Positions 1-64,000 of a stretch of DNA of 64,000 nucleotides are shown here, in pieces. Each line of letters opens with the position of its first letter. The stretch's first letter is position 1. The position numbers and the translations under genes were made by a program. The notes under the pieces were generated by a model. That model saw only the letters and a program-made list of their open reading frames with translations, was not told where the DNA came from and ran no database searches. Source of the stretch: an uncultured archaeon (lineage in GTDB: Archaea > Asgardarchaeota > Lokiarchaeia > Sigyniarchaeales > SOKP01); contig CAZALK010000001.1 of the NCBI GenBank assembly GCA_964486045.1, positions 32,001-96,000 on the forward strand, written 5' to 3'.

Positions 1-196
1 CCCTTGAGTATTTAGTAAATTCTCTATCTTCTTCTTCCGTCATTGGTCCTCCTCCTAAATAGCTTCTTGCTATTTTATTTTGTCTCCTAAATTCATCTTT
101 TACAGCTAATTTTATGATGTCCCTTAAATTCTTCCGTATCCGCCTTAATTTTGGGTCTTTTAGCTTAATAATCCGAACTTTTTTTGATTTCATCAT
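1..196 (-). CDS. Hypothetical protein, 5' part (runs off window start)
   Basis: Manual translation from ATG at 196: MMKSKKVRIIKLKDPKLRRIRKNLRDIIKLAVKDEFRRQNK..., open to position 1. Confidence 0.7.
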   Translation of the reverse strand, partial: MMKSKKVRIIKLKDPKLRRIRKNLRDIIKLAVKDEFRRQNKIARSYLGGGPMTEEEDREFTKYSR

Positions 197-259
197 GATC
201 TACTACGAATGTGGTTATTTAAATTTAATTAGAGATAAAAAAAATATTAATTTTTTAAA

Positions 260-445
260 TTACGGATATCGATTTTCATCTATATATACATTGAGGAACC
301 AATCCCAGAATTCAGGTCTTTTACAACTTGGATTTTTACTTAAGAAAGCTCTGAAGTCTTCGATTTCAGGTAGATATCTGTGATTATACCACTCACGGTA
401 ATACTCATTGAGGAAAAGATCTTCACCTAAAAATTGAGCCCCTTG
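260..445 (-). pseudogene. 5'-truncated remnant of a hypothetical gene
   Basis: Open frame of about 60 codons with no start codon (...AQFLGEDLFLNEYYREWYNHRYLPEIEDFRAFLSKNPSCKRPEFWDWFLNVYIDENRYP*). Confidence 0.5.
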
Positions 446-446
446 A

Positions 447-518
447 ACTGGTCAAAATGTTGAAGAAGCATTCATTAAACTAACAAAACGAATTTTAGAT
501 ATTATTTCAAATCAATAG
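447..518 (+). pseudogene. C-terminal remnant of a Rab-like small GTPase
   Basis: TGQNVEEAFIKLTKRILDIISNQ* matches the post-G5 helix of intact GTPases in this window (LGENIEEAF, TGENIGQAFEQLTRKIL); in-frame stops lie directly upstream. Confidence 0.7.
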
Positions 519-728
519 TAAATTGATTAGAAGTTTTAATCCTTTTCTTCATAATATACAAAAAAATTTTAATTACCCTTTAAATTAGGGGATTTTAGCA
601 TAAGTCTTTTATAAATCTACCACCTTTATAAAGGAAGATTTATTTAAATACAAATAACAAAGGAACCATGCAAAAAAGAACATTTTAGGTTTCTGAATTT
701 TCAAATCACAAATCACGTTAAAATTATT

Positions 729-1394
729 ATGTCAAAAGAAAAAGATTTAAAAGATGAAATGGAAAACGAGGATGTAGAACTAGAAGGTGAAAATGTCTCT
801 GAAACAGACTTAGATTACAAAATAGAAAACGTAGTGGCTACTGTTGTCGTAGAAATAACTGAAAAAATCGATCTTAATCAAATAGCAAGACGCCATGCTG
901 ATGTTGAATATAACCCAGAAAGGTTTCCTGGCTTAGTAATGCGAATAGAAAAGCCTCGAGCAACTATCTTGATTTTTTCAACTGGAAAAATGGTAGTTAC
1001 AGGATTAAGAAAAGCAACAGAAGCTAATAGAGTTGTTGATAAAGTTGTAAAGAATATCAGAAAAGCAGGAATAAAAGTATCAAATCCCGAAATTACTATT
1101 CAGAATATCGTCGCATCTGGAGATTTACACACCAATATTGATTTAAACATGGCGGCCATCGTGATGGAGTATGCGATGTATGAACCAGAGGTTTTCCCCG
1201 GACTTATATATAGAATGCAAGAACCTAAGACCGTATTTTTAATATTTAGCACAGGACGTATAGTCTGTACGGGAGCTAAAAAAAAAGAAATCGTAAGGGA
1301 AGCAGTTTTAAAGTTAAATCAGCAAGTTAGAGAACTAGGAGTAGCAAAAAAAGACATCGCAGATTCTGAGTATCAAGATATAACTTTCGTTTAA
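729..1394 (+). CDS. tbp: TATA-box binding protein
   Basis: Two TBP repeats (ENVVAT...YNPERFPGL...IFSTGKMVVTG / QNIVAS...YEPEVFPGL...IFSTGRIVCTG); acidic N-terminal extension. Confidence 0.98.
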   Translation: MSKEKDLKDEMENEDVELEGENVSETDLDYKIENVVATVVVEITEKIDLNQIARRHADVEYNPERFPGLVMRIEKPRATILIFSTGKMVVTGLRKATEANRVVDKVVKNIRKAGIKVSNPEITIQNIVASGDLHTNIDLNMAAIVMEYAMYEPEVFPGLIYRMQEPKTVFLIFSTGRIVCTGAKKKEIVREAVLKLNQQVRELGVAKKDIADSEYQDITFV

Positions 1395-1498
1395 TTTTTT
1401 TTAATTTTATTACGGTACTCCTTATAGCTGAATAGAAAGTATTGTTTGTTGAATTTTCTTCCCAATAAGAAATATTTGGGGTAGTAAAAAGTTAAAAA

Positions 1499-1837
1499 CT
1501 AGATTCTAATCTTACTGTTAATAGCAGTAATTGAATTAAGATACTCATTATATAGTGCGTTTAGCAATTTGAACTCTTTAGCTTTATTAAACGCTAGTAA
1601 AAATAATTTATTTAATGTTTTTTGATTATTAGTCTCATATACATTATCGTCAAGCTCTAGCTGGTCACTGTGTTGATCAAGGAAATTGCAGAGAATATAT
1701 CTATTTTCAATTCTCATATTAACTTTATTCAATGCCCCATACATCCGTAATATTAAGGGACTTTGAAATTTTATCTTGTTTTGATGTAAGGTTTGGAATT
1801 CCTTAAAAAACGTTTTTCTCTTTAAATATGCCGACAT
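1499..1837 (-). CDS. Hypothetical protein
   Basis: 112-aa ORF with ATG start, no recognised motif. Confidence 0.7.
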   Translation of the reverse strand: MSAYLKRKTFFKEFQTLHQNKIKFQSPLILRMYGALNKVNMRIENRYILCNFLDQHSDQLELDDNVYETNNQKTLNKLFLLAFNKAKEFKLLNALYNEYLNSITAINSKIRI

Positions 1838-1925
1838 AAATAATTAATTTGTAACATCATTATAGAAAAGAAGTATTATTTAGATAATATAAAAAAGTTA
1901 GAATTAAAGGTTTTAATAAGTAAAT

Positions 1926-2573
1926 TTAAAACTGTATATAATAGACATCCTGATTCGAGCTATATCCAACAATTTTATTTTTAACTAATGTTTTAAGTAC
2001 AGTGTTTAACCATTTTTTACTGGTATTGACTTTACTTTTAATTTCATCAAAACTAAGTGCGTCATTTATGGCTAACAAAAATAATATCTTGCTTTTTACT
2101 GGTAAATGATTCGATTTTGCTATTGCTCCAAATTTTACTTCATAATCATATTCTTTCGTTCTTAATTGGGCAACTTCATTACTAAGTTTTGACATAACTG
2201 CTTCTGTAGTTCGATAAGCATCTAAACTACTATTAAACAAAGTCTCTAACCTACTTTTTAATTTTTCTTCATTCATATCTTTGTCTAATTCTTTGTTGAA
2301 TTCCTCAAGAAGTGATGAATTGGGGGGTATGAAATCGTTCCCCATGTCATATCTACCTAACGCTAAAACAAGAATCATCTCTTTATTATCATTATAATAC
2401 GAAACAGAGTTCCATTCCTTCTCTTCAGAAATAATGTATGATTCAGTAAAATTATGGGAGATAGTTATCTGTTGCACAATTGGATCCGGAATTTCTAAGG
2501 TTTCTGGGAATCTCATGTAAATAGTTCCACCAATTACCTCATCCCACTTGATTAAAAAGATACCCGTTGGCAT
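1926..2573 (-). CDS. Putative longin/uDENN-like domain protein with coiled coil and C-terminal winged HTH
   Basis: N-terminal GIFLIKWDEVIGGTIYMRFP resembles the uDENN/longin start pattern; C-terminal KILFLL..LSFDEI..LNTVLKTLVKNKIV..YYI fits a winged helix. Confidence 0.55.
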   Translation of the reverse strand: MPTGIFLIKWDEVIGGTIYMRFPETLEIPDPIVQQITISHNFTESYIISEEKEWNSVSYYNDNKEMILVLALGRYDMGNDFIPPNSSLLEEFNKELDKDMNEEKLKSRLETLFNSSLDAYRTTEAVMSKLSNEVAQLRTKEYDYEVKFGAIAKSNHLPVKSKILFLLAINDALSFDEIKSKVNTSKKWLNTVLKTLVKNKIVGYSSNQDVYYIQF

Positions 2574-2777
2574 TATTTTTATATTCTTGTTATTATCGGA
2601 TTGGGTACTGTACCAGAAAAAATGACCTTATTAATAAAATAATATCGTTGACCAATAAAAATTTAGTTGTTCTTAGCTTAAGTAATCCATTATAATCATG
2701 TTTTATTATTTCTAAATTTGAACCGTTATAATTAAAATCCGATCAATATGAATAACAAAAAAAATAAATAAAACAAG

Positions 2778-3077
2778 ATGGATCTATCACTTAGTGAGAA
2801 ATATTTGAGTGTCTTTTACGTTTATATTTTCGAAAAAACCTCGAAGAATGGAGAAAAGAGATATTATACAGGATATACCAATAATCTCTATAGAAGAAGG
2901 AAAGAACATCGAAGTGGGAAGGGTGCAAAATTCTTTCTAGGAAAAAAATACCTTGATTTGAAATATTTTGAGACATACACAACGAGAAAGGAAGCAATTA
3001 ATCGAGAATTAGAAATTAAAACTTTTTCAAGAAAACAAAAAAGAGAGTTAATAAAAAGTTCTATATTTAATGATTAA
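2778..3077 (+). CDS. GIY-YIG nuclease family protein (UPF0213-like)
   Basis: YVYI...YYTGYTNNLYRRRKEHRSGKGAKF...EAINRELEIK. Confidence 0.9.
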   Translation: MDLSLSEKYLSVFYVYIFEKTSKNGEKRYYTGYTNNLYRRRKEHRSGKGAKFFLGKKYLDLKYFETYTTRKEAINRELEIKTFSRKQKRELIKSSIFND

Positions 3078-3089
3078 CTGAGATTAACG

Positions 3090-3902
3090 TTGGGAAACAA
3101 AAACTTTTTAATTTGTTTAACAGGACTACCAGCATCAGGAAAAACTACTTTTGCTAATAGGCTTAAACTTATATTACAAAATAGATTCGTAAATATTACT
3201 ACTATAATTGTAGATCCAGATGTAATCCGCCAAACAATAGCACCGAATAAATTTAATTATAAACTTGAACCTGTTGTTAGAAAACAAAATTTAACAGAAG
3301 TAGAAAAGGAATTAACAAAAGGTAATGTGGTTATTAGCGATGATTTGAATTATTATTCAAGTATGAGACACGATTTAAAGAACATTGCTGATGATCTTAA
3401 CGTTACTTTTTACATTATTCATATTTCTACTCCTTTAAAAACTTGTTTGGGTTGGAATAAAAAGAGAAGAACACCTATTCCAAGAAAAATTATTGAAAGG
3501 ATTCATAAGAAATTCGATGATTTTGGAAAATACAAGTGGGATTATCCGATTGGGAAATTTGATATCTCTCAAATTAAAGATCTAGATAAAGAAATGGAAT
3601 ATTTAGTGAATGAATTGACAAAAGAAGTAAGTGTATCAAAAGTGATATTTGAAGAAAAAAAAGATTTAAGATATTCACAAAATTGGGATAATCAAAACTT
3701 AGACAAAATAACGAGAATTTATGTGGGAAAACTTTTAGGAAACCCTAAGCTTACTCCGTTGAAAAAAAAAATTATAAAAACAAGGAAGCTATTTGTAAAA
3801 GTTTATAAAAACAAAGCTCAAAAGGAACTTGAAATTGCCACGTCTTTCAAAGACTATCTAGAAAAGAGCCTAAACATTAAAATCTCTGATGAGTTCCTGT
3901 AA
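3090..3902 (+). CDS. pstK: O-phosphoseryl-tRNA(Sec) kinase (PSTK/KTI12 family)
   Basis: P-loop GLPASGKT, D-x-I-R, DDLNYYSSMRHDL and KFD..GKYKWD.P motifs typical of archaeal PSTK. Confidence 0.85.
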   Translation: MGNKNFLICLTGLPASGKTTFANRLKLILQNRFVNITTIIVDPDVIRQTIAPNKFNYKLEPVVRKQNLTEVEKELTKGNVVISDDLNYYSSMRHDLKNIADDLNVTFYIIHISTPLKTCLGWNKKRRTPIPRKIIERIHKKFDDFGKYKWDYPIGKFDISQIKDLDKEMEYLVNELTKEVSVSKVIFEEKKDLRYSQNWDNQNLDKITRIYVGKLLGNPKLTPLKKKIIKTRKLFVKVYKNKAQKELEIATSFKDYLEKSLNIKISDEFL

Positions 3903-3976
3903 AAATATATTATAAAAATTAAAGCAAAAGAAAATAAAGCATAATTAATTTAAATAGTAGTGTTTAGATATTTTAA

Positions 3977-6277
<2,301 letters not shown>

Positions 6278-6366
6278 TTAAGAATTAAGTTAACTCTTTA
6301 CGTTTCTATTTTTTTGATTATCCAAACTCTATTATTCAGTTTTAATATTCATTAGAAGTATTATTT

Positions 6367-6879
6367 TTATAAATTACAATAACTCATTTTTGTTTCGTCA
6401 TTGAATTCAAATGCTGAACTATTTTTATCAATAATAAATCCAAATTTTTTAAATGGTAAAAAAGATATGTTTTCAAAAGGTTTATTCCCTGAAGGTTTTA
6501 AAGAAATCCCAACTTCTATGCGATTATAACCGTTATCATTACAAAAATCTATTAGTTGTTTTATCATTAATGTAGCAATGCCTTTATTTCGATAGTCCTT
6601 TAGAATAAGAAGACACCCAATTATTATTGTTGTTTCAAATCTCTCATTTGATTTACAAGTTGGAATACATATTTTTTTGGCGTATTTTTTCGGTAAAAAT
6701 ACTAATTGTCCGATTAAAATGTTTCCTTCATATGCAAGAAATCCAATTTCACGGACTTCATCATAAATATCTAACCACATATTGCATTTAAAAACTCTAT
6801 TTTTAACATCAAACATGCAGCACGCTACTGGTTTTTCTAATCCCTCCGCAATTTGGTTTCTAGAAATTATCTCAATCAT
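6367..6879 (-). CDS. GNAT family acetyltransferase (YoaP-like N-terminal half)
   Basis: IGCLLILKDYRNKGIATLMI acetyl-CoA motif A; FKKFGF C-terminal motif. Confidence 0.85.
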   Translation of the reverse strand: MIEIISRNQIAEGLEKPVACCMFDVKNRVFKCNMWLDIYDEVREIGFLAYEGNILIGQLVFLPKKYAKKICIPTCKSNERFETTIIIGCLLILKDYRNKGIATLMIKQLIDFCNDNGYNRIEVGISLKPSGNKPFENISFLPFKKFGFIIDKNSSAFEFNDETKMSYCNL

Positions 6880-6880
6880 T

Positions 6881-7204
6881 TTAGCACGTTTTTAATTCCG
6901 ATAATATTTGTTTTTCAATATTTTCAATATGCTTTGGCCAACTATTAAGGGGTATCCTTTCTCCATTAACAAATACATTACTATATACGCTACATGCCCT
7001 TTTGTAGCTTCTCCATTCTTTTATAAGAATTGCAATATACTCTGGCAAATTATCAGTATCATCATCAATTTCCCACAAATTATATGTATCAAGAGATAGG
7101 TTATACTTATTACATACATCACTTAGGATCCTAAAATCTCTATCACATAAACAAAAGGGATTTATCAATAATTCAATCTTTATTTCGTTTCTTTTAATAC
7201 TCAA
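6881..7204 (-). CDS. Small thioredoxin-like fold protein, coupled to the GNAT gene
   Basis: NPFCLC near the N-terminus and VFVNGERI near the C-terminus; 1-bp gap to the GNAT gene. Confidence 0.55.
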   Translation of the reverse strand: MSIKRNEIKIELLINPFCLCDRDFRILSDVCNKYNLSLDTYNLWEIDDDTDNLPEYIAILIKEWRSYKRACSVYSNVFVNGERIPLNSWPKHIENIEKQILSELKTC

Positions 7205-7245
7205 CTCAACTTTACTTTACTTTGATTTTTTTTTTTGTATTAATC

Positions 7246-7583
7246 CTATTTTGGGAGTAGAAATTCGGATATCTCTTTTCCAATCAAAGTTATTGCTTTC
7301 TTACTAGTGACTGAAGCTGCTATTTCGAATTTATATCCATCTATTGCATCAGCATATAATGTCAAACGTCTTGCAAAATAGTTGATTCCTTCTTCAAAGT
7401 TATCTTCTTCTACTTCGAATATGCCTGCACCTTTTAATCCATATTTAGTTGCCCAAGTTTCCCAGGGTGTTACTGGTTTTATTATTGGGGGGAAAGGAAA
7501 CACTTTCTCAACCTCTAGAAATCTTTACCAACTTCATCACTTTTCTCGACAGGATACCATACATTTATAAAAATTTTTATCAT
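7246..7583 (-). pseudogene. Hypothetical protein with one frameshift near 7525 (or sequencing error)
   Basis: ATG 7583 gives MIKIFINVWYPVEKSDEVGK; adding one base to the run at 7524-7526 continues into RFLEVEKVFPFPPIIKP... of the 7246-7503 ORF. Confidence 0.7.
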
Positions 7584-7626
7584 TTTACAAACCTATTTTT
7601 TACTTAGGGATTTTTTAATATTTAAC

Positions 7627-8778
7627 TTATATATTTTTAACGAATTTCTCAATTCGATCCATAGCTTCCTCAAGTTTCCTCAATTCAGTAGCATAGGAGA
7701 TTCTAATCATGTCATCTGAAAAGGATCCAAAAATTGAACCAGGCACAATGGCTACAGCATATTCCTTCATAATATTCTGTGAAAATTTTGTACCATTTAT
7801 ATTAAACTTCTTGGTTGATGGCATGATATAAAAAGCCCCAAGAGGCTTAACAACATCAAATCCAATTTCTCGTAATCTATTATAAACGAATAAACGTCGC
7901 GTATTAAAGCTTTCCCATATCTTATTGAAAAATTCTATATCCATTTTCAAAGCTTCAATGAATCCATACTGAGCAGCGTGATTCGTTCCTGCGACAGTAT
8001 ATTGGTGATATTTTTCCATTAATTCAATAATTTGTTTTGAGGCAACAACATAACCTAATCGAAATCCTGTGGCGGAGAATAGTTTCGACATTGCATTAAC
8101 AGTTATTGTTCGTTCAAACATTCCATTTAGGGAAGCTGGACTTGTATGCCTTAATCCTTCAAATATATAGTTTTCATAAACTTCATCAGTAATTAAGTAT
8201 AAATCGTGTTCGTTTACGATATCTACGATTTCCTTTAATTCCTTCATTTTTAAGGCATAACCGGTAGGATTATTAGGGGAATTTATAAGTATTGCTTTTG
8301 TTTTATCTGTTATTGAGTTCTTTATCACTTCGATATTAGGTGAAAAATCTTCCATCCTTTTTACTTCAATAACTCTTACACCAAAAAAAAGTCCACAGTA
8401 AAAATAAGACACAAAATTGGGAGAAGAAATGATAATTTCATCTCCAGGATTAAATATTGAAGCGTAAGCCAGGGTGATTGCCTGACTACCCCCATTTGTG
8501 AGCATAATATTTTCATCCCATTTAGCTTGAATATTATTTGATTTTCTAAGTTTATTTTCTATTAGTTTTAATAATTCGGGCACCCCTCTTGTAGGGGCAT
8601 ATTTTGTAATCTTTTTATTCAAAGCTTTGATATTCCCTTGTATAATTATGTCAGGAGTTTGAAAATCTGGTTGCCCAATCCCTAAACTAATAACATCTGA
8701 GCGTCCTGAGGCTAGATCAAATAGCTCTCTAATACCGGATTTTGGGACTTTAGAAATTGTATGAGAAATATCTTTCAT
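7627..8778 (-). CDS. PLP-dependent class I/II aminotransferase (aspartate aminotransferase-like)
   Basis: LGIGQPDF, NSPNNPTG, DEVY and SKLFSATGFRLGY motifs. Confidence 0.95.
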   Translation of the reverse strand: MKDISHTISKVPKSGIRELFDLASGRSDVISLGIGQPDFQTPDIIIQGNIKALNKKITKYAPTRGVPELLKLIENKLRKSNNIQAKWDENIMLTNGGSQAITLAYASIFNPGDEIIISSPNFVSYFYCGLFFGVRVIEVKRMEDFSPNIEVIKNSITDKTKAILINSPNNPTGYALKMKELKEIVDIVNEHDLYLITDEVYENYIFEGLRHTSPASLNGMFERTITVNAMSKLFSATGFRLGYVVASKQIIELMEKYHQYTVAGTNHAAQYGFIEALKMDIEFFNKIWESFNTRRLFVYNRLREIGFDVVKPLGAFYIMPSTKKFNINGTKFSQNIMKEYAVAIVPGSIFGSFSDDMIRISYATELRKLEEAMDRIEKFVKNI

Positions 8779-8863
8779 ATCACTATCTCTTTAAAGGAAT
8801 TTCTGAATAAGTTACGATCGAAATAAGATACAAAAAAGAGTTTTTTCAAAGTATTAAAATTTG

Positions 8864-9430
8864 TTAAAGATTCACACCATGATTTCTTAAGATTTGTCGC
8901 ACTAGAAGCAGAAAAGCTTCTTCTATGTTTTCTCCCAATTTTGCACTAGTTTCAATAAAATGACTAGCTTGAATATCATCAGCTAAATCTTTTCCTTTTT
9001 CAGTAGGAACTACCCGTTGATCACTTAAATCAGTTTTGTTTCCTATCAGGATATATACACCTTCTTTTCTAATGTATTTTTTGAAATCTCTCAACCATTT
9101 AGATTTTATGCTGTCAAAAGTATTATAGCGCGTAACGTCATAAACAAGTAGTGCACCTTCACACCCTTGAAAATACATTGATCGAATGACACTATATTTT
9201 TCTTGTCCTGCTAAATCCCACATAATCAATCTGATTTTCGTATTAACATCTTCTCCATCAATATCAACGTCTTTTCTTATGATATTTGCCCCCAGTGTAG
9301 GCTTGTAGTCGTCTAAAAATTGTCCTTCATAGAACTGATTAATTAAAGAGGTCTTACCAACCGCAGCATTGCCCAGAATAACAATTTTAAATACAAATTC
9401 TCGCAATTCCTTAGCTTCTTCAACTGTCAT
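8864..9430 (-). CDS. Rab-like small GTPase
   Basis: G1 GNAAVGKTS, G3 WDLAGQE, G4 NKTD, G5 ETSAK; no C-terminal Cys prenylation motif. Confidence 0.95.
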   Translation of the reverse strand: MTVEEAKELREFVFKIVILGNAAVGKTSLINQFYEGQFLDDYKPTLGANIIRKDVDIDGEDVNTKIRLIMWDLAGQEKYSVIRSMYFQGCEGALLVYDVTRYNTFDSIKSKWLRDFKKYIRKEGVYILIGNKTDLSDQRVVPTEKGKDLADDIQASHFIETSAKLGENIEEAFLLLVRQILRNHGVNL

Positions 9431-9644
9431 TTTGTATTATACAATTTTTCGCTTTAGTATTTAAGGTGTCAATTTTAATAATTTAACTAATTTGTAATTT
9501 GACTTTTATCTTTATAAGATTTTCTTCAATCTGCAATTTTCGATTTAAGAATCTTAATAAATTTTGATTTTTACTCAATTCCAAATTATAAACTGAGATT
9601 TCTTCTATCGATCTAATGCAATTTATATATTGTTGTTTGTCTAT

Positions 9645-10208
9645 TTAATACTTTTTTTCAATTTTCAATTTTAGAATAAAAGTATTATGATCAGGATGAT
9701 CGACATTTTCTTTTTCTCCGTAATGTGAAACCTTAAAATCTGATGGTAATGCTTTTTCTAAAGAATTTACTAAAAATCCTTTGAACATGTCGCATGGAAC
9801 TCCAATCTCAGAACAGAATATGCACTTTTGTATTGAGATCGTAATTAGATCTTTGGAATTCTCTTTAATTTCAACTTTCCAATCTGTGATTATCGTAGAG
9901 TTAATCTCATGAATAATCTCTTCAAAATTTTTCCCATATGGGAACAAATAAAATGAAAATTTCTTCCCAATTTCAAAAAGGAGCATCGAGGAATCAAATA
10001 ATAAACAATTCTGTGCAGAAATGATTTTTTTGAAAGAGAATAAATCTAAAGATTGATCTTGATCTTCTTCTCTAATATTTTTGATATGAAGCATTTCAGC
10101 TTCTCTTAAAATAGATTTCATTCCATCAAAATCAAGAACATCGTGATATGCTTGAAGAAGTGCAGTAATAACCTTAAACTTCACTTCTCCTTTATATTCG
10201 CCAATCAT
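9645..10208 (-). CDS. V4R / Bet3-like fold protein
   Basis: LFEIGKKF helix, ISIQKCIFC and PCDMFKGFL pattern of V4R/HNOX/TRAPP-Bet3 fold proteins. Confidence 0.6.
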   Translation of the reverse strand: MIGEYKGEVKFKVITALLQAYHDVLDFDGMKSILREAEMLHIKNIREEDQDQSLDLFSFKKIISAQNCLLFDSSMLLFEIGKKFSFYLFPYGKNFEEIIHEINSTIITDWKVEIKENSKDLITISIQKCIFCSEIGVPCDMFKGFLVNSLEKALPSDFKVSHYGEKENVDHPDHNTFILKLKIEKKY

Positions 10209-10342
10209 TTCTTCCTTTTTCTTTTGAAATACTTTGTAGTGATAATTTTTAAAAATATAACTTGCTGTTATTTATCATCAAAAACCTAGTACCGCAATTT
10301 TCAATCCATATGATTTTTTATTCATCAAAGCCCACTCATTAT

Positions 10343-10771
10343 TTATAGGTTTAATAACGGTAAATCGAATTTAAGATCGGTTTTGCGATTCAATTTTTGG
10401 TCGATTTCAAATATAAAAACTTCTCCTGTAATAGAAATTATCGCAGGTTGGAGTAGGTGACCTCCCATAAGTGAAAATTCACTATTCCCGATGGTAATAT
10501 GAAGGTGAATTATTGCCTCATCATTTTTAAATGCGATATTCCCCGTGCATGAAACTAATTCAATGTACTCTTCAAACATCTTACTTTCATAAACTTTAGT
10601 GTCAATATTAAAATACCCAATTGTAAATTTTTTCAGAGCTCCAATACAATTAATAAACCCAGATTGAATCTTATGATTTTTAACCATTGTAATTATAGCT
10701 TCTATTAAATCCTCATTAGGTTCAACTTTCCCCACTATAACACGTCCTATTTTGGCTTCAATACTTCTCAA
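10343..10771 (-). CDS. PPC/DUF296 domain protein
   Basis: IGALK...ELVSCTGNI...HLHITIG...GGHL...TGEV. Confidence 0.92.
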   Translation of the reverse strand: MRSIEAKIGRVIVGKVEPNEDLIEAIITMVKNHKIQSGFINCIGALKKFTIGYFNIDTKVYESKMFEEYIELVSCTGNIAFKNDEAIIHLHITIGNSEFSLMGGHLLQPAIISITGEVFIFEIDQKLNRKTDLKFDLPLLNL

Positions 10772-10800
10772 TTTTTTAACCTTTATTTCTTTCTTTTAGA

Positions 10801-11361
10801 TTATTTTATCGGACCATTAATAATATGATTGTTAATTAACACTTGGATGACTAATTTCTTAAAAGCGTTTTCTACATTATCCCCATTTTTAGCACTTGTC
10901 TCAATAAAATCAATCGCACTTATTTTCCCTGCCACTTCTTTTCCCTTTTCTGTCGATACAACTTTCGAGAGTCCTAAATCCTTTTTATTCCCGATAAGAA
11001 CATAAGCTGGATTTTTCTCGGTAAATTCTTTAAAATCCTTCAACCACTTAATTTCGATACTCTTGAGTGTGGATTGTCTAGTTATGTCATATATAAACAA
11101 CGCACCCATACACCCTTGAAAAAACATTCTACGGGATAGATCATATTTGTCTTGTCCGGCAATATCCCACAGAACTAACCGTATGTTAGCATTTACATCA
11201 TCTAAGATTATATCTTTGGTAAGTATATTAACTCCTAAGGTTGGTTGATAATCGGCTTTAAACCGATGCTGGATGTATTGAGTAATAAGGGAAGTCTTAC
11301 CTACAGCTGGATCTCCTAGTAGAGCTAGCTTTAAAACGAAGTTCTGATGTTTTCCTGACAT
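10801..11361 (-). CDS. Rab-like small GTPase
   Basis: GDPAVGKTS, WDIAGQD, NKKD, ETSAK. Confidence 0.95.
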   Translation of the reverse strand: MSGKHQNFVLKLALLGDPAVGKTSLITQYIQHRFKADYQPTLGVNILTKDIILDDVNANIRLVLWDIAGQDKYDLSRRMFFQGCMGALFIYDITRQSTLKSIEIKWLKDFKEFTEKNPAYVLIGNKKDLGLSKVVSTEKGKEVAGKISAIDFIETSAKNGDNVENAFKKLVIQVLINNHIINGPIK

Positions 11362-11559
11362 TTTTAATAAACCTTTAATTTATGTTAATTTTTTAATCCT
11401 TTTTCTTTAGTTCCTAATTAATTGATTATACATGCATGATAGATTCAGATTTTTTATATTTGAGCAAAAATAAAACGGCTATTTTTTAGCAGAAAACAAC
11501 CGTAATGGAAATACCATCACATTTTTAAAATTAATTATCCTTAATTATAATATTAACCT

Positions 11560-11710
11560 GGATGTGGATGTTGTGAATGTGTATACTAATTTCTTAAAAT
11601 CAATACAAAAAATATTTACTGTCTCATCTGCAATTATTATTAATTAAATTAATTTCTTTATGAAGTGAATTTTCACAACATTACTCCGCATCCCGCTTCA
11701 TAAATAAAGA
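11560..11710 (+). promoter_or_regulatory. Putative attenuator-like leader of ileS with competing helices
   Basis: 11560-11577 pairs with 11672-11693 (8+10 bp); alternatively 11657-11667 pairs with 11694-11704 (11 bp). Confidence 0.55.
11573..11647 (+). CDS. Putative ileS leader peptide (MNVYTNFLKSIQKIFTVSSAIIIN)
   Basis: GTG 11573 (alternatives 11564, 11579) 6 nt after SD-like GGATGTG at 11560-11566; ATT ATT ATT at 11633-11641; TAA at 11645-11647. Confidence 0.55.
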   Translation: MNVYTNFLKSIQKIFTVSSAIIIN

Positions 11711-11801
11711 TATTGGTGATTTAAAACCAAAAATTGCGAATAAATATTTGTTTTTATTAATTAGTTAAATGAATGAAAATGCTACAATTATGGTGTAATC
11801 T

Positions 11802-14657
11802 ATGTCGTATAATGAAAAAGAAATAGAACTCATCCAATTTTGGAAAAACAATCATATATTTGAAAAAAGTGTTGAGGAAAGACCTAAGAAACTACCATAT
11901 ATTTTCTATGACGGTCCACCTTTTGCAACAGGATTACCTCATTACGGTCATATATTAAGTTTTGTTACCAAAGATGTGTTTCCAAGATATTGGACGATGA
12001 AAGGGTATCGTTGTGAGAGAAGGTGGGGTTGGGATTGTCATGGTCTCCCAATAGAAAGCATTTGTGAAAAAGCTCTAAATTTAAAACAAAAAAATGAAAT
12101 CTTCGAGATGGGTTTATCAAATTTCAATGAATATTGTCGATCAAGGGTATTATGGTATACTAATGAATGGAAAAATACTGTTGAACGAATGGGTAAATGG
12201 ATAGATTTTGATAATTCCTATAAAACTATGGATAACACTTATATGGAAACTGTGTGGTATATTTTCAAAAAAATCTATGAGGAAGGATTTGTATATAAGG
12301 GAAGAAAAGTATTATTTTATTGTCCTCGGTGTGAAACTCCACTTTCTAACTCAGAGATTTCTATGGATAATAGCTATAAAGACATTATTGAGGAATCTAT
12401 AACAGCAAAATTTGAGTTGAAAGAAGAACCAAGAACTTTTCTTCTAGCTTGGACTACAACACCCTGGACTTTAATAGGAAATGTAGCTTTAGCCATAAAT
12501 AGCGAACTCATGTATGTTAAAATTAAAATTGATGAAGAATTTTTAATTTTAATAAAAAACAAATTGGATATTATCAAAGATGAATATCAAATCATTGAGG
12601 AATTTAAGGGAAAAGAACTGCTAAATAAAAAATATTACTCCTTATACCAAACTTCCACTAATCACAATGGAAATGGTCATATTGTTATTGATGGTGGTGA
12701 AGATGTACTATCCGATGAAGGAACAGGAATTATACACATTGCTATTTACGGAGAATTTGATTATGAGATGATAAAAAAGTATAATTTACCAATAATTCAG
12801 CATATTAATGAACATGGTGAGTTGATAAGTGGTCCGAAAGATTGGATTGGAATATGGTTTAAAGATGTAGATAAAAAAGTCTTGAAGGACTTGAAACAGA
12901 GGAATCTTTTATTCAATTCGGAAGATTACACGCATTCTTATCCTTTTTGTTATAGATGTGATACTCCATTATTTTATAATGCTCTAGATGCCTGGTTTAT
13001 AAATATTCAACAAATAAAACCGCGTCTTTTGGAAACAAATGAAAAAATAAAGTGGTATCCTAAAGAGATTTCTAAACGATATCAAAACATAGTTGAAACT
13101 GCTCCTGACTGGTGCATTTCTAGAAATCGGTTTTGGGCTACGGCTATGCCGATCTGGATGTGTGAGGACTGTAACGAAACCAAAGTTATTGGTTCTATTA
13201 AGGAATTACAAGAGAATGCGATGGAGGAAGTTCCCGACAATCTGGATCTACACAGACATATAGTTGATGAGATACATCTTTGGTGCGCAGGATGTAACAA
13301 GGTCATGAATCGTATCCCAGAAGTATTTGATTGTTGGTTGGAATCAGGTTCAATGCCATATGCTGCAAAACATTACCCATTTGAAAACGTGGAATGGTTT
13401 GAAACCAATTTTCCTAGCGATTTTGTTTCGGAATATATCGGACAGGTTAGAGCGTGGTTTTACTATATGCATGTAGTATCAGTTCTTTTGGTTGATAATA
13501 TCCCATTTAGAAATGTCGTTGTAAATGGTAATATCCTTGCAGAAGATGGAACTAAGATGTCGAAGTCAAAGAGAAATTTCCCAGATCCTAATAAAATTGT
13601 TGAAAAATATGGAGCGGACGCTTTAAGGATCTATCTTTTATCTTCGCCTTTAATGAGAGCTAAGGACTTAAACTTTAAAGAGGAGATAGTTAAACAAGTT
13701 TATCGAAGATTTAATTTATTGCTAATTAATGTTCTAAAATTCTATTCAATGATTGAAATCAACGATTTAGCCGTAGATCTAACCAAATCAGATAATATTA
13801 TGGATAAGTGGATTATTAGTATGCTTAATGTCTTAATTCGTGAGGTTACTCAACGAATGGATGACTACGACACTGCAGAAACAAGTAAGTTATTCTTTAA
13901 TTTTGTCGAAGATCTCTCTACTTGGTTTGTTAAAAATAGCAGAGATCGATTTAAAAGTGAAATTGAAAGTATAAAAATATCTACGATGAACACACTTTCG
14001 TATGTACTTTCTAATCTATCAAAACTCTTAGCTCCTCTTACTCCGTTCATTTCAGAGGTGATTTACCAAAAATTGAAGGAAAAGGGAATAGTTAATTTAA
14101 ATTCTGTCCATTTGGAACCTTGGCCCATTTTTAATGAAAAATTAATCGATCTTAAGATGCATGAGAATATGATACTAACAAAAGATATAGTGACGAGATC
14201 ATTAGAATTAAGAGAAAATTCTAAGATACTAATTAGGCAAGTATTACAGAAAATAACAATAAGGGGGGTAAGTCTTAAAACTGAGTATTTAGATATCATT
14301 GCGGGAGCTATAAATGTGAGAAATGTAATAATTGAAAACGGTGAAAAAAAAGAACTTTTAATTGATTTAGATACAGAAATTACACCAGAATTAAGGCTTG
14401 AAGGTATTTCAAGAAATCTAATTAGGTATCTGAATAATTATAGAAAAAAATTGAATCTATCAACGAAAAATAGAATTAATCTCTATTTAGTAACAAATAA
14501 TGAAGACATTTTGAAAGCACTTGAAATATATGAAGAAAAAATTAAAAAATTTATACAAGCAGATAACATTATTAAAAATATCGAAGATCAGATGGATACT
14601 AAGAAATTCAAAATAGATAATAGCATTATTGAAGCATATATAGAGGTTAAAAATTAA
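11802..14657 (+). CDS. ileS: Isoleucyl-tRNA synthetase (archaeal/eukaryote-type)
   Basis: DGPPFATGLPHYGH, GWDCHGLP, WTTTPWTL editing domain, DWCISRNRFW, KMSKS. Confidence 0.97.
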   Translation: MSYNEKEIELIQFWKNNHIFEKSVEERPKKLPYIFYDGPPFATGLPHYGHILSFVTKDVFPRYWTMKGYRCERRWGWDCHGLPIESICEKALNLKQKNEIFEMGLSNFNEYCRSRVLWYTNEWKNTVERMGKWIDFDNSYKTMDNTYMETVWYIFKKIYEEGFVYKGRKVLFYCPRCETPLSNSEISMDNSYKDIIEESITAKFELKEEPRTFLLAWTTTPWTLIGNVALAINSELMYVKIKIDEEFLILIKNKLDIIKDEYQIIEEFKGKELLNKKYYSLYQTSTNHNGNGHIVIDGGEDVLSDEGTGIIHIAIYGEFDYEMIKKYNLPIIQHINEHGELISGPKDWIGIWFKDVDKKVLKDLKQRNLLFNSEDYTHSYPFCYRCDTPLFYNALDAWFINIQQIKPRLLETNEKIKWYPKEISKRYQNIVETAPDWCISRNRFWATAMPIWMCEDCNETKVIGSIKELQENAMEEVPDNLDLHRHIVDEIHLWCAGCNKVMNRIPEVFDCWLESGSMPYAAKHYPFENVEWFETNFPSDFVSEYIGQVRAWFYYMHVVSVLLVDNIPFRNVVVNGNILAEDGTKMSKSKRNFPDPNKIVEKYGADALRIYLLSSPLMRAKDLNFKEEIVKQVYRRFNLLLINVLKFYSMIEINDLAVDLTKSDNIMDKWIISMLNVLIREVTQRMDDYDTAETSKLFFNFVEDLSTWFVKNSRDRFKSEIESIKISTMNTLSYVLSNLSKLLAPLTPFISEVIYQKLKEKGIVNLNSVHLEPWPIFNEKLIDLKMHENMILTKDIVTRSLELRENSKILIRQVLQKITIRGVSLKTEYLDIIAGAINVRNVIIENGEKKELLIDLDTEITPELRLEGISRNLIRYLNNYRKKLNLSTKNRINLYLVTNNEDILKALEIYEEKIKKFIQADNIIKNIEDQMDTKKFKIDNSIIEAYIEVKN

Positions 14658-14732
14658 TTTCTCTATTTTTCAATATCAAAATTAATTTAAAACTCCGTAA
14701 AATTATTATGGTTTTTTATGCTTTTCTTTGTT

Positions 14733-16157
14733 ATGCTCAAAATCTATAACACAATGACAAGAGAGAAGGGAATTTTTACACCGCTCGAAAAAGGTCATGT
14801 GAAGATCTACACATGCGGTCAAACAGTTTATGATGATGTACATATTGGTAATGCAAGAACATATAGTTCTTGGGATGTAGTAGTTCGATATTTACGTTAT
14901 AAAGGATACATTGTATTTCATGTTCAGAATTTTACAGATGTTGGTCATCTAACTGATGATGCTGACCAAGGAGAAGATAAAATAGAAAAAAGAGCACGAG
15001 AGCAAAAAGTTAATCCCTGGGAGTTGGTTGATAAACAGATCCAAGAATATTGGTATGTAATTGATAATCTAAATATAGATAGGCCAAATATTACACCAAG
15101 AGCAACGTCACTCATTCCTGAAATGATTGAACTTGTTGAAATACTTTTGGAAAAGGGGTATGCCTATGAAGTACAAGGAAATGTTTATTATGATATTTCG
15201 AAATTCAGTGATTATACAAAACTTTCTAGGTTAAAACTTGATGAAGAACAAGCAAAAGCCCGAGTTAAACAAGATCCCCTTAAAAGGAGCTATTTTGATT
15301 TTGCACTATGGCTAAATGCTCAAAAAGGTGATAAAAAACATATAATGAGATGGAGATCTCCATGGGGAGAAGGATACCCTGGATGGCATCTTGAATGTTC
15401 TATTATGGCGATGAAATATTTAGGGGAGACAATTGATATTCATGGTGGAGGAATCGATCATATCCCCACTCACCATCCAAATGAAATCGCTCAAGCGGAA
15501 GCTGCAACAGGAAATCAGTTTGTTCGCTGTTGGATGCATGCTAAGTTTATAACATTAAATGGTAAAAAGATGAGTAAAAGCCTTGGAAATTATGTAACTG
15601 CCCGTGAACTAATTGATAAGCATGGAGGATTAGTAGTAAGAATGGGTTTAGTATCTGGACACTATAGATCTGCTGTTGATTGGAATCCAGATGTTATTGA
15701 AAATGCTAAGAAGAATATTTCAAGAATTCAAAACTGTTTAAGTTTAATAAAGGATTCCATCGGTGGGACAAACGAAAACCTAAATCAAGCTATGGAAGAT
15801 GTAAAAAATTCCTTTGAAGAAGCTATGGATGATGATTTTAATTCCCCTAAAGCACTCTCTGCGATTCATGAATTTATTACAAAAATAAATTCATCGCTGA
15901 ATAACAAGAAGGATTTACTTATTGGAGCAAGAGACACACTACTAGAGTTACTTGGTGTTTTTGGTCTTGATTTCACAAAAAAGAAGGGAATAGATGATGA
16001 TAAAATAAATGAGTTAATGGATCTCATATTTAACATTAGGGAAATTGCTAGAAATGAAAAGAATTATGAATTAAGTGATCAAATAAGGGAAAAACTACGA
16101 ACTGTAGGGATTCAAATTGAAGATACAGAAAACGGTCCACGGTGGAGAATGACTTAA
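14733..16157 (+). CDS. cysS: Cysteinyl-tRNA synthetase
   Basis: YTCGQTVYD..HIGNAR, DFALW, GYPGWHLECS, HHPNE, KMSKS; start placed at MLKIYNT. Confidence 0.97.
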   Translation: MLKIYNTMTREKGIFTPLEKGHVKIYTCGQTVYDDVHIGNARTYSSWDVVVRYLRYKGYIVFHVQNFTDVGHLTDDADQGEDKIEKRAREQKVNPWELVDKQIQEYWYVIDNLNIDRPNITPRATSLIPEMIELVEILLEKGYAYEVQGNVYYDISKFSDYTKLSRLKLDEEQAKARVKQDPLKRSYFDFALWLNAQKGDKKHIMRWRSPWGEGYPGWHLECSIMAMKYLGETIDIHGGGIDHIPTHHPNEIAQAEAATGNQFVRCWMHAKFITLNGKKMSKSLGNYVTARELIDKHGGLVVRMGLVSGHYRSAVDWNPDVIENAKKNISRIQNCLSLIKDSIGGTNENLNQAMEDVKNSFEEAMDDDFNSPKALSAIHEFITKINSSLNNKKDLLIGARDTLLELLGVFGLDFTKKKGIDDDKINELMDLIFNIREIARNEKNYELSDQIREKLRTVGIQIEDTENGPRWRMT

Positions 16158-16270
16158 ACTAAGCAAATTGGTAAGAATCAAGTTATTTTATTAAATTATT
16201 CTTAAATTTAAATCATTAAAATTATTATTCATAATATCGAAAATTAATATCTAAGAGGGAGGTGTGTCTA

Positions 16271-16369
16271 TTGGGATTAAGTTCTTTGACTATTTGTATA
16301 ACAGGTGCCGCAAGTGGTATTGGACATGCCATAAGTTTAATAATATCGTTTATTTCAAGTTTTCAATAA
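16271..16369 (+). pseudogene. N-terminal remnant of an SDR oxidoreductase
   Basis: SD GGAGGTG at 16258-16264, TTG start, TICITGAASGIGHAIS Rossmann motif (TGxxxGIG), stop after 32 codons. Confidence 0.75.
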
Positions 16370-16638
16370 AAATTTTCCTCAAGATTTTAAGGATAAAGTA
16401 CTTTCAAATAAGGATTATCGAAGATTATCCAACTTCCTAGAAATTTCGCAATAGGTGCGCCCATCTCAAACTACGTAGCTAAGCGCTGGGGCTCTAGTAT
16501 CAGAAAATGGGTAATTTTGTTCAATTCTTAAAGGGGCTTCTTCTTGAAAGAGGAAATCAATGATCACAACAACAGTACGAATTTAAATATTATAATATTC
16601 TTTATTTTTTTGAAGTTAATCATTAATAAAATTTTAGA

Positions 16639-17105
16639 GTGAGTATGTTAGAATGCATGCACAGATTATGTGATGAAATAGGTAAGGCTCTAACTAATAA
16701 TAGGGAAGATCTAATAAAGAGGCTTGAACCGGAAGTTGAACATTTGAAGAATGAAAAAGAGTTTCGAGATTATATTAGAGAAACATTGAGGGATAAAAGC
16801 TTCCATGATAATTCTTACCCTGATATTTACCTTTACACTTATAAAAATTCCCTTTTATTATCATTGTTTACTTAGGTTATATTGGAGTACCTCCTGAGGA
16901 AAATTTCATAGTACAAGATATTGTTGAAATAATAACTATCGAGGATAAAATTTTCATTGAATATCTAATAAAGGAGCATTTACTTCAATTTTTCCCACAG
17001 GGTTTTAAAGATAAGGTACTTTCAGATAAGGATTATCGAATATTATATAATTTAACTTATGGCTATGAAGAATCAACTACTAACTGGGAAAGAAAATTAA
17101 ATTAA
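16639..17105 (+). pseudogene. Hypothetical protein with one frameshift near 16868 (or sequencing error)
   Basis: The 78-aa ORF continues in a shifted frame: YLGYIGVPPEENFIVQ...FPQGFKDKVLSDKDYR...WERKLN* ending at 17105. Confidence 0.65.
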
Positions 17106-17134
17106 AAAAAATTTAATATAATAAGAGAAAAAAA

Positions 17135-18874
17135 TTACTCTTGCATTTTTTGTAAAAGTTCCTCGATTTCCGCTTGGATAATTTCGGGATTTTTAGCAGT
17201 TTCACCTGCTATCGCGAGCTTTCTCTCTATAACAGGTCTATGAAGCGTATTCATCGCACAAAAGGGAACTTCACGAACTTTAGTAGGATCGTCTGGATCG
17301 ATTACTCCATAATGTACGAGGCACCTACATACTCTGTCGAGGTCAAAATTGTATGCATCTTGGAAGTGCATGCTGCTTATCATTATATTGCGTGTATGCA
17401 AAAAATTAGCAGCGGAATTAAAGTTTGGATTCATTACCAATCGAGCAAAACTTTGATACGTTTTACTAGTAAGAATTTTGCCAGGATTTTTAATGTAGCG
17501 CGCTGATCCCGCGAAGTAGTAGGCTTTTATGATTTGGCGATATCCAAGATCGGTCATGTCGTCAACAAAATCACCAATTTTTGAAAAGATTTTTCCGAAG
17601 CTATCTAAATTGATACCTTTTAGAAGGCCAGTTGGCTTTGGAATCTCCCTATTTTGGACCATATCCCATACTTTGTTTGACCACCTTACCATACCTTCAA
17701 TGTCAAAATATTCTTCAATAGCCTCCCACTCATTATTGTTATTAACGATACATATAGTACAGAAGCCGCAGTCGTTGTGCGATGTCATACTGAAGGTAGG
17801 CATCTCGTCAAACCACGCAAGTAATCGAGTCATTTTCGCAGTTGTAGCGATAGGATAAAATTGTCCAATTGCTCCATTAGTATGTTTATTTATCGCTTCT
17901 TTTAGATCGGATGTAGTATATCTGATATCCATTAATTCTTCAAAACTGATACGACCAGTTAACGAAACGGGTTGGAAAATAACTCCTGAAACGACGTCAG
18001 TATTATCTTTAGCATAATCTAAGATGTTCCCAATTTGATTATCATTTACCCCTTTAGCGACAGTTGGGACTAATACAACCCCCTGAAATCCAATTTTCCG
18101 ACAATTCTCGATGACCTTCTTTTTAAGTGGCCATAAATTAACGCCTCTTATCTTTTTCCATACTTCAGGAGCATCAGTAGCATCAAATTGTAAATAGACA
18201 GCATTCATCCCCGCATCCCAACATTTTTTTATGAGTTCTGGGGACTTAGCGAATTTAACACCATTAGTTGTTACCATAAGTTCAGTAAAACCTAGTTCTT
18301 TTCCTTTTCGAATGATCTCAGGGAGGTCATCTCTCATAGTCGGTTCTCCACCGGAGAGTTGAAGTAAAACAGCAGGAATAGGTTTCATTGACCTGAAATG
18401 TTTCATGATTTGCACTATTTGATCAAATGTAGGCTCTACAATATATCCTTTAGCACTGGCATTGGCAAAACAAATTGGGCAAGTGAGATTGCATCGATTA
18501 GTTACATCTATTAGGCAGATATTCGGAGCGCTCTTGTGATTATTACAGAGACCGCAGTCGTAAGGGCATCCTTTTTTTACTTCTTTGATTCCCGAGGAGA
18601 CAGATTCAGGTTTAGTGGAATTATTTGTAGTAGAGCCGATATCTGTGGTAAAAGTCTGCTGCCATTTGTAATCTTCTGAATTGCTTGACAATTTATCTTT
18701 GAATTCTCCATGATCCTCACAAGTTTTCCGCATCATAACCCAATTTGTCTCGGGATCTACATAAATTTCAGCCTGAATATGTTTAACACAATCAGGACAG
18801 ATGCTTGTGGTTGTTCGGATGATTTCTAAACCATCTTTCGTAGTTCGAGTAATTCCTTCAGTCATAATAATCAA
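17135..18874 (-). CDS. tes: Tetraether (GDGT) lipid synthase, radical SAM enzyme (MJ0619 family)
   Basis: N-terminal TSICPDC..CEDHG, GCPYDCGLC.H, radical SAM CNLTCPIC, QLSGGEPT, QPVS.TGR, H.DCG, HFQDAYNFDLDRVCRC.VHY..VPFC. Confidence 0.9.
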   Translation of the reverse strand: MIIMTEGITRTTKDGLEIIRTTTSICPDCVKHIQAEIYVDPETNWVMMRKTCEDHGEFKDKLSSNSEDYKWQQTFTTDIGSTTNNSTKPESVSSGIKEVKKGCPYDCGLCNNHKSAPNICLIDVTNRCNLTCPICFANASAKGYIVEPTFDQIVQIMKHFRSMKPIPAVLLQLSGGEPTMRDDLPEIIRKGKELGFTELMVTTNGVKFAKSPELIKKCWDAGMNAVYLQFDATDAPEVWKKIRGVNLWPLKKKVIENCRKIGFQGVVLVPTVAKGVNDNQIGNILDYAKDNTDVVSGVIFQPVSLTGRISFEELMDIRYTTSDLKEAINKHTNGAIGQFYPIATTAKMTRLLAWFDEMPTFSMTSHNDCGFCTICIVNNNNEWEAIEEYFDIEGMVRWSNKVWDMVQNREIPKPTGLLKGINLDSFGKIFSKIGDFVDDMTDLGYRQIIKAYYFAGSARYIKNPGKILTSKTYQSFARLVMNPNFNSAANFLHTRNIMISSMHFQDAYNFDLDRVCRCLVHYGVIDPDDPTKVREVPFCAMNTLHRPVIERKLAIAGETAKNPEIIQAEIEELLQKMQE

Positions 18875-19219
18875 TATACTTTTTATATTTTAGTTAAATT
18901 AAGTATGTTTTAATTAAACTAGTATTTTAATAAACATGGAAATGATTTAAATATTTTATATATTGTAATATTCGTATCGATATTATTAAAAAAGGTCTAA
19001 ATTTTTAATAAAACTGAAAATTTGATTTCTTTTTTTAGTGTTCTTCCTGTATTGGCATCATATTTTAACTATTCAAGCATAAATGTTTAAATTACAGGTA
19101 GTTTCAAATCATCCGAGATTTTAAATCTTCAACTGCTAATGAGATATTAGGAAAACAGTTTAACTAAAATAAAGTATTTTTTGCTCTTTGATTTTCCTAT
19201 TTCTATTGAAGAAAAGAGA

Positions 19220-19336
19220 GCCTCCTGCCAACGGACGCAATAATGCGTCAAAAATACTATAGGGGGAGGAGGGCGAAATCAGAGTGTAAAAATTTACACT
19301 ACCAAAAGACAAAAATCCAGGGTGTAGGCAGGAGGC
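19220..19336. ncRNA. Putative structured non-coding RNA (multi-branch)
   Basis: Perfect 10-bp closing stem GCCTCCTGCC/GGCAGGAGGC, internal hairpins GACGCA-ATAA-TGCGTC and AGTGTAAA-AA-TTTACACT, GC-rich island in an AT-rich intergenic region, T-rich tracts after the stem on both strands. Confidence 0.6.
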
Positions 19337-19591
19337 ATGTTTTTGTTTTTTTTGATGAATTTAATTCATTAATTGTTTTTACATTTTAAATATTAATGTA
19401 TTAAATTTTCATCTTAAGGATTATATATGATTAAAGGCTTATAAATTAATTTTAGAAAGAGTGTAATTAATTAATATAAATAATTATTATCACTACCTAA
19501 GTAGAGCTAATGGAAGAAATGTGATTTTAAATAAGCTCATTTTGGATATACATATCTGAAATCAAAAAAGTTTGAATAATTAATTTTTTCA

Positions 19592-20050
19592 GTGTTAAAG
19601 TTATATAATTATTTATTTCAATTATTTAAAAATAAAAAGCTTATGTACCCCATGGCAAGTAATAAAAAAGAGCAAACAGTAGGAAGACCAGAACCAGAAT
19701 TTAGCTTTGGAATAGGAACTGTCATTTGGAGTGCTATAGGATTTGTAATATCATGGGGAAATATGCTAATTATCCTTAACTCTATGCAAATTTGGTCGTA
19801 TTTGACAATAATATTTACTACGATAATCCCTGGTGTGATTATTGGATTAAAAGATAGATACTGGGGTTATGGCTATATGGGTGGTTTTGCGATCGCGGGT
19901 ATCCCATTCTCATTCTTAAATCCTCCATATGGTGACCTTTTCATTGGATGGTATACATTTGCCACTGCTCTCTTCATTTTTGTAATAATCCTACTAATTT
20001 TTTGGACCGGTTGGAGAGCAATTTCAGCAATCAAACGAGTAGATCAGTAA
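19592..20050 (+). CDS. Membrane protein (about 4 TM; start probably 19643 or 19652)
   Basis: Four hydrophobic segments. Confidence 0.8.
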   Translation: MLKLYNYLFQLFKNKKLMYPMASNKKEQTVGRPEPEFSFGIGTVIWSAIGFVISWGNMLIILNSMQIWSYLTIIFTTIIPGVIIGLKDRYWGYGYMGGFAIAGIPFSFLNPPYGDLFIGWYTFATALFIFVIILLIFWTGWRAISAIKRVDQ

Positions 20051-20073
20051 ATAAAATTTTAAATTATTGGTTG

Positions 20074-20280
20074 TTACAACATAATCAATTTTTTACATTT
20101 TATGCAAAGTTTTGCCTCGATTTTTGCATTTTGAGCGCATTTCAAACAATATATTGTTTTGCATGATGGACATGTGTACGTATCACCTTCAATAGTTCCT
20201 TTATGCAGAAGACAGAAATTTTCTTTAACATTAAACGATGGAGGGAGAACAGGAGGTAGAGGAGTTTTTTTATTATTCAT
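20074..20280 (-). CDS. Small RING-like zinc-finger protein
   Basis: CxxH...CxxC...CxxC...CxxC, eight potential Zn ligands. Confidence 0.7.
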   Translation of the reverse strand: MNNKKTPLPPVLPPSFNVKENFCLLHKGTIEGDTYTCPSCKTIYCLKCAQNAKIEAKLCIKCKKLIML

Positions 20281-20366
20281 GAAACCACATGGTTATGCTT
20301 TGGAGAGTAATAACTTTTTGTAGATTTTTAATTTAGTTTTAATTTCCTATTAAGTAAGCAATATAA

Positions 20367-20837
20367 TTAGGATAATGAGGGTACTTCTTCGATCTGAACA
20401 TCTATTACGTTTGCTACACCCATAAATTTTTCTTTTATAATATCAAGAGATAATTCCCCAGAATCAATAACATCCCCTACTAAATAAGTTTCGTAGTAAC
20501 ACCGCTCCATTTCATAACACAAACCCGTTGTATGTAAGATTTCCTTGCTCAGGTTCATTTCATTTAACACGTTAGATATCCCTTTCACAAGATCGGGAGA
20601 GAATTCTTTTAATTTTATAAGAATTTTTTTTATGTTATTATTCTTTGTAGGGAAGCAACTTATTTTAACAACATCTTCTCTTGAGATGAAAATGAGCAAA
20701 TAATAAGGAGAATCCATAATTTCTTCTTTTATTTCAGATGGGAAAATAGGATTATTGTCTAAATCCTTGCTAGTAATAATTTGTCCTATAGAAATTTTAT
20801 TTTTTTGGGCTCCATTGTCAGTTTCCATAATAATCAA
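20367..20837 (-). CDS. Hypothetical protein (possible C-terminal ACT-like fold)
   Basis: 156-aa ORF; GISNVL...ILHTTG...VIDVQIE pattern. Confidence 0.6.
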   Translation of the reverse strand: MIIMETDNGAQKNKISIGQIITSKDLDNNPIFPSEIKEEIMDSPYYLLIFISREDVVKISCFPTKNNNIKKILIKLKEFSPDLVKGISNVLNEMNLSKEILHTTGLCYEMERCYYETYLVGDVIDSGELSLDIIKEKFMGVANVIDVQIEEVPSLS

Positions 20838-21028
20838 AAACTTTAGGGTAATTAATGGTAATAGTTCAGTGAAACTATATAAATTTTTATTATTTATTAT
20901 TTTTTTCAGATTCTAAATGTAATACTAAGATAATATTTGTATTTTTTATTTTTATCAGTTTTTAGTTATTTGACACTTTATTTTGAGAAAATGCAATATA
21001 TTGAGAAATTTTGGTTTAGGATGTCATA

Positions 21029-21517
21029 ATGTCTTTCTATAATAGAACAAATAGAGATTACGGATTTAGTTTGGAAAAAATTAATTCTCAAGAAAGTTTC
21101 TTTCATGCGATTTATTTTTTAGATTTTGAAACTGGATCTTTATTTGTAAGTAAAAGATTTTCTGATAATTTGAGCTTTTTAAGAGACGATTTAATTTGTA
21201 GCTTTTTAAACGCAATCAACCACTTTATTAATGAATTAAAAGAAGGAGGAAATGAAGAACTCCAAGAAATTAACTTTAAAGATACAAGAATTTTATACGA
21301 GAGGGAGGGGAGATTATTAGTTATTGCGGTTACAAGAAAAAATGATATTCAAATAGAACGCGGGATTGTCAGAGAAATATTAGAGGATTTTTATTTTCGC
21401 TTCAAGAGTTATATAAATACGTTTAATGGCGCTGTTGCTCCAGAAATTGCTAACTATAAAAAAAGACTCGAATCTATGAATTTGAATAACGTGTTTAAAT
21501 ATAATACAAGTTTTTAA
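21029..21517 (+). CDS. Longin-like domain protein
   Basis: HAIYFLD.ETGSL...DLICSFLNAINHFINEL...LQEINF...ILYE...LLVIAV, the longin/sigma-adaptin-like pattern. Confidence 0.7.
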   Translation: MSFYNRTNRDYGFSLEKINSQESFFHAIYFLDFETGSLFVSKRFSDNLSFLRDDLICSFLNAINHFINELKEGGNEELQEINFKDTRILYEREGRLLVIAVTRKNDIQIERGIVREILEDFYFRFKSYINTFNGAVAPEIANYKKRLESMNLNNVFKYNTSF

Positions 21518-21533
21518 CTTTTATCATTAAAGC

Positions 21534-22901
21534 TTAAGTTTCCTCATCATCTTTTTTAAGCTTTTCAACGTCAGATTCGAATTTATCCATGATAGTTTTT
21601 GTATCAGATCTTATTTCAATTCGATGATCATCAATTTTCTTCTGATCTTCTATTTTTTCAGCTTGTTTTTCGATAATTCCTCTGATCTTGTCTCCAGCAC
21701 TTTCCATATCTGTATGAATCCCCGAACGTTGTTCATCTATTTCACGTTGTTTTTCAAGTCTGAAAGCTTTCTCTCCGATCGAGTTCTCAATCTTTTCCCC
21801 TACACCATTAAAATCAGGATGGATACCAACACGCTGTTCATCTATTTCTCGTTGTTTTTCAATTCTAAAAGCTTTCTCACCAATTAAACTCTCAATTTTT
21901 TCTCCAGCACTTTTCATATCTGGATGAACTCTAACACGTTGTTCATCCATTTTCCGTTGCTTTTCTATTCGATACGCCTTCTCCCCAATTGAACTCTCGA
22001 TTTTTTCCCCCGTATCCTGAAGATCTGGGTGAGTACCGGCAAGTTGCTCATCTTTTTCACGAAGTTTCTCAAATCGGAAAGCTTTCTCTCCGATCGAGCT
22101 TTCAATCTTTTTTCCTGCACCTTTAAGGTCTGGATGGATACTAGCACGTTTTTCATCCAATTCACGTTGTTTTTCAAAACGAAAAGCTTTCTCTCCAATC
22201 GAACTCTCAATTTTTTCACTTGGTCCTTTAAGATCTGGATGGACACTAGCGCGTTGATGATCTGATTCACGTTGTTTTTCAATTCGGAATGCTTTCTCCC
22301 CGACCGATCTCTCGATTTTTTCCCCTGTATCCCTAAGATCTGGGTGGATACCAGTAAGTTGCTCATCAGTTTCACGTAGTTTTTCAATTCGGAAAGCTTT
22401 CTCTCCAATCGAACCCTCAATTTTTTCTCCTACACTTTTAAAATCCGGGTGGATACCAGAACGTTTTTCATCTAATTCACGCTGCTTCTCAATTCTAAAA
22501 GCTTTCTCTCCAATCGAATTCCCTATTTTTTCGGCTATCCCCGTAATATCAGGTCGAAGTTCTTTAAGTTGAGATTCACTTTCTTTCTGGCGATCAATAA
22601 AAAATGCTTTTTCTTCGATGATCGGTTCTATTTTTTCTGCGGTCCCAGCAATGTCTGGTTTTAAATCTTTCAATTGAGCTTTCGTTTCTTTTTGACGATC
22701 AATCATAAAAGCTTTTTCATCAATTAAATCCGAAATAAGATCTTTTCCCTCCTCAAAAGATTTTTTTCTTTCTGCTTCAATTCCTTTTAAGTAATTTTCT
22801 CTTTCTTCCTTTTCTTTTTTATATAAGTCATCTACAAGTTTTTTTTGTTCTTCAATTTCTTCTTTTGTAGGAGGTTTTTCATTTTCACCCATTATTTTCA
22901 C
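21534..22901 (-). CDS. Charged tandem-repeat protein (10-11 x 35 aa)
   Basis: Repeat consensus EKAFRIEKQRExDEQRxGIHPDxKxxGEKIESSIG. Confidence 0.9.
   Translation of the reverse strand: MKIMGENEKPPTKEEIEEQKKLVDDLYKKEKEERENYLKGIEAERKKSFEEGKDLISDLIDEKAFMIDRQKETKAQLKDLKPDIAGTAEKIEPIIEEKAFFIDRQKESESQLKELRPDITGIAEKIGNSIGEKAFRIEKQRELDEKRSGIHPDFKSVGEKIEGSIGEKAFRIEKLRETDEQLTGIHPDLRDTGEKIERSVGEKAFRIEKQRESDHQRASVHPDLKGPSEKIESSIGEKAFRFEKQRELDEKRASIHPDLKGAGKKIESSIGEKAFRFEKLREKDEQLAGTHPDLQDTGEKIESSIGEKAYRIEKQRKMDEQRVRVHPDMKSAGEKIESLIGEKAFRIEKQREIDEQRVGIHPDFNGVGEKIENSIGEKAFRLEKQREIDEQRSGIHTDMESAGDKIRGIIEKQAEKIEDQKKIDDHRIEIRSDTKTIMDKFESDVEKLKKDDEET
21690..22735 (-). repeat. Intragenic 105-bp tandem repeat array
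   Basis: GCTTTCTCTCC(A/G)ATCGA-like motif recurs every 105 bp. Confidence 0.9.
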
Positions 22902-23033
22902 TTCTCAAAGTCATAAATGTATTTCTAAAATAATAGTAAAATTGGTATTTATTTCTTTTTAGATTTAAGATGGAATAAGTTTTAAATTTTTATAAAACAA
23001 TGAAATGAGTATAGATTTATCTTTCGATTATCA

Positions 23034-23783
23034 TTATTTAATAGGAATTGGTTCAATTGAATCATCAGAAATCTGATCCATCAAGCTTAACATCGTTAAT
23101 TTTAGATTTAGCATTTCCCTAGCTTCCAGATTCAATTTCTTGGATTCGTTTGAAGTCATTGGGATTGTATACTTTGAAAATAATCTATCTAACTCTTTCA
23201 ATAACCTTGTTGTAAGTTCTTCTTGACTTTCTAAGTTTAAATCTTGTGTTTTTAGCCAATAATCTATTTCCGTTTTGACTTGAAATTCAGAATCATGTAT
23301 TATATTATATGAAACCTTAATTTCTTCAGTACGTTTTAAGCTATTGAGGTATTCATGATCTCTATACATTGGTTTAATTAATATTCCTAGATTCATAATA
23401 AGTGGTTGAGTATCCAGTTTTTCTAATGAATCTGCTAAATATTTCAACACTTGATCTTTTTGGTTTATATTTGAATAATTAATATATTCCTGAATAAAGT
23501 GCATAATTGCGTTTTTGGTTAATAAATCTTCGAAATCATAAATAGAATCGGCTTTAATTTCAAGAGTATTGGTTATGCATTTATAAAGTGAACCCATAAA
23601 TGGCTTAATATCTTGAAACATCGAAAATTTGTTTACAAAATTTAAGATATCGCCAACAATTTCCAATTTATTCTCATCTGATTCTGCATTAAAATAGTGG
23701 TTAATAGATTTTTCCAATTCGAAGTTTTGGTCCGAGACTGATAGAAGTTGTTTTATTTCAGAATAAACAGAACTTAAGTTCAC
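23034..23783 (-). CDS. Hypothetical alpha-helical protein
   Basis: 249-aa ORF, no recognised motif. Confidence 0.75.
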   Translation of the reverse strand: MNLSSVYSEIKQLLSVSDQNFELEKSINHYFNAESDENKLEIVGDILNFVNKFSMFQDIKPFMGSLYKCITNTLEIKADSIYDFEDLLTKNAIMHFIQEYINYSNINQKDQVLKYLADSLEKLDTQPLIMNLGILIKPMYRDHEYLNSLKRTEEIKVSYNIIHDSEFQVKTEIDYWLKTQDLNLESQEELTTRLLKELDRLFSKYTIPMTSNESKKLNLEAREMLNLKLTMLSLMDQISDDSIEPIPIK

Positions 23784-23992
23784 AATAATTTTATTTGTTA
23801 ATTATCTTTATTAATATTTTTTCTTTTGTTGTTGACCTATGATTGCGGAATATTTTTTTTTTTTTTAAAAAACTAAATTTATTGGAAAATTTTTTTATGT
23901 TTCAATTTGAAAAAAATTATTAATAAAGCTATATTCGATTGATTATCATATTTCATTTTGCATAAAATTATTCCAAGAGGTATAACTATAAT

Positions 23993-24538
23993 TTGTGGCC
24001 TAAAGAATTCAAATTCTTTCAAGAATTTTTCGACGACTTCAGATTAATATTTATATTTAATACGATAAAAGATTTTCAAAATGGGCTTACTTATTATGAT
24101 TTAAAGAAATACGGGAACATTCCACATTCCAAGATATACCGAATTATGAAAACCTTAGAAGAAGACGGATTCTTAAGCATGAAAAAAGAAGAATTAAGAA
24201 ATGAATGTGGAAGACCAAAGCATTTATATTTTCTCTCAGAAAAAGGGGAAGAAAAATTATCTGAATTACGATTTAAACTCGCGAAAATATTTGAATTCAT
24301 AAAACTTAGGTTCCCAAAAAGCAATTCAGATATGGATTATGAAAAATTTCTCAATGAAGCTACATTTAAAGTGTGGTCAAACCCGGTTGATTATATTTTA
24401 AGCCAGGATATTCCAGTTGAAGAAAAATTTTCTGTACTATCAGGAATGGAATCAGATATTTTAATTATTTTAGAAAAGGTTCGAAAAGAAAAGAAAAAAA
24501 TTGAAAAAACAATAGGTTTACAAATTGAGATGAGTTAG
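23993..24538 (+). CDS. PadR-like winged-helix transcriptional regulator
   Basis: TYYDL...SKIYRIMKTLEEDGFL...GRPKHLYFLSEKGEEKL; first gene of the ABC exporter operon. Confidence 0.85.
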   Translation: MWPKEFKFFQEFFDDFRLIFIFNTIKDFQNGLTYYDLKKYGNIPHSKIYRIMKTLEEDGFLSMKKEELRNECGRPKHLYFLSEKGEEKLSELRFKLAKIFEFIKLRFPKSNSDMDYEKFLNEATFKVWSNPVDYILSQDIPVEEKFSVLSGMESDILIILEKVRKEKKKIEKTIGLQIEMS

Positions 24539-24542
24539 AGAT

Positions 24543-26321
24543 ATGGGTTCGTTTCGTATGATAATGAGTTATTGGTTAAGATCGAAAAAAGATTTTATAT
24601 TACAATTTACTTGGATGTTGATTTCTACAATTTTCTATGTTGTCACCCCAATATTTATTGGAAGAATGGTGGGGAGCCTCCTCAACAGTGAACAACTGTT
24701 AGTAACTAGAGTAATCGAAATGATAATCTATTTTGTACTCATTCTGTTTTTTGCCTTACTAAGATACGTGCTTAACAGAGCTGCAAGATTACGAGGGGCT
24801 GAAGTATCTGCGAGAGCGGTTTACTATTTAAGATCAGATATTAGTAATGCAATTTACCGTCAATCTTTCTCATATTTTGATAAAACTGAAACGGGACAAT
24901 TAATCTCTCGAGCTACGAGTGATATTGAAGAAACGCAAATGGTTTTCAGTATGGGTTTAACTTTAAGCTTGCAATCTTTTCTTCAAATAGGAGGTGTTAT
25001 TTTCGGTTTTTACCTTTTTAGTCCTGTAATTACGATTATGTTAATTATTGTTATTATTTCTTCCCTTGGATTTTCTTTTTATATTGCGAAGAAACTTAGG
25101 CCAATTTTTTTAGAAACCAGAGAAAGTTTTGGAGATTTAACCAATACAATCAGAGAAAATATAATCGGGGCTCAGGTTGTACGCATGTTTAGTACTCAAA
25201 AAAAGGAGCAGCAAAAGTTCATGGAAAACAACCAAAGATTTTATAATGCAAGCGTGAAATCAGTAAAATATAATTCCACTTTTATACCCGTTATTATTAT
25301 AGTAACCGGGTTTATGTCGGTCTTTACTTTATTTTATGGAGGTCTAAGCGTAATTAACGGAAGTATGATAGGGGGGATAAATGCATTGATTACTTTACAA
25401 TCATATGTTATAGCTATTAGTTTTCCTTTAATGATGCTAGGACAAATAATGCTTATGTATATTCAAGCTGATGCTGCTCTAATACGTGTAAGAGAAGTTA
25501 TAGACTCAACTCCCGATGTACAAGATTTGCCTGATGCCATTCCAGGGAATTTAATTATGGGAGATATTGAATTTGAGAATGTATCCTTTGGATATACCCC
25601 TGATCATAGAATATTAAAAAATGTGTCATTTAGTGTACAAGCGGGAAAAAAACTGGCGATTTTAGGGACGACAGGATCAGGAAAATCAACGATAATAAGC
25701 TTAATTCCACGTTTCTATGATGTTAATGAAGGAGTTATTAAAATTGATAAGAAAGAAATACAGAAATATATTATAAAAGATTTACGCAGCAATATTGGAA
25801 TTGTCTCTCAAGAAACTTTTCTTTTTGATAAATCAATCGCTGATAATATTGCTTATGGGAAGGAAAGCGCCACAGAAGATGAAATAATTCAAGCTGCTAA
25901 AATAGCAAATTTGCATGATTTCATAATTTCCTTACCAAAAGGCTACAAGAGCTTAGTTGGAGAAAGAGGTACAAGATTATCTGGTGGACAAAAGCAAAGA
26001 CTAACTATAGCTAGAGCTCTCATTATTAAACCTAAAATCCTAATTTTCGATGATTCTACAAGTTCAGTTGACGTGGAAACGGAATATAAAATTCAAAACG
26101 CATTGGCTGAAATAATGAAAGATACAACTACAATAATCATAACTCAGAGAATATCGTCTATTAGGGATGCAGACTCAATCTTAATTTTAGATAGAGGTAG
26201 GGTGGTTGGATTTGGAACTCATGATGAATTAATTAATCAAAATGTTTTATATTCACAGATTTATGAAACCCTTTATCAAAAACAAAAATTAAAAGTAAAA
26301 ATTGAAGAAATTAATAATTAG
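24543..26321 (+). CDS. Heterodimeric ABC exporter subunit (TMD+NBD)
   Basis: TM helices, GTTGSGKS, LSGGQKQR, degenerate Walker B IFDDS and switch Gln (TQR). Confidence 0.95.
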   Translation: MGSFRMIMSYWLRSKKDFILQFTWMLISTIFYVVTPIFIGRMVGSLLNSEQLLVTRVIEMIIYFVLILFFALLRYVLNRAARLRGAEVSARAVYYLRSDISNAIYRQSFSYFDKTETGQLISRATSDIEETQMVFSMGLTLSLQSFLQIGGVIFGFYLFSPVITIMLIIVIISSLGFSFYIAKKLRPIFLETRESFGDLTNTIRENIIGAQVVRMFSTQKKEQQKFMENNQRFYNASVKSVKYNSTFIPVIIIVTGFMSVFTLFYGGLSVINGSMIGGINALITLQSYVIAISFPLMMLGQIMLMYIQADAALIRVREVIDSTPDVQDLPDAIPGNLIMGDIEFENVSFGYTPDHRILKNVSFSVQAGKKLAILGTTGSGKSTIISLIPRFYDVNEGVIKIDKKEIQKYIIKDLRSNIGIVSQETFLFDKSIADNIAYGKESATEDEIIQAAKIANLHDFIISLPKGYKSLVGERGTRLSGGQKQRLTIARALIIKPKILIFDDSTSSVDVETEYKIQNALAEIMKDTTTIIITQRISSIRDADSILILDRGRVVGFGTHDELINQNVLYSQIYETLYQKQKLKVKIEEINN

Positions 26322-26332
26322 AGGTAAGAAAA

Positions 26333-28888
26333 TTGTCAAACGATCAAGAAATTGAAGAAGAAGAAGAGAAAGAAATAATTCAACCTACCGTAGGCTTTGG
26401 TCATAAATTCATGATGGATGATGAAAAAGCAAAATTAGACAATCCCAGAAAGAAATTATGGGGATGGTTATTGTCATTCATGAGCCCATTTAAGGGTAAA
26501 TTTATATTTTTTTTACTTTTATTGTTGCTAGGAACTGTCATTCAATCGATTATTCCTTTATTTTCTGCTAGTATAATAGATATTGGGATCTTAAATAATA
26601 ATAGTTCCTACATCATCAACATGAGCGTGTTTTTATTATCAATTTTAATTTTAATGGCAGTTACAAGTTACATTGCTCAATACGGAATGGGAAAAATATC
26701 TCAAAAGGTTACGTATGAGATTAGGAATGATCTTTTCTTAAAATTACAGGACATGTCATTAAATTATTTTGATCAAAGACCCTCTGGGGATATCATGTCG
26801 ATCATGACAAATGATGTTACTCAGCTTAATCAACTGGTAGGAGGTCAATTTGTTCAAATAATAACGAGTATAGTATCATTAGCCTTAACTGTGGTAATCA
26901 TGTTCATTTTAAATCCATTTTTAGCTCTAATAAGCATGGTAGTTTTTCCAATATTTCTGTCTGTGTCTCATTATTTTAAAAAAGTAGCAATGGGTCTATT
27001 TAAAGCTTCGAGAAAATCAATAGGGAAAGTAACCTCATCAATACAAGAGAATATTGCAGGTGCAAAAGTAGTTCAAGCTTATGGCCAAGAAACTCGGGCA
27101 GCTTCAGAATTTGACAAAGCAAATAAGGCTAATTATACTGCATCGCTTAGAATACGTAAATACATGGCAACTATATTTCCCCTAATCACGTTAATCACTA
27201 CTACCATTACTGCGGGAGTTTTATTAGCTGGTGGATTTACGGTGTTAGGAAACGTGTCCATTTTTGGCATAGCAGTTTCTGTTGGAGTACTTACTGCCTA
27301 TATCGGCATTTTAGGACAATTTTTCAGACCTTTCATGATGTTAATGCAAATACAACAAATAATCGAAGCTGCAATGGCAGCAACTGATCGAATATATTCA
27401 TTGTTGGAAGAAAAAGTTGAAATCCCAGATGATGATAAACCATTATTATTTGAATCAGTAGAAGGAAATATTGAGTTCGAGAGCGTAAGTTTTGGATATG
27501 TTCTTAACGAAAATGGGAGTAAAGAAAATATAACAAAAGCTAATCCTCAAACCAGTATGATGGGAAGTCACCCCACTGGATTAACGGGTGGACCTCCAGC
27601 AGGAATGATGCAAAACCCGATGTTTAAAAAAGCAATTGAGACAATTAAATCATTTCCGGAACCTTATTCTTCATTTATAATGAAGAATATGATGCATATG
27701 TCCCCAGATATCATGCGTAATTTAATGATGAATTTGATGGGAACAAATCCTACTGATGTGCCCGAGAAAATCGATCAGATCTTAGCCGAAATTCAACATG
27801 CTGTACCAGGAACGAACATGGCCCAAAATCATCCAGATTATAAAACCACATTCATAATAGAACGTGATCAACAAAAAGAAGCTCAAAGTAAAGAAACGCC
27901 GTTTCAAAACATGATGCCTCCAGAAACTCTATTGATGATGGTAAAATTCTTAGAAAGATCTTTAAAATCTAGTTCAAAATTTCAAACTGGGGGTAGTGGA
28001 ATGGGAGGAGAAGGTGGGGGGATGATGGGTGGAGGAATGCCACAAATGTCCCCAACATCCATGATAAATATGCTTGCTAGGATGCCTATATCTCCAGAAA
28101 TTTATGATAAGTTCCCAAATCTTGTGAAGGAAGCTATAGTAGAACAGAAACGAATCATACAACATGAAGAATCAACGGGATACGTGTTGAAAGATTTTAA
28201 TTTAAAAATCCCAGCGGGGATAACAATTGCAATTGTTGGGGAAACTGGAGCAGGTAAGACAACTTTAATTAAATTAATTGGACGATTTTATGATATTAAT
28301 AATGGAAAGATTTTAGTTGACGATGTTGATATAAAAAAGGTTCGTAAAAAAGATTTAAGAAATGTAATAGGATTAGTTCCTCAAGATGCGTTTCTCTTTA
28401 CTGGCACGATCAGAGAAAATCTTTTATATGCCTTCGAAACCCCGACCCCCGAAAACGAGAAAAGAATGTTTGAAGTTTCAAAGTTTTTAGGACTACATAA
28501 TTTTATTGAAACGCTTCATAAAAAATATGAGACTAAGTTAAAAGAAAATGGAAGTAATATTTCAATAGGACAACGACAACTAATTGCTTTTGCTAGAGCA
28601 TTAATAACTGATCCTAAAATTTTAATATTAGATGAAGCAACATCATCAGTAGATCCCTATACAGAAACTTTAATTCAGGATGCTCTGAACAAGGCACGTA
28701 AAGGGAGAACCACAATAATTATAGCACATCGTCTTTCTACTATAAAAAATGCAGATCTCATTGTAGTTTTAGGTGAGGACCGTAAAGGTATAATAGAGCA
28801 AGGAGATCACAATACACTGCTCTCTTTGAATGGAAAATATAAACGGCTCTTAGAAATGCAATATCGAGATGTCTCAGCTAATGAATAA
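26333..28888 (+). CDS. Heterodimeric ABC exporter subunit (TMD+NBD) with large Met-rich insertion
   Basis: GETGAGKT, ISIGQRQ, ILDEATS, IAHR; about 220-aa insert after FESVSFGY. Confidence 0.93.
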   Translation: MSNDQEIEEEEEKEIIQPTVGFGHKFMMDDEKAKLDNPRKKLWGWLLSFMSPFKGKFIFFLLLLLLGTVIQSIIPLFSASIIDIGILNNNSSYIINMSVFLLSILILMAVTSYIAQYGMGKISQKVTYEIRNDLFLKLQDMSLNYFDQRPSGDIMSIMTNDVTQLNQLVGGQFVQIITSIVSLALTVVIMFILNPFLALISMVVFPIFLSVSHYFKKVAMGLFKASRKSIGKVTSSIQENIAGAKVVQAYGQETRAASEFDKANKANYTASLRIRKYMATIFPLITLITTTITAGVLLAGGFTVLGNVSIFGIAVSVGVLTAYIGILGQFFRPFMMLMQIQQIIEAAMAATDRIYSLLEEKVEIPDDDKPLLFESVEGNIEFESVSFGYVLNENGSKENITKANPQTSMMGSHPTGLTGGPPAGMMQNPMFKKAIETIKSFPEPYSSFIMKNMMHMSPDIMRNLMMNLMGTNPTDVPEKIDQILAEIQHAVPGTNMAQNHPDYKTTFIIERDQQKEAQSKETPFQNMMPPETLLMMVKFLERSLKSSSKFQTGGSGMGGEGGGMMGGGMPQMSPTSMINMLARMPISPEIYDKFPNLVKEAIVEQKRIIQHEESTGYVLKDFNLKIPAGITIAIVGETGAGKTTLIKLIGRFYDINNGKILVDDVDIKKVRKKDLRNVIGLVPQDAFLFTGTIRENLLYAFETPTPENEKRMFEVSKFLGLHNFIETLHKKYETKLKENGSNISIGQRQLIAFARALITDPKILILDEATSSVDPYTETLIQDALNKARKGRTTIIIAHRLSTIKNADLIVVLGEDRKGIIEQGDHNTLLSLNGKYKRLLEMQYRDVSANE

Positions 28889-28994
28889 ATTTACCAATCA
28901 AAAAGTTTTTTTTATTCCATCAATGAATTTATAAAAACCTAAATTTAAAAATAACTTTATTTCCATAATCGATATTTCTTATAGGTGTCTATTA

Positions 28995-29726
28995 ATTCCA
29001 TATTTTGACTATTCAGGAAAGAAGATATTTTACCAAGTTAAGAATAGCAATTCTCAAGATGCTCTTATTTTTATCCATGGATCAGGGGGAAATTCAAATA
29101 TTTGGAAGGATCAATTAAAGTTGAAAATAAAATATAATATTTATGCTCTTGATTTGCCTTCTCATAATAATTCTGATGCCTTTCAAGAACTCTCCTTAGA
29201 TTTATATACTAATGTCCTTAGAACGTTTATTGACTATTTAAAAGTTGAAAAGGTTATTTTAGCAGGCCATTCCTTAGGAGGAGCAGTTATTCAAGATTAC
29301 TTCTTTAAATACCCTAATGATGTTTCTGCTTTATTTTTAATCGGGACTGGGGGCAGGTTGCGAGTTCTGCCTTCAATCTTGGAAACTGTGAAAAATAACT
29401 TTCAATTGTTTATAAAGGATATGAGGGATGATCTTAAAAAGGAATATTTGAAAACAGCCCCGAACGTTATATATGATGATTTTAAAATTTGTGATGGATT
29501 TGATACACTTGATAAAACTAACTTAATCAATATCCCTTGTTTAATATTGGTTGGTAGAGAAGATATTATGACTCCTGTTAAATATTCCGAATTTTTTCAT
29601 AAAAAGCTTAACAATTCTAAACTTGTAATAATTGAGAAGGCAGGACATTTAGCAATGTTAGAACAATCGAAAATAATGAATCAGGCAATAGAGAATTTTA
29701 TTAATAGTAAATTAAAATGCGATTAA
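28995..29726 (+). CDS. Alpha/beta hydrolase (start extended to a probable ATT codon)
   Basis: In-frame upstream sequence (I/M)PYFDYSGKKIFY...LIFIHGSGG carries the oxyanion HG motif missing from the 29121 ORF; GHSLGG nucleophile, GREDIMTP, AGH. Confidence 0.9.
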   Translation: MPYFDYSGKKIFYQVKNSNSQDALIFIHGSGGNSNIWKDQLKLKIKYNIYALDLPSHNNSDAFQELSLDLYTNVLRTFIDYLKVEKVILAGHSLGGAVIQDYFFKYPNDVSALFLIGTGGRLRVLPSILETVKNNFQLFIKDMRDDLKKEYLKTAPNVIYDDFKICDGFDTLDKTNLINIPCLILVGREDIMTPVKYSEFFHKKLNNSKLVIIEKAGHLAMLEQSKIMNQAIENFINSKLKCD

Positions 29727-29794
29727 TCAGACTAAAAGAATGAAAAAAACAATTGGGATAAAATTGGAGTATCTAATTACTAAAAATTTATGTT

Positions 29795-30592
29795 ATGCGT
29801 GATTATACTTATGGACCTCTTCAATCAAGACGATTAGGTCTCTCTTTAGGAATTAATGTTTTACCAAATTATAAAGTTTGCACTTTTAACTGTACATATT
29901 GCGAGTTAGGTAGTACTGATAGCGAACATTTAGTATCTTCAAGTTTTAGAATCAAAATTCTTCCAACTGCCAAGTATAGAAAAGAATTAGTTTCAATATT
30001 ATCACTGTTTCCTCATTTGAAATCAATTACTTTTGGTTATAATGGAGAACCAACCCTAAATGAAAATTTATTAGATTTTCTAAAAATTACGCTTGAGGTT
30101 AGGGAGAGTATAGAGTGGAATCAACAAAAACCAATCATTACTCTCTTTACTAACTCAAGCACTCTTTATTTTGAAGAGATAAGGGAAAGAGTTAAGCAAT
30201 TTGAATTGATTTTGGCTAAACTAGATGTAGCTACAGATAAAGATCTCAGAAAAACTAATCGACCCCTTAATAAATCACCAACTATTGAAACAATAATAGA
30301 ATCATTAGTGAATCTTAGAGAAGAAAAACCAACAGAGCATAAATTGGTTATTCAAAGTTTATTCTACAATTCTTATAGCAAAGATTTTGAATCTAATAAT
30401 AACAAATCAAACTTAGATAAATTAGGACAGGCTTTAAAAAGGATTAAACCCGATTTAGTGCAAATATACACAACCGCAAGGATTCCTGCTGAATATTATG
30501 TATATAGCATCGATGATACAAGAAAAAAAGAAATTGTAAAATTCTTGGAAGACTCAATTCAAAATAAAAGTATTAAAGTCAAATTTTATTGA
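29795..30592 (+). CDS. Radical SAM Fe-S oxidoreductase (COG0731-like)
   Basis: YGPLQSRRLGLSLGIN, CTFNCTYC, GEPTL. Confidence 0.9.
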   Translation: MRDYTYGPLQSRRLGLSLGINVLPNYKVCTFNCTYCELGSTDSEHLVSSSFRIKILPTAKYRKELVSILSLFPHLKSITFGYNGEPTLNENLLDFLKITLEVRESIEWNQQKPIITLFTNSSTLYFEEIRERVKQFELILAKLDVATDKDLRKTNRPLNKSPTIETIIESLVNLREEKPTEHKLVIQSLFYNSYSKDFESNNNKSNLDKLGQALKRIKPDLVQIYTTARIPAEYYVYSIDDTRKKEIVKFLEDSIQNKSIKVKFY

Positions 30593-30696
30593 ATCAAATA
30601 TAAGTTCTCAACTTTTTACATATAGTTTAATATTGATTTAAAGGAAAAATATTATTGATTAAGATTATTTAATCAGATAACTGTAAATTAATTTGG

Positions 30697-31710
30697 GTGA
30701 AAAATATAGGAGAAAGATATATTGCCGGTGTTGATATCGGTGGTACTTGGACTAGAGCTGCGATATGCACAATAGATTTGAATGAAGTAAATTTTAGAAA
30801 AAAATCAACTAGAACCTTAAAGGAGAATAGATTCTCAATCAGTTCTTCAATATGTGAGATTATTTCAGAATTGTTAAAGGAAAATCACATTGAAAAAGAT
30901 GAATTGTTAGCTATAGGTATTGCTTCTGCTGGTCCTTTAAATACTGACACAGGGGTCGTTTTCAACAATGCAAATTTAGGATTTCGTATCATCCCATTAA
31001 GAGAACCAATTGAAAATCAATTTCCAGGGATTCCTATATACTTTATTAATGACGGTAGTGGAGCTGTTTTAGGTATTCATTTTTTTGAAGCAGGAGAAAT
31101 TGAAAAAAATAATATAGCATATATAACTATGTCAACTGGAATTGGAGGAGGTATTATTTGCAATGGTCATTTATTATTAGGAAAAGAAGGAAATGCTGCT
31201 GAAATTGGACATGGATTAGTTAACCCCAAAAGTAAAATAAAGTGTAATTGTGGAGCTTATGGGTGTTGGGAAGCATACAGTTCTGGAACGGGAGTAAAAC
31301 TAAGAACTTTAGAAGGAATAAAGGAAGGACAGCTAAATGCGAATATACTTTTAGAAATTGTAGAGAATGACACAACTAAAATCACTGCTAAGGAAGTCTT
31401 CCAAGCTGCAAGAGAGGGAGATATTTTATCATGCAAAATCGTAAATGATTGTATATTCTTTTCAAAAGTAGGAATTGGACTGGTTAACAATTTTTTTGAT
31501 TGCACATCTATTTATTTTGGAGGTGCGATGATGAAAGATAAGGAACAAATTCTTCCACCATTGATTGAACAATTCAAAAAAGATCCAATAAAATTTACTA
31601 TTAATCATACCCCTAGATTAAAAGCAACGAAATTTAAGGACGAAATAGGATTAATAGGTGCATTAACTCTTGTTAAATACAAACAGGAGAATCATAAAAT
31701 TCTCTTATAA
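30697..31710 (+). CDS. ROK family sugar kinase
   Basis: GVDIGGT, STGIGGG, AEIGH, CNCG..GCWE. Confidence 0.93.
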   Translation: MKNIGERYIAGVDIGGTWTRAAICTIDLNEVNFRKKSTRTLKENRFSISSSICEIISELLKENHIEKDELLAIGIASAGPLNTDTGVVFNNANLGFRIIPLREPIENQFPGIPIYFINDGSGAVLGIHFFEAGEIEKNNIAYITMSTGIGGGIICNGHLLLGKEGNAAEIGHGLVNPKSKIKCNCGAYGCWEAYSSGTGVKLRTLEGIKEGQLNANILLEIVENDTTKITAKEVFQAAREGDILSCKIVNDCIFFSKVGIGLVNNFFDCTSIYFGGAMMKDKEQILPPLIEQFKKDPIKFTINHTPRLKATKFKDEIGLIGALTLVKYKQENHKILL

Positions 31711-31730
31711 AAGAATTAGGAAATTTAACA

Positions 31731-33170
31731 ATGAAAGAAGAAAATTTACTCTTTACTCCAAGTGGAATTCGAGGTAGAGTTGGAAGAGACTTTAATCCCA
31801 AGATTGTTAAGAAAATTGCAATAGCATTTGGTTTATGGTTTAATGGCAAAGATAAAAGAATTATAATTGGTAGAGATACTCGACCAAGTGGGAAAGAATT
31901 TGAAAAAGTAGTTATTGATGGATTAATTGAATCTGGATTTAAAATAATTAATGCAGGAATTTGTCCAACTCCTGTTATAATTCATGCTAAAAATAGACTT
32001 TGTATTCCAAGCGGTATTATCATTACTGGATCTCACAACTCTCAGGAATGGAATGGCTTAAAATTACTTTCTATAGGAAATTTTCTAGATACATCTGAAA
32101 TGGGATATATTAAGAGCAAATTAAACACAATTAATTTAAAATCATTTTCTTTTAGGAAAAAAAAAGTGCATGAGCATGTAAAAAATTTGGATCCGTATAC
32201 GCATTATGCTCAAGATATTTTCAAGCACATTGATCTTGAAGATATTTCCAACAGAAATAAGCTCAAAGTAGTGGTTGATACTGGAGCTGGAGCAGGTAAG
32301 TTTGTGACTCCTCAAATATTAAAAAAAATGGGCTGCGAAGTTCGATTGATTAATAATAAATTAATTGTTAAAAGCGAATTTCCTCGGGGAATTGAACCGA
32401 AAGAAACAAATCTTAGAGATTTAATAATGGAAGTATGGCAATGTAAGTATGATTTAGGATTTGCTCACGACTCAGATGCTGATAGATTATCTATTATTGG
32501 GGATGATGGTGCTTATTATCCGGGAGATATTGGTTTGTCACTCATTGCAGAAGACTATCTAAAAAACTATTCTAATTCAAATAGAGAGATTATAATTGTT
32601 ACAGATCTAGCTTCTTCCTTACGATTTGAAGCATTAGCAAAAAAATATAGTGCGACAGTAATTAGAACATCAATAGGTGAGAGGTATTTAACCGCAAAAA
32701 TGAATATGCTGATGAAAGAAAAGAGAAATGAATCCGGGAATCTATTGGTTTTTGGGGGAGAAGGTTCAGGTGGGGGATTCATGTATCCTTATTTTAATAA
32801 AACCAGAGATGGTATTTTTGCAGCAGCAAAAATTATTGAAATATTAGTAGAATCAGGAAAAAAAATCTCAGATCTAGTTTCTCTCCTTCCTAAATATTAT
32901 TCCCATAGAAAAAACATAGATGTCAAAAATAAGGATATTAAGTTAATAATCGAATTAGTAAAAAAAGAATTGACTGATGAAGGTGAATATGTGGAGCAAA
33001 TTGATCACGATCTCAGGTGGGGAAAGGAAAATGAATGGTTTATTTTAGTTCACCCTTCAAACACAGAGCCTATAATTAGAGTTGTTAGTGAAGCTAAAAG
33101 AGCATCACTGGCAAGAGTATATTGTGAAGTTACAACCGAACTAATTAGACTATTGATTAATAGAATATAA
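31731..33170 (+). CDS. Alpha-D-phosphohexomutase (PGM/PMM/GlmM family)
   Basis: SGIRG, GRDTR, TGSHN phosphoserine loop, DSDADR metal loop, PSNTEP. Confidence 0.93.
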   Translation: MKEENLLFTPSGIRGRVGRDFNPKIVKKIAIAFGLWFNGKDKRIIIGRDTRPSGKEFEKVVIDGLIESGFKIINAGICPTPVIIHAKNRLCIPSGIIITGSHNSQEWNGLKLLSIGNFLDTSEMGYIKSKLNTINLKSFSFRKKKVHEHVKNLDPYTHYAQDIFKHIDLEDISNRNKLKVVVDTGAGAGKFVTPQILKKMGCEVRLINNKLIVKSEFPRGIEPKETNLRDLIMEVWQCKYDLGFAHDSDADRLSIIGDDGAYYPGDIGLSLIAEDYLKNYSNSNREIIIVTDLASSLRFEALAKKYSATVIRTSIGERYLTAKMNMLMKEKRNESGNLLVFGGEGSGGGFMYPYFNKTRDGIFAAAKIIEILVESGKKISDLVSLLPKYYSHRKNIDVKNKDIKLIIELVKKELTDEGEYVEQIDHDLRWGKENEWFILVHPSNTEPIIRVVSEAKRASLARVYCEVTTELIRLLINRI

Positions 33171-33664
33171 TTTTGTTTTAGTTCTTTAAAGGTTAACTAC
33201 TGAATTTTAACCCATCCTTTTCCCATTTATCTCATTAAATCTACTACCTCAATAAGATTTAAATATTAATATTTCATATATATTCTTTAAACATATTTGT
33301 TGAATATATCATGGTAATTAAAGATCATAAACGGAATGCATTGGTCGGTGGAGATACACTAATCTGTACTCCGTTTATAGGTAATTCAATGGCCATGACA
33401 TTAATGTATATGCATTTCTAAGTATATATTAATAATACTTTATCCTAATCGATACACGAATATCAACAAATACTACATTTAACTCTTAGTATTTTCTGCG
33501 TTGTTTACAAAATGATTTAGATTTTTTATCTAAATTCCTGTTTCTCATAATACATCTACACTTAAGACTCTTGGGCTTGGTCCGATTTCAAGTTAGGATA
33601 AATAAATATGTTTTATCTTTAAAAAATAGTTTATATAAAAAAATTTAAAAATTTAAAAATTGAG

Positions 33665-33886
33665 GTGAAAAATTTGTTAGAAATAAAGGAATTGGCAGAA
33701 GAAAGAGGAGATTTTTGGCTAGAAAAAGCAGAACAAGAACCGATTGAAAAGTTGCTCAAGCTCAAAGGATATAAATTACGTGAGCTAAGAATAAAGGAAC
33801 TCTACAATCTTAGATACAGAGAAGAAAAGGAAGGATACTTAAGAAAACTGGAAGCGAAGAAAGCCTGTTTAAATCTTCTTAATTAA
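33665..33886 (+). CDS. Small charged hypothetical protein
   Basis: 73-aa ORF; SD-like GAGGTG overlapping the GTG suggests the true start is TTG 33674. Confidence 0.5.
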   Translation: MKNLLEIKELAEERGDFWLEKAEQEPIEKLLKLKGYKLRELRIKELYNLRYREEKEGYLRKLEAKKACLNLLN

Positions 33887-34100
33887 TGCTGATATGTATA
33901 ATACATTCCAGGAAAGATAAAAATGAACGTAAATCAAAATATGAAAGATGATGCGTTAAAAAATTTATAATTAAACAATTTTTTTAAGTTCTATTCTAAT
34001 TAATTGAATCCCTTTAATAATTAAAAGAACAGCCTTTATAAGCTCAAGAACGGGAAATATTAAGGAGATTGAGTTTTAAATTTCACGTTTAAATATTTTT

Positions 34101-35990
34101 TTACATATCTAATCCCTTAAAAATTGCAGTTGCTATTTTTTTTCCGACTACTTGCGAGATTTCATTCAAAGCAGCTTTCTTTATGTTATCTACACTCCCA
34201 AAATGATTGAGTAATTTATTTCTTGAAATTGATCCTACTCCTTCAATATCATCTAATAATGAGCCAATCAATCGTCTCTTTCTCTGCTTCTTATGTAATC
34301 TAACAGCAAAGCGATGGGCTTCATCCCGAACTCTTTGAAATAGCTTTAAAAGATATGAGTTTTTTGGAAGTGAAATAGGTTCTTTTTGATCAGGAAGATA
34401 TATTTCTTCGTATTTTTTTGCTAGACCGATAATAGGAATTTCAAGACCTAATTCTTGTAGGACAGAAATGCCTGCATTTAATTGGCCTTTTCCCCCATCA
34501 ACTAATATTAAATCGGGAAGTTCTAAATTCCGTTTTAAAATCATGTTATATCTTCTTTTTATCACTTCTCTCATCATCGCTACATCATCGGGGGTTGATT
34601 TAGTTTTAATTTTAAAATGTCTGTAATTTTTATTGTATGGTTTGCCTTCTAAAAAATAGACCATTGAGCCTGTTGCATCTGTACCTTCAATATTTGATAT
34701 ATCAAAGCCTTCAATAATTCTAGGTTCTATTGGTAGGTTCAATAATGCTTTGGCTTCCTTTAAAGCTTCTTCTCGGAAGTCTTTCTCATCCATTCTAATC
34801 TGTTCAATCTCCGCTTGTTGTTGAACCATAACTTGAGCATTCTTATCGGCGATTCGTAATAGGCTGACCTCGTAGTCATCCTTCGGCACCCGAACTTGTA
34901 TCTCAGCCTTTAAATCTTCAAGATAATTAATTAAAATGTCAAACTTTTCATTTAATTCATTTACTATTATCGTATCTGGCAAATTAGTTTTAAAACCTTG
35001 ATAATATTGTTCTAAAATAGAGGAAAATATCTCGTCTTTGTAAACAAGCTTTTCCCTTAAATCGAAGTTAAAAGAATTTTTTTTGATTATTCTCCCTTCC
35101 CGAATATGGATTATAACCAACGTAATAAAGTTATCTTCAGCAAATTTTCCAATTATATCCTTATTAGTTTCTTGATCTAAAAAAACATGCTGTGGGTCTG
35201 TTGCATGATTAATATCATTCAGTTTATCTCTCCAAATGGCTGCCAGCTCGAAATTTTGTTCTAAAGCAGCCTTCCCCATTTTTTCCTCGATTTGTTTTTT
35301 TAAAACACTCGTTTCTCCTTTTAAAAACAATTCAATTTTTTTAACATTTTCCCTATATTCTTCTCTTGTTATATCAGAGAAACATGGACCAGGGCAAAGT
35401 TTTAATTGGTAGTATAAGCAAGGTCTTCTTTTTTTTCTAACCGGTTTTTTACATGAGCAATAAGGAAATATTCTTCTTAAATCTCTTAAAATTCTAATTA
35501 TCTCCTTTTTATCAGTATAAGGACCTAAAAACACATTTGTTTGTGTGTATTTATGAGGATTTCTGAGAACGCGGATACGTGGAAAATCTTCAGAGTAAAA
35601 AATCGCAACCCAAGGATAAGATTTAGAATCCCTCATGATCACGTTATACCGAGGTAAATGTTTCTTAATTTGAATGTTTTCTAAGAGAAATGCTTCCTTT
35701 TCATTTTCAGTGACGATGTATTCAATGTCCTGAATTTTCTTAACTAATTCTTTTATCTTTTCTTCATAGTAAGGATCAGTATAGCTAGTTTTTAAAAAAT
35801 ATTGATTCACTCTTTTTCTTAGATTCAGTGCTTTTCCTATATATATAATAGTTCCAGCTCTATCTTTAAACAAATATACCCCAGGTTCGTTGGGTAAGCT
35901 TTTTCTAAGAAGGTCTAAGTTTTTCATTGGTAATTTATTTGTATAAGGGTTTGGGTAATAATAATTAATTAAATCTTTTATTCTTATCAA
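34101..35990 (-). CDS. uvrC: Excinuclease ABC subunit C (start probably ATG near 35927)
   Basis: PGVYLF..IYIGKA GIY-YIG domain, Cys cluster, UVR domain, IEGFDISN, DGGKGQ, RDEAHRFA, HhH. Confidence 0.97.
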   Translation of the reverse strand: MIRIKDLINYYYPNPYTNKLPMKNLDLLRKSLPNEPGVYLFKDRAGTIIYIGKALNLRKRVNQYFLKTSYTDPYYEEKIKELVKKIQDIEYIVTENEKEAFLLENIQIKKHLPRYNVIMRDSKSYPWVAIFYSEDFPRIRVLRNPHKYTQTNVFLGPYTDKKEIIRILRDLRRIFPYCSCKKPVRKKRRPCLYYQLKLCPGPCFSDITREEYRENVKKIELFLKGETSVLKKQIEEKMGKAALEQNFELAAIWRDKLNDINHATDPQHVFLDQETNKDIIGKFAEDNFITLVIIHIREGRIIKKNSFNFDLREKLVYKDEIFSSILEQYYQGFKTNLPDTIIVNELNEKFDILINYLEDLKAEIQVRVPKDDYEVSLLRIADKNAQVMVQQQAEIEQIRMDEKDFREEALKEAKALLNLPIEPRIIEGFDISNIEGTDATGSMVYFLEGKPYNKNYRHFKIKTKSTPDDVAMMREVIKRRYNMILKRNLELPDLILVDGGKGQLNAGISVLQELGLEIPIIGLAKKYEEIYLPDQKEPISLPKNSYLLKLFQRVRDEAHRFAVRLHKKQRKRRLIGSLLDDIEGVGSISRNKLLNHFGSVDNIKKAALNEISQVVGKKIATAIFKGLDM

Positions 35991-36151
35991 TTAATAATTA
36001 AACTATTTTGATTAATAGGGGAATCTAAAAGATAATTAAAATTTTGCTTTATCTTTGTTAATAAATAATTTCAAATTTAAAGCTGTATATTAATATCAGA
36101 GATGTCAATTTTTAATTATTACGTATTAATAATAAAAATGTAAGCATTAGA

Positions 36152-36346
36152 ATGGTTAATATAAGAATTTGTCCAAAATGCAAACAACCGAAATTAAAAA
36201 GTGCTGTAAATGTCTCGGGATGGTTAGCACCTAACATGTTTGAATGTACCAATTGTGGCTATTTGGGACATTTTTACATTGAGATCGATTCTGAGGATTT
36301 TATGTTAGATCAAGAAAAATCTGCAAATGATAATTCAGAATCATAA
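36152..36346 (+). CDS. Small zinc-ribbon protein
   Basis: CPKC...GWL...CTNCGY. Confidence 0.8.
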   Translation: MVNIRICPKCKQPKLKSAVNVSGWLAPNMFECTNCGYLGHFYIEIDSEDFMLDQEKSANDNSES

Positions 36347-36406
36347 AAATATCAAACTTTATAGATATATTTTGATAATCATTAAAAAAAAATTTCCTGA
36401 TAAAAT

Positions 36407-37342
36407 ATGGAACAATTGTTAAAAGACGCAGAAAAAATCAAGTCTTTAGAAATACAAGGTGCTACTAATGTAGCACTTAATGCAATTCAATTTTTAAGTG
36501 AATATGCGAAAAGATTAAAATCTGATAACCTTGAAACGTGTTTTAATAATCTCTACAAAGCTAGGGGTATTTTAATTGAAACTAGACCAACTGAACCCGC
36601 GATGAAAAATGGCTTGAATTATATCATGAAAAAATTAGAAAAAGAAAAAGAAAATTGCTATCCAGAATTTATTTCTGATGTAATTGAAAAGTACAAGAAT
36701 GAGTATTATGATTTGTTGCAAAACTCAAAGAAAAGAATTGCAAAAATAGGAGCCCGTCGTATTCCTTCCGCAAATAGAAAATTCATGGTAATGACACATT
36801 GTCATTCAAGTTTAGTCACAGCTATTCTTTTAGAAGCCAAAAAACAAAATAAAAATTTCAAAGTTATAAATACAGAAACACAACCTAGATTGCAAGGAAG
36901 GAAAACCGCAGAGGAACTACTCAAGGCAGATATAGAAGTAATTCATGTTATTGACAGCGCTATGAGGTGGGCTGTAAGGCATTTTGATGTAGATCTGATA
37001 ATAATAGGAGCGGACAGTATTACAAGTGAAGGAACAATTATTAATAAAATCGGATCAAGATTGCTAGCATTAGTAGCTCATGAAGAACACGTTCCTTTTT
37101 ATGTTGCATCTCCATTACTAAAATATAATCCAGAAACAAATCTTGGAATTTTGGAAATCATTGAAATGAGGGATTCAAGTGAAGTTTGGGAAAATCCTCC
37201 TAAAGGGATTGAAGTTTTAAATCCTGCATTTGAAACTGTGTCTCGACGATATATAGATGGGTTAATTACAGAAGCGGGAATATTTGCTTCGAGTCATGTA
37301 CCAAATTATTTTATGAAATGGTATCCCGAAATGGTACAATAA
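36407..37342 (+). CDS. Ribose-1,5-bisphosphate isomerase (eIF2B-like family)
   Basis: IQGAT, TRPTEPAM, THCHS, GADSI, NKIGS, NPAFE; next to RuBisCO. Confidence 0.9.
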   Translation: MEQLLKDAEKIKSLEIQGATNVALNAIQFLSEYAKRLKSDNLETCFNNLYKARGILIETRPTEPAMKNGLNYIMKKLEKEKENCYPEFISDVIEKYKNEYYDLLQNSKKRIAKIGARRIPSANRKFMVMTHCHSSLVTAILLEAKKQNKNFKVINTETQPRLQGRKTAEELLKADIEVIHVIDSAMRWAVRHFDVDLIIIGADSITSEGTIINKIGSRLLALVAHEEHVPFYVASPLLKYNPETNLGILEIIEMRDSSEVWENPPKGIEVLNPAFETVSRRYIDGLITEAGIFASSHVPNYFMKWYPEMVQ

Positions 37343-37356
37343 CTACTCAATTGAAT

Positions 37357-38643
37357 TTAACCCCACTTCTCAATGGCTCTAGCTAATTCCGTATGATTTT
37401 TGGCATAATCTTTTAAATCACGATTTTCTAAAGCCGCGTTAATAGCTTGTCTTATAGCTCTAGCTCCAGCTTCAGTGCCATCTGGGTGTCCATGACAACC
37501 TCCTCCGAATTGATACACCATATCTTTACCTAATATTTCTATTAGCTCTAGAGCATCTAGAGGGCTCAAACCACCTGAAGCGACGGGTAATGTAGGTTTA
37601 ATATTATACCAATCTTGATCAAGGATTGACAAATTATTACTTACAATTTTTTGTTCTGTTATTACCTTGTTAATTTCTAGGACTTCTTGTCTACCTCCTT
37701 CCATTTTGCCTACAACCGTTCCTGTGTGAAGTTGATCCATTCCAATTAATCTCATAAGTTTAGCTAAAACTAGCATTGTCATTCCATGTTTTTTACTACG
37801 GGTAAATGCAGCATGCATTGCCCTATGAGCATGGATTATTACTTCTTTGTTATCAAGATAATCTCTAATTTCTTGTAAAGCAGAGAATCCGACTGTAACA
37901 ATATCCACCATAACATATTCCCCACCATTATCAATTACGAAATCAGCTCTTTTTTTCATAGTAGTAAGGGGTGCTGTTATATTAGGCATATAAATTTTCT
38001 TTTCCCCAGTTTCATTTTCAACTTTATCTCGAATTATTAATGTTTCAATGACTCTTTTCTCAAATTTATTAAAGGTCATATTAGTTAAATTTTCGTCATC
38101 TTTTACTATATCCAATCCACCCCTCCAAGCTTCACCACACACTTTTGCATGTTCTAGTTCATTCAACCCAACTTTAGGTTTTACGATTGTTCCTAACAGG
38201 GGGCGATTGTTAACTTTGGTCAATTTTCTTATCCCCATAATTCCATAATTTGGTCCCTTATATTTTTCTACAATTTTTTTAGGAAAACTGATGTCTAATA
38301 GTCTTAGATGTTTTAGTACTTTCATGCCAAATATATTTCCAGCTATAGCACTTAAGATTTGTGGTAAATTTTCTGCTTCGAAGAGTTCTTTTGTATAAGC
38401 AATTTTAACTATATTGCGTTCGGGATCAATATAAAATGCAGAAGGTTTTAGTTTTTCAGTGATATCAGCCGATAGTGTTGCAATTTCGGTCCAAGTGCCT
38501 ATGGAGCTTTCTTTTGCAATTTCATTACATGCTTGTTCTAAATCCTTGCAATTAGGTGATAATTCAACATAATACATAGCAATTAGGTCATTATCATTCG
38601 GTTTATATTGTAAATTAACATAATTTACCAATTTATCCACCAT
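37357..38643 (-). CDS. rbcL: Form III ribulose-1,5-bisphosphate carboxylase
   Basis: ESSIGTW, GTIVKPKVG, catalytic KDDE, HAHRAMH, loop-6 GKMEG, SGG, QFGGG. Confidence 0.96.
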   Translation of the reverse strand: MVDKLVNYVNLQYKPNDNDLIAMYYVELSPNCKDLEQACNEIAKESSIGTWTEIATLSADITEKLKPSAFYIDPERNIVKIAYTKELFEAENLPQILSAIAGNIFGMKVLKHLRLLDISFPKKIVEKYKGPNYGIMGIRKLTKVNNRPLLGTIVKPKVGLNELEHAKVCGEAWRGGLDIVKDDENLTNMTFNKFEKRVIETLIIRDKVENETGEKKIYMPNITAPLTTMKKRADFVIDNGGEYVMVDIVTVGFSALQEIRDYLDNKEVIIHAHRAMHAAFTRSKKHGMTMLVLAKLMRLIGMDQLHTGTVVGKMEGGRQEVLEINKVITEQKIVSNNLSILDQDWYNIKPTLPVASGGLSPLDALELIEILGKDMVYQFGGGCHGHPDGTEAGARAIRQAINAALENRDLKDYAKNHTELARAIEKWG

Positions 38644-38772
38644 TCTTGAAGCTAAATTTTAATTTTTGGGATACGCTCAAAATTTCATAAGAAAAAATTA
38701 GTTTAATGAATTATATTATTAAAATAATAAAAAATTTATAATATTTTTAATTACCCTATTCAGTGATTTATT

Positions 38773-39084
38773 ATGAGTGAAGGTGATAGCAAAACAATTA
38801 CAATTTTTGTAAAAGATTTAAGTTTTAAGAGCGACCAGCATGTAGTTGACTTAATTAGGTTTTTAGCTGAAGCGCTACCACAAATCAGTCTCGATCGTGA
38901 TGGAAATGAGCTTAAGGTTTTACTGCCAACACACCTATCGAGACGAGTTTTAAAGCTTAGGATTAAAAAATTCTTACATAAAAAAGGATTGTCTAAGGAT
39001 TTTAGACCCATTTCGTATAAATCGACTGATAGGGAAGGATATTCGATAGAAGAAAAGAAATTAATTGATTTGAGTTATTACTAA
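38773..39084 (+). CDS. rpl22e: Ribosomal protein eL22 (L22e) homologue
   Basis: SRRVLKLRIKKFLHKKGL..FRPIS resembles eL22 SKRYLKYLTKKYLKK..LRDWLRV; eL22 is a known Asgard signature protein. Confidence 0.8.
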   Translation: MSEGDSKTITIFVKDLSFKSDQHVVDLIRFLAEALPQISLDRDGNELKVLLPTHLSRRVLKLRIKKFLHKKGLSKDFRPISYKSTDREGYSIEEKKLIDLSYY

Positions 39085-39134
39085 TTCTATTTATTTCTCA
39101 AATTTATTATATAAATTGAATATTACATCTGGAT

Positions 39135-40109
39135 GTGGCAATGGAAAAACCCAACCTCAGTTTATCTATCAAATCTATTGATGATTTGACGAGATTCATT
39201 AATTTAGCTAGCCTTTTAGAACTATCGGGTTGGCCAAAACCAGGTAATGTACACCGTACGCGAGATTTTCACGATACCAAATTTGAACATTTTTTAGCGG
39301 GAATTGTAGCAATCCAACCAGACTTTAAGAGATTGTGTGAAAGAATCTTCGAGTCATCATATAACAACAAGAACGATTACAAATCTATAGGATTAGGTCT
39401 TTTTTACAAGAGTGCTGCTAAGGAAATGATGAAATGGCAAGATGGGGGTAATGTTCTACTTGGACACATTTTAATACTAGCTCCTCTCGCTGCAGCTGCT
39501 ACATTATGTTTAAGAGAAAACATGTTTAAATTTGTTAATTTTAGATATTTTTTACTAAAAGTAATTAATGAGTCAACGGTAGATGATACACTAAATTTAT
39601 ATGAAGCTATTAGATTTTGTAATCCCGGGGGATTAGGGAAAGTAGAAAAGTATGATATTAATAATATGAATTCGTTTAACGAGATTCGGACTGATAACGT
39701 TAATTTGAAAAAGATTTTTGAATTATCAAAAGAATATGATTTAATTAGTTCTGAATATTCAACAGGATTTAATATTATTTTGAACGAGGGATTACCGTAC
39801 TTCCTTAAAACTTTTAATCAACTTCATAATCCCAACATCACAATTGTAAACACCTATTTGAAAATACTTTCTGAACACCTTGATACCCTAATAATCAGGA
39901 AATCCGGTAGAGTTGCCGCTATCTATGTTAAAAAAGCTGCAATAACAATACTGCAACATGGAGGAATCTCATCTAAAAAAGGTTTAGAATTAGCTTTTAA
40001 ACTAGACAGTGAACTTCATGAGAAAAAAGGGAATCTAAATCCTGGGTCCACTGCTGATCTCCTTGCAGGAATAATATTTTGCGCTTTAATTTTTGGATTA
40101 AAAATATAG
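39135..40109 (+). CDS. citG: Triphosphoribosyl-dephospho-CoA synthase family (CitG)
   Basis: LE..PKPGNVH, DTLIIRKSG, NPGSTADL. Confidence 0.9.
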   Translation: MAMEKPNLSLSIKSIDDLTRFINLASLLELSGWPKPGNVHRTRDFHDTKFEHFLAGIVAIQPDFKRLCERIFESSYNNKNDYKSIGLGLFYKSAAKEMMKWQDGGNVLLGHILILAPLAAAATLCLRENMFKFVNFRYFLLKVINESTVDDTLNLYEAIRFCNPGGLGKVEKYDINNMNSFNEIRTDNVNLKKIFELSKEYDLISSEYSTGFNIILNEGLPYFLKTFNQLHNPNITIVNTYLKILSEHLDTLIIRKSGRVAAIYVKKAAITILQHGGISSKKGLELAFKLDSELHEKKGNLNPGSTADLLAGIIFCALIFGLKI

Positions 40110-40178
40110 ATTCTTAAAAACTATTTGGGATAATTAATTTATTTAAATTAAAATCAAATTTAAAAACATTAGACATTT

Positions 40179-40529
40179 ATGGAATACTGCGACGATTGTG
40201 GAGCCATGATGCTCCCTTCTAAATTAAATGGAAAAAATATTTTTAAGTGTAAATGTGGAGCTACAAAAGGTTTAACTGAAGAAAACTCTAGAGCTTATAA
40301 GTTAACAACAAAAATAGAGCATTCAGCAAGAGGAGAAGTTACTAATCTATCAGAATTCATGGCTTGGAAAGAAGAGAATCTAAGGAGTAGTATAAAGGAT
40401 TTCATATGTCCGAAATGCGGATATAATAAAGCACATTTAGAAACTCGTCAAACCAGAAGCGCTGATGAAGGGATGACCCATTTCATAACATGTTTAAAAT
40501 GCGGTAAAATGAAGAAAATTGGCAGTTAA
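40179..40529 (+). CDS. tfs: Transcription factor S
   Basis: Two Zn ribbons and the QTRSADEG acidic hairpin. Confidence 0.92.
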   Translation: MEYCDDCGAMMLPSKLNGKNIFKCKCGATKGLTEENSRAYKLTTKIEHSARGEVTNLSEFMAWKEENLRSSIKDFICPKCGYNKAHLETRQTRSADEGMTHFITCLKCGKMKKIGS

Positions 40530-40537
40530 TCCTTTTC

Positions 40538-40831
40538 TTAGATGAGTTTATCATAGATTTCTTGTTCTTGAGTGACTTTCGAGAAATTAATTTGAATTAC
40601 CTTATTTGAACTTTTTAATCCAGATATAATTTGAATCTGAGTTGAAGAGATCTCAAGTTTTTTCTTTATAAGATTTATTAATTCTATATTTGCTTTATTA
40701 TGTATTGCTTTAGATCGAACTAAAATTGTAAGAAATTCACCATTATCAATGATAGTTTGTTTTTTTGAGTTGGATTTAATTTTAACATGCACCACATATG
40801 AAAAATCCCTTATTTTTTTAAGAAATTTCAT
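40538..40831 (-). CDS. DUF167 (UPF0235) family protein
   Basis: KANIELI...IQIISGLKSSNK. Confidence 0.85.
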   Translation of the reverse strand: MKFLKKIRDFSYVVHVKIKSNSKKQTIIDNGEFLTILVRSKAIHNKANIELINLIKKKLEISSTQIQIISGLKSSNKVIQINFSKVTQEQEIYDKLI

Positions 40832-40862
40832 GTCAAAAATAGAAATCTATTCTTAGGATATA

Positions 40863-42242
40863 TTAAATAAAATCTTCAGAATTTTCTCTTAAACGATTAT
40901 ATGATGGTACAGATAACCTGATACCCCCAGCGAGTTTATGTCCCCCCCCTACACCTCCTAATTCTTTCTTTATTCTAGAAATAATATTATTTACACCATC
41001 ACCATTGCTATTTTCAAGATACTTCCTGGAACATCTGATGCTTAATTTGATTGTCCCTGATTTTTTTTCTAGACCACCTAGAAATAGAATTTTCTCAGGG
41101 TTAAAAAGTTCGTTAACAGCGCTGAAACTGGCTGTATCTGACCAATTACTGGGAGGAATTTTTCCTCTCACTTCCATAAAAACGGCTTTTTCTGTTTCAT
41201 GGCTGGGGGGAGCAGTTGAGATAGTTTTTAAATTATTCACAAGGTTGTTAATATATTCTGCATACAAATCCTTGGCATAACGAGTAATTGTCTTTGATTG
41301 TGTAATTGAGAGAGCTGCACTAATGTTTTTAAAACATAGGATATTAATTAAGAGTGCATGCTCAAAGGCAAATCTCAATAATCCTCCTTTTTGAGGTAGT
41401 AATGAATAATGGCCATAACTTTCGATATTTGCTTTTTTCTGAATTGTTTCGATTTGTTGATTATTTAAATCAACAAGTTTTATTTTTGGATCTATCTGTA
41501 TTGTTTGTAAAAATGATTTTATTTGTTGATCGGATGTCCCCCCAAAGTTCTTAACAAAGGGTAAAATGCTATATTTTAAGCCATTTTTAATGGATTCATG
41601 CATATTTCCGAATAAAATTAAACCTTCTTTATCTTCTATAAGATCTTCACTGACTAATTCTTCGTATACCTCTCGATTAAAGGATTGAAGCTTATCCATA
41701 GTCTTTAATGAATCACCTGCAATTCCTATTATCGTTAACCATCCTTGTTTCATTACGGAGCGTTTTATTTGCTTCGCAAACATGTAAGCAAGAGTTGCTC
41801 CAGAGATGTGTTCAAGCCCATCAAACCCATGAATAGTTGGATTTACAAAAAACAGATTTTCAGGTATTTCATCTCTTTCAATTACATTTTCTACCTCATG
41901 ATGATCAAGAATAAAGAATTTTTCCTTTCTATTTCTTATTATAGGAATTAACTCTGCTAAATTAGAACCTAAGTCAGTAAAAATGAAGGCTGTTTTTTCA
42001 CTCTGTCTTTTAGATAGAATTCCATTTAAATAATTTTCCCAAGAAACAGATCGATTATAAATAAAATAATCATAATCTAAATTTAGCTTATATAATAGAT
42101 TTTGGATAATGTGTAAGCAACTTATTCCATCAGCATCATTATGGGAAATGTTTATAACTCGAGTAAATGAGTGATCAATAAAATTATCGACTGCATGGTT
42201 AAAATCCTCTAAAAATTTAACTCTGTTTGGTTTCTTGGTCAT
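40863..42242 (-). CDS. DHH family phosphoesterase (archaeal RecJ/GAN-like)
   Basis: SHNDADG, TDLGS, LDHH, NP..G.DG...SGA, DHHA1 GGGH.LAGG. Confidence 0.9.
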   Translation of the reverse strand: MTKKPNRVKFLEDFNHAVDNFIDHSFTRVINISHNDADGISCLHIIQNLLYKLNLDYDYFIYNRSVSWENYLNGILSKRQSEKTAFIFTDLGSNLAELIPIIRNRKEKFFILDHHEVENVIERDEIPENLFFVNPTIHGFDGLEHISGATLAYMFAKQIKRSVMKQGWLTIIGIAGDSLKTMDKLQSFNREVYEELVSEDLIEDKEGLILFGNMHESIKNGLKYSILPFVKNFGGTSDQQIKSFLQTIQIDPKIKLVDLNNQQIETIQKKANIESYGHYSLLPQKGGLLRFAFEHALLINILCFKNISAALSITQSKTITRYAKDLYAEYINNLVNNLKTISTAPPSHETEKAVFMEVRGKIPPSNWSDTASFSAVNELFNPEKILFLGGLEKKSGTIKLSIRCSRKYLENSNGDGVNNIISRIKKELGGVGGGHKLAGGIRLSVPSYNRLRENSEDFI

Positions 42243-42495
42243 TTACATCAATTAATTATTAGGATACAAAGAGTTTTAAATTATTTATGTAAATTATTAG
42301 AATATCAAAAGTATATTCTATTTTTTTTTATTCGGAGTGAAATTTGATAAATTCCAAATAAATTCAATAATTATAAATATTCCTATTTAACATTGGTTTT
42401 TTGAAGAAATCAAGATAAAAGTTAAAATCTATAGAAAAATTATTTAATTTGTTTATATTTTCTGATTTTAAGATTTTAAAACTAAAAGTGCAACA

Positions 42496-44178
42496 ATGTC
42501 AAACAGAAAACAAATTTATTTCATATTTTCTATAAAGAATTTGTTAATTGTATTGCTAATTATTTCACTTATAATTCCAGTTTTTGTGGGAAATTTAAAA
42601 AACAAAACTATATACGATGATCAACCTTCTGAAAGTGCTCTCAGCAGTAGTGAGTTCACAAAAGATAATTATAGTGCTATATTGACCGAAGATGATCATG
42701 GATTAGGATCTGTTTCAGTTGATGATATGCATTTTCCCCTACATCCATGGGGTATTGTAAATCATACTGAATTCTATCCTCTACTTGACAATGATTGGTC
42801 ATCAGGGGCTTTAACCATGGAGGAACCTAAAATTGATTTCATTGAAACTATCAAACCAGCCATTAATGACAATATAAATGGCACCAATATAATCACGATC
42901 ACCGTCAAATTAAATGAAAGTATGTCTGTTTCATATAATAACTCACAGGAAGGTTATCTGATCTACTTTCCTCGTTTTTCTCGAGCAAAACTACTGGAAT
43001 TTTATGTAAATGACGGTAATTCTATAATTAAACTGACTGAAGGAATAAACTATACAATAGATGAAACTGGATTTCTTGTTTTCTATTATGAGGACTATTT
43101 CCAACAAGGATCAATCTTTAATTTTAAAATGGACCTAATTTGGGAATATGATCTTGCTCTTGGGGATTGGACATTGGATCAAAGGGAAGAAACTCCTTTA
43201 ATAATGAGGGAATCTGAGCAAGAATTTACTTCACGATTTACTTACCAATTCTTCCTAATAGGATGGGCAGTAACCTCAAATCTGGAAGAATCCCAGCCAT
43301 TTGACTATATAAATGCTGCTTTAACAATACACCCCCCGGATAAGGATTTATTGACTTATCAAGACTTTATCATTAATGGGGATGATGTGAATATTAATAA
43401 TTATGTAAATCCTGATAAAAGTATTAGTATTGAATTATCTGATTTGTTCGGACTAAACAGAAGTTTTATCTCGTTGAATTTTACTTTTCCTTTTAGTTTA
43501 AAGTTTGGAGAATCAGTTGGAAACTCTTGGGCTATTGACAGACTTGTAGCTGAGAGGAATATAAGGGAGAGAATTTACTTTATTTCAATATCTACTGGCC
43601 CAACACATGTTTTTTTGAAGAATGTAGCACTTTATGACACTGGGATTCTTATTGATGAAGTTTTAGGTGCTAACTCGTTATTCAATAGAGAGGTTCTCTT
43701 TTTTGATGCAAATGCTTCAGTTCCGAGACAGTCGGGTTTGAAAGTGAATATGCCGTATCTGATATTTGGTGAAACATGCCCGTTTACGATCAAATATCTC
43801 GCTACACAGACACTTAATATCATCGTTACGGATGTAATTAAAATGCCATTAGTAGGAGTTACTATTGAAATCCTTCTTTTTGGGGCAATGTACGGAACAT
43901 ATGTTTCCAACAAGAGTATACAACCAATTAACCCGGGTATAACTGATGTAAATGGGCAAGTTGTGTTAGATGATGTTCCTCGTGGAAATTATACTGTGAG
44001 AGTGATATGGCAAGGAAAAGTAGTAAAAGAAACCACTGTTACAACAGATAAGGAAATAAATTATGTTTTTACAAGTGTTCCTCATTTCCCTCTTTGGATA
44101 TTAATTTTTGGGATGACAAGTGGAATTATTTTAGCTGTAGGTGCCATACTCTATCTTAAAAATAAAAAATTTCGTTAA
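42496..44178 (+). CDS. Exported, C-terminally anchored surface protein with carboxypeptidase-regulatory-like domain
   Basis: Signal-like N-terminus, TD.NGQV.L.DVPRGNYTVRV.W.G, C-terminal TM and basic tail. Confidence 0.8.
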   Translation: MSNRKQIYFIFSIKNLLIVLLIISLIIPVFVGNLKNKTIYDDQPSESALSSSEFTKDNYSAILTEDDHGLGSVSVDDMHFPLHPWGIVNHTEFYPLLDNDWSSGALTMEEPKIDFIETIKPAINDNINGTNIITITVKLNESMSVSYNNSQEGYLIYFPRFSRAKLLEFYVNDGNSIIKLTEGINYTIDETGFLVFYYEDYFQQGSIFNFKMDLIWEYDLALGDWTLDQREETPLIMRESEQEFTSRFTYQFFLIGWAVTSNLEESQPFDYINAALTIHPPDKDLLTYQDFIINGDDVNINNYVNPDKSISIELSDLFGLNRSFISLNFTFPFSLKFGESVGNSWAIDRLVAERNIRERIYFISISTGPTHVFLKNVALYDTGILIDEVLGANSLFNREVLFFDANASVPRQSGLKVNMPYLIFGETCPFTIKYLATQTLNIIVTDVIKMPLVGVTIEILLFGAMYGTYVSNKSIQPINPGITDVNGQVVLDDVPRGNYTVRVIWQGKVVKETTVTTDKEINYVFTSVPHFPLWILIFGMTSGIILAVGAILYLKNKKFR

Positions 44179-44184
44179 TTCATA

Positions 44185-44511
44185 TTGATCGTTATTTTTT
44201 GTGATAATATTGATGATTTCATTATATTTTTAGACAAACGTACTATGAATGAGATATTTTACGAGTTTAAAGAAATCACAAGTGATTCTCTTGCCAGTCA
44301 AATAAATATCGAAATTATTCTTCATTTTCTTGCCAAAGTAGAAAGTACTATGATTTTATTCGAAACTAAACAAAACATTACGAAATCAAAAAACTCTGAT
44401 ATTGATATTGAAGTAGTAAAAACATTAAAAAGTTTATTTGGGAGTGTTGACCCGTCATTAAGACTAATTAAGGGAAAGATACGAGAAATTTTTCTCTCAT
44501 TTTCTTCATAG
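44185..44511 (+). CDS. Hypothetical protein
   Basis: 108-aa ORF 6 bp after the upstream gene. Confidence 0.7.
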   Translation: MIVIFCDNIDDFIIFLDKRTMNEIFYEFKEITSDSLASQINIEIILHFLAKVESTMILFETKQNITKSKNSDIDIEVVKTLKSLFGSVDPSLRLIKGKIREIFLSFSS

Positions 44512-44549
44512 ATTTGGTGTATCTTTTACTTTTAACCGTTTGTTTTTTG

Positions 44550-46154
44550 CTAATTATGGTTTATTGCTTCACCATAACCTATTAAACGATAACGTCTATT
44601 TATGATTCGAGATATTGCGTATATGAAATCTTCAGGAGGACAGATAGGTGGTGTGAGTTTTATTATTGTACTGTTCTTCAAAATTTTTGTCACAGTTCCG
44701 GCTGTTTTTTCAGTTCCAACAACTAATAGCAATTTTTCACCATGTTTAAGTGGTTGAACCTTCATTTGAACTTCTGATCCAATTACGTTATCTAACAGAT
44801 TGACTTTTAATTCAATTTCTTTAAGGATCTCGGGGAGCGTTCCTGGTTTTCCAACTAAATTTCCAATTAGATGATCACCTTTGGTTAATGCTGGATCTAA
44901 ATTCGTACCTAAACCAATCAGCCCACCAGGTTTAGCTCTTTTTAATTGTTTAGTTCCCTGGCTAATGCTTACAACATTTGATTTGATTGGGATATATTCA
45001 TCTTTAATGTGTATACCAGGCTTTATTTCGATTTGAGATCCAATTTCAACATTACCTTTCAGAACAGAACCCCCAATCACTCCACCTTGTAAATCTACAA
45101 GTGCCTTTCCAGGTTTATTAATATCAAATGACCGTGCAATTAAAAATTGAAAAGTTTCCGACTCATTAAATGTAGGAGTGGGGATTATTTCCTCAAAAGC
45201 TCTAACGACTAAATTTAAGTTAGCTTCAAAAACTGCCGAGAGTGGTATGATCGGAGCATTTTCCGCAACAGTCCCTTTTACAAATTCTTTAATCTGTTGA
45301 AAATTCTCTAAAGCTTGGTCTCGGGAAACAGCATCAATTTTATTCTGTAAAATGATAATTCTTTTAATCCCTGCAATATTTAATGCAGCTAAATGCTCGC
45401 GTGTTTGAGGTTGGGGGCATGATTCATCTGCAGCTATTAGTAAGCAAGCCCCATCCATTAATGAGGCACCACTTAACATAGTTGCCATTAAAATCTCGTG
45501 ACCCGGTGCGTCAACAAAAGATATATTTCTTTTAAACTCTAAATTCCTTTTACATTTTTGACATGTAAACCGAGGTTGACCTTTTGCTCTTCTCTGCTCG
45601 ATTAAATGAGCCGTAGTATATTCATCACAGGCAGGACAATACAGAATTGTGGCATTAGAATAGCCAAGTTTTATTGAAATGCCCCTTTCTTGCTCTTCAG
45701 AATGTCGGTCAGTCCAATCTCCAGTTAAAGATTTAATAAGAGTTGTTTTTCCATGGTCTACATGCCCAACAAGCCCAATATTGCATTCTGCTTGTTGTCC
45801 TATCAAATCTTTTATTTTTTTTCCCTTATCTTTTGAAGCCGATTTTAGCTTAGCTTTCATTGTTGGTTTCGGTTTAGGAATTGGTTTAGACTTAGGAGTT
45901 GGTATTGATTTTTTACTTTTTTTTTCTGCTACAGATGTAGTGGATTTTTCTTTTTCGCTTATTTCTTCAAGGAATTTTTTTGCTTTTGCTATAATTTTTT
46001 CAGCAGTTGCTTTACCAACACCTTTAATTTTTAACTTTACTAAATCTACGATCTTTATTCTAACTAATTTTTCAATTGAATCTATCCCAGCCGCTTTCAT
46101 TTTGTCTGCGAGGGTTTTCCCAATTCCTGATACATCTTCTAATTCAAAAGACAT
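44550..46154 (-). CDS. eif2g: Translation initiation factor 2 gamma subunit with N-terminal HhH extension
   Basis: QAECNIGLVGHVDHGKT, RGISIKLGY, Zn knuckle, DAPGHE, PQPQTREH, QNKID, RLIGYG. Confidence 0.96.
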   Translation of the reverse strand: MSFELEDVSGIGKTLADKMKAAGIDSIEKLVRIKIVDLVKLKIKGVGKATAEKIIAKAKKFLEEISEKEKSTTSVAEKKSKKSIPTPKSKPIPKPKPTMKAKLKSASKDKGKKIKDLIGQQAECNIGLVGHVDHGKTTLIKSLTGDWTDRHSEEQERGISIKLGYSNATILYCPACDEYTTAHLIEQRRAKGQPRFTCQKCKRNLEFKRNISFVDAPGHEILMATMLSGASLMDGACLLIAADESCPQPQTREHLAALNIAGIKRIIILQNKIDAVSRDQALENFQQIKEFVKGTVAENAPIIPLSAVFEANLNLVVRAFEEIIPTPTFNESETFQFLIARSFDINKPGKALVDLQGGVIGGSVLKGNVEIGSQIEIKPGIHIKDEYIPIKSNVVSISQGTKQLKRAKPGGLIGLGTNLDPALTKGDHLIGNLVGKPGTLPEILKEIELKVNLLDNVIGSEVQMKVQPLKHGEKLLLVVGTEKTAGTVTKILKNSTIIKLTPPICPPEDFIYAISRIINRRYRLIGYGEAINHN

Positions 46155-46278
46155 TTTGGTATAAAATCTAAGTATTGTAACTGCCGTATAATTAGTTTCC
46201 TATAAAAGATAAGTAAAGATTTTTTATTAAATTAATCAATAAACCGTTTTAATTTATAAAAATTTAAGTAAAAATTAT

Positions 46279-46497
46279 CTATCTAGTTTGAATTGTAGTT
46301 TTACCGCCAGATTTCTTTTCTAGCTCCTTATATGAAACTCTCAAAAGGCTATCTACATAGAAAGTTGATAATTTATTACAAGTGTGACACGTAATATAAA
46401 AAGGGGCCGGATATTGGCTAGAATCTATATCTTTCGTTTCAATATTAAACGTAATTTTATTATTACAGTGTGGGCAGGTGTTGAATCTCAAAGGCAT
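46279..46497 (-). CDS. Small zinc-binding protein
   Basis: CPHC...YPAP...CHTC...YVDS. Confidence 0.7.
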   Translation of the reverse strand: MPLRFNTCPHCNNKITFNIETKDIDSSQYPAPFYITCHTCNKLSTFYVDSLLRVSYKELEKKSGGKTTIQTR

Positions 46498-46603
46498 GAT
46501 ATAATAATCCGACTTTTTCTTTTTATAATAAATAGATTCTTATTCTTTTTTTATTATTTCTTAAATTAAATAAAAGTTAAATACATTTTATTATTGAGAT
46601 TAA

Positions 46604-48796
46604 ATGTTAAATTTCTATTCAAAGAAGCTCAAATTTTTTTGCATATTCCTTTTGATTTTTTTACCGATTATTGGCTTAACCTTTAAAATTTCTTCTCATA
46701 ACATGAAAACAGCAAATCGTTTAGAAGTAAATCCTTCCATAAGCGGATATCCTGAAGTCGATTTATCATTTATCCCTGAAACTGATTATAGTTACTTAAA
46801 TGATTCATGGTATAATCCCAAAATTGAAATGTTGATTATTTCACCGAATGAAAATTTTTCTGCCGAGTTAAACCGCTTAATGGAGTGGAAAAATGAAAAA
46901 GGAGTAAAAACCGTAATTTTGGACGATTTTTCATTATATGAAGGCGTAGATAAGGCAGAAAAAATCAGAAATATGATTAAAACTTATTATGAGAAAGAAA
47001 ATATACAATGGGTTCTTTTAGCAGGTGATGCTCAAGACGATTTGATTCCAATTAGAGAAGTTTATAATCCCGATGTTATTAGGTACCAACCCTCAACAAG
47101 AGAATCTGTTGGTGGTGAGAATTATAAACCTACGGATCTTTATTATGCCGATTTGACAGGTAGCTGGGATAGTGATGGGGATGGTAATTGGGGGGAAGCT
47201 CCTCAAGATAATTCATTTGGATTAGACGAAATCTCATGGATTCCGGAAGTTTATGTTGGACGATTTCCAGCAAACGATGTTAACGAACTTGGAATAATGG
47301 TTAATAAAACATTAAAATATGAAATTGATCCGTTTATTGGCCCTTGGTTGAATAAAATGCTGTTAGCTGGTGCGATTTCAGGCTTAACTCCATCAGTAGA
47401 GGATGAAGCAGTTCTAATGTCATATATTTCTAGTAACTACGTGCAAAATGAGATGGATTTCACTCATTTACATAGAACCGTTTCACCTTATGATCCCCCA
47501 GTACCTCCTGCACCAAACCGTCAAGAAGGTCTTACAAAGGAGAATATCTTTGATGAGATGAATTTAGGATATTCTACTGCTATTATTGGAAGTCATGGAT
47601 ATTTTTTAAATTTTCAGGACAGTTATGGTGGAAATATTTTAACCCTTCAACAAGTCAATGCCTTAACTAACACTAATATGCCTTTTTTATTCTATGGTGA
47701 TGCTTGTACTACCTCCAGTTATGATATTAATGATAATAGTATTGGGGAAGCATTGATAAAGAAAGATAATGCAGGTGCGATTGGAGTGATAGGTTCATTA
47801 AGAGTTAGTTGGTATTTTGAAGAGGATTATAGTCTAGCGGCGTTAAATCGGGGGAATGCAAAATTATTTTGGAAAGAGTTCTTTGAAAATAAAAAATTTC
47901 AACAAGGAAGAGCTTTATATGATTCAAAAGTCGCATATATCAACAGCGATTATTATAAAATTGGAAGTCAAATAGGAGATAAAATTATACAAGGATCAAC
48001 TATTTATGATTATGAACGTAAAAACTTATTAACATATAACCTCTTAGGTGATCCTGAGGTTGATATTTACACAAATATACCACAAAACGCATCAAATCCT
48101 TTTAATATGAGCATTTATGAAGGACAATTAATTTCAGTTATTATTAAAGATATAAATGGTAAAATTATTCCCCGCGCTAGAGTTCACTTAGAAAGCTCTG
48201 ATGGTAAAGATTATACTGAATATGCTGACGAAAATGGATTACTGAAGCTTCAACTTCTAACCCAAGAAAATGAAACTTATAATGTAACAATAACTGGTCA
48301 CAACCTGAAACGATCTTCATTTAATTTTACCACAATTCCCGATAATGATAAACCTGAATTACGCAAGTTGACACGCACTCCTAAACATCCCTTCACTTCA
48401 GATAAAATAACATTCGATATTGATGTTGTTGATAATTATTCGGGAATAGAAAGTGTATATTTGATTCTCTCTAAAGATAATTTTACAACTTTTAACTACT
48501 ACTCTCTCTCAAATATTCTCTTAGAGAATAATGATAATTTAGCAATTACTATTGATCAATTATTTTCAGGGGATTACTCCTTCCTCATTTATGCAAGAGA
48601 TTATGCAAATAATACGAATATTTTTTATAATGACAGTTTCAGATTTTCTATCCCAAAACCTATTATGGACTATATTCTCCCTGTTTCTTTGGTAGTTATT
48701 ATTGGAATTACTGGAATTTCTAGTTATGTCTTATTTAAAGGTATGAAGAAACATTCTCTTATGAGTAGGGATCCAGAATCATCTGAAGTGATTTAG
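46604..48796 (+). CDS. Peptidase C25 (gingipain-like), membrane anchored
   Basis: WVLLAGD, TDLYYADL, PEVYVGRFP, His-Cys dyad SHG/DAC, YNLLGDP; signal-like N-terminus and C-terminal TM. Confidence 0.92.
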   Translation: MLNFYSKKLKFFCIFLLIFLPIIGLTFKISSHNMKTANRLEVNPSISGYPEVDLSFIPETDYSYLNDSWYNPKIEMLIISPNENFSAELNRLMEWKNEKGVKTVILDDFSLYEGVDKAEKIRNMIKTYYEKENIQWVLLAGDAQDDLIPIREVYNPDVIRYQPSTRESVGGENYKPTDLYYADLTGSWDSDGDGNWGEAPQDNSFGLDEISWIPEVYVGRFPANDVNELGIMVNKTLKYEIDPFIGPWLNKMLLAGAISGLTPSVEDEAVLMSYISSNYVQNEMDFTHLHRTVSPYDPPVPPAPNRQEGLTKENIFDEMNLGYSTAIIGSHGYFLNFQDSYGGNILTLQQVNALTNTNMPFLFYGDACTTSSYDINDNSIGEALIKKDNAGAIGVIGSLRVSWYFEEDYSLAALNRGNAKLFWKEFFENKKFQQGRALYDSKVAYINSDYYKIGSQIGDKIIQGSTIYDYERKNLLTYNLLGDPEVDIYTNIPQNASNPFNMSIYEGQLISVIIKDINGKIIPRARVHLESSDGKDYTEYADENGLLKLQLLTQENETYNVTITGHNLKRSSFNFTTIPDNDKPELRKLTRTPKHPFTSDKITFDIDVVDNYSGIESVYLILSKDNFTTFNYYSLSNILLENNDNLAITIDQLFSGDYSFLIYARDYANNTNIFYNDSFRFSIPKPIMDYILPVSLVVIIGITGISSYVLFKGMKKHSLMSRDPESSEVI

Positions 48797-48942
48797 GAGT
48801 TTTTTTGGCTATTAAGGTTTAAGCCAAAGGAAGTACCATTCTAGGTAAGCTAAGTCAGCTTTTAAAATGGATTCTAATCATAAATAGAAAATTTAAATTA
48901 CTCGTTTTATTTAATAGTTTATAAAAAAAGAAAATAGCAACA

Positions 48943-49635
48943 ATGAAAAGAAGGAAAATTAAAGCTCCGATTAAACGAGTAAAAGAACACTCGACTAAGA
49001 GAAAAATCATTGTAACCGTAATATTACTTGGATTAGCCTTCTCTGGAGCCTTTATAGTATATTTCTTTATGCAAGTAGTTTTAAACACTAAAACTCCGAT
49101 GGTAGTAGTTGTTTCAGAAAGCATGAGACCTAATTTACTCGAAGGAGATTTGCTATTTTTAAGAGGAGTCAATCCAGAAACAATAAGGAATGGTACAATT
49201 GAAGGAAAAGAGGGGGATATAATTGTGTTTGATGCGCGTGGATTACAAGGCTTTAATGACGACTTAGTAGATCCTATCGTTCATAGAGTTATTGATAAGG
49301 AATATGACAATGGCTGGTTTTTTTTGACAAAGGGGGATCACAATGATCACCCTGATCAGGGGTGGGTTCCAGAAACGAGAATATTAGGAGTAGTCGTAGG
49401 TAGAATTCCGTATATTGGTTGGGTAAAAATCATTCTTACTAACTCAGGACTATTAATTCCGTTGTTAGTAATTGTCTCCATTTTACTTGTTGTAAGTGTA
49501 GTATGGGATATTGTTAAGAAAGACCCAGATAAAACAAGTGAAGATGCTAAAAATATGATTTACGATGAGAAGAAAATAAAAACGGTAATTGAATTTGATT
49601 TTACCAAGTCCGAAGAACATAAACCTTTCGAGTAA
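48943..49635 (+). CDS. Signal peptidase I, archaeal/ER type (S26B, Sec11-like)
   Basis: VVVSESMRP, GDIIVF, PIVHRV, TKGDHN, IPYIGW. Confidence 0.95.
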   Translation: MKRRKIKAPIKRVKEHSTKRKIIVTVILLGLAFSGAFIVYFFMQVVLNTKTPMVVVVSESMRPNLLEGDLLFLRGVNPETIRNGTIEGKEGDIIVFDARGLQGFNDDLVDPIVHRVIDKEYDNGWFFLTKGDHNDHPDQGWVPETRILGVVVGRIPYIGWVKIILTNSGLLIPLLVIVSILLVVSVVWDIVKKDPDKTSEDAKNMIYDEKKIKTVIEFDFTKSEEHKPFE

Positions 49636-49734
49636 AAAATAATGGTCTTAACACTTCTAACAATTATCATCATTAACGTTTTGATATTCTTCGTATTTTT
49701 TGTTCTTGTAATATTAACATTCTTGCCAATTTAA

Positions 49735-50033
49735 ACTCTTTTTCACCAAAGAAAATTTTATAGGTTATTCAAATTATTTGAGGAAATAATCCCAGGTTAT
49801 CAATCAATATTGATCAATTATTCTCAGGTGATTACATATTCTTTATTCTGGTAAGAGATTCTGCGAACAGTACTCAAAAATTTCTGGACATTGCTTTCAA
49901 ATTTAATATTCCAACACCTATAATAGATTATATTTTTCTTATCTCTTTAATCTTTATTGTTGGAATAACTGGAATTTCTACTTTCCTAGTTTATAAAGGT
50001 ATAAGGAAATATCCGAGTACTTTTGGAAATTAA
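49735..50033 (+). pseudogene. 3' remnant of a paralogue of the C25 peptidase
   Basis: INIDQLFSGDYIFFILVRDSAN...IPTPIIDYI...GITGISTFLVYKG aligns with the C-terminus of 46604-48796. Confidence 0.85.
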
Positions 50034-50223
50034 GAATGAATTTCTTAGGTTAATTAGAATGACTTGAATCCTTTCTTTTTCCAGATAAAGTAAATGTAAA
50101 ATTGAATTAATTATTCCAAAGATACTAAATCAAAAAAATAGCTACAAGTTCGTTTTTAACCTTTTAAATTTAACCTTTCTAATGAAAAAATTTAATTATT
50201 AAGCTTTATTATTTCTATTTACT

Positions 50224-50281
50224 TTTTACCAAATAAGAAGGTATTTACCAAGTAAATAACCAGACTTATTGGATGGTAAAA
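50224..50281. other. Long bulged inverted repeat upstream of the 5S-like RNA
   Basis: TTTACCA/TGGTAAA, AATAAG/CTTATT, GGT/ACC, ATTTAC/GTAAAT nested around a CAA loop. Confidence 0.55.
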
Positions 50282-50290
50282 TTGTGGTTT

Positions 50291-50503
50291 TATGACCACA
50301 TAAATAGATAACGTTAAGTTAAGCGCTGGAAGTTAAACTTATTCGCGTTGTAGATAGTACTGCAGTTGATATCTGTGGGAAACTACAAACTGTGAGTTCG
50401 CTCACGGTCATGGTGATTTAGGATAATACCCGGTCCCATTGGGGCAGGGATAATACCCGGTCCCGGGAAACCGAACCCGGAAACGCTTATTTATGTGGTT
50501 ATA
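50291..50503 (+). rRNA. Circularly permuted, expanded 5S rRNA-like RNA
   Basis: 3' half of 5S (GGAAGTTAA...loop E AGTA/GAAA...helix I strand) precedes the 5' half (CTCACGGTCAT...ATACCCGGTCCCATT) via TTCG; loop C motif CCGAAC at 50471-50476; 17-bp terminal stem. Confidence 0.8.
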
Positions 50504-50605
50504 TAAAACTTACTTACTGATATTATATATTTTTGATTAAAAATAATTTTTTTATGTGATCAATTATGATATAGATCATAATAATTAGTGCTAAGGTAAA
50601 AGAAT

Positions 50606-51148
50606 TTGCCTAAAAAATACATTGTTTTTTTTAAAACTATTGGTCGGAAATGGTTCGCTTTTCTTGTGATAATCATCGTAATTATTGCTTTTTTTAACCT
50701 AATTGCAGCAATCTGGATGGCTGCTATTACTATAGTATTGTTTGCTTTATCATATATTCCTAGATTTTTCTTTAAAAATAAATTACACAAATTCATGAAG
50801 GGGTTTTATAAAATCGAAGACGAGCTAATCGCACGGAAGCTCAGAAAACCTCTTGAGAAAGTTAGAGAAGAAATGTTTGAATTGTCGCAAAATCAAGAGA
50901 AAAGAAAATGGTTAATTGTATTTTTAAATAAACAGTATATATACTACCATATTGAAACTATTGATGTATTTAAAAAAGTCTACAATAAGGGATATACTGA
51001 AAAGGAGATACTCGATAATTTAAAAGATTACAAAGTAAATACCAGGATGGAAATAAAAGCGATAAGTGAGAATTTAATAAAACTTAAAAGGCTTAACGAG
51101 AGAGAAATCTCAGTAAAAGAACGTAAACAAAAGCAGAGATTTACGTAG
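50606..51148 (+). CDS. Hypothetical membrane protein (2 N-terminal TM)
   Basis: Two hydrophobic helices followed by a basic soluble domain. Confidence 0.8.
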   Translation: MPKKYIVFFKTIGRKWFAFLVIIIVIIAFFNLIAAIWMAAITIVLFALSYIPRFFFKNKLHKFMKGFYKIEDELIARKLRKPLEKVREEMFELSQNQEKRKWLIVFLNKQYIYYHIETIDVFKKVYNKGYTEKEILDNLKDYKVNTRMEIKAISENLIKLKRLNEREISVKERKQKQRFT

Positions 51149-51209
51149 AATAATTAAATAATTATTATTATTAATGAAAATTGGACGTCCCTATCGATTT
51201 CTGGTATTT

Positions 51210-52475
51210 TCAATCCGCTTTTGGGACTATTATTATGAAATTACTACCTTTTGAATGATCTCCTTTAACTCTATCCTCAACCATCAGCTGTCCTTCATAG
51301 CTTTCAACAATTTTTTTTACAAGCGACAATCCTAATCCCATTCCGGTAGAAATATCTCTTTTTTTATATTCTCTTTGAAAAACTCTCTCTTTGCGATCAT
51401 CTGGAATCCCAATACCATTATCTATAATTTCAATTTTAATATTTTTATCTCCTGTCTTGTGCATTGTGGAAATCTTCACGAGAATTTTTGCTACTAAATT
51501 TGCATTGTATTTTATTGAATTAACGAATAAGTTTTCAAAAATGTCTAATAATAAGTCATTAGCTTGAATAAATTCCCTCTCACTTGCTGACTCGATTTTT
51601 ATATCGACTTTTTTATTTTGAAAACTTTTATCAATGAAATCTATGGCATCGCGTAAATATTTCAATATTTCAATTTTCTTTGTGGAAGTCTTATTTTCAT
51701 CAAGTTGTGATAATTTTTGAATAATAGTAATTAATTTATTACCTCTATTTACCTGTCCTCTGATTAAATCTAATATTTCTTCTGTTTCGTTTAATTTTTC
51801 CGGATTATCTAAATACAATGAGAGAATTTCTGAGGAAGTAGTAATATTTTGAAGAATATTATTAATGTCATGAGCAAAAAGATCTTTATAAAGTTTTGTT
51901 TGTTCATATGCGATTTGATATTTATATTGGGATTCTTTTAATTTCCGAGTTCTTGCTTTCACCTTTTCTTCAAGCTCAAGATTTAATGATTTTAACTCTT
52001 TTTTAGATTTGCTTACCTTATGTGAAGTTTCTCTTTGAATAAGAGTATTTCTTAGACGAATTACGATTTCATTAATCAATTTCGTTTCTTCTTGAAGAAA
52101 GGGTTTATCTTCCTTATAATAAACCTCCAATTGGAAATTTTTCCAATGGACTTTAGCAATAGAACTTATTTTCCAAGGTGTTTCTTCAAAATTTTCTGAA
52201 ACATAGATTTTCTTGTTGTATTTTATTCTTGAGGAGGTTATTTCTGGAAATTGGAAAGCTACGGGAATCAATCTCAAAGTTCCATTTAAAATTTTGTTTA
52301 TTGAGGTATACGGACCTTCAATAAATTTTGATATCTCATATAAACATGTAAGTTCCTTTAATCTCTCCCTAAGTAGGAATTCTGATTCTTTCAGCCTCCT
52401 TTGGGTATCCAATTCCTCAAAATCTTTAATTTTTTCTAAGTTCTCAATCCCAATTTTGCTCTTTGTAAGGGTCAT
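51210..52475 (-). CDS. Cytoplasmic sensor histidine kinase
   Basis: H-box AHDINN, N-box ENLFVNSIKY, DNGIGI, GMGLGL. Confidence 0.95.
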   Translation of the reverse strand: MTLTKSKIGIENLEKIKDFEELDTQRRLKESEFLLRERLKELTCLYEISKFIEGPYTSINKILNGTLRLIPVAFQFPEITSSRIKYNKKIYVSENFEETPWKISSIAKVHWKNFQLEVYYKEDKPFLQEETKLINEIVIRLRNTLIQRETSHKVSKSKKELKSLNLELEEKVKARTRKLKESQYKYQIAYEQTKLYKDLFAHDINNILQNITTSSEILSLYLDNPEKLNETEEILDLIRGQVNRGNKLITIIQKLSQLDENKTSTKKIEILKYLRDAIDFIDKSFQNKKVDIKIESASEREFIQANDLLLDIFENLFVNSIKYNANLVAKILVKISTMHKTGDKNIKIEIIDNGIGIPDDRKERVFQREYKKRDISTGMGLGLSLVKKIVESYEGQLMVEDRVKGDHSKGSNFIIIVPKAD

Positions 52476-52697
52476 TTCGTTTTTGCTTTCTAAATTTTTA
52501 GTTTGTACAATTTATGAAATTGTGATACAAAATCTGGTCTATACTAGATAAAAAAAAAATTGATAATATATAATTTTTGTTATCTAAAAAGATTGAATTG
52601 AATTTATTAACAAATTAAGGGTTTTCTGATCCCAAAAGAGAAAATTTGGTCAAAAAATTGTAAATTATTAGTGAAGAAGAAAAAAAAGGATTTGAAT

Positions 52698-52991
52698 TTA
52701 ATCTATAGCACCAAAATCCAAATTAAAATTAAAGTATTTTTTTACAGGTTTTTTCACATTCCAGACACATTTTAGACCTTTTTCAAACTGGACAAGATCA
52801 CCTTTCTTGAATTCAATTTTCTCTCCAGTTTTAGAATCGGTTACCTCTACTTCTCCATCAAGTAAATAGCACGTCTCCGTATCATCATAGGACCAATCAA
52901 ATTCACTTACTTCTTTACTCCAAGTGCCCCATGATTCTACATTTAAATTTTTTAAATTACCTTCTGTGGGTAGTTTCTTTTTCATTTTCAT
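52698..52991 (-). CDS. Cupin domain protein (DUF861-like)
   Basis: WGTW..EVSEFDWSY..TETCYLLDGEV..FKKGDLV.F.KG..C.W.V. Confidence 0.9.
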   Translation of the reverse strand: MKMKKKLPTEGNLKNLNVESWGTWSKEVSEFDWSYDDTETCYLLDGEVEVTDSKTGEKIEFKKGDLVQFEKGLKCVWNVKKPVKKYFNFNLDFGAID

Positions 52992-53112
52992 CTTTAATCA
53001 CAATTCATCGTTTTATAAATGATTAGTAGAAAGTATTATTTCATATTAATAAAATTTATTTTGAAATTGTTTGTTTAAGAACAAATTCATAGTAAGTAAG
53101 TGGCTTAAAAAT

Positions 53113-53712
53113 TTAATACGTTTGTCGCTCTAATATTTTTCGTGTTAATTGTTCAAAAGCTTGACCAATATTTTCACCCGTTTTAGAGGAGATTTTAAGA
53201 TAGTCAATTAAATTATATTCACTAAGAAAAGATTGGGCATAATCATCGTCTACTTGAATTTCATCAACCAAGTCTAATTTTGTGCCCAGAAAAAGAACAG
53301 GAAGACTTGGGTCTCCCTTACGCACTATGTTTAACCATTGTTCCAAATTCTCCAAGCTGGATATTCTTGTAAGGTCAAACATGAGCATAGCTCCTTTTGC
53401 TCCTAATACATAACTTTCAAGCAGGAATCTAAACCGTTCTTGGCCACCGAAGTCCCAGAGCTGCAAGGTACAGTGTTTATCGTCAATCTCCGTCTCTTTT
53501 AAAAAAAACTCAACCCCAATGGTCATCTTAGTTTCTGCTGAGAATTTCCCCTCCACATATCGAGTAAGGAGCGTTGTCTTCCCCACACCTCCTTCTCCCG
53601 CAGTCAATATTTTGAGTATGAACTTTTTTGGCACGTTACTTACCCGGTTTCGTTTTCTGGTTGAGAATCCTAAAGATCGATCCAAATTGAAAGTACTGTT
53701 TGATTTGCCCAA
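53113..53712 (-). CDS. Rab-like small GTPase
   Basis: GEGGVGKTT, TIGVEF, WDFGGQERFR, TKLD, KISSK. Confidence 0.95.
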   Translation of the reverse strand: MGKSNSTFNLDRSLGFSTRKRNRVSNVPKKFILKILTAGEGGVGKTTLLTRYVEGKFSAETKMTIGVEFFLKETEIDDKHCTLQLWDFGGQERFRFLLESYVLGAKGAMLMFDLTRISSLENLEQWLNIVRKGDPSLPVLFLGTKLDLVDEIQVDDDYAQSFLSEYNLIDYLKISSKTGENIGQAFEQLTRKILERQTY

Positions 53713-53994
53713 TTTAGAAGGATTTGATTAATTTTAATGTTTGATTAATTCTATTTATTACATTTGTTATACAAACTAATATATTAAAATAATCAGAGTT
53801 TTGTTAAATAAATTTATTTAATTCCCAACAAATTCTAAACCACCTTTTTTTGAGTATTGATTTAAAATCGATTTAACATTTCATTGAAGATAATCAATAA
53901 AGATTCAATTCATAAGAAATCGTTCCTAAAATAGCTTTTTCCATGCTTTTTCGACAGATTTATAGGTTTTTATTCACTGATAATTTAGTATAAA

Positions 53995-54432
53995 ATGCAT
54001 CAGAAAATAATTGTCGTTGATTCAAATTTCATTCTCCTACCTTTTCAATTTAAGGTAGATTATTTCAATGAAATAAGGCAATTAATTGAGGGTAAGCTTA
54101 TGTTTATTATATACCGCCAGGTGTTAAACGAACTTGAAGCTAAGAAGAGGAGAGAATCTAAATCACCAAAATTTGTCAGGTTACTTAATTTTGGTTTATC
54201 ATATTTAGAAAGAAATAGCACAAATTTTAGTATTGAGTATGTTGAAGAAGTAAAAGAGGAGACTGAAATTACAGATGATTTTCTCTTGAGAAAGTCACTA
54301 GAATTAAAACAAAAAGGTAATTCTATCTTTCTAGCAACAAATGATTCAGAACTACGCAGAAGGGCAAAAGAATTAGGGTTAAGCACAATATATCTTCGAC
54401 AAACAAAATATTTATCTATAGAGAGAGCTTAA
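53995..54432 (+). CDS. PIN domain protein (Fcf1/Utp24-like)
   Basis: VVDSNF..P.QFKVD, V.NEL, TDD, ATNDSELRRR. Confidence 0.9.
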   Translation: MHQKIIVVDSNFILLPFQFKVDYFNEIRQLIEGKLMFIIYRQVLNELEAKKRRESKSPKFVRLLNFGLSYLERNSTNFSIEYVEEVKEETEITDDFLLRKSLELKQKGNSIFLATNDSELRRRAKELGLSTIYLRQTKYLSIERA

Positions 54433-54570
54433 AAATATGTATTTTGAAAAAAATACACAAATAAATTTTAATCTAAATTCTCTTTATATTATTAAAGTAA
54501 TTAGTTATATTTTATTCACAGAATTGCTCATATAATTTACATTGAATTTATTAGAAAGTGATATTCTACA

Positions 54571-55086
54571 ATGACAAGTCCCATACTTTTAAAAGTGATC
54601 ACAGCGGGAGAAGGAGGGGTAGGCAAAACAACGCTCCTTTATCGATACGTGGAAGGAAGGTTTCTGGTTAACACTAAAATAACACTAGGAGTCGAATTTT
54701 TCATGAAAGAGCTAAATATCGAAGGAAGACAAATTAATTTACAAATTTGGGACTTCGGTGGACAAGAACATTTTAGACCCCTATTAAAAAACTATTCTAT
54801 GGGGGCAAGAGGGGCTCTATTACTCTTTGATCTCACTCGTCCATCCAGTTTAGAGAAAATTGATGAATGGGTGAACATTTGTAGAGGAGAAAATCCAGAA
54901 ATTCCTATAATTTTCTTAGGAACTAAATTAGATTTAACAGAATCAATTTCTGTCGATGATGAATTCGCCTTAAAGTTTCCTAAGAAGTATGATTTCTTTG
55001 AATTTTTGAAGATTTCCTCTAAAACGGGAAAGAATGTGAATTTAGCATTCGAGTTATTAGCAAGTAAAATATTAAAGAAGCTTTAG
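54571..55086 (+). CDS. Rab-like small GTPase (paralogue of 53113-53712)
   Basis: GEGGVGKTT, TLGVEF, WDFGGQE, TKLD, KISSK. Confidence 0.95.
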   Translation: MTSPILLKVITAGEGGVGKTTLLYRYVEGRFLVNTKITLGVEFFMKELNIEGRQINLQIWDFGGQEHFRPLLKNYSMGARGALLLFDLTRPSSLEKIDEWVNICRGENPEIPIIFLGTKLDLTESISVDDEFALKFPKKYDFFEFLKISSKTGKNVNLAFELLASKILKKL

Positions 55087-55103
55087 GAATTTTGCTTATT
55101 AAT

Positions 55104-56291
55104 TTACAGTCGATTTATTATAATCTTTTTGATATCTTCTCTGTTTAAACTAACGGGGTTATTTTTTATTCCAGTTTTATTAATAATTATATCAACGTCA
55201 TTTATTTTAATGCCGTATTTACCTAGTCGGTCTAATCCTAATTGATTAGTCAAATTTTCAAGAAAGGTTATTAAATTCAAACAGTATTTCTCAACTTCTT
55301 CGTTTTTAACAAAATATTTTCCCATCATTAGTGCAGCTACTAGGGCATACTTTCTTAGCGCCTTCTTCCCACTCACCCCGCTTTCATGTAATTTTTTTAC
55401 ATTCATTTTAGTCGCTTCAGATAATAAAGTTCCACAAACGACACCGTGAGGTATATCAAAAAATCCCCCAATTGAAGAAGCTAATCCATGGACTATGCCT
55501 AGCCCCGCGTTAGCAAGGGATATTCCAGAGATAAGTGATCCATATGCCATTTCAGTCCTCACCGAAATATCAGATGCTCCCGTTGAGCAAACCTTTAATA
55601 AATTTTTGCCTACAAACTTCATACCGCTGATGGTTAAAGCATCGGTTATCGGATTTGCTATGGGTGATACGTATGCTTCGATTAATTGAGTAAAAGCATC
55701 CATTCCACACGCAGCAGAAATTGAGGGTGGGCAAGAGAGCATTAGTTTAGGATCGATTATTGTGACATTAGGAATTAGATTGTCATGTCGTAAGGATTTT
55801 TTGAAACCAGTTGATCCAATTTCACTAATCACAGCATTTTTTGTAGCTTCGCTTCCAGTACCAGAGGTTGTTGGAATTGCAATAAATGGAATTTTCTTTC
55901 CATCATGGGTTTTATTTCCTACTCCTTCTAAATAGTTCTTTATAGAACCAACTTTCGACATCATAGCAGATATTGCTTTACCTGCATCGGTAACACTTCC
56001 ACCACCTATACTAATAACTAAGTCAATATTCTTGTTTCGGGCCATCTCCACGGATTTATCGATAAGATGTGGAGATGGTTCTTCTGAAATAGATATTATG
56101 GAATAAAGCATAGATCTCCGGTCTAATTCAGAAACTATCTCAACCCATTTTCCTGAGTTTTTGAGTGAGTTTTCACCAATAACAAAAAGTATTTTTTTCC
56201 CAAATTTAGGAATAACTTCAAAAAGTTCACTTAGTTTTCCAGGACCAAAAATTATAGTCGGAATCTGAGCGAATTGGAAAGGCTGAATCAT
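55104..56291 (-). CDS. Iron-containing alcohol dehydrogenase
   Basis: GGGSVTD.GK, PTTSGTGSE, GMDA, GIVHG, PHG. Confidence 0.95.
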   Translation of the reverse strand: MIQPFQFAQIPTIIFGPGKLSELFEVIPKFGKKILFVIGENSLKNSGKWVEIVSELDRRSMLYSIISISEEPSPHLIDKSVEMARNKNIDLVISIGGGSVTDAGKAISAMMSKVGSIKNYLEGVGNKTHDGKKIPFIAIPTTSGTGSEATKNAVISEIGSTGFKKSLRHDNLIPNVTIIDPKLMLSCPPSISAACGMDAFTQLIEAYVSPIANPITDALTISGMKFVGKNLLKVCSTGASDISVRTEMAYGSLISGISLANAGLGIVHGLASSIGGFFDIPHGVVCGTLLSEATKMNVKKLHESGVSGKKALRKYALVAALMMGKYFVKNEEVEKYCLNLITFLENLTNQLGLDRLGKYGIKINDVDIIINKTGIKNNPVSLNREDIKKIIINRL

Positions 56292-56477
56292 AGTACATAC
56301 CTCTTATCAATTTATGTATTCATCAAAACAATAATATTACAGTTAAATTATCATTCTTAAAAATGGTTGATATTTGACAGAGAAATCAAACTATGAATCC
56401 CTTTATAATAGATAAGATTTATAATTTACTCTAGATAATTTGTCTCATAGCAAAAATTACAACCTTGTTGATTTCAT

Positions 56478-56813
56478 ATTAAAAAAGTGCATGAAACCGA
56501 TTTTGAATATAGAGGTGGAACTTCTGGTGTTAAATATTTGATGCGTGGTCCCTCTATTGATTGGGGTGTTATCTTGCTTAATTCTGGTGACTTGATGGGG
56601 GATAAACCACATGGTCATAAGTTCATAGACGAAACTTTTTATTTTGTTGAAGGGGATGGGATAATGATTATTGATGATAAAGAATATGAAGCTCCCCAAG
56701 GAACAGTATTCTTATGTGAGCCAAAAGAAATGCATAATATAAAAAATAATTCGGATAATCCTATAAAAATAATTTTTATTAAGGGAGAATATAAACCGGA
56801 AGATAAAATTTAA
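56478..56813 (+). CDS. Cupin domain protein (start ATT 56478 or GTG 56487)
   Basis: PHGH...ETFYFVEG...PKEMH. Confidence 0.9.
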   Translation: MKKVHETDFEYRGGTSGVKYLMRGPSIDWGVILLNSGDLMGDKPHGHKFIDETFYFVEGDGIMIIDDKEYEAPQGTVFLCEPKEMHNIKNNSDNPIKIIFIKGEYKPEDKI

Positions 56814-56855
56814 AAATAAATTTCTTCATTAAAAATAATATATTGAGGAAGAATC

Positions 56856-57251
56856 ATGGCAAAAAAAAAAGGAAAACAAAGTAAAAGGGGAAAAGGAGGA
56901 AGAGGAGGAAAGGGGTATGTACCTCCCGTTATTACAAGAGTTAAATCCCCGAATAGAAGAATAGGTGAAATATTCGCAATCGTAGTTGAAATCCTCGGTG
57001 GTGAGAGAATGCGAGTATTTTGTGAGGACGGAGAGTTTAGAATAGGAAGAATTCGTGGAAAAATAAAAAAACGGGTATGGGTTAGGCGTGGAGACTTAGT
57101 TGTTGTAAACCCTTGGGAATGGGAGACAAAAACCAAAGATAAATTAGGGAAGTGCGAAATATCATGGAGATATACAAGAGCTGAGATCTCTTGGCTTAAT
57201 CGAAATAATAAAGTTCCTGATATTTTAGATATTAATAACATTCAATTTTAA
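56856..57251 (+). CDS. eif1a: Translation initiation factor 1A
   Basis: LGG.RM.V.C.DG..R.GRIRGKIKKRVWV..GD.V.V.PW..WRY; basic N-terminal tail. Confidence 0.96.
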   Translation: MAKKKGKQSKRGKGGRGGKGYVPPVITRVKSPNRRIGEIFAIVVEILGGERMRVFCEDGEFRIGRIRGKIKKRVWVRRGDLVVVNPWEWETKTKDKLGKCEISWRYTRAEISWLNRNNKVPDILDINNIQF

Positions 57252-57424
57252 TCCCCATTTAAGTGTAAATTTCCAAAAAAGCATGCTTCCTATAAATTCA
57301 TAACCACTACTGGTTTCTCATTAAAAAACATAATTTTATAATTTAGTTTTTCCTTTCTAGCTTATACTCATTTTTCTATATAATTTTTTAAAACCCTTAA
57401 TTCAAATGAGATTCGTGAGAAAAA

Positions 57425-58150
57425 GTGGCTGGTCAAGAAGAAGAAATTAAAATTGATGAAAGCATGATCAAGGAAGACTCTGAAGACTTAACTACACTTT
57501 TTGCTGTAAGGACTACAATTAATCAGGAAAGTAATATTCTCAGACAAATTTTCTATCGATTTAAAATACTAGATACAATTCCGGATATTAGAGCCATGTT
57601 AGTTTCCCCTTTGCTACCAGGATATCTATTCTTCGAGGCACCAACGAAGAGAGAAGTGCAGATAGCGGTTCAAGGAATTCCTCATATTAAAGGAAGAATT
57701 GTACAGAATATAGAATTAAGCGAACTTAAACATGTCTTATTACCAAGGAGTGTAACAGAGTACTTAGAGGAAGGAGATACGGTAGAAATTATCAGTGGTG
57801 TGTTTGAGGGATCACGAGCTTTAGCAATACGTCTACCTCATGACTCTTCCCAAAGTGAAGAAGTAGTTGTAAGGCTTCTACAAGAAGAGACTCCAATAAC
57901 AATCAAGATTCATGGAGATTATCTAAAATTAGTTGAAAAGAAAAAACCAGTAAAAAGACCTGTCCCTGAAATAAAAGTAACAGCGGGAGTTATAACTGAT
58001 TTAGCTAAGTCAATTACTTTTGAAGATGAGTTTGAGGAATTTGAGGAAGATGTAACAGAAAGCTACAAAAGCAGTAAAGTTGAAGTTTATTCTGATGACG
58101 AGGAAGAAACCGATGATGAAGATGAATGGGCTAAATTTGATGGATTTTAA
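57425..58150 (+). CDS. spt5: Transcription elongation factor Spt5 with acidic terminal extensions
   Basis: FAVRTTINQE NGN domain, PGYLFFE, KOW GDTVEIISGVFEG. Confidence 0.92.
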   Translation: MAGQEEEIKIDESMIKEDSEDLTTLFAVRTTINQESNILRQIFYRFKILDTIPDIRAMLVSPLLPGYLFFEAPTKREVQIAVQGIPHIKGRIVQNIELSELKHVLLPRSVTEYLEEGDTVEIISGVFEGSRALAIRLPHDSSQSEEVVVRLLQEETPITIKIHGDYLKLVEKKKPVKRPVPEIKVTAGVITDLAKSITFEDEFEEFEEDVTESYKSSKVEVYSDDEEETDDEDEWAKFDGF

Positions 58151-58382
58151 GGACAGTGTGATTAAATCTACTACCATTCAAGAAAAAATAATGAGCTAAA
58201 AACAAATTTCAATCCGAAAAATTATCCTTTCTTTATGTCACGAGAATGAATAAATGAAATATTAACCGTAGGTTACATTCACTTTTAGAAATAGAATAAT
58301 AAAAGGATTTTTATATCTAAACTTTTTTTAAAGAAATAACAAGGTTATTTAATTTCTTTTTGAATAAAAAACTCTGAATTCG

Positions 58383-59135
58383 ATGATTAAGAATATCTTC
58401 ATAATGAAAGGTAACACCGGTGAATTAATCTTTTATAAAACTTATGAAGATATCTTTAATGTTAAATTAACAAGCAGCTTTCTGAGTGCTATTTTTTCAT
58501 TTGTAAAGCAAACCTTAAAAACTGAAGAATTATCTGAAATTGAAGTAGGGCTCTTTCGATTTATCTTTGAAATTGAGAAAATTAAGAAGGATGAATTACT
58601 CTTTGCTCTATTTAGTGATCGCACAGATAATTTAGTTGAGCTAAGAAACCAATTAAGAGAAATAAAAAATCAATTCTTAAATAAATTTGATATCAATCTA
58701 TTAACTGATAATTTCGATGGTGAGATTTCACAATTTCTCGATTTTGAAGACAATATTGATAATATAATGGAAACTGGGAATCAATTAGTCTCAGAAGACG
58801 TGAAAAAGGACTTATTGAGCATCTTCAATGAATTACACACTTTTTCTTCTTTCGTCGTAGCGTCTGGTTTATTAACTCAAACAGGAAGGGTTATAGTCTC
58901 TAATTTAGAACCGAATATCATTTCAGAAATTATAAAACTACTAGAGGGTAGGTTCCTTTCTGGAAATTATAGAGTTAATGAGCTTGTTTCACTCGAGAAA
59001 TTTGGCATTTTAGCCTTAATTGGCATTGATGAAAATTTCATTTCGGTTATTCAATTTAAAAAAAACTGCCCCTTCGAAACGAGTCTTGTTATATCAAAGA
59101 GATTTTCAAACCGGCTCCAAAAGATAATTTGTTGA
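58383..59135 (+). CDS. Longin-like plus roadblock-like fusion protein
   Basis: N-terminal IKNIFIM..TGELIF...LTSSFLSAIFSF...LSEIEVG (longin pattern); C-terminal ASGLLTQTGRVIVSNL (roadblock/MglB pattern). Confidence 0.6.
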   Translation: MIKNIFIMKGNTGELIFYKTYEDIFNVKLTSSFLSAIFSFVKQTLKTEELSEIEVGLFRFIFEIEKIKKDELLFALFSDRTDNLVELRNQLREIKNQFLNKFDINLLTDNFDGEISQFLDFEDNIDNIMETGNQLVSEDVKKDLLSIFNELHTFSSFVVASGLLTQTGRVIVSNLEPNIISEIIKLLEGRFLSGNYRVNELVSLEKFGILALIGIDENFISVIQFKKNCPFETSLVISKRFSNRLQKIIC

Positions 59136-59300
59136 GTTTTTAGTTCGAAAAGCGTATATTATTATCATTCCATAACACCGTTTTTTTAAAAAACGAAATA
59201 AAAATGTACAAATTTGAACAAAGATTTAGATTTCCAAAAATTAAAATTACTTTTTTCATAAAAGTAATTAACTATCTTAATAATCTAGAGGGTAAAAATT

Positions 59301-60584
59301 ATGTCTAAATATATGGATAAAGTCATAAATGATGAGATTTTAGAGAAGCTTAGCCTAAAAAATCGTTACAGTTTTGTAAATAACAATTTGATGGCAATTC
59401 TGACTCCTGAGCAGTTTAATCATTTCAAAAAAGTTCAAAAGTTTTGTCAAAGATTTGAAAAAAAAAATGGGATCACACACGGGCCTGAGGAAGACATATA
59501 TGATTGGATCCCCGCATTTGGAGCTGAAGGGTATATTACAAGAGCACTTAATTTTGAAATGATCGATTTAAATTATAATTATTACGGAATGGTTGCAGAT
59601 TTCCTTCGGTATTTAGCTGTTGATTTTTTTGATCCACAATTTGCAATGGGAAGCGGTGCAACGGTTTTAGCAATAAATCCTATATATGAACATCATGAAA
59701 ATATTCCTGTAAGATTAGAGGCGTTGGAAGACCTTGCTACGGGAAAGTCACCGGGATGTATTTGTATAACGGAACCGGAGAGAGGTTCAGATGCAGTGCA
59801 CCAATTAACTACATGTGATGAACAAGAGAATGGTTCATTTATCTTAAATGGTGAAAAAGTTTATACCACAAACGCACCCAAATCAAAATGGGCAGTTGTT
59901 TACGCTACGGCTGAAAAAAATAACGGCAATCTCATGGCACAATTTTTAATTAACACATCTTGGGATGGCTGGAAGTGTGAAAGAGTTGGAATAAATTTCG
60001 TTCCGAAACTGTATTTAGGTCATGAGTATTTTGAAAACTTGAGAGTACCAAAAGAATACATACTCGGTGCAGTTGGGAAGGGGAGAGATCATCTGTTTGA
60101 AGGATTAGTACCGGAAAGATTAGGAATTGCGATTGGTGCTATTTCCCAATGTTGGGGTGCTGTTTCTCATGCTGCAATATATGCTAATATGCGAAAACAA
60201 TTTGATCAAGAAATATTAAAGTTCCAAGGAGTTGGATTTTTATTAACAGATCTCTGGGCACGCACAACTAATTTAACATTAGGTTTGTTAAAATTTGCGG
60301 AAGCATACGATGATAAAATGGTGAAATTTGCAGGGAAAATACCTGGAAATATCTCACGAGCTATGGTGGCAAGCGCTTCACAGTTTAAATACCATACCAC
60401 TAAACTTTCAAAGGAAGTATGCTATGAAGCGGCTAATCTTATGGGAGGTGCAGGATTATCAGATAACACAATGATGGAAGATTACGTGAATATTTCAACA
60501 ATACAGGAAATAGTTGGTGGAAGTCGGCAGATCCAGCAATATATTATGAGCATGGCTCTGCGACAGCTGTTTAAAATGCTGTGA
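59301..60584 (+). CDS. Acyl-CoA dehydrogenase
   Basis: ITEPERGSD, LNGEKVYTTNA, RKQF...FQGV, GGAG, GGSRQIQ. Confidence 0.95.
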   Translation: MSKYMDKVINDEILEKLSLKNRYSFVNNNLMAILTPEQFNHFKKVQKFCQRFEKKNGITHGPEEDIYDWIPAFGAEGYITRALNFEMIDLNYNYYGMVADFLRYLAVDFFDPQFAMGSGATVLAINPIYEHHENIPVRLEALEDLATGKSPGCICITEPERGSDAVHQLTTCDEQENGSFILNGEKVYTTNAPKSKWAVVYATAEKNNGNLMAQFLINTSWDGWKCERVGINFVPKLYLGHEYFENLRVPKEYILGAVGKGRDHLFEGLVPERLGIAIGAISQCWGAVSHAAIYANMRKQFDQEILKFQGVGFLLTDLWARTTNLTLGLLKFAEAYDDKMVKFAGKIPGNISRAMVASASQFKYHTTKLSKEVCYEAANLMGGAGLSDNTMMEDYVNISTIQEIVGGSRQIQQYIMSMALRQLFKML

Positions 60585-60729
60585 AGTCAATACTCCCTTT
60601 TTTTTTTGTTTCAGTTTCATCATATTTAATTAAAATTTAAACTATACTTCCTTTTAATTCATAAAATATTACTAAAAAATAATTTAATTCTAAGAATTAT
60701 ATTAATTTTTACTTAAAAGAGATTTAGAT

Positions 60730-62973
60730 ATGGAAGAATTATTAAATATTGCTAAAAATGCGTTTCCAGAAGTATCTGGTTCTGAAAAAGTAAAAGGTAT
60801 TCATGAAAATGTTGAAATTCTGTGGGATAAATGGGGCATCCCGCATATTTATGCAAACTCTGTCAATGACGCCTATTTTGCCCAAGGTTACATCCATGCT
60901 AGTCATAGGTTATGGCAATTGGAATTTTTTAAGAGAGTAACTTCAGGAGAATTATCAGAAATTGTTGGAGAAGCAACTTTAGATCGAGATAAACACTATA
61001 GAATAATTGGGTTACATCGAATTGCAGAAAAAAGTGCGAAAAATTTAAGAAAAGACCCTAATAACGAAACTTTGCAAGGACTGAATTCCTTTATTGAAGG
61101 AGTAAACGCTGGAATTAAAAAAGCCATGAAAAATTTACCTATCGAATTTGCTTTGCTTAATATTAAACCAAGAGAGTGGACTCTAGAAGATTCACTTAAA
61201 ATTATGAGTCTAATAGAATGGGGATTGGGAGGTTGGAGTTATACTTTAGAGTTACTACGTGAGCATCTGGTTATAAAATTAGGTGTTGAAATGGCAGATA
61301 AAGTAATTCCTCTCTATTCTGGGGCAAATATAGATATGTCTAAGGGCAGTAATGGATGGGTTGTTAGCCCCAACAAATCAGAATCAGGAGCAGTTTTATT
61401 TGCTAATGATCCACACTTACCACATACTCTACCATCAATCTGGATACTCATGCATCTAGTTTACCCTGATTTTAATGCAATTGGTTCCTCATTTCCTGGT
61501 ACATCAGGTATTATATTAGGGCACAATGAAAAAATAGCCTGGGGAGCAACTACGGTAACTTCAGATAACGTTGATCTTTTCAAACTCGAGATTAATCCAG
61601 GAAATAAAAATCAGTATAAGTATAATGACAGATGGGTTGATTTTGAGGTTGTTGATGAACCAATAAAAGTTCAAGGTTCTTCTAATCCGCTTGATTATAA
61701 AGTAAGATTTACGAAATTTGGACCAGTTATGGAGTATATCGAACTTGGAACTAAATTTCATAAAATTCAACTTCCCGGAAAATATGCTTTGCAGTGGACT
61801 AGCTATATTGCAAATTTAGAAGATACAATTGATGGTTTTAGAATGATCAATACAGCATCTAATTGGAATGAGTTTCGTAACGCAGTAAGTAAAATAACGA
61901 TTACACCTCAGAATTTTATATATGGTGATATAGACGGAAATATTGGTCATCAGCATGGTGGAAGACTTCCTCAGCGTAGATTTGGTGATGGAGCAATGGT
62001 AACCCCTGGAACTGATGAGAGATTTAATTGGAACGGTCTTGTTCCCTTTGAGAAAATGTTTTCTATATATAATCCAGATTACGGTTTTGTATATACTGCT
62101 AATTATAATGAGAATAAGGCACCAAACGGGATATTAATAGCTCAGGATAGGGCTAAACCTTACCGACAAATGAGAATTAAAAAATTACTTCAGGGAAAAG
62201 AAACTTTTTCTTTTGAGAATTTTAAAAGCTTTCAGTTAGATTTTTTTACCGAAGAAGCACAAGAGTTATTACCAATTATGCTAAAGCATGTGAAAGATAA
62301 ACTATTATCAAATCATCAAAAAGAAATTTTTACTTTATTAGAAAATTGGGATTATTATTTAACAAAAAATAGTGTTGCGGGTACAATCTATAAAATCTGG
62401 TTCCAAGAATCTTTAAAAATAATATTGGTTCCATTAATCGGGAAGGAACTCTTCTATCTCTATTTAACATCAAACCCATTTGAACTCAAAAGATTATTTA
62501 AGATCTATGAGGACAATGTAAAGGAACTTGAGGAAAAATTATTAATTGCATTAGAAAATACAATAAAATTCCTATCAGAGAAACTATCACTAGATATTAA
62601 TAAATGGAAATGGGGAAATCTTCATAAAATTGTTTTAACTCATCCTTTTTCTCAAGTTAATGAGGCTGCTAAAATGTTGAACATTGGTCCATTTAAAATT
62701 GGGGGGGATAGCAATACTCTTTGTAATGGTTCCTATGATCCAACAAATAACTATAATAACATTGTTGGACCCTCATACCGTCAAATTCATGATTTATCGG
62801 ATTGGGATAAGTCCATAGGAGTCATTCCAGGAGGGCAATCAGGTTTACCTTTCCATAAGCATTACAAAGATTTAATGAAATTATGGGTAAAAGGGAAATA
62901 TATTCCTTTATTATTTACTAAAGAAGCAATTTCTAAAAATCTCGAAGGAACCTTTAAGTTAATACCAAACTAA
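60730..62973 (+). CDS. Penicillin acylase family Ntn-hydrolase (S45)
   Basis: D.WGIPHIYA, AQGY.HA..RLWQ, GSNGW (Ser nucleophile), ANDPHL, PGGQSG.P..KHY.D. Confidence 0.95.
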   Translation: MEELLNIAKNAFPEVSGSEKVKGIHENVEILWDKWGIPHIYANSVNDAYFAQGYIHASHRLWQLEFFKRVTSGELSEIVGEATLDRDKHYRIIGLHRIAEKSAKNLRKDPNNETLQGLNSFIEGVNAGIKKAMKNLPIEFALLNIKPREWTLEDSLKIMSLIEWGLGGWSYTLELLREHLVIKLGVEMADKVIPLYSGANIDMSKGSNGWVVSPNKSESGAVLFANDPHLPHTLPSIWILMHLVYPDFNAIGSSFPGTSGIILGHNEKIAWGATTVTSDNVDLFKLEINPGNKNQYKYNDRWVDFEVVDEPIKVQGSSNPLDYKVRFTKFGPVMEYIELGTKFHKIQLPGKYALQWTSYIANLEDTIDGFRMINTASNWNEFRNAVSKITITPQNFIYGDIDGNIGHQHGGRLPQRRFGDGAMVTPGTDERFNWNGLVPFEKMFSIYNPDYGFVYTANYNENKAPNGILIAQDRAKPYRQMRIKKLLQGKETFSFENFKSFQLDFFTEEAQELLPIMLKHVKDKLLSNHQKEIFTLLENWDYYLTKNSVAGTIYKIWFQESLKIILVPLIGKELFYLYLTSNPFELKRLFKIYEDNVKELEEKLLIALENTIKFLSEKLSLDINKWKWGNLHKIVLTHPFSQVNEAAKMLNIGPFKIGGDSNTLCNGSYDPTNNYNNIVGPSYRQIHDLSDWDKSIGVIPGGQSGLPFHKHYKDLMKLWVKGKYIPLLFTKEAISKNLEGTFKLIPN

Positions 62974-63019
62974 AATATTTTTTTTGATATTCATATTTAT
63001 AAATAGTAAAAACAAAACA

Positions 63020-64000
63020 ATGAATAATATGAACGAAAATAAGCGATTTGAAACGCAAGTTATTAGTGATGAAATATTAGCCAAATTAAGTCTTCAAAAC
63101 CGATATAAATTTGTGAACGATAACTTAAGAACAATACTTTCTGAAAAACAATTTAGTTTCCTTAATCAAGTCCAAGATTTCTGTCTGAATTATGAAATTA
63201 AGAATAAAATAACGCATGGACCAGAAGAAGACATATATGATTGGGTACCAGACTTTGGAAAAGAAGGATATATTACACGTCAAACACCCTATGAATGCAT
63301 CGATTTAAATTATGAATATTATGGAATGGCTATTGAATTTATGAGAATTTTAGCTTTAGATAATTTCGATCCCCAATTTGCGATGAGTACAGGTGCAACA
63401 GTTATTTGTCTCAATCCTATTTATGCCCATCATGAAAATATTCCTGTGAGATTACAAGCCTTAAAAGAACTCGTCACAGGTCAAGAAGTAGGATGTTTAT
63501 TAATTACAGAACCCGAAAGAGGTTCTGATGCAGTACATCAATTAACCACTTGTGATGAGCAGGATGATGGTAGTTTTCTGCTAAATGGGGAGAAAATTTT
63601 TAATACAAATGCCCCAAAAGCGAAATGGGCTGTTTCCTATGCTACCGCAGAAAAAATCAGGGAAATTTAATGGCACAGTTTTTAATTAACACTTCCTGGG
63701 AAGGTTGGAACATAAAACGGGTCAACATTCCTTGGACACCGAAGTTATTTATAGGAAGAGAACGACTTGAGAACCTGCGAGTATCAAAAGAATATGTATT
63801 AGGAGGAATCGGAAAAGGGAGAGAACACCTTTTTGAAGGCTTAATTCCTGAGAGAATCGCTATAGCTGTGAGATGCGTCAGTGCGTGCTGGGGAGCTTTA
63901 GCTCATTCTGTAATATATGCAAACATGAGAAGACAATTCGATAAAGAAATTTTACTTTTTCAAGGAGTTGGATTTACCTTAGCAGACCTTTGGGCAAAAA
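63020..64000 (+). CDS. Acyl-CoA dehydrogenase paralogue, frameshifted at 63651-63656, runs off window end
   Basis: Colinear with 59301-60584; one extra A restores AEKNQGNLMAQFLINTSWEGW...LIPER...RRQFDKEILLFQGVGF. Confidence 0.9.

Follow-up and report, generated by a model that had tools for sequence, protein, structure and literature searches.

Does an archaeon adjust the expression of an isoleucyl-tRNA synthetase by letting a ribosome read a run of isoleucine codons ahead of the gene? The question is raised by a locus in a 64 000 nt stretch of an Asgard (Loki-type) archaeal contig (the window, in which all coordinates below are given; all features described are on the plus strand). In bacteria the coupling of transcription to translation has leader-peptide attenuation as one of its textbook consequences. 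Control by a ribosome-read isoleucine leader was found described only for bacteria, and full-text literature searches found no described case of leader-peptide attenuation in archaea. A preliminary description of this DNA had proposed a ribosome-dependent attenuator. Comparison of orthologous loci suggests that the leader, as read by the ribosome, is probably a sensor of charged tRNA-Ile by which the downstream gene, ileS2, is controlled in cis, with stalling on the isoleucine run raising ileS2 expression. The sensing half of the earlier proposal (ORF, isoleucine run, helices and linkage to the synthetase gene) is retained here; the match to the bacterial geometry is only partial.

The synthetase gene

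The gene downstream of the leader, ileS2 (11802–14657), encodes a 951 aa protein that reaches 813 bits with TIGR00392, for which the cut-off is 621. The next best models, MupA and MupB, both remain under their own cut-offs. Its top PDB matches are cytoplasmic IleRS enzymes, and the second best is entry 8c8u (isoleucine–tRNA ligase), which we take to be IleRS2 of Priestia megaterium. The TIGR00392 score and the closest relatives place the product in the predicted type 2 (eukaryote-like, MupA/IleRS2-like) class; its identity to the housekeeping IleRS1 encoded elsewhere in the genome is 31 %. The gene, previously described as ileS, is therefore better regarded as that of an accessory type-2 enzyme, present in 39 of 135 genomes of the family. 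The housekeeping IleRS1 gene is without such a leader. A GGTG Shine–Dalgarno (SD) sequence (11792–11795), complementary to the 3′ end of 16S rRNA, precedes ileS2; one of its G residues is invariant and the other three bases are at least 90 % conserved.

The leader reading frame and its distribution

The leader ORF (11573–11647) has 24 codons and a stop, with the pattern V/M-NVYTNFLKSIQKIFTVSSAIIIN before the stop codon. In the reference sequence it begins with GTG at 11573, includes five Ile codons and closes with GCA ATT ATT ATT AAT TAA (stop codon at 11645–11647), 154 nt before the ileS2 ATG at 11802. The 24 aa Ile-rich ORF of the preliminary description is thus found upstream of the IleRS gene where it had been placed; the entry in the ORF list (11564–11647) starts from an in-frame GTG upstream of that at 11573. 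The other 29 congeners have ATG as start codon, as do the five more distant loci of which the sequence was read. Each of the 39 distinct leaders keeps the ORF in frame at a length of 20–25 codons, with indels that are multiples of three only.

The regulatory run ATT ATT ATT (11633–11641) is invariant in the same 39 leaders, and this conservation rules out a chance run of ATT in AT-rich DNA. Most leaders have five to seven Ile codons among the last 9–10 codons. The fourth Ile codon of the main clade undergoes synonymous exchange among ATC, ATT and ATA; the ATT ATT ATT run itself has zero synonymous changes across the 39 distinct leaders, and its constancy could also reflect constraint at the RNA level. 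The N-terminal half of the peptide is variable, and the conserved part is that where the RNA segment B (see below) and the Ile run lie, which is the pattern expected of a leader peptide. The ORF is presumed to be translated. The SD-like GGATGTG that had been assigned to it is a poor match to the anti-SD at the 3′ end of the host 16S rRNA (..GGATCACCTCCT).

A covariance model detects the leader once in each of 39 of the 135 family genomes, exactly those with ileS2, and in none of the 96 family genomes lacking that gene. All 30 ileS2 orthologues, from 54 congeneric genomes, have one leader copy 240–275 nt upstream, as do all nine ileS2 loci of the sister genus and all three distant metagenome contigs with an IleRS2 of 65–69 % identity. 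Orientation and close spacing of leader and ileS2 are kept across 65–100 % protein identity, and the upstream neighbours change between loci. The preliminary description had asked for a check on whether orthologues keep the ORF, Ile run and helices; all are retained at every orthologous locus examined.

The element is single-copy in the 5.18 Mb genome, and an origin as a repeat or MITE with terminal inverted repeats was rejected on this ground. A cmscan search of 11000–12200 at E≤10 gave only chance-level matches and no Rfam family; no Thr, His, Trp, Leu or Phe leader family was found, and no Rfam model for a T-box (specifier loop, T-box sequence, antiterminator) matched in the same interval at the same threshold. 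ARAGORN found nothing to indicate that the element is a tRNA. Eighteen bacterial matches to a loose GATGTGG..ATTATTATT..CCACATC pattern all fail the covariance model. The nearest non-Asgard IleRS2 (from Micrarchaeota, 57 % identity) is without the leader, and inheritance of the leader from outside the Asgard group was not upheld.

Other cognate-codon leaders, for which the preliminary description had recommended a search, do occur in the reference genome. An accessory LeuRS gene has a V-L-L-L-stop leader ahead of it in all four genomes in which that gene occurs, and a Phe-rich leader (..SFFFKFFILPRE) precedes pheS at 19 of 22 loci.

Covarying RNA helices

Five segments of the leader RNA, A to E, take part in pairing. 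Segment A (11558–11577), the 5′ arm (CTGGATGTGGATGTTGTGAA), contains the leader start codon and the sequence GGATGTGGA, invariant in 30 of 30 sequences; it has alternative partners, B and D, and both pairings covary. Segment B (11623–11631), the partner of A within the ORF, adjoins the Ile run on its 5′ side and reads CATATCCAC in most relatives, being weak in the reference sequence. Segments C (11657–11667) and E (11694–11704) are the 5′ and 3′ arms of a post-stop hairpin, and D (11672–11693) lies in its loop.

The 11 bp hairpin reported earlier is present, TTTATGAAGTG (11657–11667) with CGCTTCATAAA (11694–11704), and consists of 10 Watson–Crick pairs and one G.U. So is the long-range pairing of the hairpin loop with the leader start region: the outer part of A:D joins GGATGTGG (11560–11567) to CCGCATCC (11686–11693), and the inner part joins ATGTTGTGAA (11568–11577) to TTCACAACAT (11672–11681). 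Both A:D pairings form the minimum-free-energy fold of the reference sequence. The z-score of that fold is only −2.26, so that the single sequence alone is weak evidence. A third helix, A:B, had been missed; with it the sensing segment comes to lie immediately 5′ of the Ile run. In the reference sequence seven of its nine positions pair, two of them as G.U, and the longest continuous run is six pairs. A:D is mutually exclusive with both A:B and C:E.

All three helices covary across orthologous loci. A:B is 96–98 % paired, with three pairs changed on both sides, and C:E is 95.8 % paired, with five. The outer 8 bp of A:D are 100 % paired in 39 sequences, including one double change from G–C to A–U, and the inner part shows CG in 19, UA in 11 and UG in four. 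When partners were slid as a control, pairing was 28–53 %, against 100 % for outer A:D and 96 % for each of A:B and C:E; pairs with double changes numbered ten, and shuffles gave 5.6. G.U is accepted as an intermediate and A.C is never seen, as at pair 9:71 (GU 27, GC 12, other 0). A near-identical species pair (L098 versus L080) differs by a compensatory C–G to U–A change, and in L057 A, B and D are altered together (AGATGTGG, CCCATCT and CCACATCT). RNAalifold independently recovers A:B and C:E. A bulge–helix–bulge splice motif formed from A:D was considered and rejected by eye, since internal loops of 1–2 nt versus 4–7 nt are unfit.

With a ribosome-footprint mask placed on the Ile run, the predicted ensemble has a probability of A:D above 0.5 in 38 of 39 sequences, and of C:E above 0.5 in none of the 39. 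The two folding states differ by a predicted mean of 1.6 kcal/mol. Without a ribosome the predicted equilibrium already favours A:D in 26 of 39 sequences, so that the OFF state must be a kinetic, co-transcriptional fold.

These elements suggest the following scheme. During normal translation A:B and C:E would form, and the switch would be OFF by default. If Ile-tRNA(Ile) ran short, through Ile starvation or inhibition of the housekeeping IleRS1, a ribosome would stall on the Ile run and cover B; the freed segment A would pair with D in the loop of C:E, and the resulting block of C:E would be the ON state. More ileS2 would then be made, supplying a back-up enzyme of the putatively inhibitor-tolerant type-2 class, and ileS2 would be expected to be induced on starvation. 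Ribosome queuing could reverse the logic of the switch by keeping A occupied during starvation, and the assignment of ON and OFF consequently rests on analogy.

Promoter, spacer and output step

A TATA-like box (TTTTTAAAA; 11522–11530), in which TTTTT.A is invariant in 30 of 30 sequences, is assigned to the leader promoter, and the sequence places the probable transcription start site (TSS) at about 11551–11556. The same TTTTTTAA-type motif occurs upstream of tRNA genes in the reference genome. The TATA-like box of the leader lies 28–30 nt 5′ of GGATGTGG in congeners, sister genus and L059 alike; the other TATA-like boxes (TTATATAC and TTATAAAA) of the distant L056 and L057 keep the same distance. 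A second AT-rich box (TTAATTATAATAT; 11541–11553), nearly invariant in A2, is ambiguous in role: it may be a promoter-proximal element, or it may be an alternative TATA box, which would place the TSS at the leader start codon. The housekeeping ileS1 has the same 20 nt spacing from box to ATG as that from the second box to the leader start; use of the second box as TATA would leave segment A outside the RNA. A pairing of UACC, upstream of the TATA box, with the GGUG of ileS2 was set aside: it amounts to 4 bp, falls 5′ of the predicted TSS and is not conserved beyond the genus.

No terminator-like site of the hairpin and U-run type was found on the plus strand between 11350 and 11900. C:E is followed by the A-rich AUAAAUAAAG, not by a U-run, and no alternative helix precedes a U-run. 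The output step is not a bacterial-type hairpin terminator; for lack of one, the effector has to work otherwise than in bacteria. The attenuator geometry described earlier for this locus survives in its cognate-codon ORF, competing helices and IleRS linkage, without the hairpin and U-run terminator. The spacer between E and ileS2 has no conserved pairs by RNAalifold in 40 sequences; a conserved helix between E and the spacer (an E:F antiterminator or terminator) had been suggested by clade pairings seen by eye and was rejected on that result.

Of the T-rich tracts previously noted near 11745–11760, only a T5 run at 11751–11755 is present, within a TTTTTATTAA box (11751–11760). Runs of five or more T act as archaeal terminators. 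The box may equally be an oligo-T terminator of the leader transcript or the TATA box of ileS2 itself. A T-run of at least five occurs in 35 of 41 spacers, 36–72 nt (mostly 38–59 nt) after E; it is absent (T3–T4) from five of six sister-genus-type spacers, and in the sister genus the ileS2 ATG has a TTTATAAAA box about 45 nt ahead of it. The distance from the T-run or AT box to the ileS2 start is roughly constant at 41–65 nt, including loci without a T-run of at least five. As the T-run corresponds to the local TATA consensus TTTTTTAA and lies about 45–50 nt before the start, ileS2 may have its own promoter downstream of the leader, and a TSS beyond 11650.

This promoter is central to the alternative that survives best, which we nevertheless consider unlikely: the leader could be an independent small transcript (an sORF or structured sRNA) that ends at the T-run, with ileS2 expressed only from its own promoter, for which that T-run is the TATA box. 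The linkage would then reflect synteny, or the leader would act otherwise than by attenuation, whether in trans or through transcriptional interference. The terminator activity of such T-runs, the likeness of the box to the motif upstream of tRNA genes, its near-constant distance from ileS2 even where a T-run of at least five is missing, and the spacer without conserved structure are all compatible with this reading. It accounts poorly for a co-occurrence that is perfect (39 of 39 together, none among the 96 genomes without ileS2), with orientation and spacing kept as upstream neighbours change. It also leaves aside the match between the Ile run and the amino acid of the enzyme, a match repeated in the Leu and Phe leaders, and at one Leu locus (L063) there is neither a T-run nor a TATA-like box between leader and gene.

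For the reading as a cis-acting sensor, the leader and ileS2 would be co-transcribed, as their arrangement leads us to infer. Our best guess for the output is that the leader transcript would be read through into ileS2 in the ON state, and that the OFF state would be premature termination or decay. This might take place at the oligo-T run, or the ribosome-free spacer might be the target of a factor, for example aCPSF1/FttA.

Translational attenuation of the erm/cat type, in which transcription is constitutive and the stall remodels the RNA so as to expose the SD and start codon of ileS2, appears quite improbable. A leader ORF, alternative helices and a clear GGTG SD before ileS2 together resemble the ermC layout, but the SD lies 72–239 nt past the last helix and no conserved pairing involves the spacer. 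Thermodynamic prediction gives the SD and start codon an unpaired probability of 0.44 versus 0.41 between the forced states, and only 17 of 30 sequences show greater accessibility in the A:D state; masking of the ileS2 SD by either fold was rejected for want of a predicted difference in accessibility.

We give still less credence to the idea that GGATGTGG and its two inverted copies, in B and D, are DNA operators of a transcription factor over the promoter and TSS, the ORF and helices being by-products. Segment A does have a position typical of archaeal repressor sites, with the AT-rich boxes on one side and the leader start on the other, and the three copies change jointly in L057. However, C:E and inner A:D, of unrelated sequence, covary too; the variation obeys RNA rules, tolerating G.U and avoiding non-pairs, as the counts at pair 9:71 illustrate; and the in-frame ORF with its triplet-only indels and invariant Ile run is left unexplained.

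It is hardly credible that the product of the ORF is a hydrophobic micropeptide with a function of its own, for instance a type I toxin, and that its mRNA is silenced by a long-distance 5′–3′ interaction. A:D does sequester the start region, in the manner of hok/tisB-type mRNAs, and the C terminus is hydrophobic (IIII). However, a peptide of 20–25 residues with a polar, poorly conserved N-terminal half has no membrane-spanning stretch, the element occurs once per genome and never without ileS2, and equivalent Leu- and Phe-run designs precede the LeuRS and PheRS genes.

Comparison with known systems

The closest parallels to the proposed sensor are the ribosome-mediated attenuators of bacteria, such as ilvL-ilvGMEDA, thrL, trpL and pheM-pheST (a synthetase operon) of Escherichia coli. 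Shared features are a short leader ORF with cognate codons clustered near its end, a regulated gene downstream on the same strand, and a codon-bearing or adjoining segment that pairs with a neighbour until a stalled ribosome redirects pairing to an exclusive alternative helix. The present leader differs in its archaeal host, in the absence of a G+C-rich hairpin followed by a U-run, and in having no sequence or Rfam similarity to these systems. It also departs from the classic bacterial scheme of 2:3 versus 3:4 pairing, in that the freed 5′ arm A would reach across the stalled ribosome to the hairpin loop in a pseudoknot-like manner.

In tnaC-tnaA of E. coli, stalling on the leader peptide blocks factor-dependent (Rho) termination. 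This system would resemble the archaeal leader in having an output without a terminator hairpin, the position of the ribosome gating access of a termination factor to an untranslated spacer. An archaeal version using aCPSF1/FttA would be a plausible model, in which the involvement of the factor is pure inference. Unlike the proposed sensor, tnaC responds not to hungry codons but to free Trp within a ribosome at the stop codon, and has no competing helices. The ermC and cat leaders likewise rearrange helices when a ribosome stalls in the leader ORF; they sense a drug-bound ribosome and unmask an adjacent SD, whereas the archaeal SD lies at a distance of 72–239 nt, with the same predicted accessibility in the two states.

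In the choice of gene the nearest likeness is to P. megaterium, in which a T-box system accompanies a constitutive housekeeping IleRS and an accessory type-2 IleRS (10.1101/2022.02.09.479832). There, inhibition of IleRS1 by mupirocin induces IleRS2 about 70-fold via the T-box (10.1101/2022.02.09.479832). The accessory enzyme of P. megaterium responds to the charging of tRNA-Ile, and by analogy the same response is presumed for the archaeal ileS2. The T-box of Bacilli binds uncharged tRNA directly, without translation; in the archaeal leader the translated Ile run is the presumed sensor.

The Ile, Leu and Phe leaders may represent an Asgard class of ribosome-read, cognate-codon leaders of aminoacyl-tRNA synthetase genes, lacking a terminator hairpin and having an output specific to the eukaryote-like machinery of archaea; this is a serious possibility that we would stop just short of calling probable. 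Candidate outputs for such a class would be access of aCPSF1/FttA gated by structure or by the ribosome, or oligo-U termination at a distance.

Implications

The comparative data support the sensing half of the proposed mechanism about as well as sequence alone can. The host belongs to the archaeal lineage closest to eukaryotes, and the locus provides a concrete, mutable test object for the question of whether a trailing ribosome and nascent RNA structure can steer elongation or termination by archaeal RNA polymerase. The findings also suggest that the archaea with this leader, like Bacilli, possess an inducible spare IleRS of a putatively inhibitor-tolerant type. Such an enzyme would point to natural IleRS inhibitors, or to limitation of Ile, as a selective force in the sediments of these archaea.

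Source genome and locus

The source genome (5.18 Mb, 31% G+C) encodes two true isoleucyl-tRNA synthetases (IleRS), which share 31% identity. The window gene, ileS2 (951 codons, 11802–14657, plus strand), and the housekeeping gene, ileS1 (G000:C1:894469–897618), encode products of 951 and 1049 aa that score 813 and 792 bits, respectively, against TIGR00392. On sequence grounds, the 951-aa enzyme is a eukaryote-like type 2 IleRS; its next best profile models are MupA and MupB, and its closest relatives of solved structure are cytoplasmic IleRS and PDB entry 8c8u (isoleucine-tRNA ligase), which we take to be the IleRS2 of Priestia megaterium. The 1049-aa type is present in all 18 congeners sampled. 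The type 2 enzyme is patchy, occurring in 30/54 genomes of the genus and 9/42 of one sister genus, and was not found outside those two genera in a set of 400 genomes that spans 85 genera of the phylum.

The intergenic leader region (11500–11810) lies between a Ras-family GTPase gene (10801–11361, minus strand) and ileS2. Between the leader promoter and this divergent gene, the minus strand carries two overlapping hairpin-plus-T-run sites (11475–11521; 2 found versus 0.1 expected), a hairpin absent from the upstream regions of congeners. Downstream, cysS (14718–16157, plus strand) follows ileS2 on the same strand after ~61 nt (gap 14658–14717). In more distant IleRS2 contigs the downstream genes differ from cysS; those of L058 share the strand of ileS2, and those of L056, L057 and L059 run opposite to it. 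An ileS2–cysS operon, if real, would be specific to the window's lineage.

A preliminary description, made from the sequence alone, proposed an Ile-codon attenuator here. The leader ORF ending GCA ATT ATT ATT AAT TAA (stop at 11645–47) and the hairpin 11657–67/11694–704 are both present as described, and the long-range pairing, in two parts, of 11560–77 with 11672–93 corresponds to the minimum-free-energy fold. As a single sequence the window leader is only mildly unusual in its folding (z = -2.26). The element is single-copy in its genome and the region matches no Rfam family; tRNA identity was ruled out by a negative tRNA search.

Conservation of the leader and its linkage to ileS2

All 30 congeneric ileS2 loci contain exactly one GGATGTGG, 240–275 nt upstream of the gene, and an in-frame ORF of 20–25 codons with the consensus peptide MNKNTKFLGFxQNMIKIISTIIII*. 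The start codon is ATG in 29 of the 30 and GTG in the window. Indels of -4, -2 and +1 codons occur among congeners, with no frameshifts. The N-terminal half of the peptide is freely variable; at the nucleotide level, segment A and ATT ATT ATT are invariant, as are portions of B, C, D and E (RNA segments located below). The fourth Ile codon shows synonymous ATC/ATT/ATA exchange in the main clade and is replaced by R, N, S, G, L, E, Q or K in other clades. The design is kept in sister-genus genomes and on contigs whose IleRS2 is 65–69% identical (peptides MNRFTFNKLKVSNLIMIISTIIIL*, MNKQVFFEVLALIIMIIPSKIIIE* and MNEKSKFLVSTPNFIEIISEIIIQ*). No leader was found before a Micrarchaeota IleRS2 homologue (57% identity), and no leader ORF precedes ileS1.

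A covariance model built from 30 leaders and run on 135 family genomes matched one copy each in 39, exactly the ileS2 holders, with no match in the 96 genomes lacking ileS2. The upstream neighbour varies: a divergent GTPase gene in the window, a co-oriented gene in most congeners, and other genes, such as FtsZ/PNPOx, on distant contigs. This variation, together with the co-occurrence of leader and gene, indicates that the leader travels with ileS2.

Covarying helices

Five segments of the leader, all on the plus strand, take part in pairing: A (11558–77), B (11623–31, directly 5' of the Ile run), C (11657–67), D (11672–93) and E (11694–704). Among 39 distinct leader sequences (alignment A3), the 8-bp outer helix of A:D is paired in 100% of cells and includes one G-C to A-U double change; its inner helix is paired in 75%, one pair being CG in 19, UA in 11 and UG in 4. 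In C:E (95.8%), five pairs have changed on both sides (e.g. GC 33/AU 6; CG 15/UG 14/UA 10). A third helix, A:B, overlooked in the preliminary description, is paired in 96.2% of cells and supported by covariation, with three pairs changed on both sides and one that is GU in 27, GC in 12 and never otherwise. Sliding the partner by 1–3 columns as a control reduces pairing to 28–53%. RNAalifold independently predicts A:B with C:E. L098 and L080, otherwise nearly identical, are set apart by a compensatory replacement of C-G with U-A in the inner helix, and A, B and D are altered together in L057. Two mutually exclusive states, A:B + C:E or A:D, are therefore available to the RNA, because A:D both crosses C:E and competes with A:B for segment A. 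The forced energies of these states differ by a mean of 1.6 kcal/mol (sd 7.6).

Proposed sensing mechanism

A ribosome paused on the Ile run would cover B, because B lies directly 5' of it. When a ribosome footprint over the run is masked, the predicted probability of A:D exceeds 0.5 in 38/39 sequences and that of C:E in none; unmasked predicted ensembles are mixed, with A:D in 26 and A:B + C:E in 9 of the 39. Comparison of these ensembles leads us to read A:B + C:E as the default, co-transcriptional fold and A:D as the starvation fold, in which pausing at the Ile run would cover B and free A for D. The leader probably senses tRNA-Ile charging through ribosome pausing and would thereby control ileS2.

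Output step

C:E is followed by A-rich sequence with no U-run, and there is no hairpin-plus-T site on the plus strand of the leader region. The 72–239-nt spacer from E to ileS2 contains no conserved structure, and the predicted openness of the ileS2 Shine–Dalgarno (SD) sequence is equal in both states. A T-run of at least five, of a kind that would fit oligo-T termination in archaea, is present in 35/41 spacers, 36–72 nt (mostly 38–59) after E; in the sister genus, with spacers of 72 nt, the run is mostly only T3–T4.

As an AT-rich box resembling a TATA box lies ~41–65 nt before the ileS2 start codon in every lineage, ileS2 may be transcribed also, or only, from its own promoter downstream of the leader. 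We prefer regulated read-through from the leader promoter into ileS2 as the putative output, on account of the cis-linkage of leader and ileS2 and of the Leu locus L063, whose leader and gene are not separated by any promoter-like box. In such read-through, the OFF state would involve termination or decay of the leader transcript, possibly factor-dependent.

Putative promoters and start signals

In congeners, the sister genus and the L059 contig, an invariant TTTTT.A box precedes GGATGTGG by 28–30 nt; other TATA-like boxes (TTATATAC, TTATAAAA) take the same distance in the distant L056 and L057. The TTTTT.A box resembles the TTTTTTAA motif before tRNA genes of the same genome and, with the usual archaeal spacing, would place the transcription start at ~11551–56, with A within the RNA. 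Were transcription driven by a second AT box, located 20 nt upstream of the leader's start codon, the leader mRNA would be leaderless and lack A; covariation extending 5' of that codon favours the TTTTT.A box.

The leader SD is a poor match to the 16S tail (..GGATCACCTCCT), and the GGTG of ileS2 a good one. In main-clade ileS2 loci (L013–L021 and others), ATT or ATA stands where the window has its ATG start (11802–11804), 6 nt downstream of the GGTG, which is nearly invariant, and an in-frame GTG lies within the SD itself, 9 nt upstream of that codon. This implies initiation either at a near-cognate AUU/AUA codon or at a GTG that lacks an SD.

Comparison of the ileS1 promoter region (G000:C1:894400–894470; L159:400–470) with window 11520–11575 reveals a common layout: TTTTTTAG, 11–12 nt, TTTAAA(A)TAT, 20 nt, ATG. 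This may be standard architecture (a TATA box plus an AT-rich proximal element) or may reflect shared regulation.

Leu and Phe leaders in the same genome

The preliminary description suggested a check for other cognate-codon leaders; upstream of other synthetase genes, Leu and Phe cases were indeed found. An accessory archaeal-type LeuRS gene (G000:C21:37772–40627), present in only 4/54 congeners, is preceded by a 27-codon ORF (G000:C21:37452–37535; L060:353–436) ending GTT TTA TTA TTA TAA (VLLL*; VLLM* in one), which is kept in all four. Its layout has the same two hairpins: in one, the Leu-codon segment pairs with a 5' segment, and the other, the post-stop hairpin, starts at the stop codon.

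A Phe-rich ORF (MTKQVYVSSALVIHNPVSFFIKFFNLPRD*; L061:1830–1919, minus strand) is associated with pheS (G000:C1:944682–946232); in 19/22 usable congeneric loci such an ORF lies ~200 nt before pheS and ends ..SFFFKFFILPRE*. Visual inspection places the last four codons of this ORF in the 5' arm of a hairpin. Separately, pheS of nine congeners (G064, G047, G037, G032, G001, G043, G006, G065 and G060; e.g. loci L138, L144 and L146) has one in-frame stop (TAA, TAG or TGA) in the first 300 codons, which may mark a small mRNA intron or else a break introduced in sequencing or assembly.

Judged from sequence, three synthetase genes with their own cognate codons clustered in conserved mini-ORFs are the expected signature of translation-based sensing.

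Relation to known systems

A full-text literature search found no archaeal leader-peptide attenuator, an absence that is no proof. The logic is the same as in bacterial attenuators but the topology differs, in that the 5' arm rather than the 3' arm would be released. The proposed sensor of the ileS2 leader is classical; its host domain, topology and missing terminator are not. Under the proposed mechanism the spare type 2 IleRS would be induced upon failed tRNA-Ile charging, which would parallel P. megaterium, where IleRS2 rises ~70-fold upon IleRS1 inhibition (10.1101/2022.02.09.479832).

Follow-up and report, generated by a model that had tools for sequence, protein, structure and literature searches.

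A circularly permuted 5S rRNA gene in Asgard archaea and its probable maturation into a closed 120-nt RNA

The 5S rRNA is regarded as a linear, intron-free molecule that is transcribed from a colinear gene. Within the 64,000-nt stretch of Lokiarchaeal DNA analysed here (hereafter the window), positions 50291-50503 hold all 5S rRNA elements, but in rotated order and with the native 3' half first, raising the questions of whether the locus is a functional gene, where its new ends are joined and in which form its product would work. This rotation had been read from the letters in an original prediction, and both the sequence and its fold bear it out at the same positions. A literature search, with subscription journals mostly outside its coverage, returned no published archaeal permuted or intron-bearing 5S rRNA.

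Layout and uniqueness of the rotated gene

Helix I (50389-96/50401-08) is capped by TTCG with a pair probability of ~1.0, as anticipated; it is thus closed in the DNA, and the genomic gene is not colinear and has no free 5' or 3' ends at helix I. The 213-nt region folds with a z-score of -4.5, none of 200 shuffled sequences being as stable. In genomic order, RF00001 gave a partial match of 18.6 bits at 50288-50398 against a cut-off of 38, in line with the expectation that linear covariance models would miss the gene, and neither Rfam at gathering threshold nor ARAGORN returned a match within the 64-kb window. Further Rfam matches close to the 5S locus were dismissed as chance. The features of the locus are as follows.

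50254..50273, + strand: probable BRE and TATA-like box, putative promoter, kept at the same spacing in ~50 family loci
50291..50331, + strand: 5' leader, predicted cut after 50331; comprises a stem strand (50291-50305), a side hairpin (50309-50321) and, for the bulge-helix-bulge (BHB), the AAGCG outer strand (50321-25), the CTGG central strand (50326-29) and the bulge AA
50332..50396, + strand: mature 5S, native 3' part (loop B 3' side, helix II 3' strand, helix V, loop E, helix IV, loop D, helix I 3' strand), from the RF00001 partial match, covariation and RNA contig cover
50397..50400, + strand: UUCG tetraloop that bridges helix I from its native 3' end to its native 5' end
50401..50439, + strand: mature 5S, native 5' part (helix I 5' strand, loop A, helix II 5' strand, loop B, helix III 5' strand, first half of loop C), from profile scores and covariation
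50440..50470, + strand: predicted 31-nt BHB intron in loop C, from BHB geometry, pair probability and a copy in locus L193
50471..50482, + strand: last exon, 12 nt, predicted cut after 50482 (second half of loop C, helix III 3' strand, which is also the BHB central helix, and AA)
50483..50503, + strand: 3' trailer (last bulge base, CGCTT outer strand, long stem strand)

The promoter-like element lies ~25-30 nt upstream of the leader, outside the coverage of a sigma-70 promoter scan, which was uninformative, and T-rich tracts follow the trailer at ~50529-50555. The cap loop is UUNG in 74 of 75 loci, a count partly selected by the search pattern, and UACG or UGCG in the pattern-independent loci L179, L181 and L183.

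A normal 5S gene elsewhere in the genome had been named as a point to check. A whole-genome search of the source genome (G000; 5.18 Mb, 99% complete, 7.8% contamination) found no second 5S candidate; the same genome encodes uL18, uL5, two EndA paralogues and RtcB. Such a locus might still be an assembly artefact made of collapsed tandem 5S copies, or a pseudogene with the true 5S gene unassembled, and it is the case that rRNA genes are often absent from metagenome-assembled genomes, that the scanned 23S motifs were not found in G000 and that its contamination reaches 7.8%. Against this, 5S matches with the permuted layout occur in 35 of the 36 genomes of the genus, including single-contig chromosomes, the locus is orthologous and stand-alone with a downstream gene common to 75 of 95 loci, compensatory changes run throughout, the intron recurs in an independent assembly and matching RNA exists, which together leave an artefact or pseudogene scarcely credible. 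The suggested covariation check gave a consistent picture: in an alignment of 21 window-type sequences, pairing holds in 93% of cells and two-sided changes are seen at 21 of 36 pairs, compared with 33-42% of cells paired in a slid-register control. It is virtually certain that the permuted locus is a real, functional 5S gene.

Several features of its surroundings were also recorded. Upstream of the 5S gene lies a small membrane-protein-like ORF (window 49642-50033) with a frame change near 49730 that reflects either a sequencing error or a pseudogene, and homologues of this ORF adjoin the 5S gene in ~50 loci. An aIF2-gamma-like GTPase (window 44550-46154) carries, as judged by eye, an N-terminal extension of ~120 residues with a helix-hairpin-helix-like stretch and a Lys/Pro-rich linker, and two Rab/Ras-like small GTPase genes typical of Asgard archaea are found at window 53113-53712 and 54571-55086. 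ARAGORN reported only 31 tRNA-like genes in G000, many of ~100-115 nt and with implausible anticodons, which suggests tRNA introns of ~30 nt at non-canonical positions. Two small contigs, C40 and C45, have 58% GC in a genome of 31% GC, are without the scanned rRNA motifs and are probably contamination.

Terminal junction and the loop C intron

The 17-bp stem between leader and trailer described in the original prediction (50291-50307/50487-50503) can form; the CGTT/AACG end helix placed beside it has a pair probability of 0.02 and is not kept in relatives. No canonical BHB had been seen at the junction, but a relaxed one is present. Its outer helix is AAGCG/CGCTT (50321-25/50484-88) and its central helix CTGG/CCGG (50326-29/50477-80), with bulges AA^G and AA^A, so that in the leader GCG-CTGG-AAG (50323-50332) lies opposite CCGG-AAA-CGC (50477-50486); the left bulge is without a closing inner helix at 3 nt. 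Cuts after the second base of each bulge are predicted to join A50482 to G50332. The BHB is relaxed throughout the window's genus and fully canonical in the Odinarchaeia loci L053 and L054, and the 4-bp leader/trailer helix, with one or more 3-nt bulges where the new ends lie, matches the arrangement of the Thermoproteus tenax SRP RNA type. For the full precursor, the fold of lowest predicted energy lacks the terminal BHB (-74.2 vs -72.3 kcal/mol with it), which stands ~2 kcal/mol higher and has a central pair probability of 0.02. The outer-helix pairs of this BHB show two-sided changes in three of three cases, with 98% of cells paired.

Candidate joins were scored with a profile HMM built from 14 linear Asgard 5S genes, all of which pass RF00001, the profile standing in for RF00001 on rejoined sequence. 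The genomic order scored 24.9 bits and the rotation proposed originally 38.4 bits; the BHB junction scored 45.8 bits with the 31-nt insert kept and 57.2 bits when both BHB events were applied. The best of 500 shuffles, scored with an earlier version of the linear-5S profile, reached 0.6 bits. After both splices the ring would measure 108 + 12 = 120 nt, and it aligns over its full length to linear Asgard 5S genes. Among 75 cleanly parsed loci, a set that leaves out nine with unclear automatic calls, the rings set by the BHBs are 119-123 nt long. Ranked on profile score alone, the BHB product was the best of ~870 joins in 60 of these 75 loci and among the top three in 72, the loci being kin rather than independent trials, while only 0.27% of the ~870 joins per locus fit the BHB geometry. 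In addition, 21 loci with their break at another place carry the 16-mer across the window's junction as contiguous DNA, and 12 loci do so for the window's intron junction. A slide test on the 75 loci and a count of bulge lengths are partly circular, the junctions having been pre-filtered by geometry, and it is the profile-only ranking and the cross-lineage 16-mers that carry the weight. It is very likely that the ends are ligated at A50482-G50332.

The original prediction had the ends either held by the terminal stem or joined from A50482 to G50318, with no BHB involved. A long leader/trailer stem does exist, and organellar permuted 5S rRNAs stay permuted in their final product (PMC4267664). 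That junction is, however, 14 nt off and scores 30.2 bits with the insert removed, or 30-38 bits overall, against 57 for A50482-G50332; the AAGTTAAGC copy at 50316-24 is not kept in relatives; and the relatives' RNA contigs, which are without leader or trailer and run through loop C into GGAAGTTAAAC, largely refute it. It is accordingly given very little credence.

The original list of elements also overlooked the 31-nt insert at 50440-50470, which holds an exact 17-nt direct copy of exon 50421-50437. The insert is bounded by a second BHB with a central helix TCCC/GGGA (50434-37/50465-68), bulges AT^T and AA^C, an inner helix GGGGC/GTCCC and an outer helix of a single pair, again of the relaxed type. 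In the 151-nt circle the pair probability of this BHB is 0.93-0.98 and that of native helix III also exceeds 0.93; folded alone, the intron region prefers a different hairpin, whereas in context the BHB dominates. The predicted cut restores the loop C of the genus letter for letter. A border one base later (CCCATT), favoured by the linear-gene profile, was set aside, as BHB geometry and the intron-less relatives place it at CCCAT.

No counterpart of the insert was found at the same site in 134 other genomes of the family, and the closest relatives are without it. The same intron recurs with three changes, one of them turning a G-U into an A-U pair, in the independent JGI metagenome contig L193, and is thus not an assembly error. 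Across the 75 loci, 24 inserts were found in 23, at no fewer than four sites in loops C and D, all of 29-31 nt and bounded by BHBs; none of the other introns matches its own exon beyond 7 nt. The exact copy suggests that the window's intron was born by local duplication of a 5S exon.

Alternatively, the ends could be ligated and the insert kept as a loop C expansion segment, giving a 151-nt 5S rRNA. It folds as a compact hairpin with helix III still forming, and RNA of the window's own strain is absent from the runs checked (the best share was 0.5 of 8 words). The BHB borders, the exact restoration of the genus loop C on cutting and the uniform 29-31 nt of all 24 inserts speak for removal, as does the conserved contact of loop C with 23S helix 84 (PMC7283268), so that retention of the insert appears very improbable. 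There is good reason to expect that the 31-nt intron is spliced out. Loop C also contacts uL5.

Two of the permuted 5S genes (L067 and L193) have two introns each and would need three ligations. In L183 (G097:C1, ~792200-792420, minus strand) and L138 (Ca. Atabeyarchaeum deiterrae, CP147780) a 30-nt intron lies, by eye, at the permutation break itself; its BHB (CACG/CGTG) cannot form until the first ligation has taken place, which implies an ordered two-step maturation. A further possible intron site is seen in L191 (G066:C4, ~39980-40090), where an insert of ~30 nt occurs just past the loop B motif GTTAAAC.

RNA from relatives and the fate of the ring

Metatranscriptome contigs from four studies were placed on positions 50200-50600 at 85% likeness, without a DNA control; they derive from relatives that are at best 95-99% alike, and show neither strand nor ends. 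One short unrelated piece aside, their cover is restricted to 50328-50440, and none of the contigs from the four studies lies on the leader, the trailer or the intron. The contigs are thus confined to the mature region, as for a discrete small RNA, in these relatives. Since the relatives may be intron-less in their DNA, the missing intron cover does not count as evidence of splicing.

The loose ends of these contigs (X1, X2 and X4) run past 50439 into the last exon, whose letters (50471..50482) follow directly, and then into GGAAGTT, and those before 50328 carry loop C. This stretch from loop C to GGAAGTT spans both common break sites and is therefore not contiguous in the DNA of either Lokiarchaeal gene type. 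Owing to a GGAA repeat, the ligated bond can be placed only to within a few bases. One 150-nt unitig (X5 record 15) represents a 120-nt cycle with a 30-nt overlap and three differences, passing from 50380-50439 across the junction to 50328-50409 and through an intact UUCG cap, and X4 record 12 is a 121-nt cycle; the other placed records have lengths of 150-153 nt. The cap is crossed by contigs from each of the four studies. Together, the RNA contigs support end-joining in the genus. As for the proposal of a transcribed, permuted and possibly circular 5S rRNA, its core is upheld by conservation, covariation, the lack of another 5S gene and the relatives' RNA, while its junction and end stem are not.

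Based on these data, the following route is proposed. A precursor of ~213 nt would be transcribed from its own putative promoter, and its leader would pair with the trailer to present the relaxed BHB. The tRNA splicing endonuclease EndA, whose target in archaea is the BHB motif, would cut after A50331 and A50482, and RtcB would join A50482 to G50332, a joined product that is present in the relatives' RNA. The second BHB, in loop C, would free the 31-nt intron 50440-50470. The expected product is a closed 120-nt 5S rRNA in which loops B and C are normal and UUCG seals helix I, and this ring would most likely be what uL5/uL18 bind in the 50S subunit.

The main rival to this last step is that the ring is an intermediate, reopened at UUCG to give a normal linear 5S rRNA, as happens with permuted tRNA genes. 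The permuted tRNAs of Cyanidioschyzon merolae pass through a circle and are then re-linearised (as cited in PMC4267664), and archaeal pre-16S/23S circles were long believed to be reopened (PMC12918454). The contigs are blind to ends, random priming in library preparation favours rings over linear 120-mers, and a de Bruijn cycle could arise from a mixture of cap-spanning precursors and junction-spanning reopened molecules. Retention of the ring is favoured because the linker is a stable 4-nt tetraloop, usually one of the very stable UNCG loops, which leaves no extra letters for trimming, and because a circularly permuted 5S rRNA, its native helix I ends joined by a 4-nt connector, sustains E. 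coli (PMC7283268). Furthermore, the cap is crossed in all four studies with leader and trailer unseen, and circular forms of SRP RNA and 23S rRNA are reported to work in archaea (PMC4731332, PMC12918454). Reopening is therefore considered rather unlikely, although it is the strongest of the competing explanations, and the ring is probably the mature ribosomal form. Taken as a whole, a functional, stand-alone permuted 5S gene maturing into a closed 120-nt ring is the probable and best explanation of the locus.

Known systems and distribution among Asgard archaea

The closest parallel is the permuted SRP RNA of T. tenax, which EndA cleaves at a BHB and which functions in circular form (Plagens et al. 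2015, PMC4731332). Both systems involve gene-level permutation of a universal structural RNA with a BHB between leader and trailer, ligation restoring a functional loop, and a gene missed by standard annotation. The window's 5S differs in being a ribosomal RNA that is permuted in many Asgard families, with several break points and frequent 30-nt introns, and whereas EndA cleavage and protein binding were demonstrated for T. tenax, the 5S rRNA is known from sequence and from RNA of relatives. Permuted tRNA genes have been described in C. merolae (Soma et al. 2007, as cited in PMC4267664), and share with the window's 5S the 3' half placed first, terminal splicing and a circular product; their circles are reopened by removal of a spacer, whereas the spacer of the window-type 5S is a stable 4-nt tetraloop that appears intact in the RNA contigs. 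Brown algal and other stramenopile mitochondria have permuted 5S rRNAs (Valach et al. 2014, PMC4267664) in which helix I is likewise replaced by a hairpin and which the standard model also misses. These organellar RNAs stay permuted, with an open three-way junction, whereas in the window-type 5S a BHB-type junction mends the break, which falls in loop B or C, and the relatives' RNA contigs cross it.

Circularly permuted tRNA genes occur in the archaeon Thermofilum pendens too. The Thermoproteales have short (<50 nt) hairpin BHB introns in their 16S rRNA genes (Jay and Inskeep 2015, PMC4496867), and Asgard tRNA introns are described in a 2026 preprint (bioRxiv 10.64898/2026.10.13.758758) in which rRNA is not mentioned. 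The window's intron resembles both in being a short, BHB-bounded hairpin that is inserted in a conserved loop and has a patchy occurrence among relatives; it differs in its 5S host, its length class of 29-31 nt and the 17-nt copy of its own exon. Archaeal pre-16S/23S rRNAs are circularised at BHBs and circular 23S rRNA is found in ribosomes (PMC12918454), and a permuted 23S is reported from Pyrococcus (PMC7758197). A processing stem with a BHB circularises the rRNA in these cases as in the 5S; the 16S and 23S genes are, however, colinear, with the BHB outside the mature sequence, whereas the window's 5S needs ligation to build its conserved core. According to the paper on circular 23S rRNA, which dates from 2026, circularisation plays no part in the processing of archaeal 5S (PMC12918454). 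In Sulfolobus, Danan et al. observed minor circles of 5S from a normal gene, which they were unable to validate (PMC3326292), and Wu et al. found 5S not predictable in their Asgard genomes (PMC8813620).

A search for the layout in further Asgard genomes, as had been recommended, found the permuted arrangement with a BHB in ~11 Asgard families, including Odinarchaeia and Atabeyarchaeia, two of the families being assigned by eye. The break differs among them: GGAA^G is the window's type, GGTC^C in loop C marks a large sister clade, GGA^A is found in Odinarchaeia and others and GGCAG^ in class-level families, while in L052 the break lies on the 5' side of loop B. RF00001 run over 100 relatives exceeded its cut-off in 16 genomes, mostly of one family (f2), with weak or split matches elsewhere. 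Bacterial matches of a pattern scan over GTDB had no 5S score and were discarded as chance.

Unlike neighbouring families, the f2 Lokiarchaeia (L040-L051) have 5S genes of the ordinary linear kind, frequently as two or three copies, a state that is either ancestral or a reversion. They include G044 (4.36 Mb) and G055 (6.04 Mb), with three linear 5S genes each, which we take to be Prometheoarchaeum syntrophicum and Ca. Lokiarchaeum ossiferum; since both have linear 5S, the suggested test of the permuted gene in a cultured Lokiarchaeon would probably fail.

It seems plausible on balance, though less firmly than for the window itself, that ribosomes of many Asgard lineages contain a 5S rRNA closed covalently by the tRNA-splicing machinery, with a break that moved several times, repeated gain of 30-nt BHB introns and, in the window's lineage, an intron derived by exon duplication. 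If true, 5S maturation would rely entirely on EndA/RtcB, each molecule needing two to three ligations. A splice-dependent and probably circular 5S rRNA in the closest relatives of eukaryotes would change the view of 5S rRNA as a linear molecule, and would offer an explanation for the failed 5S prediction in complete Asgard genomes (PMC8813620). With several breaks and intron sites in a single 120-nt RNA, plus an intron that copies its exon, the origin of permuted genes and of BHB introns would become testable.

The only linear 5S in the window's genus is L037 (G063:C68:17163-17272), which scores 80.8 bits and looks bacterial by eye; its genome, G063, also has a permuted gene (L189), and L037 is probably a binning contaminant.
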